A stretch of 63,570 nt of DNA, counting the filler, from Collodictyon triciliatum (Eukaryota): the NCBI GenBank assembly GCA_043381765.1. It is 8 parts of 8 records of this genome, joined end to end, with 100 filler letters (N's around TTAATTAATTAA, not from the genome) between each part and the next. Parts side by side here need not be neighbours in the genome. Positions count along the whole stretch, not along the records: positions 1 to 8,052 come from JBHJMP010003610.1; 7 more parts are not named here. The stretch is one strand, 5' to 3'. How positions within the stretch are numbered: the stretch's first letter is position 1; the number at the start of each line of letters is the position of its first letter. A program made the position numbers and the translations under genes. The notes under the pieces are model-generated. The model had not been told where the DNA came from and did no database searches. It saw nothing but the letters and a program-made list of their open reading frames with translations. Below are positions 1-63,570 of this stretch, piece by piece.

Positions 1-70
1 CAAGGTAACTAATAATTAATAAATGAAATAAGAAAAATTTGACCAAAATCATTCCGTTTGGTGGAATATA

Positions 71-3000
71 ATGTCCATTTCAAACCAGATGAAGCTTGCT
101 CGTGAAGACCTGAAGGAGAGACAATACAAGAAGTGGAATCCGGCTCCACAAAGATACCTGACACCGACACCATTGCCGCTCATTGTCTTTGATGAGCGCG
201 TCATCCGTGTTTTCCTTTCGTCGACCTTCCGTGACATGCAGCAAGAAAGAGACGAGTTTTTCAAGAATGGAGCGCCTGAGTTAGTTTAATACATTTTTAT
301 TGTAAATATATAGTAAGGAATGATAATTTGATGTTATTTATTTCCTAACAATATAATTTAATGCCAGGCTGAAAAGGCTTGCGAAATCATTGGGAGTGGA
401 CCTTGTCTTTATCGACTTGCGCTGGGGACTGACTTCTGTGGACAGTAGCGAGGGATGGGTAATTCACAGTATTATTAACATTTTTTTGATAAATTTTTCA
501 TTATACTGCATTTTATAAAATAATGAACTTCAATTTTCTCCCGTTGATTTCAAGGTTGTGATTCGCTGTCTGGACTCCATCGGAAAATGTCCATACTTTG
601 TGTGCTCTCTCGGTGCGCGCTACGGCTGGATTCCTGACCAGAACAAAACGGAGCTGAACAAGCAGGCCCGCCTCGAGGAGCTGCTGAATACCAAGCCTGA
701 TGCCACCATGAAGGATGTCTCTGTGGAATGGCGCAGTGAAACCAACAGCCGCTTCCCATTCATCGACGAAGTGCCTGGGTTGAGTGTCACTGAATACGAG
801 GTGAAGCGAATATCTATATTTTATTCTTTATCTTTTTATGAATGATAATTGAAAAATAAATCAATTATTCTCTAAATTATATATTCATGTTCAGATTCAG
901 TACGCCTGTCTGATTGACAAACCAGCGTGCAGCCGCGCATTCTTCTACCTCCGTGATGAGCACTATGCTGTCGAACATGCCAAGAACGAGGAAGAATGGA
1001 ATCTGTTCCAAGCTGAAAGCGAAGAGGCGGTAAAAATTGATAGAAAGTCTTTAATTTTCTTTTTTATCTTATTATATTACGTTTATTTAATTATTTGATT
1101 TTTTTGACATATATTATAATGTTTTTTTTAGCGTAAGAGGCAGGAGGAGCTCAAACGGAAAGTCAAGGCCAAGTTCGGGCATGTTGTCTACAAGGGAGCG
1201 AAGGAGTATTCGGACTTTGTGACATACCATCTCACCTACGTCATCAAGCGCGACTTTGGGAATCAAACGGTATTTTTATAATTTTTATAGATTTATGAAG
1301 ATAAGTATTGATTGGTGATGTATTGCATTTCATTTACATTTTGTTGGCATAACTATATTTTAGGTGAGAGACCCTGAAGACCAAGCGCAGCACCAGTTTA
1401 AGATGCACCGACTGGCTGGGTTTGGCGGAAGAAAGGATCTTCTCAAGACAATCACGGAGCAAGTAAGATAAAGATCAACTAATTAAAATGACAACAATAC
1501 CCTTTGAATTTTCTTTTCTTATCAATAATTTTTTTTATTAGGCCATGAATCAGCTGAACACCGAGAAATCCAAAATCATCGTTCTTGCTGCCGAGTCTGG
1601 GATTGGAAAGTCGTCGCTCATGGCTGCTACAGTGAGAGACCTCGAAGGGCTGACGCATCCTGGGCTCCATGTCTTTTTCCATTTTGTCGGATGCACTAAT
1701 CTCAGCAACTACGTGGAAAGGTACGTTCTTTTTATTTCTAATTTTAATATATGCTGCAGACATTTTATTTTGGTTTTTCTAAAAATATATTTTTTTTTAT
1801 TTTAGTGTTTCGATTCGCTTCTGGACTTTGGTCGCAAACTCTGCCAACTTTATCGGCCAAAAGAAGCAAGAAGCTGGTATTGTATTTTATTTTACTTTTA
1901 TCTTTTTAATTCAAATTTTGTATAATTCTTCATGCATTTATTTTATTTTTTATCACCAGAATACGAAAAAGAGGGACTGCAGGGCTTGCTGAAGATGATT
2001 CAGGAGAAAAACAAGTAAAAATTTAATTTTTATGTATTTAAATTATAAAATCGAAATTAAAATACATTGAATCGAATAAAAAATTGATATTAAATTATGT
2101 ATATTGTAGGGACAAGAAGTTTGTCTTCCTCATCGATGCCATCAACCAAATCCACCCGTCGCAAGGAACGCCAGCTTCGCATCTGCTGACCTGGTTGCCC
2201 AAAGAAACGCCAGTTAATGTTGCCATGGTTGTGTCGACCATTCATACCCATGAATCTTGCACGGTATTCATCATTTAATATTATTTTTTGGACATGTTTA
2301 TTTTCTGCATAAAAATGATCTGAGTGGAACTTTACTTAATGTATCTGTCACAAGTCTGCCAAGCAAAGTGGACTGGAGCCGATTCCTGTCGCCAAGTTGA
2401 CTGAGGGCGAAATTAAGGATGGTGTCGAATCCTTCCTCATCCGCTATGACAAGACCCTGAACGAAAAGCAAGTTGGAATGATTCTGGCTGACTTGAAATA
2501 TACTGGTGAGACATATTTTTAAAAGAACATATATTTTGATTAATTTTTCAAGGAATGTTCAGTTATTCTTATCCAATATTTTTATAGGCCATCCGCTCTA
2601 TCTCCGCATCATTCTGGATGAAGTCAGGGTCTTTGGCGTCTATGAGAAGCTCGATGAAGAACTGAAAACTCTGCTTTCGACCAATGGAGTCAATGAGCTC
2701 TACACTCTTATTATCCAGCGCTGGCAACTGAAGTTTGACAGGAAGGGTGAGTATTGGTTTCATATTTCACAAAAAAAAATTATTAAAAAAAAACAATGCA
2801 AAGAATTATAATTGCATAATTTGTTGATTGTTTTTTTATTACAGTTTTCTCATCTGATGGAAAAGAGACAATGAAGGTCGAGTATGTCTCCCTCTCGATG
2901 AAGGTTCTCTTTGTTTCCCGCATTGGCCTGAGTGAAGGTGATTTGGACAAGTACATGAAAGATGCGATTGGCACAGGATTCGAGCTTGCTGAATGGTTCG

Positions 3001-6000
3001 CTTACTCTTGAATTTGAACACAATTAATAGGTTTACCTTTTTCTTTTCTTTTCTTTTTTTATTTAACTTATCTTTTATTCATTCAAATAGGAAATCTTTT
3101 TTCTTTACCCTCATCGAGTCGCTTTTCGTCCGTAATGGAAGGTTAGTCTTATTTTGTCAATCCTTTTGTTCGTTAATTCGTGCTTTCGGTACAATTTTAT
3201 TTTGGATAAGAACTAATTATTGTCTATTATAGATACATGTACTTCCACCAACTACTGCTGGAGACCACCAAAAAGGTCTACTTCTCCGAAAACCAGGAGA
3301 TGGGAAAAACCCACGAAAAATACGGAAAATGGCTGTTTGGCCAGTATTCTGAGGCTGCCGACGCTGATGAGGAGCTTACTGCTGAGATCTGCTACCAGCT
3401 TCTGAAGGGCAGTTCGTTTGAATTGCTTGTCGAATACATGAAGCAAAAACATGTAATTTTTTATTTTATGATATGTTCAATTATTTTCAGTCATAATGAA
3501 ACGATTATACTAAATTTTCTTTATATTTCATAGGTTATCAGCATCATGCTCCGTGGTCGCTATCGCTACGAATTCTTTGCATGCTGGAGAGCAATCAACG
3601 CAAGTGGAGTGGCAAACTACAAAGATGCTTATGGAAATTTGGCTAAGGTAATTTGTTGTTTGATTTTATTATTTTGAAGGTTACTACTCACATATTTAAT
3701 TATCAATCATGATTTATCTATTAATTATTTTTTTTTTTTGTTAATTTTCAGTCTTTGGATAAAGTGGGAGACCTGCTGGTTGGATTTTTCTTGGAATCTT
3801 TTGAGAACTCGTTCTTGTTGTCTGTTCTTAATATGCGCCTTGGACAACATCAGACAGAAGGTATGCAATTGTTATTATTTTTTGATGAATTTATGTCATG
3901 AATATGATTTTATATATGGAGACATTCAATAACTATTAATTCATAGATGCGAAGGCTGCTGATTACCTGTATCTTGGCCGTGTCTACAAGAACCTCCAAA
4001 AGTAAAAATAAAAATATATTAATCATATAATTAGGATATGATATGATGTGATGTTTATTATGCAAACTTTTCTAAAATAAAAATAAATTAAATAGCTGGG
4101 CTGAGTCCATGGTCTACTACAAGAAATGTCTCGATTTAGTTGAGAAAAATGAAGATGATTTCCTGCGTATCGCTACCATTCATGAAGAGATGGGAATTAT
4201 CTACCAGCAACAGGATAAGTAAGGCTCGCTTTCAACTGTAAAATAAATTATGCATAATGTTTCAAAAAGGAATTGTTCTGATTTTTTTTATGAAATAGAA
4301 TTGATGAGGCTCTTGATAAATACAAGAAATCCCTGGACTTAAGAATCAAACAGCTGGGCGAGAACGACCTGCAAGTGGCCCAATCACATGACCGCTTCGG
4401 AGACATCTACGTGAATCAGTCAAAGTAATATTTGAACCATTTATATTCGTTAATATTCTGCTTTTTATTTTTAATTATATGTGCTGATCAATTTTTATGA
4501 TAGGAATGAGCAAGCTCTAGATGAATACAAAAAAGCGATGGAAATCCGCCAAAAGAAAGTCGGAAACGAGCATCCCCTTGTCGCAACATCGTACCAGAAC
4601 TATGGCCATGTCTCTCTGGCTGCGAAAAAGTGGCATATTTGTCCATAAAAGGCAGTTTTAAATACAGCTATGATAATTTTGAGAAATATTAATGTGATTG
4701 AATCATCAAGGTATGAAGAGTCTGTTGAAAACTACGAAAAAGCGAAATCCATCCTTGAAAAATCACTGGGAGCTAAGCATGCATCTGTTGCCTCAGCAAT
4801 CCAGTTTATTGCGAACGTTCATCTTGCCAGTGGAAAGTTCGTTTCTAATTTATAGATATTTATATTCAAGACCTTTTATGGTTTTCAATTTCTGCTAAAC
4901 ATATTTGGCTTCATATATTGCATTTGTATGGACTCTATTTGGGGTTAAGATTATGCATAATGTAATTCTAACTAATTAATAAATATCAAGTAACTTTTAC
5001 ATTATATAGGAAAACTGAGGCCTTGTCCTCATTAAAGCAATCGCTGGATATTTTCATATATTCCCTGGGTGAAAACCATCCGAATGTTGTGGCCTGCTAT
5101 GAAATGATTGGAGACATCAGCCATGATTTGAAGGAGTATCTCTTTTTATCAACTATGTTTATATTTTGAATTGAAAAGAATAATTTATTTACCCATATTA
5201 TTCTAGCTTTAAGGGTGCTTTGGATGCTTATACAAAGACGCTGGATATTCGCATGAGAACACAGGGCAAAAAACATCCTGATTATTCAACTACCCTAGAG
5301 AATGTTGGTAGAACAAACTTTGAGCTTAAAAGGTAATTTCTCAATTATGTACAAAAATCGAATATTTTATTAATACTTATAAAAATGCATTGAATAATTA
5401 CTAATGTGCATGAATTAAGATTGGACCAAGTAGTTGAATACTTCCAAATGGCAGCTGCTATCAGAAAGGAGACAAAGACCGTAATGCTAATCAAAGATGG
5501 CTCACAGGTTGATAACATAATTCTCCTCATGAAGGACAAGAAAGAGTATGCTTTAGCAATCCAGCTATACAAAACGCTGATTCATTTATTCAGCAAGCTT
5601 TACTGCATGGATTATCTCGGAATATCGAACAGCTGTGAAGAAATTGACAAGATTTACAAGGAACTGAGGCAGCACAACGAAGCAGTGGCATTCTGGGCTG
5701 AGATGAGAGACAGATTTGCTGGTAAACTCGGATGGATTCATCCCAGAACATTGAATGCATGCGAATACTTGTCCGTCCATTCAAAAGAAATCAGAATCAA
5801 CAAAGAGGCGGTACAGTTCACAAGAGTTAAGGAATTCATTGACGAAACTATTGATGATGCAAAACTAAATGAGGAATGGAATCGTGAGCAAATCATTGCA
5901 TCGTTATTCAGAATTGTCTACATGTCAAAGACAGATGAGAGCAAATCAAAGGCTGCATCTGATGCCATCACACTTTTGAATTTCATGAATGTTTATTTCG

Positions 6001-7694
6001 GTGGAATGGATTTATCAAACATCAAAATTCCACATGCAAATCTTAGTAACTCAATCCTTGATGGTGCAAACCTCACTGGTGCCAACTTGGATGGTGCGGA
6101 TTTTACGAACTCAACGCTTGGTGATTGCGTTTTTGATAATGTGAATATGAGTAATGTGAAATTTGGACTTCTGAATGATAAACTAGAAGGTCATACAAGA
6201 GCTGTCTATAGTGTTTGCAGTATTCAAGGACCGAATGGTGAAAGTTGGCTGGCTTCAGGGAGTGATGATAAAACAATACGTATTTGGGATGCAGCCTCAG
6301 GAAATCAAATCAGAATATTAGGACATACAGATACTGTCAAAAGTGTTTTCAATATTCAAGGGCCAAATGGTAAAAATTGGTTGGCATCTGGAAGCGATGG
6401 TAGAAAAATACGTATTTGGGATGTATCCACAGGAAATCAAATCAAAACATTAGAAGGACATACAAGTGCTGTCTGGAGTGTATGCAGTATTCAAGGACCG
6501 AATGGTGAAAGTTGGTTGGCTTCTGGAGGTCGTGATAACATGATACAGATTTTGGATATAGCCACAGGAAACCAAATCAAAAAATTAAGAGGTCATACAA
6601 GTTTTGTTTATAGTATTTGCAGTATGCATGGGCCGAATGGTGAAAAGTGGCTGGCTTCTGGAAGTCGTGATAATACAATACGCATTTGGGATATATCTAC
6701 AGGAAAACAAATCAAAACATTACAAGGTCATACAGATGAAGTCAATAGTGTTTGCAGCATTCAAGGACCGAATGGTGAAAATTGGCTGGCTTCTGGAAGT
6801 GGTAGTGACTATCAAAGTCAAGATAAGACAATACGTATTTGGGATGTAGCCACAGGAAAGGAAATCAAAAAATTAGCAGGTCATACAAGGGAAGTCAAAA
6901 GTCTTTGCAGTATGCATGGGCCGAATGGTGAAAGTTGGTTGGCTTCTGGAAGTCGTGATAAAACAATACGTATTTGGGATGTAACCACAGGACATCAAAT
7001 CAAAACATTACAAGGTCATACAGATTGGGTCAATAGTGTTTGCAGCATTCAAGGACAGAATGGTGAAAATTGGCTGGCTTCTGGAAGTGGTAGTGACTTT
7101 GGAAGTCAAGATAGCACAATACGTGTTTGGAATGTAGCCACAGGAAACCAAATCAAAACATTAGAAGGTCATACAAGCGAAGTCACCAGTGTTTGCAGCA
7201 TTCAAGGACCGAGTAGTGAAAAGTGGTTGGCTTCTGGAAGTCGTGATAACACAATACGTATTTGGGATGTAGCCACAGGAAACCAAACGCACAGCCTGCA
7301 AAAGTCAGAAGTGACCTACACCCAAGGAAAATACCTCGTCAAGAAAGAAAAGCCAGACGAAGTCATCGCAGTATTCAACAGAACAAGTGACGCGATGAAT
7401 ATGATTGACACCAACAGAATCCAGGATGCAAAGACTGTCCAGATTATCGGCCCAAGAAAGCTGCAAGGTGGAAACATCCAAATCAGAAATGTCATGGGAT
7501 TGAATGAATTAAACAAATCCCTCCTACTTTCTATCGGTGCTGCTTCCTTTGATGCGGACTTTGCTGTCTATTGTGAGCAGGGTGAGTTCACCATGTTCCA
7601 GGCTCAAATGATGGCTGAGTGCTATGAGAATGGATGGGGTGTTGAGAAGGACACCGAGAAAGCAGCTGAGTGGAGACAGAAAGCCTCAGCTTGA
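71..7694 (+). CDS. NLR-like STAND NTPase: DUF4062 - NACHT/AAA-type NTPase - TPR repeats - pentapeptide repeats - 8x WD40 - C-terminal Sel1-like repeat; about 24 GT-AG introns, terminal exon 5420-7694
   Basis: Spliced translation gives RVFLSSTFRDMQQERD...FIDLRWG...CPYFVCSLGARYGW (DUF4062), Walker A AESGIGKSS (~1590-1615), Walker B FVFLIDAINQ, GHPLYLRIILDEVRVFG, kinesin-light-chain-like TPRs (LGENDLQVAQSH, VGNEHPLVATSY, LGAKHASVAS, LGENHPNVV), ANLSNSILDGANLTGANLDGADF, GH...WD repeats and AECYENGWGVEKDTEKAAEW. Every exon join I checked keeps frame. Confidence 0.9.
6181..7290 (+). repeat. Tandem array of 8 highly similar coding WD40 units (~135 nt; units 5 and 7 carry an 18-nt insertion)
   Basis: Near-identical nucleotide blocks recur (ggtcatac...tgcagtattcaaggaccgaatggtgaaa...tggctggcttctggaagt...acaatacgtatttgggatgta) and encode LxGHTxxVxSVCSIQGPNGExWLASGSxDxTIRIWD. 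Confidence 0.95.
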
Positions 7695-8052
7695 CAAGGT
7701 AAGTAGTATTATAAATGCATATTAATGCATGTTCGTTAACTGTAATCATTTTAGATGGAGAGATTCTCTGGGTTTTTTTCAAGCAGACCTTCGCTTTTTT
7801 CCCACAAGGACACTCCATGAAAACAAAATAAACCCTTAAAAATGAAAGCAAGGCTGATCGATCTCGGTTGCGTCTTTTTTCTTTTTTCTTTTTTCTTTTT
7901 TCTTTTTTCTTTTTTCTTTTTTCTTTTTTCTTTTTTCTTTTTTCTTTTTTCTTTTTTCTCTTTTCTTTTTTCTTTTTTCTTTTTTCTTTTCTTTTTTCTT
8001 TTTTCTTTTTTCTTTTTTCTTTTTTCTTTTTTCTTTTTTCTTTTTTCTTTTT

Positions 8053-8152
8053 NNNNNNNNNNNNNNNNNNNNNNNNNNNNNNNNNNNNNNNNNNNNTTAA
8101 TTAATTAANNNNNNNNNNNNNNNNNNNNNNNNNNNNNNNNNNNNNNNNNNNN
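8053..8152. other. Artificial contig spacer N44-TTAATTAATTAA-N44; identical spacers at 16201-16300, 24349-24448, 32496-32595, 40641-40740, 48783-48882 and 56923-57022
   Basis: A 12-mer stop-codon linker flanked by Ns recurs about every 8.14-8.15 kb. Confidence 0.97.
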
Positions 8153-8970
8153 TCAGTGGGTTGTGTCTTTGTATATTTACGGGGCGGCATATTCCAGGCA
8201 ATATAATTATTGTGTTATTATAACGCGTTGTCTTTAATACAGTATTTACATTCGCAACTGCGTTAGAGTTTAAGGATAATTTACTAAGGTATTGTATGGT
8301 TATATGGATTGTATTAGACGAGGAGCGCGAGAAAGAAGTGATGAAGATTTTATTAGACGGAACAAAAAAGCAACGGAAGAAATTATTAGAAGTTGTTCGT
8401 GTTAAATATTTTCATTCTGGCAACACCTCTTCTTCTAGTGTTTCAGCTAGTGAATATTATGGATGTTCAGATGAAGATGGCCCAGATGGCGACTTTAGCT
8501 AAGGTATAAATAACAAAAAAGCCGGAAAAGATAATCGTAACTTAAACGCGCATTCTTCCCGAACCGTCTGGAATATTCCATCTATATCTGGAATTACCAT
8601 ATATAGATGTGTAACGGGGTATATAAACGGCGAAAAAGCGGGGTTGAGCGGCAACCTGTGGTATTATCACCTATATAATATAGAGGTGATAATACCACAA
8701 ATTACAAGAATTTATATCAACAAAAGAATAAAAAGGGGGCAGAGATACAACAAACGAGTGAATGTTTGGCACTAGCAAATCGTATCTGGCCAGGCAAATG
8801 ACAAGGGCAGCGGGGCTTTCGCTCGATTATGAGACCCGAACCTCCATCTTTCTTACATACGGCTCGTTCTTTGTACCTTTAACACCATCCATCCATAATA
8901 CGTTCACTTCGAGGTACATCGTATAGCCCGTAGCAGGAATAATGATTTTAGACGAAATATAGTTTTGGAG

Positions 8971-9102
8971 ATAGAAGAATAGAAAGAATAGAAAGAATAG
9001 AAAGAATAGAAAGAATAGAAAGAATAGAAAGAATAGAAAGAATAGAAAGAATAGAAAGAATAGAAAGAATAGAAAGAACAGAAAGAACAGAAAGAATAGA
9101 AA
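8971..9102. repeat. (AGAAAGAAT)n microsatellite
   Basis: Directly visible 9-mer tandem repeat. Confidence 0.95.
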
Positions 9103-9250
9103 GAGAGGGAAAGGAGAATGAGAGATTAAGAGAATGAAAATCACGCATTTTTTAATTTCCATTTATTTGTGATATGAAAAAAAAAAAAGGAGAAGAAAGT
9201 ATGTGAGGGGAATAAGGAAAGACAAGTATTCTAGTCAAGATAGATGTACC

Positions 9251-11016
9251 CTAAACGAGCCAATCAAGTCCCGAAACTTGATGAAGCTCGTGACCTGTGT
9301 TTATGACAAGAACACCCTTTGAACCGCGAGGAAACCAAAGAATCTCACCCAAGTACTGATCACCATAATCGAATAAATCATGTCCTAACTCATAGCTCTG
9401 CAAGATTGAATTGTTCTGTGTGAGTGTACTGATTCCACCGTGAGAATCGAGAATTACCAAAATCTCGTTGCAAAACTTCATCGAAATAATACGTCCCCTG
9501 TTCCATGATATTGCGTGATAAGTTTTCATGGGTATAGTGAAAATCATGATGCGCTTGTCTGCCAAATCAAAGCTGTATATCCTATCCCCAGTCGGACTCA
9601 GGATGAAGCAGCAATCCCCATATATTACGTAATCCTCTTTGTAGGAGAGGTTAGGTCCGTACATAATCCGGAAGTTTGCGTTGATCCCCCTAGGTATTTA
9701 AATACAAAATTCAAAGCCTGACATAATTTTCTTGTTGTATATGCCATATTAAGATTCCAGTAAAAAGGAGCATCGTAGAATCTAATGTGTGACGCGCAGA
9801 TATAACTGTACATGAATCACGCAATTGGAGAGATAAAGTTAAAATGCAGTAATAGAGACTTGCGTGGATAAACGAGCCGAACCAGTTTGAATTGTGAAAT
9901 CTCCTTTGGGTTTGGAGAGCAGTAACTTGTCCTTGGAGAGGCATATCGGTATCGATTGTATATGGAGTGGAGGGTCAACTCTAAACTGTGTTATGGCGAT
10001 TGTTTTTAAAGACATCCGAAACCCTCTGTTAAAATATATCATAAATTATTGGGCAAACGAGTAGGTCAAGTATCAAAATACAGCGCATGGCTCATAATTT
10101 AGACATGCGCTGTGTTCCATAATAACCCTTATGATGCATAAAATGCGCATTTTGACGTGAGTATTAGCGAACCAGTTAGATATGAAGGGATATGGTCTTC
10201 ATATGAATTCTAAGAGCCCAGGATCTAATTCAATGGGGTGGAGAGGGGGAAACAATAGCAATAAGATACGATAGGTAAAACTCACCAGCATTGGCCCTAG
10301 CCATAACGACAACTGTATCTTCGCTTTGGAAAACATGAGTCCGGGAACACATTTCTGAACTATGTTCCGATTGTATTGGAGTTGTCTGATAATGCAGGTC
10401 ATTTCCGTGGCGCCGAAGCAATAAACTCCTCTCATTCCACCATACTAGGCGACGATCACCTAGCCCAGGTACGAGTGAGTCAATCATAATAAATGCAATC
10501 CAAATAAACCACAATTATTCCGTGTTGTATACATTAAAAGGGATAAGGAGAAGAAGAAAAGAATTTGAATAGAGTGGTCAAGATAAGAGAAAAAGCAGTA
10601 AAGATACCCCTATCACTTAAATACAATATCTTGATAGATGGTATCGAAAGGAAAGAAAAAGAAAAACGACTCAATACAACTGAAATGAATAATAACAGAA
10701 ATTACATGCTGGTGCGAAAGACGGCAAGCATGCCATACAAATAAAAGCCCATACCGATCAGTGCTGAAATGAGATCATCCTCCATATGCAGCCCCGTAAT
10801 TGCCTCTCCACCGTTTCTCAAAAGTAGCAAGACGACAGGGTTTCCGTCGGGAGCACTGTCAGGGACTAGAAAAACACATCCCTGGATTGTCCCAAAGGCA
10901 AAAGCCGATCCGTGAGTGCAAACTCTCGTTATCACATCCCCGACTCCAATTCTAGCTAGCTTTCTGGTGGGCAAGGATTGAACACCTTGCGATTTCGGTA
11001 ATCCCAAGACTGACAT
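9251..11016 (-). CDS. Hypothetical spliced protein (beta-strand-rich, possibly propeller-like); middle exon structure uncertain, may extend to ~8827
   Basis: ATG at 11016. Exon 1 (MSVLGLPK...ISALIG) joins in frame by GT-AG to GDRRLVWWNER..., and further protein-like ORFs lie at ~9840-10030 and 9251-9664. No family recognised. Confidence 0.4.
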
Positions 11017-11373
11017 AGTCTAGTCGAGATCTTCCCAGCGCCCTGCAGTTGGTTCTACTTTTTATTATTTATTTATTTCCTTGTGTAGTTTGCTAGAAGA
11101 AAGCAAAGAGTTAGGGTGTTCGCTAGGATACTCCCTGCAGAATGTAGCAAACCCTGCTTTGAAAATGTGGGAGTCCTCAGTCATCCAAGCACCCAAACAC
11201 AATAGAAGTCGCCAACAACCCAACCATTCCCCAGGCGTAGAATATTCCCTGTTTTTTTTTTGCCGGAATAAACCTGGGCAGCAGCACAAAATATCCCCGT
11301 TGAACAAAAAAACAAAGGAAAATGCCTACAAATAGTTATTATGATTAGTGACATGTCACATAATAGCAGGAAA

Positions 11374-11455
11374 GACACTGTGGCCGAGCGGTTAAGGCGA
11401 CAGACTAGAAATCTGTTGGGTTCTGCCCGCACAGGTTCAAATCCTGTCAGTGTCG
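11374..11455 (+). tRNA. tRNA-Ser (anticodon AGA), intronless, copy 1
   Basis: GACACTG/CAGTGTC acceptor stem, D arm TGGCCGAGCGGTTAAGG, anticodon arm ACAGA-CTAGAAA-TCTGT, long variable arm GGG-TTCTG-CCC, T arm ACAGG-TTCAAAT-CCTGT, G discriminator, downstream T-run. Confidence 0.97.
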
Positions 11456-11701
11456 ATATTTTCTTTTGCTCCCTTCCTTCTCCAGCCTACTCGCCACACT
11501 CATGCAGTTTTGTTTATAATCCGCATTTTTTTTAAGCACCCACAAAATAGTCGACGCGCGTCTTGACAGTGTGCATACACCAGAACTATCCCCAATCACA
11601 TAGTTTAAATTTGCATCACACTCTAAATACCTGTGCCCACACTGGCCTACCATGTTCACTCCTAGTTCTTTTTGTATTGTGTTTTTCTTATTCGTTAACA
11701 A

Positions 11702-11810
11702 TGCCTGCTCAGTGGCAGGCTGCAAAAATTGGCTTATAGACAAATTGTCTCTTCCCACGGTAATCTTTAGTAAAAGGCGAAAGATTAGTGCGCTCTGAGA
11801 AGAGACATAT
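11702..11810 (-). ncRNA. U5: U5 spliceosomal snRNA, copy 1
   Basis: Reverse complement reads ATATGTCTCTTCTCAGAGCGCACTAATCTTT-CGCCTTTTACT-AAAGATTACCGTGGGAAGAGACA...AATTTTTG-CA-GCCTGCCACTGAGCAGGC. It has the invariant loop I GCCUUUUAC, stem I, the Sm site and a 3' hairpin. Confidence 0.93.
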
Positions 11811-11895
11811 CTAGCAACTACACCTTGGTACATCAGTGAAGTCTTTGCACGTCTGTCGCCATCTACTTATTACTACGCTTCATTTTCTCTCTTCC

Positions 11896-11910
11896 GTGGG
11901 TTGTTGACAT
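11896..11910 (-). promoter_or_regulatory. Putative snRNA upstream sequence element of U5 copy 1 (ATGTCAACAACCCAC, about -100 to -86)
   Basis: 13/15 identical to the motif at the same distance upstream of U5 copy 2; the surrounding flanks do not align by eye. Confidence 0.7.
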
Positions 11911-12259
11911 ATGCCCGACATACCATTACTGGAATATAGCTCTACAATCACCCTTGCCCCTACAAATACCCTTTATATCTCCCACTGTCACGCCAATCTA
12001 TCATCCATATGCTCCTATTCCATCATATGACGTACTTTTGCTGAATATCATTCCGTTGTGGAGTTCTGTCTCGTACACACTTTTGAGGAAGATACACGCA
12101 GCCCAGCCCGACTGATTCCGCGAACGCCACCATGGCAAATGCCACCCAGCCTAACGGTGCCACGATGGGCAAAAGCCTCAACCACCCTCTAGCTGGTGGC
12201 GCTTCCATACATACCGACCCAAAGGATTGAGCGCTCGTGAGAAGTACCACCGAACTAAT

Positions 12260-12401
12260 AAAAGAAAAAGAAAAAGAAAAAGAAAAAGAAAAAGAAAAAG
12301 AAAAAGAAAAAGAAAAAGAAAAAGAAAAAGAAAAAGAAAAAGAAAAAGAAAAAGAAAAAGAAAAAGAAAAAGAAAAAGAAAAAGAAAAAGAAAAAGAAAA
12401 A
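12260..12401. repeat. (GAAAAA)n microsatellite between the two tRNA-U5 units
   Basis: Directly visible. Confidence 0.95.
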
Positions 12402-13729
12402 GGAATGACATACCAGGCGCTCTTTTGTCCTGTCTGTCAAATAAAGCAGGGATCACGACCCATACCTCGACCTTCGAGTCTCTTCAGCCATATTCGTCCT
12501 ACAAGCACAACTTGCTTCAACATCAGAGTATTTTTACCGCCAGCGGGCGGATAATCCGCGTGGAAGCCTTTCGCCCATGAAAAGCGCAAAAACCCAACGC
12601 ACCACGCATCACACTAAGAGCATACGCGAGAGCATCCTGTATACTCGCACAGCATCATTCACAGTCCTATCAAATTAGTGCGCAGTTATGCAAATCAAAA
12701 CACTTTGGCACACACTGAAAGGAAGAATAAAATAATAATAAACCACTTTGGCATAAAAAGAAAAATACTTTGGATGATGAATCCGTGCATGCCGAGTCAT
12801 GATGGTTGGGTGTATGCATCCTCACCCCCCTTTTTGGTTGCTCTGATATTTCATCTGTTTATATTATTTTGTCTTACTGGTATCTTTGCTGCGACACTGA
12901 TATGAAGACATCAGGGGCCATAGACGTGTGGCAATATTGACAAATCCAGTGAATGGAGCGCACTCGAAATGGAGCATACAAGACAGAACGTTGTTAAACA
13001 ACATGCGGATTAGCCATACGCACAACAGTCAAGGGGTGCGCAGGAGTAAGTCGTAACCAAAAGGCTTCTAGGATAGAGATTATGAGGGAATTGCAGAGTT
13101 GGGACAACAAATGCCAATCTGGAGAGGGAGCTGAGAGCAGGAAGAAACAGACGGAGACAACGAACAGATGACTTCTGATTGTAAAGCAAACCGTGTTCTC
13201 GATTGTAACGAAAGGAAAAGAGTTGTATGTTTAGGAGCCACATCAAATGGGACGGCATGGGTTCTGAGAACCTTGGGGAGTACCAGAAAGGGCGGATGGG
13301 CAAAGATACAGGGAAGTATCCAAGGCTGCAGCTTTCTTGGAGTCTACTCTTGGATGGGGCGATGGAGATAAGCGGGGGTATATAGGCAAACAGAAATGAA
13401 TGAGAGGAGGATAGAGTATAAAGAAGCGAGTGACTTTTGGTGAGTCAAGAGGACGAGCGAGGGGGATGTCACGGACAAATGAGTGCGGTTGTACTCGTAT
13501 TTGTGAGGACGAGGGAGATGATAAAATAGAGGTTTGGAGGAAGTGCCGACAAAGAGGCGACCGCAGAGAGGGTAGGATGGGGATGGATTGAGGGGTTTGT
13601 AGGGGGGTAGAGCTAAGGGTGGGACGAGATTGGAAGGTGGAGCAGGTGGGGGAGACGAGGCGGGGCGATTGAAGAGGGCGTTTGGACGAGAAGGAGGTGA
13701 CAAGTATGTTTGCTTTCCGAGGCAAGAAA

Positions 13730-13811
13730 GACACTGTGGCCGAGCGGTTAAGGCGACAGACTAGAAATCTGTTGGGTTCTGCCCGCACAGGTTCAAATCC
13801 TGTCAGTGTCG
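13730..13811 (+). tRNA. tRNA-Ser (anticodon AGA), copy 2, identical to copy 1
   Basis: 82-nt sequence identical to 11374-11455, followed by TTTT terminator runs. Confidence 0.97.
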
Positions 13812-14034
13812 ACATATATATTTTGTTTTTGGCATATGGAACGCCAATCGGCCAGCATCACCGTTTTGCCCATCGCGCACAGTCTGATTAATTGCATCGG
13901 CTGCAACTGCATTTTGAGATTTGAGCCTCCAGACTTCTAGCACCCTCTGAATTTATTACCAGCATGTGAATAGTGGCTCCGAAATGACGTGTGGTCACTG
14001 TTGTTTTGTGCTGGATTTTCTTGATTATTAACAA

Positions 14035-14143
14035 GGCCTGCTGAGTTGCAGGCTGCAAAAATTGGCATATGGACAAAGTGTCTCTTCCCACGGTAATCTT
14101 TAGTAAAAGGCGAAAGATTAGTGCGCTCTGAGAAGAGACATAT
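14035..14143 (-). ncRNA. U5: U5 spliceosomal snRNA, copy 2 (variant)
   Basis: Same loop I, stem I and Sm site as copy 1. Five substitutions: three in the linker before the Sm site and two in the 3' hairpin loop. Confidence 0.93.
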
Positions 14144-14228
14144 CCAGGTACTGCATTGTGATGAGGTATGAAAACAATGTGGTTGCGGCATTGTGTGGTA
14201 TATGAGTAAGAATTAAGCCATTCAATGT

Positions 14229-14243
14229 ATGGGTTGTGGACAT
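14229..14243 (-). promoter_or_regulatory. Putative snRNA upstream sequence element of U5 copy 2 (ATGTCCACAACCCAT, about -100 to -86)
   Basis: Same motif and same spacing to the U5 5' end as at 11896-11910. Confidence 0.7.
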
Positions 14244-16353
14244 TACGGGTATTGCGGGGCATAAGGATACCTCTACGAGATGTGTTGCGCTGTTATGTCG
14301 TGTTGCGTCGAATGCCCTTTAATCGTTGCTGGGTTCTTCCTCGCCCCCGCTTGTGGACAGGCCGCATTGATTACATCTGCCAGCGAACAATGTCAGAATT
14401 ATGCCAGCCTCTCATCTTGTCCCAAAAGACCTGCTTGAGCCACATTCCTAGCGCATCCATATGAATACTCACATATCCTGTGTTATGCTTGCTGAGGGCG
14501 ATTATAGCTTTGTAAAGCATTCCCGTAAATGTTCTGTCACAGGTTCATCGGCTGTAGCTGGTTTGTCAATGAACCTGTAGACTTGCTCGCATAAGCAATT
14601 CTCTCGCTGATTTCCTTTAATTCTTTTCATCTACTGTACTTTCCATTTGCCAATCTACATCTGCCCTCTGCCATAGACCCTTAGTTCGCCTACTTGCACA
14701 ACCAAAACGCATTAAGTTTTCCTAAAATATGAATGAAGTTAAGGCATGGCCCGAAGCTAAAGTTCTGTGTAGATTTATGTATGTGCAATCTTTTGAATAG
14801 CCAATTACTCTTTTTTTTTTTAATTAATGTGGAGGTCTATGTGCTCCCGCAAATCGCGACTATATCCCACAAAACTGCATTTTCATTAAACGTTAGGGTT
14901 TTGAGGAATAGAATAAAACAACACTGTTAGCTGAGTGAAATATGTCTTTAGAGATTTAGCATCATAGATGTAATGAGTTTACATTATGAGATTTTATTGT
15001 GTTCTATTGTCCAATACCAGGGATATTGGGGCCTAATGCGGCGTTTGCTTAAACCCTAAGACCAAGCCCTCTTCTTCATATCGCCAGACATTACGAAAGC
15101 TAAATTGGGGTGCCTATTATTTTGCGGATAACTTATCGAGGATTGATATTATGAGGAAAAATAACAACCTACTGCCCAACATTTTTACACAATCGATTCT
15201 TTTCAAAATCGTAATGCTAACACCATAAGCTTTCCTCTTTTTTGTATTTTTATGATTGCAAAAACTTATGATCGGTAGCTTTATAAGAATGAAATATGAG
15301 ACTGAAAAAATTACAGTTTTCCTCACTAATATGATTTCCCCCCTTTATTTGAATAAACAAATTCCCATCACTACGATATATGGCAAAGCATAACATCAAG
15401 AGAAGTCGAAGGCCCTGGAGTTTGTGGTTGGGATTCGATTTACAGAGGAAAAAAAAATTGAGATGATAAATACGTCTTTGGTATGACTCATATTTTGGAT
15501 TCGAGATATGTATTTTTGGCAAAGGACCCAGCACATGCTAAAAACAAATAAATGGAAAATATGTAGTAACGACGGAGGCGATATACCTCGAACCAATACC
15601 GGGGAAAGCAAGACGAGGCTTCAATCTCATAAAACTTTTATCGCTCAATTATAGCAAAGAATTCAATTCATCATTCTTTGTGTATATATTATATTAACGA
15701 ATGATTTGAATGTCTAATTTATAGGCTGGGACTGCGGTTATCAGCATAGAGTTCTTTGTTTGCGCAAAGATTGTGAACCCGCACAATTAAAACCTATGTA
15801 CCATACTAATTGTTTGGGGGTTCTTAAAAATAGTTAAGAGTGATTCCACATTTAGAATCTCAATTTTTTGCCTCTTCCATTTTTTAAACTTCGCTTGCTA
15901 TCTGCGTTCCAGCTACAACAAACAGGCGCCAGAACCCAACAACAAACGACAGGCCACGTCCCTGCCCGCTGTTATATAATCACCGCGCTCATAGTTGAAG
16001 ATGATACAGGCCCCTAACGCGTTGAATAAAGTCAAAATAACTTTCTCTCCCCTTCTCAGTTTTCACTACGGGCAGATCTTTGTATTTCTCTCTTTGGATA
16101 ATAAACAAATAAACAAATAAACAAATAAACAAATAAACAAATAAACAAATAAACAAATAAACAAATAAACAAATAAACAAATAAACAAATAAACAAATAA
16201 NNNNNNNNNNNNNNNNNNNNNNNNNNNNNNNNNNNNNNNNNNNNTTAATTAATTAANNNNNNNNNNNNNNNNNNNNNNNNNNNNNNNNNNNNNNNNNNNN
16301 TTATCTTTTTTTATCTTTTTTTATCTTTTTTTATCTTTTTTTATCTTTTTTTA

Positions 16354-16434
<81 letters not shown>

Positions 16435-16523
16435 CTTTTTTTTATCTTTTTTTTATCTTTTTTTTATCTTTTTTCAGCTTTTTAAATTATCATTCCCTCT
16501 TTTAATCGACCTAATTGTTACAG

Positions 16524-19500
16524 CAAACAATCACGATAACTGAACCAGAGGCTCCTCTCGAAGTCAAAGTCCCTCATCCTCCGCGAAAAGTAGCGTTCGG
16601 ATTTCCTGGCATTGACCAAAAGCGTAAGCCCCATTCTCGGTTAAAAATAAAGTTCATAAACATTTCCTTTTATAAAAGCATGGATACACTTTTTGAAGAA
16701 AACTGTAAATATTATGAGCGTCAGATCCATGGTATCATTAAGAAAAGAACTAATATTGAATAAGTGCTTACCTACTTGATGGTCGTAATTTTTCATCGTA
16801 GAGAAAAACACCCTCGATGTAATGAAAGATGAAAATATCCCGAGAAGGGAACGCAGAATGTCCTTCGCATCAACAAAGCTGATGGGCTTTGGTAAATTTT
16901 CTAGTAAAAAACAAAAGCCCAATACTTCGTCCTCCAACTTAGATCTCAATAATCTAACTCTTAAGACTTTTCTTATATAATTTTTTCCGCAGATGACGAT
17001 GGAGAAAATAACATGTCCCTTGAAAGCAAATCATCAGACAATGACTTATTGGCTGAATACCACAAAAGAAAGGTTCTTACAATTCAATAAATAGATGCAG
17101 TCGTATTATACCCAATACGCATATTGTTTGAACCTTTGGTTATTGTATATAGATAATATTTTTGAAGCACTAAGTATTACTTTTCTTTGAATGTGGACTC
17201 GATACAATGTCATCCGATGATGTAACTTTCTGAAATATACCAAAACACAACTGAAGGATCGCGTGGGTCAAAGTCCGAAAATGTTTGTGTATATATGCCC
17301 ATGAATTTTTTTTCATTTTTTTAGCATTCAGACTTAATTGATATTCTCCATTAAAAATCGAATCTACTCTTCAGTCAACAAGAATAACTGTGTTAACCGA
17401 TAGAAACCCTTCGCGCATATTAATCTACGACTACTCAAGACCGAGCTACCTGGAGGACTCGCCTTCATCCCCATACATTCTTGTAAAACTGCTTTTACTC
17501 AACCATATTGTGGAAAAATATGCTGAGTGTATGAACAGGACCATGAATCATCCACAAGACGTACATGTTACGGTTTAGTGATCCCTTTTATCTCTTCTGC
17601 CCAAACTCTTTCATTCCAGGATTTATTATCCGGTTCTATGACCGAAAAAGAGTTTGCCATGAGAATGGAATTCCTCCCTTCCGACGCCAGAAAATCGATC
17701 GTTGAGGACTTTGCATCGGTTTTTAAAGTTTGTTGAATATGCAATGGCGAGCATCTACGATTATTTCTATATGAGAAAGCATCATTACTTTTTTTAAATT
17801 TTTATTTCTTTGGTATTTGATTTTTTATTTTAATTTTTAATTTTTAATTTTTAATTTTTAATTTTTAATTTTTAATTTTTAATTTTTAATTTTTAATTTT
17901 TAATTTTTTGCATTTTATTTATTTATTTATTTATTTTGCATGAACCATTCACCCATGTAAGGATTTTGTTTCTTGGAATAAATAGAAAGTGAACAAAATT
18001 CTGCAAGTGACGAACAAATCCCTTTCAATCGCCGCGGAACTCAGCACTGATAAGGCTCGTGACGGAATCACCGAGGACATCACCAAATTCCTTCAGTCTG
18101 AGCGGTATGAATATCAATGGTGATATAATTGATTTATTTCGACTGTAGTGGCGATGTGCAACCTTTTTGAATTATCCTCTCTTCAGGGCACTGTTATATG
18201 AAATGGAGGACATCACCAAAGACCTCATTTCAACAGATACATCCAATGAAGACAAGGAAATACGCCTGCAGATGGGACAGGTACATGGCAAATTTAGGAG
18301 GCATATACTTGAATAGTTTCTTTTAAGTTGTTCTTTTGGTGCAATGCATCGTTGGTTTCGTTTTGTTTTTTTCAATTAATCAAGTGTGTAACGTTCCCAG
18401 GGTTTGGCTGGAGCTACGATGCAGCTTGGAAAGAGCATCAACATCCCACAAGCAGCAAGGGTATGATTGATCATATCTTTAGATGTGTAAATGTATTTGC
18501 AGGATGGTTCTTACATCTTGGAACTTTGGGACTATGCTGCACAAGCTTAGAATTGTGATGCATGGTTGTAAACAATTGGCTCGTCATAGGATTCAAGGTT
18601 CATCAACGAAATCGAACCCGTCGCAGGGTCCGAAGTCGCCAGTGTCCTATCTACTCCAATCAAAGACCCGGTCAGCGGCAAGGTTGGTTTTCGGTAAATG
18701 CATAAGAGGCGCAATTTTTGATTTCCTTCGTTTTGTTCGTTTCTGGTTCTCCTTATCTTTCATTCATTTTTTGATGCATTTTAATTTTTTATGATAACGA
18801 TAATGATAATCTCATTTCGAAAGCATATTCTCTCCTAGGTCGTTGGAATAGTACAGGCCATCAACAAACTCAACCCAGAAGGATTCTTATCCCAAAATGT
18901 GACTTGCTGTTTTCCCATTTCATTTTGAATCACAAATTTGTTCTATTATCATATTTGACACGGAGTAACATTTTTTTTAATCCACGCCGTAATAGCCTTT
19001 TACATCACTGGACGACCAATGCCTACAGATTGTTGCATCACAAACAGGTTTATTGAAAATTGTATAGATTGCAAGCATTCACAAGTTTTGTTGAATCACC
19101 TTTCGCGAAAATTTTAATTCGAAAAAAATAGCGTCTGGTCAAAACTCTGAAAGACATATCCCATTTCTTATTGCGAGTATGCAAGCGTTGATATAATGAT
19201 GAATACATGCATTATTAATAATCAGTGCACTTATGCAATTTTAATATCGGTGCTTAGGAATTCTGCTTCGAAATGCCAAACTATATAAAGCATCTGTCAC
19301 AACCCAGCACCGCATATCAGTTATTCTGGAGTTATCACGCCAACTCTCCTCTGAATTGGATTTAAAGGTGCGTGCTTCTCATCGATATCATTCCGCACGT
19401 ATTCTCTTAAAAAAAAATTATTTTTTTTATGCTTTTAAGAAAAATGAGAAGGCATATTATTTTCCTTTATGTGCAAGACAAATTTCAATGCGGCCTTGAA

Positions 19501-22500
19501 GAGGTGCGAGATATTAACTCAAGATTTGGTACACACTTTATAGGCACTTTGCAGAGTTATCATGCAAAAGGCGCGAGAACTTTTAAAGGCAGATAGGTGC
19601 ACTTTGTTTTTAGTTGACCAGGTAAATGTTGACAGAGAATCTAACAGTGCTCCGTTCAATACTTTCTTTTACTTTGTGCGCACGGCCCCAAATTTCCCAA
19701 TCATGTATTCCACTGGTCGTTTGATCCTTTTCATAGATATTTTACTCATTACTAAGAATTGTATATCAGGAAAGAAAAGAACTGTGGTCCCAGGTGGCTG
19801 AAGGTGCTGCCGAAATTCGTTTTCCCATGAATCTTGGAATTGCTGGTCATGTTGCAACATCAGGCGAAACATTGAACATCCCTGAGGCCTACGAAGATAC
19901 TCGATTCAATCCCGAAATCGACCGAAAAACAGGTAAGATGTTCTATCACATGAGATTATATTGATTATGATTAAGACGGCTATCACCATTGGCAGTATGC
20001 GAAAGATGATGAGCCTTTTTTTTTTGTGGGCATTCAAACCGGTGTTATGTTTTACTGATATTGCCAAACTTACTAGGCTATCGAACGAAAACGATTCTTT
20101 GCATGCCCATCATCAATCCGATGCAGCAGAAAATTGTTGGGGTCACTCAAATGATAAACAAGGTATCAAAATTTTAATTTTAATTTTATTTCTTTTCTTG
20201 TTTTATTTTTTTCGAAATTAAGTTTGCTGATCTTGCTAATTGTAGTTGAGTGGACAGAAATTTGATGATGTTGATGAAGATTTGCTTCAGGCATTCAGCG
20301 CTCAGGTTTGTTTAATCATTCTGTCCAATGAAAGCAAAGAACATTTTTATGCGTGCAAATACGCAAAACATTTTGTCATAGTTTTATGTTTCTTAAGGCT
20401 GGTGTTGCAATCGAAAATTCAATTTCTTTCGGGGAATCTATCAAAGCCAGAACCCATTTGCAACAAGTGAGTTTCCATACTTTGACGGTTTGAAAAGGGT
20501 CGAAAATGAAAATCAAGGGAGCTTGCATCATTGTCCTTTATATATTCAAGACGTGAAGGATGCAGCAGTTTAATAGTTCGTCTGTAGGTTTTGGGGAGTA
20601 TAACGAGTTTGGTGATCAATTTGAAGGGAGATGGCAAGCTCTACACATCGAACAAGCCGCCGGATTCAATCTTGGGTGTTAGTGAAGAAATGATGAAAGT
20701 CAATGTGTACACGGAATGGATGGGCACATTGAACAAGGTAATTCGCGCTGATTTGAAACTATAGAACAATATCATTTTTTCTCTCTTTTCACTTTTCTGT
20801 ATTTTTCCTCTTTTTTCCTCTTTTTTCCTCTTTTTTCCTCTTTTTTCCTCTTTTTTCCTCTTTTTTCCTCTTTTTCTCTTTTTCTCTTTTTTCTCTATTT
20901 TTCTCTATTTTTCTCTATTTTTCTCTATTTTTCTCTATTTTTCTCTATTTTTCTCTATTTTTCTCTATTTTTCTCTATTTTTCTCTATTTTTCTCTATTT
21001 TTCTCTATTTTCTGCTATTTTTAACTTTTTTTTTTCAAAATTATTAATTAGGTGATGATGGATGACATTACAAGCGTCCTTGAAACCCACAACCCTGTTA
21101 ACTCTGGGGATTATATATACACTCTTCCGAACCAAGCGGCCGTAACAAAGACAATTACATATAGCATCGTCCCACTTCGAAATAAGGTTACCTTGTTTTT
21201 TTTTCTGTATATCAACATAGTGTTTGAGTAGAGCTGATCGGGAAGAATTACAAAAATGGAGACATTTGCCTGTGGAATTAACTGTTTTGCTTTGAAAATC
21301 ACTAGGAGGACGGAATTGTGTTGATTGTTAATGACATTACCCATGAAACAAAGTAAGTACACGTACTAAAATTTTTAGAACTTTATCGTGGCGTAAAGAT
21401 TTGAATGATAATATGAATTTTGTTTTGTTTGTGTATAGGTTGAAAAACACTCTGTCGCGCTACATGTCACCGGCTCTTGCACAAGAAGTGATGAAGGATG
21501 GAAGCCTGAAACTTGGAGGAAAGTCCCAAAAGGTATTCTTTCTTTGGCTTCTTTTATCTGGGTGAGACAGCCAAGAATGAAAGTTTTATTTTCTATCAAT
21601 TCCACCTGTTTTTTTTTTCTTATTTTTTGCTTCTTATTTCTTACCCGTTATGTATCATATGGGCTGTATATTTCACTTTTAGTGGAGAAGGAACGCTTGA
21701 GCTTGTGTAAGATTGAAGCATCAACTTACCATGTTTTATTCTTGATTTTTTATGATTGTTCGTATTATCATTTTTTTAGTTGTATATGCCTTTTTTTTTT
21801 TTTTTGAGATAAGGCTGTTCTAATTGCCCGGTTTTATAGACGAATGGAAATAATTTTCAGTCTAATGATACGTCCGAATTTGATATGAATGTTGAATAAT
21901 GACAACCTTCATGTGAAGCATACGTACTTGCTTGATATTCCTATATATTTACTCATATAGAAACAAAACAAAACAATAATATTTTCAGGTGACCATCGTA
22001 TTCTCAGACATTCGCAAATTCACATCCCTCAGTGAGGGAATGACAGCCACCAAAGTCGTCGACATGCTGAATGAATACTTCTCTAGCATGGTTCATGAGG
22101 TCTTTAATGAAAACGGCGTTTTGGACAAATATATCGGTGAGCGTTGAAAGCATCACAATCACACTCATTACAATCATTACAATCATCACAATCATCACAA
22201 TCATCACAATCATCACAATCATCACAATCATCACAATCATCACAATCATCACAATCATCACAATCATCAAAGGGGATGCATTGATGGCTGTGTGGGGCGT
22301 GCCTGTCCTCCACGGAGACGACGCCATCCGTGCGTGTCGCACAGCCGTGAGGATGATAATCAGTCTGAACGCCCTCAACGAAGTCCGAGCCGGCCGCGGA
22401 GAAATGCCCATCAAAATCGGGATTGGACTCAACACTGGGATGGTAGTGAGCGGGAACATCGGCTCGGAGAAGCGGCTGGAATACACGGTGATTGGAGACG

Positions 22501-22916
22501 GCGTGAATCTCGCATCGCGCATCGAGGGCGCCACAAAGTACTACGGCGTCTCCATCCTCATCAGCGAGTTCACGTATCTGGAGCTGCAGGAGCACGGGCA
22601 TGCGCAGGACTTTGTTGTGCGGGACCTGGACCTTGTGCGGGTGGTTGGGAAGAAGCAGCCGATCCGGATATACGAGCTGCTTGGATCCGTGGATTATCCG
22701 CCCTCCGAGCCGCGGGTGCGGGTCTCTGCCCTCTTCGCCCAAGGGCTGCAGCTCTACCGCTCGTGCCGCTTCGAAGCCGCATCGGACATGTTCCGCAAAG
22801 GCCTGCAGATTCAGCATGACCGGCCGTGCGAGATGTTTCTCGAGAGATGCATGCAGTTTCTTGCGCAGCCGCCTGCGCCCGAGTGGGACGGAGTCTGGGA
22901 CATGGACGAGAAGTAG
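16524..22916 (+). CDS. Class III adenylyl cyclase, GAF-GAF-PAS-cyclase-TPR (CyaB1-like); 5' end truncated by contig edge, multi-exon
   Basis: GAF motifs [53 protein letters not shown] and INK...FDDVDE. PAS/linker [19 protein letters not shown]. Cyclase [40 protein letters not shown]-terminal TPR and [10 protein letters not shown]. Confidence 0.92.
22151..22268. repeat. (ATCACA)n microsatellite filling the last intron of the cyclase gene
   Basis: Lies between donor GTGAGC (22137) and the AAG acceptor (22272); splicing restores DKYIG|DALMA. Confidence 0.93.
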
Positions 22917-23537
22917 GCGGCCAGCTGCGCTCTGCTTTGTGTGGGTTGAGTTGTGTTCTTTTAAGTTGGTGTTTCTTCCTCGCTTTCGCTTTGTTTTGTT
23001 TTGTTTTGTTTTGTTGTCGAGAGGGGAACATCGTTTGTGTTGCGGGTATTGACCCGCAGATAGAGAATAAGATTCATATTGCGCTCGTATATTGTTTTTT
23101 TTCTTTTATATAATTATTAAGAGAAAATTTTTTTTTATCTTCGACGATGGAGGGAAAAGGAGAAAAACTAATGACTTGTCTTGTTTTGTGTCCACGCCTT
23201 CAATTATTTTACTATCTTTTTATGTGAATGAGTGGATTCTTGTACCGAATAAATCGCCTCAATCGTAAGAGAATTATATGGCGCCTCTCAACTTTTTTTC
23301 CTTTTTTTCTCTTTTTCTTTTATTTCTTTTTTCTTTTTTTCTTTTCTTTTTTTTCTTTTCTTTTTTTTCTTTTCTTTTTTTTGATTTTTTGATTGGAAAA
23401 TCATTTACTTTGTCGTCGTGAAAATGCGTCTATAATAAGAGCTGAAACACACATTGAGCGTAAGAAAAATAGGAAGCCAACAAATGTATTCGAGAACGAC
23501 TTTAGTGTGGCCTGCAGCGCAGTCTGGTTTTGCGGGC

Positions 23538-24128
23538 TTATGCGACGGGGCGGAAAAACGAGTGTTGGAGAGCATCGCCGACCGTGATTCGCTTCTTCGG
23601 GTCCACCACGAGAATCTTGGACAGCAAGTCCTTGAGTCTTGTCTGTTGGATTGTCAAGAGCAAATAGGTTGAATTGAGGAAACATTGTGACAGCAGCTCT
23701 CAAAGTCTGTAAATAACTCCCTGATTTGTACGAGTTGCTACAATGGGGTTCCTTTTTCTTTTCTTTTCTTTTTTATTTTGATTCATACAAGGGGTGTTAT
23801 TGTGGAACCCAAATTCACAGCATCAGCAACTGCGCTCATCCCTTTCTTTTCTTAAACTATTCTTTATTCTTTATTTCTTCTTTATTTCTTCTTTATTTCT
23901 TCTTTATTTCTTCTTTATTTCTTCTTTATTTCTTCTTTATTTCTTCTTTATTTCTTCTTTATTTCTTCTTTATTTATTCTTTATTTTTAGTTCATATTCT
24001 TTTTTATCAGAAGGATTGTAGCTTACCACCAACTCGCGCTCCTCTTTTGGAAGCTTCACTCCCTTCGGAATCATCAGGTTGAATATGTCTGCGGTTGGCG
24101 TTGTTGGCGTGATGATTTGAATAAGTGT
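23538..24128 (-). CDS. Last two exons of a CMGC kinase, PRP4/PRPF4B-like (5' part lies beyond the contig edge)
   Basis: Spliced TLIQIITPTTPTADIFNLMIPKGVKLPKEERELV|TRLKDLLSKILVVDPKKRITVGDALQHSFFRPVA* matches subdomain XI and the preceding segment of PRP4 kinases. Confidence 0.7.
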
Positions 24129-24448
24129 CTGCGATTGCAAAATAAAAGACAAGGTTACTGCCACGTTTTTGCTGCACATGACTTAATTATTTCTGTTTGT
24201 CAACTTTTATCTTTTATCTTTTTATTTTTATTTTTATTTTTATTTTTATTTTTCTTTTATTTTTTCTTTTATTTTTTCTTTTATTTTTTCTTTTATTTTT
24301 TCTTTTATTTTTTCTTTTATTTTTTCTTTTATTTTTTCTTTTATTTTTNNNNNNNNNNNNNNNNNNNNNNNNNNNNNNNNNNNNNNNNNNNNTTAATTAA
24401 TTAANNNNNNNNNNNNNNNNNNNNNNNNNNNNNNNNNNNNNNNNNNNN

Positions 24449-24970
24449 CCGACCGCGTAATTGCGACTGTGGTTTATCTGGTCACAATCTTCTTCACTTT
24501 GTTCTTTGCTCTCTACGTGAGTTCTTTTTTTTTATTTCTCGTCAGGCGATTAAAATATCATTTTTCGTTCCAATCGTTTGAAATAATATTCATGTCTGTA
24601 ATTGTCTGAGCTTGGGTATTTATGTGACATGTTCAGCTGAAAAATGCGGCGCTTACTGTGATTGCCATGCTTTGCCAATTTGTTGCACTTATCTGGTATT
24701 CAACTTGCAAAATTCAATCATAAAACATACATTTCCCATAGTGCAACCGACAAATACAAACCGCAATTTCCAATTGATGACTAACAAATATAACTATCCT
24801 ATTCTCCAATTCTTTTCCCTATTTAATCATACATTTTCTCTTGTTTATTTTGCCTTGAGCTCCCACTTTTTTCATTTAATGCAAACTTCGTTTTTTTTTC
24901 TAGGTACGCCTTGTCCTACATCCCGTTTGCTCGCAAAGCAATCAAGAAGTTTTGCACCAGCCTAGTCTAG
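24449..24970 (+). CDS. 3' part (three exons) of an SFT2/Got1-family vesicle transport membrane protein
   Basis: PTRVIATVVYLVTIFFTLFFALY|LKNAALTVIAMLCQFVALIW|YALSYIPFARKAIKKFCTSLV*; the W-Y-x-L-S-Y-I-P-F-A-R motif is typical of SFT2 proteins. Confidence 0.85.
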
Positions 24971-25304
24971 GCCTCGATATATTTGCTTTCTGATTTAGCG
25001 AACACGATAACATAAAAAAAACAATCCAATTTCATAATAATTACCCGCATAAATGGTATTAAGTTCACAACAGACACAACGGAACGATCTTTTTTAATCA
25101 ACGTTATGTTTTCTACACTCATATCATATGTCCTTTCCTCTTCATTTTTTTCCAACATAATTATAGCATCGTCCATTGTTTTTAGTTTTTATCATTTAAA
25201 TTGTTAAGAATATGTCGCAAAAGAAGCCTGACACATTCGATAAAAACCCAGAACGAATCGATCGAAAATGAGGCGAGGGAAATGAGGCGACCGTGCAGTT
25301 GCGC

Positions 25305-28300
25305 TTATATGTCTTGCAAGATTTCATTGGTTTTGTATATCACGAAACGCCGTGTTTCTCTCCATTCTTTCATTGCAATTCGAGAAGAAAGCTCCAAACT
25401 GATTCCATCGCGGATCTATAAGATAAGAATACTGAATACATCGCGCCCAGAGCAAAAGGCGAAAAAAAATAAAATAAAATATGTCCGACCCGTGCGCATC
25501 AGGCACACATAGAAATGAGAATGGTCAGGTAACATATAGCACGCTCATCCACAACCCCAAGACTCTATAGTCTTGTGCAGAAGACCCGCCGTCCGAAAAG
25601 GCAAAGAATAAAGAAAAAATGAAGATGGACGATGCAACAACTGGAGCCCACCTGTCTGGAGTAGTACTTGGACCAAAAGCCCATCAACTCCAGGAAATTC
25701 GAGAGGGACTTCCCTGGTGTCTTGTTTGCAGTGTCCAGAGTTTGTACGGCCTGCACAATCCAGTCGAAGGATTTACGGTCGATAAAACATCAATTTTCGT
25801 ACATAGTATATTTCTAAGGTATGTATTATTTAATTCATTATTTTTATATTTATTTACTGTAGTGGGAAATTTATTCATACCTGTAAAAGTGAGGAGCACT
25901 CGTGCCTTCGCTTTGCGAAAATTAGTATAATCAAGGCTGTGTTTAGGCAGCAAATATCTAATCCGAAGATATGATAATGAAAGTTAGTGGGCGCACCAGG
26001 ATTTTCTACATGACACAATCACTTTGGCACCAAGGACTTATTCTGTTAAAGGATAGAAGGTCTATGAATCAGGCAGTGTCGATATTAAGCCCAGAGTAGA
26101 AAAGTTTGTGAATAGACTAACTCTCTTGGCTGAGCTTTTCCAGGGACACAGAATTCATCAGGTCGTACAGAACTTGTGTTCTATTTCTCCTGTAAAAATC
26201 GAGAACCTACTCGAGCAAAGTTAATTGTGGATAAAAATGTATTGTATTGTATTGTATTGTATTGTATTGTATTGTATTGTATTTTTGCGCGTCGCTAGAC
26301 CTTCGAGTCAATTGAATTAAGCTTAGGTTCGCGAAGCTCTTGGAGATGATATATCTCATTTGTCAAGATGGTAGCGCGTAGGAAAACATTTGAATCAACC
26401 AGACCACCAACGACTATGTCTGGAGATATCAGAATAAAGGAAAATGTTAATAATACACTATCCAATTGACTAACCCATAGGTTTACAAAGTCATTTGATA
26501 CATTTTTTTATGGACGTCCGAATTATTCTCTTGTTTTTTTTTTTTTTTTTTTTTTGGAAAAAAAAGTATATCACACCAATAAATTTTTCAAACATGGGAC
26601 TACTGAGCATATTATCAAGCAAAGAAAACGCCTGCAATAAAATACGATGTAAGAATAAAGTTGGCTGTAGAACATGCAGCCGAAGTAAAAAATGCTTAGG
26701 AGGCCAAATTTTGTAATTAAAAATGTATATTTGGTAGCTATAGCTGAAATCTTGCCTGGACGTTAAATTTAACCAACTCTCCCATGAGATCAAAACTTGT
26801 TTGCATGCTTTCGCCACCCATCCCACCATTTTGAAGAACTGAGTCAACTGTGAACTATATATGAATGAGGGTACGTGTGAGCCAAAGAAATACAAAAATG
26901 AGCATAGAGTGATTCAAACAAGGAAGCTGGATAAACGAAAGAAAAATAAGCACCTGCAAAAGCCCCTTACTGATCATGAAAATCTGATACTCAGGCTTCG
27001 ATCCCCTGAGGAATGCCTCAATCACAGATGATAACCAAAATCTAATGTAATTGTGGAAGTGAACAAAAGAAAGTATGCTTGAAAAAAATATATTAAAAAT
27101 TGTCCGAGAGGAAATAGGAGAGAATAAAGGAGAAATGGCAATTGTGATACACATGGGGTACACATATTGAGAAAATTCATATATCCTTACTGGAACATGG
27201 AATCTTTAGGTTGCGACATTAGGATATGTGCGATGCTTGTGATCTGGAGAAGGATTTGTTTTTTTGCTTCATCACACTCTTTCAGACTTGCAATTTAACA
27301 TAATGGAAATTCAGCAATACGTTTTCTCTTTTTCAATGACAGAAGAGAAGAACAAGGGGGAAAAAAATACCAAGCCCGTTTCTCCTTCACATCCAAGAAC
27401 AGCATGATCCGGTTGGGGCAAAACTATTTAAAAAAATAAAATAAAAAAATATTCCCATCCTAATTCAGATCCTCGTTGTTTGTTTGTTTGTTTGTTTGTT
27501 TGTTTGTTTGTTTGTTTGTTTGTTTGTTTGTTTGTTTGTTTGTTTGTTTGTTTGTTTGTTTGTTTGTTTGTTTGTTTGTTTGTTTGTTTGTTTGTTTGTT
27601 TGTTTGTTTGTTTGTTTGTTTTCATCATCACCTGTAGTGCTAAAAGAGAAAGGAGTAAAAGTGAAGAAAAAAATACTCTCTAAAATTGGGAGATTTCCCC
27701 ATTATCATGGTATTCAGCTACATGAGATAAAATCAAACGTTTCATTTGTAGCAATTCATTTTCTGTGAAAAGGAGCATCTTGTTTCTTCCTTGAGATAAG
27801 TCCCGGTCACAAAAACTGTGAAGAAGCCGAAGATATTGGGTGCATAATGTCGATTCCGGGTTGCAGTCACATCTGTAGAAAAATTATACATATTATAGAA
27901 GAAGCTAGTACGACAGTAAAGAGTGCCCGCATTTCAATCGAGGTGAGTCCCTTTTGACTGGCCAAGAGAACAATGGTTAGTGTGTCTTGTTCTTACCCAG
28001 GTCCGTGCATTTGCTAAGGAAAAGAATTATCAATCATCTCCGAATGATTCCAAATGCTTTTGCTTGGAAGATATAACTTGTATGATAGTGTCTCAAAAAA
28101 AAACTATACCGTTGCATCATGACCCTCTGGGTGGTTGCAATCCCAGTTCAGTTTCTGAAGAACCTTTTGGAGCTTCGGGACAATCGATAATTCAATACAC
28201 CGAGCCTAAATTTATTACGTTTTGATAGAGGTTTTCAGAGCAAAACATTGAAAAGAAGAAAGAAAAGGAAAGTTCGAAAGAGAGCTAATCATATTTTGTG

Positions 28301-31300
28301 TTAGCGTGATTTGTTTGCTTCTTAGAGGGAATGAATACCAAGAGGTAATTGAAAATCAATTTACCTGTACATCTGCGGCTCTTTTCCCAGTAAGAAGGGT
28401 AGAAAGTGTAAACATACTATCAACCTGAAAACAAACGCAAATATATACATAGATTAGTAAATGTAAATCTTTTTTAAAAAATGACCGAACAAGGGTATAT
28501 TGCAAGATATTTTATTCTTACATTAGACCGAGATGTCATAAATGAACTTACAAAATATGTAATGTCGACGTAGCTTTGAATCAAATCTTCAATTGTCGCG
28601 CCATTAGACTCGCTGGCCACTTCGGCTGGGGAAAAAGAAATGTTAAAACAATTTCACATGAAAATATGAGGCAACTATCGAAAGAGGAATGAGAACAAGA
28701 ATAAATTAATAAAATTGTTGTAAAAAATTGGAAACTATCGATAAATAGTAATATTTTGTTACTAGAGAGATATGTAGACAGCTCATAATCGAAATATGGT
28801 TTATCGGGGTGCAACCAATCACCATATTTTTTTAATTAGAATGCATCACAGACCTATCCTCTCGTGTTGGCCCTGAAAAACCATGACCAGGCTGTAAGGT
28901 ATTTTTACTAGCATTGTGCAAATAAGGATATGATTCAAAATTACTATTTAAGAGTAGGTAAGGAGGAATTCAATTAAGTGCACATCGTAAAGTATTAAAT
29001 CGAAAAGAAAGTCAACATATTTGTATACTTTTTAGAAAGAATATACTTACAAATTCTTCTTCCAGTCATAAACTCCAATGAACTAATTAAGCGGTTAATT
29101 AAAAAAGTCCTCCTGATAAAGTAAGCTGGGAGGACATAAAATTGTACATTAAACGTGTATTCCTTGAACTATATTTTTGATTATTAAAAATAAAAAGCAC
29201 ATTATTTTGGCGTATCTTTTATAATTTTAATGGTTCATTTGAGTTTTAGATAAAGCGTCACCATGATTTCTATCTATAGTTTTATATGCATCAGAGAATT
29301 TAGACTTCTTTGGAGAAATAGAGGACAACGTTGCCGACTCTAGAAATACAAGAATAAAAATAATCAAATGGAATAAAGCAAAATATATTAATCAATTAAT
29401 GATTGAATAGATTATATGTCCCAGGAGACATGATAAGAAAAAAAGGACCGAGGGGATTTTAACGTTTATGTTTTTATGAGTGAATAAAGAATGCTTCACA
29501 AACTCAGAATATCCATCGGAAAATTGTCATCAGGCTCGTATACCAGCAGCGATAATATGCGGCATAAAGACATAAACTGTTCATCACTTATTCGGGATAT
29601 GAACGGAGCTATCTCACCTATAAAAGTTGAATATTGTGAAGAAGAGGGGCTTTTTTTCTTTCCTTTATACGATTCAAAGATTGTGAAGATGAGTTATTGC
29701 ATAGGGTATTGGCTTTACAATCAAACCTCACAATTTTCTGTTATAGTGCTCATTTTAATTTTTGGATTTTGAATAACATTAAGTTTACAACAAAACTAAG
29801 CTAAAATCGAACTTAAATGAATAGCATCGAAGGGATCAACCCTGGTAACTATTATGTCTTGCAGTAGAGACGTCGTTAATTCCATTAATTCTTGAACTTG
29901 CTATAATCAAAGTGTTAGTAAATAATTAAATTAATATGTTGCACAGAAAGTATCCTACAAAACAACTACATGTAGTTATAGCAAAAACAACTCTGCTGGA
30001 ATATTCCTCAGGTATATTTAGGAAACTTGCCAGTAAAGAAAAAAGGCACACGATGAAATCATCGTTTCCACGGCTGATAGCTTCCAGGTATTCATCACTC
30101 TATTCATTAAAGAACCGATTTAGAATAAAGACACGTGAGAAGATTCTTCCTATGTGTCATAGAATTAGATATGATAATTCATGCTGTATATATGATACAT
30201 GATATATGAAATTATCGGTTGTAAGAGGGAAACATTCTCATCAATATTCCAAATAAATAATAGAAAAGTAAGAGCAAAATTAAAAAAAGGCGCACATGTG
30301 ACATAGAGACAAAAGATAATATAGTTTCTCAATTACTGATGTTGTTAGCTCCCGTATGCACTCTAACGCCAGCTGACGAATTTGTGTATATTCTTCTTTC
30401 AGAAACACTATAAATTCTTTTTTCTTCCCTATCATATATATATTAGAAGTTAGCTATATAAATGCCATCACATTCAGACAAGGTAGAACCTTTTGCACCA
30501 AGAAATAAAAGAAGAGACAATCAAGAAACATAAAGGAAACAATTAAGAATATAAAAAAGGAAAGGGAAAAAAAAAGAGAACGCTTACAGTCAACTTAGTT
30601 CATCTATTCAATCTTTCTTATTTACGCAAAATAAGCGACGAGACTACAATGTTAATATTCAGCTAGTTACCTGCTCGGTACCCTCTTGGATTAATCAAAA
30701 TTTGCTGAAGATAATCTCCCGCTCTGAAAACGATTATTTGGGTCCGGTAGTGTTGGCCGATTAAAGTATCAGAGTTAGATAATCCTGTATGTACGTCGCT
30801 GAGGGCCTCTGATACCGTGGCTGGATCCTCGTGACAAACATCGCAGTGGTTTCTGAGAGTCTGTAATGACCTCTCTGCCTGAATGTAGGCCTTTTTGCTC
30901 TGTCCAGTGAAGCAGCTTTCCTGTTTTATATTGTGGGCTAGATTTTATAAAGAGCTAGTAGTAGATAAGCTTCTTTGTGGTGATGATGGAAATAAATGGT
31001 AATGAAATACATCGTAACAAATGCGTTTTTTGTGTATGTTAATCTTTAAATTCTTTAATATTTACAAATCAGTAAACGGGTTCAGAGAAGTGGAAAAAAT
31101 GAGGACTGAACAATGGAAGACTCAGAGAGTTACATATAGTTTCTTTTTGGATAATCCACCCGTGATTTCTCTGGATTTTAGAGACAAGAAAATGCTTTTG
31201 TGTTGAGGAAATTTAAGGGTTGGAATTTTTGAACCGCTTTCCGAGATGTTTTCCTGTTAACAGAGTTAAGGTGTTTGTATAAAAACATTTCGTAATCTCC

Positions 31301-31636
31301 ACTTCGACGTAGATGAGCGGTCATGATATATTCATACGAATAATTGCATATTCCATTAATATATTTAGAATATTTTCACTCTGCAGGAGTTCTTTTCTGT
31401 TTGTGTGCATTTTTTTTCGTGTTTACTTAGATTCATTATTATCATTAAAATTATTGTCATTAAAATTATCATTATAATCATCATTATCATTATCATTATC
31501 ATTATCATTATCATTATCATTATCATTATCATTATCATTATCATTATCATTATCATTATCATTATCGTCAAAGTAGAATGCGGACCTGGCTTTGCAGTTT
31601 GAGGCCAGCCGCTTTTTTGGACTCAGAGGACCCCAT
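25305..31636 (-). CDS. TRPC4AP: TRPC4AP/TRUSS (DUF3689) homologue, many exons, N-terminus MGSSESKK
   Basis: Motifs DRNHA, TLLTGKRAADVQ, CDCNPESTLCTQYLRLLHSFCDRD, RFWLSSVIEAFLRG, LQTSFDLMGELVKFN, LVDSNVFLR, ICCLNTALIILIF, FWSKYY and SLELSSRI. Stop TAA at 25305-25307. The first exons are less certain. Confidence 0.82.
27477..27620. repeat. Intronic (GTTT)n microsatellite; similar intronic SSRs at 31478-31566 (ATCATT), 35489-35580 (TAT), 37342-37438 (AAAC), 38838-38933 (ATCT), 50840-50940 (GCAAAAAAA), 51495-51602 (AGAAAC) and 61975-62405 (ATC/AAATC mosaic)
   Basis: Directly visible tandem repeats inside predicted introns. Confidence 0.93.
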
Positions 31637-32867
31637 CAAGCTAGTAAAACGGAGCACTCAATGAATACGAGTAGAGTCTAAATCGAAGTATTCGAACTCC
31701 AGGCTATGATGGAATACGCATAAAATCAAAAATTACAAAAATAATTGAAAATAATGGCACAACAGCCACAAGAATCTCAAAAAAAAAAATGTTGTATATA
31801 TATATATATATAAAGAAGGAATATATGCCACAAACTAGATCAGTGAGGAGATATTCAAAAGACCCTACACAGGATCGACTCTGAGGTCGCGAACGATCTT
31901 TAAGAGAAAAAAAAATAGAAGATCGTGTAGAAAAAAAAAGGGCCACGGATGCACCAACCTTGGAGTCTGAGGAGAGAGAGGGAGGAGACAGAGGTGTTCA
32001 AAAATGATGGGAAGGAAGCGATGATTGCGCACTTTTATCTATGCTCATATGCGGAATATATAATATAAAATATTTTGCAGCTGATTGATTGATATTTTAG
32101 GCAATTATATAACAAAATCAAATTTATAATATTATATTTTATAATGTATAAAATTATCGCGGCCAAATCTGTGGGTGACCAGATTATGGCTCATTGATTG
32201 CAGCGTGTGTGTGGCTGGCGTGTGTCCGTTGCTGTTGTGTTCGGCCTCTGCAAAAACCACGCGAAAATGCCGCGATTGTGTGACGATGCGGTGCGTCACT
32301 GTGCGGTGGCGACACAACACGCGGGGGTTTCTGCTCCGGTCGAAGCCTCCCACGACGCGGGCGCTTTCTCGGCGGCTGGAAGGCTCATCGACTATTAAAA
32401 ACAAAAAACAAAAAACAAAAAACAAAAAACAAAAAACAAAAAACAAAAAACAAAAAACAAAAAACAAAAAACAAAAAAAAAAAAAAAAAAAAAAANNNNN
32501 NNNNNNNNNNNNNNNNNNNNNNNNNNNNNNNNNNNNNNNTTAATTAATTAANNNNNNNNNNNNNNNNNNNNNNNNNNNNNNNNNNNNNNNNNNNNAAAGA
32601 AAAAAAGAAAAAAAGAAAAAAAGAAAAAAAGAAAAAAAGAAAAAAAGAAAAAAAGAAAAAAAGAAAAAAAGAAAAAAAGAAAAAAAGAAAAAGATAAAAG
32701 ATAAAAAGATAAAAAAGATAAAGATAAAAAAAGATAAAAAGATAAAAAGATAAAAAGATAAAAAGATAAAAAAAGAAAAAAGAAAAAAGAAAAAAGAAAG
32801 TCCCCAGACGACCGATCCAACTAGAAAACCACGCCCGTAGTTGCTTCTTGCAGAGCCTCTTGTATCC

Positions 32868-35486
32868 ATGGACTCTGCACAAAGCCCGACAACACCGACC
32901 ACACGGCCTAAACGACCGCCACCGCCATTGCCAACGACATCGCCACCGCCACCAACCACCGCCACAACCACACTGCCAACTTCTGTGGCAACCGCGGCGC
33001 TTTTGAAAACATTCACCCCACGTAATCGGGATGCATTCAGCTTCACGGTGGCACCCGACTTTCTTGCTTCCCTCAACGCATGCATCGCTTCACATTCGCC
33101 CCCACACTCGGATGCATCTGCCGCAGAGACTCCCAACGAGGCCGTTCCAACGCAGACACAGCCGAGAATCTCCATCCTTCCTCAAATCCCACCGAGGTTG
33201 CCCCCGCCTCGGGCTTCACAATGCGCGCCAATACAATCCCAATCCCAATCCCAATCCCAATCCCAATCCCAATCCCAATCCCAATCCCAATCCCAATCCC
33301 AATCCCAATCCCAATCCCAATCCCAATCCCAATCTCAATCGCAACCGCAGCCACAACCCCCGCCACGCGCAACTCGGAAAATCTCGGACGGTCCATCTTC
33401 TGTTGCTTCAGCGCACTCGTTGCTCCAGACTGGCTCCGACTCGCCTGTTGAGCCGTCCCTTCTCGCGAGTGCATCGGAGTCTTACGGCCTGGCCGATTCA
33501 ACAACATCCAATACGGCTCCTCTGATGGAGGATACTGTTCTCTGGAGTGATTACTTTTCTTTGTTCCCTGAGGAAACGCCCTTCGACAGAAAGCGCTCCC
33601 CGAGCACATGGATTTTGGATGAGAAGGCAGAGGAGACAAAAATACAGCTGTGCACACAGGGTTCCATCTATTACTATCTTGAGGTAGAGGATCTTCAGAA
33701 AGATTATCTCCAAGCGTGGATAGCCCTGCCGGCCGCTTTGGCCCGGGTAGATGTTGACTCATTCTCGTATAATCAGTGGCAGTTCCTTAATTCACTTTCT
33801 TTCCTCGTCTTCCATAATAACATCATAATAGCAACACAAATTCAATTCCTTCAATACAATAATATTATCAACGGATAAACAGATAAACAGATAAGAAAAC
33901 ACATAGATAGATAAATAAGTATATGTAGATGTTTGGTGTGGCAGCTTCAAATGGAGACGTGCTAAAGCTTATGAATGCTGCTGTGACTGTCTCCCAAAGC
34001 ATGAAATTGATTGTGAAATATGCCAAGGCTGCGTGCGGAAATTGCCCTTTAGAAGTAAGAAACTGTACAACAAGAAAAAAAATGCATGATGCAGTTTATT
34101 TTCAAACGTGACACTTAATATGTATGCTTTCTGCTGATACACAAATATTTTTTTTGAACACCATGTGAAAAATCCTCAAATTGCAAGCTAACTGATATAA
34201 CCAATCATTTCTAACACATTCATATTTAAACACAATGAAAGAATTGTCGGAAAAGAATATATGGGTATATTGAGTCCTCACAAGAAAGATATGAGTACTT
34301 ACTCACATGTACTACAAACTTCCAACAAAAGTCATCTGATCAGATGGCTCGGCATCAAGTAAACATTTCTATATATCCTTCTGAATTCATTAAAGATTTC
34401 CTGAGCCTCTACCATAATTTCCTTCTATGAACCATTTCTAATATCCTTTTATTTTCAACAAACATAATGATTTGTTTTGGAATAGTTAATTACAGCAGCA
34501 AAAACGTTTCAAGTGGTCATTCAACAACTGATTTCTGCTCAACCTAAAGAAGAAGATGAACAATCTAAGAATCTAGAAGGTAGTTCTATCGTTGTCGACC
34601 CATTAGTCGCTATTGGCACAGAGTTTATAGAGGTCAAATTTAATTTGTTTGGATTAGTATTATAAGAAATATTTGTAATATCAAATCATGTGATTTCTTG
34701 GAGACACAATCAATCGTTACATGAAACTTTTTTTTTTTACAACAGGAACTCAATTTATCAGCCGATTCTCGGAAACTAGAGTTTTCTTGGGCTAATTTAA
34801 CAAGGAGTAATGCAGCGTATATATCAGCGATTCACCAACGTGCAGCTGGATGCAAAAGACCAATAGTTCGACGTGGACTATTAGAAGCAACAAAAGACCT
34901 TGGGTTTATATTCCATGAAAATTTCCTTAGATCACTAATCTGTTTTGAGCTTTCCTTTAACAATGTACTCACCTTAATAATATTTTTCTCTCATATTCTT
35001 TTTATTCGAATATTACAGGGAGTTATACACTGAGTTGCTTTCGTCTGTGAGTTCAGGGGGTATGGATCCGCTGTTCAACAGGAAACACCACCAACTTAGG
35101 TTATATTATATGGGATTATTTTTCAATTTTTTTTCCCCTTTATTCGATTAAAAGGTTTTTTTTTTCAAAACTCATTCGCAATTTTTTTTTTTATTATTCA
35201 TTATCACTGAATTGAACAAAAATGAATTAGATGAGAATAAGTTAAACTAAATATTAAACTTTAGGCATCAGCTCGTATCCATGCATACTAAGGTTTCAGC
35301 ATTATCAGGCACCCAGACGTTAGACCAGCTCACTGAAAAATGCCTCATTTTGGTTGTCAAAAGGATATTCCTTCATTCTACACGGCTGCAGCAAAGTGTT
35401 TCGAAATTCGATTCTGTAACCAAGAAATTTCTTTCCATTTCAAGTGTCCTTTCCATTTATTAGACATGTTAATTGCACGCATGATA

Positions 35487-35582
<96 letters not shown>

Positions 35583-38500
35583 CATATGTAAATTCACAAA
35601 TGTTGGACATTCAAATAAACAAACTTTATACATAGAATGTACAATCCACGATCAAACAGTACGCTATCCTCTTGGAGGAAATGGCGAAAGAATTCGAGAG
35701 CTTGCCCACTTTTATTTTCCATGTGAGCAGACTTCACGAATTAGGTATTCTGGCATGGTCTAAAGGGAGCTTGTTCATCGAGAGACTTACATCTGACGCT
35801 GAGTAATCTGAGTCAATATTTCCTTTGCAAATACTCCACATTATAGATAGACATAATTTCGGCAATCAATTTATATTTCCCTCAAAGCATCTTTTATTAA
35901 CAACATACAATTCATCAATTCAGAAACATCGCACTCTTATTCGACCAGGTTGGCAATAAGCAGCTTTTTTATCGAATAGTTTACAGCCTTTTCGATGCAA
36001 CATTCTTCTTCATGTCTGGTTGCAGAGCTGTCCAGTCAAACATTGAATTGTGAGAACTCCTTTCTCTATATCCTATTCCTTTTTTTTTCTTTTGACTAGC
36101 ATATGAGAAGATGAAATAAATATTATATATGGTTTAATCCCTTTTTTCCTTCCTTTTTCTTTTACATTCTGCATGCCTTGAATCAAAGGGATTATGTCCA
36201 AAGATTGCAGATATCTTCTCTTGCATGGAGTATATGCAACGCAATAAGCGAATTCACCGAGATACTAAATATGAGTCGAAGTATGAAGCTTTCACGCCAT
36301 CAGCGCTCTTCCGATGTTGCAGCCGGTGTCCCAATTCATGAAAAATTAGTAAAATCTGGTTTGAAGCGTGTCATGCTCGACATAAATCCACAAAGGGTGT
36401 ACGACGATGCCACAAATATTTGGACTGAATTAGAGTCTGAAACACAAAACAATATTGTCTGGAGGTGCTCAAAAGATCCAATTCAAACTTGACAGAATAC
36501 TTTGACTAACATCACTCATATTATTTTTAGCGAGCAAGACGGCGTTCGAAGACTCAGGGCTGCTACAGTAAACCGCCTCATCGAGAGGATTACATCGGAT
36601 AAATTTGGTTGGCCCCTAATTCTTATTTTCCATATTCTTTTATCAAACCATAAATTCCATTAGTATCTTATTTTAGTATTAATAATATCATAGATATGGA
36701 ATTTGTTAAAGCATTTTTGGCAACATATCGCTCCTTTATCTCTCCAGAAAAGTTGATGGATAAATTGTTTGAACGGTATCCTACTACTAATTCATCGATA
36801 GATTTGCTGTGATTTGTATAATAAATGACAACCCTACGATAACATACTTTTTTTTTTTTTTTGCATTCGACAAATATTCTAAGGACGCTATAACAAAAAA
36901 ACATTTGAATTCCTTTGAAAAACTTTCGCAATCTTGAAAATTATTAGATTTCAAGTCCCTGAAAAATTTTCAGAACATGCTAATGTCATTAAGCTAAGAG
37001 TGTGCAATTTTCTTCAATTATGGCTTCGAGCTGGAGTGAGTATGAAATCGATGAGCCAGCACCTAAAATTATCATTTCATTCCCGATGGTGGACATGTTC
37101 TCTTGGTGACATGAATATATTATGTGTCGATGTTCAATGTTGATTGTTTGTTTTGTTGCTATTAACTTTCTGAGAATACGATGTGAATGTGGTGTAGTCA
37201 GGAGACTTGGACTCTCATCTGCTGTCCCGTTTGGAGAAATTTGTGCAAGATGCGAAGATGCTTCCTGAGGGCACCGGAGGCCATGTGGCATTGAAGCTTA
37301 CCATTGCAATACAACAGGTAATGTAGATAAAAATGAACTAAGACAAACAAACAAACAAACAAACAAACAAACAAACAAACAAACAAACAAACAAACAAAC
37401 AAACAAACAAACAAACAAACAAACAAACAAACAAACAAATAAAATAAAATAAGAACAAAAAAAACCTTGGAACAAGATTTTATACGAGAAGAAAAATTCA
37501 ACAAATGATTTTTTAAATGAAATATAAAGCAAGAAATAACTTTAACTTATATCACAAAGGCAATCTTAATTTTAAAAGAGATAATATTAAAATAAGTTTT
37601 TTTTTAATGTATCTTCATTAAGATAGATGTATTTTAAGAAGTAGAAAAGTATCAGATTAATGCTTAATAAAGTTCATGCCATGACGCAAAATTTGAATTG
37701 CATTTTTTTTAATGGCTAAGGTCAAAAGTCAACAAAATGCTTCAGCTGTTGAACGTCCGGTTCGCGACCTTGCTGTTCGTCCAAAAATAAATACATCATT
37801 TAATTGAATATATCACCTAATTTTCCATATTATGTAAGCAACAAGGGATGCAAACTATAATTTTACATATCAGAACAAAACAATTCACTTTAGTTCGTAT
37901 GTATCATAGATTCCTGCAGAACTCTGGACATCCAAAGTATTAGAAGCTGAAGTCGAGAACATAGCACAACAAATCACTCTGATAGATTTCTCTATATACA
38001 GCAAAATTAAAGTATGACTCCTTTCACAAAAAACAATTTTCACCATTATTATTTGATTCAATTTAATATTTCTTTATATAATTCATAAAGATTAATTATG
38101 CTACTTTACAATCACCCTAGATTTATAATTTTTTTTTTTGGTATTCGCCCAATATTAATGTTTGAATATATTTCTGCACACGTTCACATTCCTAATTAAT
38201 AGTGTCATGAGTTGCTTGACCAGTCATGGAATAGAAAACATCTTCGTCATCATTCTCCTCATGTTGTTGCTATGATAACAAGATTCAATTACCTGTCCTA
38301 TTGGGTCGTGAGTTCAATTCTCTGGCAAGGTCTATTTCCCCCTGTTTTAAAATATTACTGTGATAACTGATATGGATTTTTGCAGTTAGTTCACCTTATT
38401 AAAAAAAAAATTACATTCCTTATTACTCGTTGCTTCACAGATAGCTCAAAGAAAAGGACGAAGCTAATTGGACGATTCATATCAATTGCTGACGTATTTT

Positions 38501-63570: not shown

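Follow-up and report, generated by a model that had tools for sequence, protein, structure and literature searches.

The DNA analysed here (the window; 63,570 nt in all, filler included, from Collodictyon triciliatum, GCA_043381765.1) consists of eight pieces of about 8 kb with spacers N44-TTAATTAATTAA-N44 between them, so that only positions 1-8052 are contiguous with the gene under consideration. The locus as a whole is probably best explained by one protein-coding gene of the NLR-like STAND receptor type, whose spliced translation runs through DUF4062, STAND NTPase, TPR, pentapeptide and WD40 regions to a Sel1-like tail. This order agrees with the first-pass annotation, which had described a chimeric NLR-like STAND gene with a TPR array, then pentapeptide-WD40 repeats and Sel1, the last of these being sub-threshold in Pfam. 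The features are the following:

1-4, plus strand: end of an upstream coding exon (4 nt, CAAG), inferred, the rest lying beyond the window edge
5-88, plus strand: intron of 84 nt (GTAACT..CCAG), inferred from the sequence and a contig break at 87
203-1029, plus strand: NIR/DUF4062 TIR-like domain, predicted NADase, in four exons (89-279, 368-458, 555-800, 895-1029), from Pfam and homology
783-800, plus strand: SVTEYE motif with the putative catalytic glutamate, end of exon 3, from the alignment to TEP1
1364-3860, plus strand: STAND NTPase module (NACHT/NPHP3_N-like) with a helical/winged-helix region, 12 exons, from Pfam and paralogues
1599-1613, plus strand: Walker A, GIGKS, from the sequence and its translation
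3947-5332, plus strand: TPR array, exons 18-24, one phase-2 intron per 42-aa unit, from the model and TPR_12
5333-5419, plus strand: last coding intron, 87 nt (GTAATT..TTAAG), which if retained gives a stop after one codon
5420-5765, plus strand: three degenerate TPR-like hairpins outside the shared cassette, from AlphaFold2 and Foldseek
5766-6188, plus strand: start of the cassette, two helices (including AASDAITLL), then a pentapeptide beta-helix, from homology, Pfam and the model
6189-7298, plus strand: array of eight WD40 units, each 44-51 aa long and highly conserved among themselves, from Pfam and tandem repeats
7299-7694, plus strand: conserved C-terminal tail (NVMGLNELNKSLLLSIGA) with the stop TGA at 7692-7694, from homology
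7608-7688, plus strand: single Sel1-like repeat, where such repeats usually come several together (Sel1 PF08238, 27.5 bits, cutoff 30.7; E 4.3e-6)
7699-7754, plus strand: 3'UTR intron, 56 nt (GTAAGT..TTTTAG), from a listed joint and a loose end
7873-8052, no strand: (TCTTTTT)n microsatellite reaching the artificial spacer 8053-8152, from the tandem-repeat listing and the sequence

The gene model was built by dynamic programming, forced from the ATG at 71 to the stop at 7692-7694, and comprises 25 exons. Its 24 introns, all GT..AG, are 71-173 nt long (mean 92 nt, GC 0.20), and read-through meets an in-frame stop in every one of them. After the last coding intron the coding exon 5420-7694 is uninterrupted for 2.27 kb, which bears out the earlier description of about 24 short introns before an intronless 2.27-kb exon; both AASDAITLL and the tail string named there are present in the translation. 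With the Diphylleia transcript product P0001 as a tblastn query, 23 of the 25 exons were recovered, while exons 9 and 19 were not found with it. In RNA contigs from relatives or paralogues, 90-99% alike to the window (that two of the source runs are RNA is only a guess), the removal of 11 of the 24 introns is seen among 15 joints listed of 82: nine match exactly introns 3, 4, 6, 7, 8, 9, 10, 15 and 18, two have the same length as introns 1 and 5 but are shifted by 2 nt, two near introns 13-14 disagree with the model, and the remaining two are a length variant of the WD array and the 3'UTR intron. The latter joint (7696 to 7753, cut +2) occurs in contigs X1, X2 and X3, and a loose end ATGGAGAGATT lies at 7698. 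Because of this 56-nt GT..AG intron in the 3'UTR the big exon, formerly called terminal, is the last coding exon only.

At the other edge, contigs X2 and X4 break off from the window at 87, their loose end being ..CTTGACA, which reads in frame as ..CILLDK|MKLAREDL and matches ..SILQDK|FTFWKTQ of P0001. The ATG at 71, where the gene span had been made to start, probably sits inside the intron 5-88 (absent among the 15 joints listed of 82) and is not the true start, and the gene is probably cut by the 5' edge of the window and continues upstream. The proteins P0001, P0122 and P0158 have 275-460 extra N-terminal residues beyond the model start, with a CH domain in this extension in P0001 and P0158, and a CH region is probable upstream, outside the window.

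The Pfam family DUF4062 (PF13271) is matched by exon 1 (21.1 bits, profile 1-18) and exon 3 (24.2 bits, profile 46-73), each under the cutoff of 24.7, since the domain is interrupted by introns; the corresponding region of P0001, 56% identical to the window there, reaches 42.2 bits with the same cutoff and matches PDB 11gz_A, a fragment of human TEP1 (E 1.6e-16). In the alignment with 11gz_A, the SVTEYE of the window and P0001 is placed against SVTEME of TEP1, both Glu residues being conserved, and which of them equals E1008 hangs on the assumed chain numbering. According to two 2026 preprints (bioRxiv 10.64898/2026.05.01.722283 and 10.64898/2026.09.04.749371), DUF4062 is a TIR-like NADase (NIR) with NADase activity in bacterial defence and in TEP1, and it stands at the N-terminus of eukaryotic NLR-like proteins. 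Its conserved catalytic glutamate is E108 in PsAvs2 and E1008 in human TEP1 (the latter in 10.64898/2026.09.04.749371). The head is, as judged by its sequence, a member of the NIR/DUF4062 family that keeps the putative catalytic Glu motif, and a predicted NADase. Exon 7 matches NPHP3_N (20.7 bits), NACHT (16.0), nSTAND1 and AAA_16, all under the Pfam cutoffs, and a candidate Walker B (hhhhD, as FVFLIDA) is present in the translation. Paralogues exceed the cutoffs by a narrow margin: P0158 scores 27.4 bits for NACHT (cutoff 26.7) and 32.0 for nSTAND1 (cutoff 27.1), and P0160 scores 28.7 for NPHP3_N (cutoff 24.8). The window's module is a candidate STAND NTPase of the NACHT/NPHP3-like type.

The TPR arm shows repeated helix hairpins of the kinesin-light-chain type with 42-aa units. 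Five of its exons are exactly 126 nt long, and all five match TPR_12 (PF13424) as single units with 20-29 bits (cutoff 30.1), the value for P0001 being 73.7 bits; the units are mutually 27.6% identical in aa and 47% in nt. The AlphaFold2 model covering the first part of the big exon (pLDDT 88, pTM 0.82) has helices at 2-18, 27-39, 43-60, 66-82, 85-103 and 108-123, and among PDB folds those of kinesin light chain TPR domains match 5420-5765 best (3nf1, E 4.3e-4, with a modest Foldseek TM of 0.36). This segment of about 116-120 aa aligns to the TPR-type Diphylleia proteins only, and over the opening 120 aa of this exon neither Pfam TPR nor a custom TPR-unit HMM gave a match; its structural model suggests that it is TPR-like, and across 5332/5420 the register of the TPR units, their helical fold and the phase of the introns are all maintained. 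The three TPR-like hairpins lie inside the big exon, and therefore the boundaries of exon and module do not coincide. The equation of the whole big exon with the cassette has accordingly to be narrowed, since its first ~116 aa are TPR-like and the shared cassette begins at about aa 1163-1207. The TPR arm is probably old, with about seven intron-delimited units and three degenerate ones (~10 in all).

The cassette itself was correctly recognised as the C-terminal part of NACHT-pentapeptide-WD40 proteins, with homologues in Reticulomyxa, Mortierella, Mycoavidus, Glomeribacter and Paramecium. The set of such proteins (Reticulomyxa filosa, Mortierella, Paramecium, Mycoavidus, Glomeribacter, Magnetobacterium, cyanobacteria and the Diphylleia protein P0011) shares with the window the helix AAS.AIT.LNF, the pentapeptide beta-helix and the WD40 array, while homology in the tail is weak. 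BLASTP matches to 18 NACHT-type proteins show 34-46% identity across 80-150 aa ahead of the WD repeats, from aa ~1163-1209, the homology beginning at model aa 1163 for P0011 and at ~1203-1209 for the others. The pentapeptide family PF00805 is matched with 36.6 bits (cutoff 20.2) at nt 6036-6134, and the beta-helix occupies 197-240 in the AlphaFold2 model. However, in the NACHT-type proteins the cassette stands directly behind their own NACHT, whereas in the window it follows a ~10-unit TPR arm, and the only NTPase present, some 400 aa upstream, is headed by the NIR domain.

WD40 PF00400 is matched with 232.5 bits in eight stretches, with tandem-repeat periods of 135, 153 and 288 in the array. 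The array is, by its sequence, young: the units are mutually 81% identical in nt and 69% in aa on average, versus 47% nt for the TPR units, with a mean dN/dS of ~0.6, and one RNA contig (90-99% alike) differs by 825 nt in array length. Variation among the units is greatest at positions 5 and 7, with five residues each, and at 28 and 43, with four each; six further positions, including 4, 19, 26 and 39, have three residues each. Positions 5, 7 and 26 probably correspond to the top-face hot spots of WD40, where ligands are contacted. The tail is 43-54% identical to those of P0001, P0032 and P0003 and 22% to that of the NACHT-type P0011, and the Sel1-like motif is kept in Diphylleia tails. The GC3 values are 0.56 in the head, 0.47 in the linker, 0.37 in the pentapeptide part, 0.24 in the WD units and 0.53 in the tail, and the RSCU of the head correlates with that of the big exon at only 0.24; the anomaly of composition is limited to the pentapeptide-WD repeats, the linker and the tail being near the head's GC3.

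The gene is a member of an established multi-paralogue family shared with Diphylleia rotans, and the locus is by sequence closest to this CRuMs flagellate, the host being a free-living protist. The series TPR-pentapeptide-WD40 is found in five D. rotans transcripts, with 39-48% identity where they align, and two of these transcripts run the whole way from the NADase head to the tail. The model (15-1725) aligns collinearly and in one HSP with the complete transcript product P0001 (348-2139; 47.7%), and the tail (1660-1803) with P0001 2471-2613 (43%); P0122 aligns with 39% over model 2-1688, and P0032, P0162 and P0003 align as well. In two head searches against 5.8 billion proteins, identity above 30% over more than 20% of the query was found in D. 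rotans only, the other matches of similar coverage having 22-29%, and in a profile search of 1.84 billion representatives the TPR-to-pentapeptide junction was spanned among the best 150 matches only by P0003, P0001 and P0162.

It is likely that such a protein works by sensing a ligand through its repeats, NTP-driven oligomerisation and then NAD+ hydrolysis. In the resting state the repeat arms would keep the NTPase closed; a ligand would bind, most likely on the WD40 propeller at its variable top face, and would permit nucleotide exchange and oligomerisation, which would gather the NIR heads for NAD+ hydrolysis, so that the infected cell might arrest its growth or die, or an NAD-derived signal might be released. 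As for the TPR arm, it might serve as a further sensor, keep the protein autoinhibited or bind a partner. The role of an NLR-like sensor is favoured because the WD units are young, variable in number and most divergent at the putative ligand-contact positions. Fungal NLRs of the HET-E/HET-D type reportedly (Paoletti 2007, Dyrka 2014) contain highly internally conserved (HIC) WD40/TPR/ANK repeats. HIC sensor repeats are nearly identical tandem units whose variation falls on surface positions under positive selection. The WD units of the window likewise have a high nt identity (81%), with variation gathered in few positions and a variable unit number; however, their identity is below that of the most extreme fungal arrays, their overall dN/dS of 0.6 falls short of showing positive selection, and the host is a CRuMs-type protist and not a fungus.

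A non-immune protein, that is, a cytoskeletal or ciliary scaffold or a regulatory STAND protein like nephrocystin-3, NWD1 or TEP1, whose repeats bind fixed partners, is unlikely but deserves to be weighed. Outside Diphylleia, the named proteins closest to the head carry the label nephrocystin-3 or TEP1, which are not known to be immune proteins, the paralogues have an N-terminal calponin-homology domain, and Diphylleia is a flagellate. However, many diverged paralogues of the family occur within this one species, the putative NADase catalytic motif is kept, and the pattern of young, number-variable WD units that differ most at the putative contact positions is typical of non-self sensors rather than of housekeeping propellers.

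It is improbable that the locus gives two products, a NIR-NTPase-TPR protein ending at intron 24 and the big exon as a separate gene or alternative transcript, although the stop one codon into the retained intron 24 would produce such an end, the joint 5332/5420 is absent among the 15 joints listed of 82 in the RNA contigs of relatives or paralogues, and truncated forms do assemble from RNA: the D. rotans isoforms P0158, P0159 and P0161 terminate a single residue beyond the homologous intron sites of the TPR region, and P0160 ends after a short read-through. Such truncated Trinity isoforms are expected from unspliced pre-mRNA, whereas the full-length D. rotans ORFs cross the junction gap-free, the reading frame is open from 5394, just past an intronic stop, and the 42-aa register, intron phase and helical fold persist into the big exon.

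The history of this single gene may be read from the trees of its two parts. In the cassette tree (24 rows, 141 columns) the window and five Diphylleia TPR-type proteins form one clade (98/99), with the Diphylleia NACHT-type P0011 as its sister (92/90, below the star threshold and on 141 columns). In the head tree (16 rows, 953 columns) the fused genes again form one clade (100/99), with the TPR-only P0194 (95/95) and P0196 outside, their head being nested within the TPR-only paralogues of the lineage. Since the fused genes are monophyletic in both trees and P0011 is sister to the cassette, a single old fusion within the lineage is indicated by the sequences, and not a recent retrocopy or transfer; the separate head and cassette phylogenies proposed as a check speak against a recent graft. 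The fusion probably joined a TPR-only NIR-STAND gene of the TTC41/NPHP3 kind to the cassette at the C-terminus of a NACHT-pentapeptide-WD40 gene. Diphylleia has both TPR-only heads (P0194, P0196) and a NACHT-headed cassette (P0011), which supports an origin by domain shuffling; a recent or unique graft is not supported.

The least probable explanation, if only slightly below that of two products, is a recent graft in this genome, by which an intronless pentapeptide-WD40 cassette was retro-copied or horizontally acquired (for example from bacteria of the Mycoavidus/Glomeribacter type or from another eukaryote) and placed behind a TPR-STAND gene: the 24 introns in 5.3 kb against none in 2.27 kb, the GC3 of 0.24-0.37 against 0.56 with the low RSCU correlation, and the cassette homologues in bacteria and scattered eukaryotes favour it, but the fused architecture is already present in the five diverged D. 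rotans transcripts, both halves are monophyletic with the lineage's own NACHT-type gene as the cassette's sister, the module boundary lies ~350 nt into the exon and not at an intron, the linker and tail are near the head's composition, and a simple retrocopy of a mature mRNA would be without the spliced intron downstream. The intron-free big exon is better explained by turnover of the WD array than by a recent insertion: copies of an intronless unit would have multiplied and become homogenised, and the cassette would have been poor in introns from the outset. The drop of GC3 from the head through the pentapeptide part to the WD units is only partly explained by the proposed history.

Among known systems, the NIR-headed NLR-like proteins (TTC41, NPHP3-like, NWD1/2, TEP1) likewise have an N-terminal DUF4062/NIR with the Glu motif, a STAND NTPase and C-terminal repeats, TTC41/NPHP3 having the layout common to the window's head and TPR arm. 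The bacterial NIR-Avs, Swarozyc, Vulcan and Vesta defence proteins are similarly composed of NIR, STAND NTPase and repeats (bioRxiv 10.64898/2026.09.04.749371, 10.64898/2026.05.01.722283). However, along its length the window's head shares only 23-27% identity with the closest proteins from outside Diphylleia, and, in contrast to the one repeat type of NIR-headed proteins, TPR is followed by pentapeptide-WD40, with a CH domain added in front in the paralogues. The NIR-headed NLR-like type itself is known, and what stands apart is a predicted NADase head with two different repeat arms in series. Two sensor types in series, as had been claimed, are indeed unusual but not unique: P0155 (JGI metagenome, 1567 aa) combines DUF4062-NTPase-TPR (921-990)-WD40 (1262-1545) in the same serial order, but its head is only 24% identical and no pentapeptide is in its precomputed Pfam list, and its architecture probably arose independently.

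The gene belongs to a known kind of system, the NLR-like proteins headed by an NIR (DUF4062) domain, and at least one other protein parallels its dual-arm layout independently: P0155, an unrelated JGI metagenome protein, which likewise carries a DUF4062 head, then TPR and then WD40 repeats. Its notable points are the two serial repeat arms of very different age, a probable calponin-homology (CH) front end, and the survival of both parental gene types in the lineage. The features below come from Pfam-type scans of the exon pieces taken one by one, not of the joined coding sequence, and from the make-up of the window.

Features of the product and of the window
Exons 1 and 3: DUF4062, profile match
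Exon 7: NPHP3_N / NACHT / nSTAND P-loop, profile match below cutoff
Each of five 126-nt exons: TPR_12, profile match
Pentapeptide repeats: profile match, 36.6 bits
WD40 repeats: profile match, eight stretches, 232.5 bits
Sel1-like repeat: one stretch, 27.5 bits against a cutoff of 30.7
8053-8152: spacer, N44-TTAATTAATTAA-N44; like spacers near 16201, 24349, 32496, 40641, 48783 and 56923

In two preprints of 2026, DUF4062 is renamed NIR and shown to be a TIR-like NADase that acts as effector in bacterial defence proteins, Avs among them, and is active in human TEP1, with eukaryotic carriers that are mostly NLR-like and bear the NIR at the N-terminus, such as TTC41, NWD1/2 and TEP1, NPHP3 being borderline (10.64898/2026.09.04.749371; 10.64898/2026.05.01.722283). 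The NIR region of P0001, a Diphylleia rotans transcript product, matches the solved TEP1 fragment 11gz_A with an E-value of 1.6e-16; its SVTEYE aligns with SVTEME of TEP1, and the identical SVTEYE is encoded at 783-800 of the window. Because of these matches, together with the Walker A (GIGKS) and hhhhD Walker B motifs, both present in the translation, the protein may be read from its sequence as a sensor-switch-effector, in which the repeats would bind a ligand, NTP-dependent oligomerisation would follow, and the clustered NIR heads would hydrolyse NAD+. A non-immune scaffold role, of the NPHP3 or TEP1 kind, is given a small probability beside this reading. A link between NIR/DUF4062 NADase heads and immunity dates only from 2026, and their eukaryotic NLR-like carriers are without known function. 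With this gene, cell-autonomous immunity through NAD+ depletion has a candidate in a free-living flagellate that can be put to the test. PADLOC matches among the related D. rotans products were set aside, namely the weak Avs1b of P0158 (22 bits) and HEAT-ARM_XIII of P0162 (55.8 bits), whose residues 728-809 fall, by the coordinates derived in this analysis, within its pentapeptide region; P0160 gave no PADLOC match.

Variability among the WD units peaks at positions 5 and 7, at each of which five different residues occur; positions 28 and 43 have four each, and six further positions, among them 4, 19, 26 and 39, show three residues. Positions 5, 7 and 26 would correspond to the top-face hot spots of WD40 propellers, which makes the propeller the likelier variable sensor; the TPR arm would serve as a second sensor or as an autoinhibitory or partner-binding arm. 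The mean dN/dS among the WD units is 0.6, a value that does not demonstrate positive selection. A fuller picture, speculative and rather unlikely, would be a lineage-specific NADase-NLR family of CRuMs-type protists, perhaps tethered by CH to the cytoskeleton, with two arms of different function on one switch, whose ancient, intron-delimited TPR arm holds the NTPase shut or attaches to an invariant partner of the host, whose rapidly remodelled WD40 arm recognises variable non-self such as giant-virus or bacterial proteins, and whose regulated intron retention at TPR-unit boundaries yields forms devoid of the WD arm. If true, the dual-arm reading would mean that one immune receptor of a protist combines guard and sensor, with NAD+ depletion as the output.

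The spliced model was built by dynamic programming from codon log-odds (trained on the big exon, 5420-7694) and a score for AT-rich introns, with GT..AG introns allowed between 35 and 400 nt, its endpoints being fixed at ATG 71 and the stop at 7692-7694. It comprises 25 exons and 24 introns (71-173 nt) for a product of 1804 aa, with a GC content of 0.20 in introns versus 0.41-0.47 in exons, an in-frame stop upon read-through of any of the 24 introns, a final coding intron at 5333-5419, and coding open without break over 5420-7694. Both strings named in the first-pass annotation, AASDAITLL and NVMGLNELNKSLLLSIGA, are found in the translation. A search of 5.8 billion proteins gave as top relatives ORFs from Trinity transcripts of D. 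rotans (EukProt EP00002), and P0001, a complete ORF of 2619 aa, is collinear with the model in a single HSP (aa 15-1725 versus 348-2139, 47.7% identity), with the tail matching as well (aa 1660-1803 versus 2471-2613, 43%); with P0001 as the query, tblastn recovered 23 of the 25 exons from the window, and tblastn with the model returned no HSP outside 1-7700. The RNA evidence comes from four public runs, X1-X4, containing 5-7% of the sampled words of the gene, two of which are freshwater metatranscriptomes and two no more than presumed to be RNA; since their contigs are 90-99% alike to the gene, they derive from relatives or paralogues. Among the 15 of 82 joints listed, introns 3, 4, 6, 7, 8, 9, 10, 15 and 18 are skipped exactly, those numbered 1 and 5 are skipped with a slight offset, and two joints near introns 13-14 disagree with the model, seemingly because the alignment of diverged copies breaks there. 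Those 15 do not include the joint 5332/5420, which says nothing for or against its splicing.

Two separate products in place of one are quite improbable and would be conceivable only as isoforms with a retained intron. Such isoforms would be favoured by the stop that follows after one codon when intron 24 is retained, as also with introns 18, 19 and 20, and by the "complete" D. rotans ORFs P0158, P0159 and P0161, which stop a single residue (K or R) beyond the homologous TPR intron sites, a fourth, P0160, ending after a short read-through. The comparison of these ends with introns 18-24 of the window (4002-5419), whose GTAA donors put a stop just past the junction, looks like intron retention in D. 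rotans, and the homologous sites suggest that the TPR intron positions are conserved between both organisms.

At the 5' side, the gene probably extends past the window edge. At position 87 the X2 and X4 contigs part from the window and go on with as many as 172 letters unlike it, the last 30 of which read in the gene frame ..CILLDK followed by MKLAREDL, the counterpart in P0001 being ..SILQDK|FTFWKTQ. Positions 1-4 (CAAG) would fit the end of an upstream exon and 5-88 (GTAACT..CCAG, 84 nt) an intron, and ATG 71 is therefore probably intronic. Extra N-terminal residues, 275-460 of them, are present in the D. rotans products P0001, P0122 and P0158, with a CH domain in the extension of P0001 and P0158, and a CH front end is accordingly probable for the gene, judged by these relatives. 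At the 3' side, the big exon had been taken as terminal; however, a 56-nt GT..AG intron in the 3'UTR (7699-7754) is removed in the X1-X3 contigs. This intron begins five bases past the stop, too near for nonsense-mediated decay to be expected.

The first-pass annotation also inferred that an intronless sensor cassette, retro-copied or horizontally acquired, had been grafted onto a TPR-STAND gene. The boundary of modules differs, however, from the boundary of the exon at 5420. The seven introns before the big exon are all of phase 2 and interrupt each 42-aa TPR unit at one and the same point; the big exon opens in that phase and register too. For its first 241 aa, an AlphaFold2 model (alignment A1; pLDDT 88, pTM 0.82) predicts six helices forming three hairpins (2-123), two helices (155-188) and then the beta-helix, and the best PDB folds for the start of the exon are kinesin-light-chain TPR domains. 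Pfam found no TPR in 5421-5780, which covers its first 116 residues, and a unit HMM from the five TPR exons found no units past aa 1046, including with the filters off; the start of the big exon is read as putative TPR-like hairpins on the strength of the predicted structure and its fold match. The cassette is, as the first-pass annotation held, the C-terminal part of NACHT-pentapeptide-WD40 proteins; its homology to NACHT-type proteins starts only at model aa 1163 for P0011, the NACHT-headed cassette protein of D. rotans, and at about 1203-1209 for Reticulomyxa, Mortierella, Mycoavidus, Glomeribacter and others.

The fusion is neither unique nor recent, as five D. rotans transcripts (P0001, P0122, P0032, P0162 and P0003) carry TPR, pentapeptide and WD40 in this order, with a matching tail in the four checked (P0001, P0032, P0162 and P0003). 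The same species has, besides P0011, the TPR-only heads P0194 (1331 aa) and P0196 (1064 aa), which end naturally past the TPR arm. A cassette tree computed on its non-repeat start (24 rows, 141 columns) groups the gene and the five fused D. rotans proteins in one clade (98/99) with P0011 as sister (92/90), Reticulomyxa, Mortierella and bacterial sequences falling outside; the head tree (16 rows, 953 columns) likewise unites the fused genes in one clade (100/99), with P0194 (95/95) and P0196 as successive outgroups and nephrocystin-3-labelled metagenome proteins as the root group. These congruent phylogenies indicate a single fusion within the lineage, predating the divergence of paralogues to 39-57% identity. 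Matches of the head in organisms other than Diphylleia reach, at comparable coverage, only 22-29% identity. A profile search (1.84 billion representatives, E<=1e-3) gave 96,767 hits, swamped by pentapeptide-rich proteins; in the best 150 of them, only three Diphylleia proteins span the junction of TPR and pentapeptide, and weaker full-span homologues could be hidden below these. Two giant proteins of one contig of bacterial size (2.28 Mb), P0041 and P0120, both combine pentapeptide and WD40, with NACHT and Sel1 added in P0041 and TPR in P0120; thus, Sel1 or TPR was joined to the cassette also outside the Diphylleia lineage.

The TPR units, identical by 27.6% in amino acids and 47% in nucleotides, are old, while the eight WD units (69% and 81%) are young, and the WD array may have been repeatedly amplified and homogenised from an intron-free unit and so remained without introns. 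GC3 declines from 0.56 (head) through 0.47 (linker) and 0.37 (pentapeptide region) to 0.24 (WD array) and returns to 0.53 (tail); the low stretch, 5985-7298, lies inside the big exon between flanks of 0.47 and 0.53. This drop coincides with the repeats instead of with the whole exon or cassette, a pattern that counts against a foreign block. A recent retrocopy or horizontal graft of the cassette is very improbable, being opposed by both trees, the junction position, this composition pattern and the 3'UTR intron. 3'-biased intron loss through cDNA recombination is another possible cause of the intron-free exon, the simple version of which the spliced 3'UTR intron opposes. One X1 contig has a WD array 825 nt longer than that of the window (joint at 6201-7025), which indicates variation in unit number among paralogues or strains.

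No paper describing the TPR-pentapeptide-WD40 STAND architecture was found in the literature, although Supplementary Table S5 of 10.64898/2026.09.04.749371, which draws on the same EukProt set (v3), may already list the Diphylleia proteins; a phrase search of PMC12258605 for mixed repeat types gave no matches, and among the papers listed by a literature search for D. rotans together with NLR none contains 'Diphylleia rotans'. The locus provides the full exon-intron anatomy of one NIR gene from a deep-branching protist lineage little described genomically, and shows clearly how an NLR can evolve through the fusion of modules, in which a TTC41/NPHP3-like head with its TPR arm was joined to a NACHT-type pentapeptide-WD40 cassette, one gene thus contrasting an old arm with one intron per unit and a young, homogenised, intron-free arm. 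The window itself is an artificial chain of eight pieces of about 8.05 kb joined by the spacers, which are six-frame stop linkers, and therefore neighbours across the spacers are not genomic neighbours and only 1-8052 represents this locus. Long microsatellites, (TCTTTTT)n and other hexa- and heptanucleotide runs, are frequent in the pieces, as at 7873-8052, 8950-9130, 12030-12440 and 22100-22400.

Follow-up and report, generated by a model that had tools for sequence, protein, structure and literature searches.

The window analysed here, a stretch of 63,570 nucleotides composed of contigs of Collodictyon triciliatum (GCA_043381765.1) joined end to end, contains in its first part (contig C3610, positions 1-8052; the other parts come from different contigs) a STAND (NLR-like) gene with the domain order DUF4062/TeTIR, NACHT, TPR, pentapeptide repeats, eight WD40 repeats, tail and Sel1-like repeat (Table 1). 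The WD40 array lies inside the 2,275-bp last exon. The gene model is incomplete at the 5′ end, with a donor site at base 5 and the remaining 5′ end beyond the contig; in one paralogue (L021:247-1197), extra 5′ exons that, by eye, resemble a calponin-homology (CH) domain precede DUF4062. The intron at 5333-5419 corresponds to a GT..AG joint in contigs of related material from run X4, and the joints that delineate the 3′-UTR intron come from contigs of relatives or paralogues, other than the contig's own allele, in three sequencing runs, of which X5 is an RNA library and X1 and X4 are guessed to be RNA. Spliced members of the family are present in three of the four runs examined.

Table 1. Features of the C3610 gene, in positions of the window.
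Feature	Position	Strand	Details
STAND (NLR-like) gene	89..7694	+	25 exons, 1798 aa modelled; 24/24 introns GT-AG, frame open
DUF4062/TeTIR TIR-like domain	206..915	+	exons 1-4; F42, R48, R54, R82-W83-G84, C99, R116, SVTEYE motif
NACHT-type NTPase	1364..2746	+	Walker A AESGIGKS 1590-1613; Walker B FLIDAIN, exon 10
TPR array	3947..5795	+	five 126-bp exons, then TPR-like helices opening the last exon
Helical linker and pentapeptide repeats	5907..6179	+	Pfam Pentapeptide E 1.7e-21; 5′ flank of the array, class-specific
WD40 array, eight units	6180..7292	+	one open frame; hypervariable unit positions 7, 8, 10, 29, 31
WD40 unit 1	6180-6311	+	44 aa
WD40 unit 2	6312-6446	+	45 aa
WD40 unit 3	6447-6581	+	45 aa
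WD40 unit 4	6582-6716	+	45 aa
WD40 unit 5	6717-6869	+	51 aa
WD40 unit 6	6870-7004	+	45 aa
WD40 unit 7	7005-7157	+	51 aa
WD40 unit 8	7158-7292	+	45 aa
Higher-order duplication, units 4-5 and 6-7	6582..7157	+	88.5% identity; TRF 288-bp period
6-codon insertion, unit 5 b-c (top-face) loop	6801..6818	+	
6-codon insertion, unit 7 b-c loop	7089..7106	+	homologous insertion in contig C10155 unit 6
C-terminal tail with one Sel1-like repeat (7608-7688)	7293..7691	+	Pfam Sel1 E 3.7e-6, under cut-off
3′-UTR intron	7699..7754	+	GT..AG joint, 56 bases skipped, runs X1, X4, X5

Most of the Pfam scores along the gene fall under the cut-off because the exons were scanned one by one: DUF4062 is matched with E-values of 3e-4 and 4e-5 (single exons, under the curated cut-off), the NACHT region weakly matches NPHP3_N, AAA_16 and NACHT (exons taken singly), and TPR_12 and TPR_10 remain under the cut-off on single exons. 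The 126-bp TPR exons (4299-5332) encode one 42-aa repeat each and are separated by introns mostly of phase 2 (on both sides of four of the five exons in the final model); with such matching introns, exon shuffling would be possible. At least two mix-and-match types exist of the TPR segment that opens the last exon, and paralogues L034, L035, L063, L074 and L075 carry it in duplicate. The possibility that the TPR region is a second hypervariable sensor was rejected, with pN/pS of 0.26 in the exons and 0.44 in the last-exon part and no excess (the per-codon values are unreliable, the DNA alignment being garbled); outside the WD40 array, pN/pS ranges from 0.15 to 0.44. A search for homologues with the TPR-linker region retrieved pentapeptide proteins only.

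The DUF4062/TeTIR domain is described in two preprints as a TIR-like NADase, the expression of which depletes NAD and kills cells, and bacterial DUF4062 counters phage (bioRxiv 10.64898/2026.09.21.753143, 10.64898/2026.05.01.722283). In the C3610 protein, F42, R48, R54, R82, W83, C99 and R116 occupy the exact offsets of F902, R908, R914, R942, W943, C959 and R976 of TEP1; judging by this correspondence, substrate residues of the NADase type appear to be in place. The direct match to TEP1 (chain 11gz_A) is weak (E 1.8 and 0.2), and the alignments stop short of the TEYE region. Within the SVTEYE-type motif, TEYE is invariant in eight paralogues and probably includes the catalytic glutamate, which we take, from the family motif, to be the counterpart of TEP1 E1008.

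When the WD40 units are numbered such that the H of GH is position 5, the two residues after GHT read RA/DT/SA/SF/DE/RE/DW/SE and the residue after V reads Y/K/W/Y/N/K/N/T across the eight units, exactly as listed in an earlier note on this DNA. The same note described the units as near-identical and units 4-5 and 6-7 as a higher-order duplication. The eight repeats and the duplication are real (33 of 288 positions differ between the two copies, and units 5 and 7, both with the 6-codon insertion, are 91.5% identical); near-identity is too strong a term for pairwise identities of 75-91% at the nucleotide level and 59-82% at the amino acid level, the latter being under the 85% HiC threshold of Dyrka 2014. 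Both insertions fall in the b-c loop, which belongs to the top face of WD40 propellers (Wu 2012, PMC3419727). Variation within the array is uneven: 25 of the 60 non-majority residues are located in five of the 39 columns, compared to 7.7 expected for an even spread (p 2.6e-8, binomial; these columns had been picked from the family pool that includes the C3610 units). It is also largely non-synonymous at these columns, with 7 synonymous and 112 non-synonymous pairwise codon differences, versus 114 and 213, respectively, elsewhere. In the AlphaFold2 (single-sequence) model, pLDDT is mostly 80-92 over the array, and the top Foldseek match is the 8-bladed propeller Tako8 (TMt 0.89); the array is accordingly predicted to be an eight-blade propeller.

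The unit recurs across the genome, on at least 92 contigs and behind two types of NACHT. At approximately 80%, the C3610 array has matches on at least 40 other contigs, and an 18-mer from its tail is found at 46 genomic places. Combining 56 distinct contigs that contain the unit with 40 additional loci reached via the DUF4062 exon (138 matches; WD units in 36 of the 40) yields 783 ungapped, stop-free units; the numbers of contigs and units are lower bounds, some contigs may be alleles, and in an assembly fragmented into 14,576 contigs, chimeric arrays or the presence of several strains are possible. From the 554 units of the first 56 contigs, the 512 that measured 135 nt were considered, of which 11 with stops and others lacking an in-register GH were dropped, leaving 465 units in which G4 and H5 are invariant by construction. 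No two of the 465 units are the same, and the median difference from the nearest neighbour is 8.9%. The number of repeats varies from 3 to 17 in 48 complete arrays (16 at 7 and 6 at 14; the commonest numbers are 7, 8, 14 and 13) and from 3 to 21 among paralogue arrays overall, and b-c loop insertions of 6-8 aa are recurrent (10 units in the first 56 contigs and three more in the later loci).

The genes in this pool fall into two classes. Class A comprises genes like the C3610 gene, and class B consists of long intronless ORFs (27 matches, 19 of these at 76% or higher) encoding proteins that start with a low-complexity and a helical region, in which Pfam detects no effector domain. Eight further long intronless ORFs (C5304, C1564, C1182, C4086, C1329, C1995, C4246 and C4143) encode a distant NACHT of the class B type, with 31-40% identity. 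A recent graft of the class B cassette onto class A was considered and rejected: of 40 additional class A loci, 36 have the cassette, even where DUF4062 identity is as low as 39-60%, as do the homologues from Diphylleia rotans; of the other four loci, three end before the region, leaving only L081 without it. A quick tree of the pentapeptide repeats groups class B (98), with 52 of 68 branches open, and indicates no direction of transfer.

In the 465-unit pool, entropy is highest at positions 29 (3.81 bits), 8 (3.74), 10 (3.21), 7 (3.06) and 31 (2.26), over a scaffold with pN of 0.093 and pS of 0.232. Positions 8, 10 and 29, the three most variable of the pool, are the known top-face hotspots R1-2, R1 and D-1 when assigned with the sequence rule given in Wu 2012 (PMC3419727). 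The variation is thus concentrated, non-synonymous and on the top face, contrary to the even, mostly synonymous spread off a single face that the earlier note had named as refuting its idea. The codons reported to be under selection in Podospora form two pairs around a conserved residue (Paoletti 2007, PMC1805685) and, by spacing, would correspond here to 8/10 and 29/31. At positions 7, 8, 10 and 29, the first two codon bases have a diversity of 0.61, compared to 0.175 at 16 four-fold third positions of the scaffold, and within-amino-acid synonymous diversity is low at position 8 (0.15) and position 29 (0.27) but high at position 10 (0.60, n=68). Codons for four-fold amino acids at positions 8 and 29 keep T as their last base (for example, GGT in 58 of 59 glycine and GCT in 53 of 56 alanine codons). 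Given this low synonymous diversity, local hypermutation does not account for the variation at 8 and 29. A DGR-like targeted hypermutation that writes the variable codons would be compatible with the restriction of variation to a few codons and the near saturation of their first two positions, but the constancy of the third base and the variation of all four bases at positions 1-2, with no sign of an adenine-only rule, speak against it, and it is regarded as very improbable.

A site-wise codon grid (beta>alpha with a site-specific synonymous rate) was applied to two FastTree trees. An excess of dN over dS, which the earlier note had suggested computing for each codon, is found at positions 8 (2dLL 52 and 50) and 29 (22 and 53) and is not obtained at 7, 10 and 31. 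Position 39, which is no top-face hotspot, also passes, although more weakly (14 and 10), making visible the risk of false positives of a tree method under recombination; because recombination violates the tree, the tree-free comparison of diversities carries more weight. dN>dS at positions 8 and 29 is regarded as shown.

Several observations indicate that units have been exchanged between loci. The scaffold distance is 0.098 within a gene, 0.106 when genes are compared and 0.101 when class A is compared with class B, whereas the flanks of the two classes diverge by 0.375 (5′) and 0.337, with a sharp WD40/flank boundary at the first GH on the 5′ side (in an ungapped flank profile, which overstates the flank value). 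A 7-codon loop insertion, with 17 of 18 nt of the core identical, is common to class A contig C6159 and class B contig C5557. The similarity of the scaffold, the dissimilarity of the flanks and the insertion shared across the classes together point to exchange between loci. Furthermore, of the 145 hexamers formed by codons 7-8, 38 are common to the two classes (38-45 shared alleles per variable patch), and one class A and one class B unit have in common an exact 40-nt tract with eight non-consensus bases. The nearest neighbour of a unit is in the same gene in 16.6% of the cases, compared to 1.9% expected, and when in another gene, it comes from the opposite class in 35%; exact tracts of at least 100 nt join different loci. 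All four gametes are found in 1005 of 1035 site pairs, a pattern that can be produced by recurrent mutation as well; r2 approaches the null past 12 nt, and mutual information between position 7 or 8 and position 29 shows no excess in the 465-unit pool. Thus, the variable patches associate freely; exchange is probably still ongoing.

The main competing scenario posits a single recent amplification of the unit and one transfer of an array between classes A and B, followed by a radiation with independent divergence, the top face being unconstrained or selected episodically and exchange having ceased. The star-like distances, with the within-gene distance about twice the distance to the medoid, fit this scenario, as does the 'age' of class A WD units, which follows the divergence of the flanks (Spearman -0.81 versus flank identity, n=63). 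Moreover, flank depth within class A (0.085-0.105) and within class B (0.077-0.099) equals that of the WD scaffold, so that the within-class data do not require ongoing exchange, and an amplification with one transfer and subsequent radiation explains part of the pattern. However, diversity of the non-synonymous kind at positions 8 and 29 is several times what the synonymous clock gives, an excess that relaxation cannot produce; the introns differ from those of 19 paralogues by only 0.15-0.26; and the alleles found per patch in both classes outnumber the capacity of one ancestral array, which favours more than one event, with a contribution of recurrent mutation. The excess of same-gene nearest neighbours and the long exact tracts between loci likewise argue against independent divergence alone, so this scenario appears unlikely as a full account.

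The degree of homogenisation differs among genes, with the distance to the pool medoid ranging from 0.034 to 0.47 per gene and tracking flank divergence in class A. The C3610 array is only moderately homogenised (0.152 within the gene and 0.093 to the medoid), which speaks against the favoured recombination within and between genes; the gene is at the margin of the homogeneous group, on the diverged side, with an internal duplication of its own. Sequence-dependent conversion with gradual escape would yield such a gradient. Four loci, L067, L070, L071 and L077, have diverged arrays whose units differ from the pool medoid by 0.27-0.39 but whose majority sequence agrees with it at four-fold sites (0-1 differences of 13-15), giving the impression of a pool centre that hardly moves at silent sites.

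Could the mosaic structure be, to a large extent, an artefact of short-read assembly or of mixed strains, such that the genes are actually fewer and less shuffled? Many of the contigs end inside arrays, and Illumina assemblies have been reported to fail on HiC WD40 alleles (Ament-Velasquez 2025). The units, however, are all distinct and far enough from their nearest neighbours for k-mer resolution, and the shuffling occurs within the 135-nt unit, that is, below read length. In addition, a 151-nt record from run X2, which may be the source sample although its cover of the gene is scant, matches positions 7109-7259 exactly, across the joint of units 7 and 8. An artefactual origin of the mosaic is therefore viewed as quite improbable. 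In the reads, which the earlier note had suggested as a source of allele variation, no run contains half of the words and the run contigs are paralogues or relatives, so that differences or joints within the array in such contigs are no evidence of polymorphism. Contigs C2032 (L071) and C3072 (L072; C3072:1000-6262) share approximately 5.2 kb without a mismatch, introns included, are 95-98% alike upstream and differ in their last exons (13 and 8 WD units, respectively), which may be due to collapse during assembly or, alternatively, to a conversion or cassette swap that took place very recently.

Among known systems, the closest analogue in terms of diversification is the HNWD/NWD family of Podospora (HET-D, HET-E, HET-R; PMC1805685, PMC12222747, PMC4986451), in which a NACHT is likewise combined with a WD40 sensor. 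The repeats are homogenised within and between loci and across NACHT clades in both cases (here as deduced from one assembly), repeat number is variable (here among paralogues), and the four selected codons of Podospora correspond in spacing to positions 8, 10, 29 and 31, all highly variable, of which 8 and 29 alone pass the dN>dS test. The description of the array as HET-E/HNWD-like thus holds as an analogy and not as membership in HNWD: the N-terminal exons contain no HET domain detectable by Pfam, with DUF4062 matched instead, and the internal identity is too low for the HNWD level of more than 80-85% aa. The HET domain is replaced by DUF4062/TeTIR in class A and by no recognised domain in class B; the NACHT of the C3610 gene, recognised by both Walker motifs (A and B) and by weak matches in Pfam, is of a different type; and TPR and pentapeptide repeats are inserted between NACHT and WD40, with Sel1 repeats following the latter. 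The unit here is 45 aa long, with a median internal amino acid identity of 0.76 (range 0.53-0.83, n=49 genes) versus approximately 0.85 in Podospora, and the pool is far larger (at least 92 loci and 783 units, compared to 10 loci and 69 units). The repeats are not differentiated by gene here, whereas most Podospora paralogues are (PMC12222747), and the long b-c loop insertions are unlike the NWD repeats as described for Podospora.

By its head and NACHT, the C3610 gene belongs with the TeTIR/DUF4062-NACHT STAND family (TEP1, NWD1, NWD2, TTC41, NPHP3), as judged from architecture and apparent substrate residues: NACHT is immediately preceded by the TIR-like domain, F, R, RWG, C and R occur at TEP1 spacing, and the C-terminal part is made of repeats. 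Members described in the two preprints carry WD40 or TPR, whereas the C3610 gene has both, along with pentapeptide and Sel1 repeats, and the available portions of the preprints make no mention of a homogenised hypervariable propeller in a large expanded family. The class B NACHT, in turn, is about 30% identical to those of Arm-NACHT-pentapeptide-WD40 proteins of Mortierellaceae, Mycoavidus and Hexamita, which contain the same pentapeptide-WD40 module; in two Mycoavidus proteins, the repeats also resemble one another (0.57 and 0.68 aa). The C3610 gene differs from these in its NACHT, the TPRs before the module and the Sel1 tail, and the sharing of one WD unit by two NACHT chassis distinguishes C. 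triciliatum from them.

The three best homologues of the family are proteins of D. rotans (EukProt P0250-P0252) with the same module order and the same kind of WD unit (GPNGE-type); P0251 and the C3610 protein share 48% identity over aa 9-1719. Together with an adenylate/guanylate cyclase encoded on a different contig of the window, which is 74% identical to its D. rotans counterpart, these homologues mark the host as related to Diphylleia. The repeats in these proteins are degenerate (internal amino acid identity 0.27-0.43), like those of old paralogues here, in a comparison limited to three cluster representatives from a transcriptome assembly that may miss homogenised arrays. The C3610 array is only moderately repetitive, with several pairs under 0.7, in comparison with the young, similar propellers of HR WD40 proteins that are found in bacteria, fungi and about 2% of protist and fungal WD40 proteins (Hu 2017, PMC5587647), for which the accessible parts of that study report neither a shared pool nor site-specific selection. 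Among the entries listed in literature searches, no paper on this family in collodictyonids was found.

Given the observed architecture, pooling of units and positions of variation, the preferred reading, to which we assign a probability of about two in three, is that the array is the putative eight-blade sensor of an intracellular STAND receptor, with blades pooled genome-wide and the top face under diversifying selection, and that the NADase is switched on by a parasite protein. Gene conversion and unequal crossing-over, both inside genes and from one gene to another, would maintain a similar scaffold while shuffling the variable patches, the top-face residues would be subject to diversifying selection, and the 6-8 aa loop insertions would provide a further type of variation. 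Binding of a ligand by the propeller would release NACHT, which would then oligomerise and turn on the TIR-like NADase, resulting in NAD depletion or cell death directed against an intracellular parasite (a virus or a bacterium); all steps after ligand binding are modelled on STAND biology and the two TeTIR preprints. The suggestion in the earlier note that the array is a recombination-diversified recognition surface is supported by the non-synonymous variation at the top face and the strong signals of recombination in the pool, the surface itself remaining putative.

A diversified repertoire could also serve self/non-self or kin recognition, control of symbionts or sensing of prey, and class B might signal in a different way. 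The HNWD genes of Podospora act in allorecognition (PMC1805685, PMC12222747, PMC4986451), and class B has neither the DUF4062 head nor a Pfam effector. Against such roles stand the NAD depletion and cell killing by TeTIR and the anti-phage activity of bacterial DUF4062 reported in the preprints, and hypervariability at the hotspots in a big family would suit an arms race; a function other than defence against parasites is thus considered rather remote.

If the defence reading is correct, diversification of receptors of the HET-E type arose again in a distant lineage of eukaryotes, at the same top-face positions and on a larger scale, and a diversified propeller became coupled to a TIR-like NADase in a freshwater flagellate. 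The surprise is limited, as the mechanism of diversification is already known from fungi; what is new is the pooled, cross-class test of WD40 units behind two types of NACHT. The family would then provide a natural panel of sensors with which to find out how TeTIR STAND proteins are activated, and would bear on the question whether unicellular eukaryotes run immunity of the NLR type. More tentatively, and with lower confidence than the reading itself, one might envisage a CRuMs predator equipped with a genome-wide library of some 800 or more interchangeable sensor blades, variable at hotspot residues and with CDR-like loop insertions, on two NACHT chassis of different origin, one of them NADase-armed, in which cassettes are still swapped behind identical signalling halves (C2032/C3072), a repertoire of independent origin about ten times the size of the fungal one.

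Several variants of the architecture are present among the paralogues. In C2561 (L025:1270-9498), a class B NACHT-pentapeptide-WD40-Sel1 protein continues in frame into a second helical region and NACHT, and in C1605 (L081:5889-7004), a class A gene without the pentapeptide-WD40 cassette, the TPRs are directly joined to Sel1-like repeats. The number of tandem Sel1-like repeats 3′ of the WD array ranges from one in the C3610 gene to more than 20 in L036, and such repeats are also found in L059, L029 and others; they look internally conserved and make up a second array that is variable. C4628 (L033), with stop codons in six units, is likely a pseudogene, and occasional units with stops or frameshifts occur in C10703, C2371, C7979, C10618, C14071 and C7767. 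Elsewhere in the window, on another contig, positions 22071-22916 contain an exon of an adenylate/guanylate cyclase that is 74% identical to a D. rotans protein.
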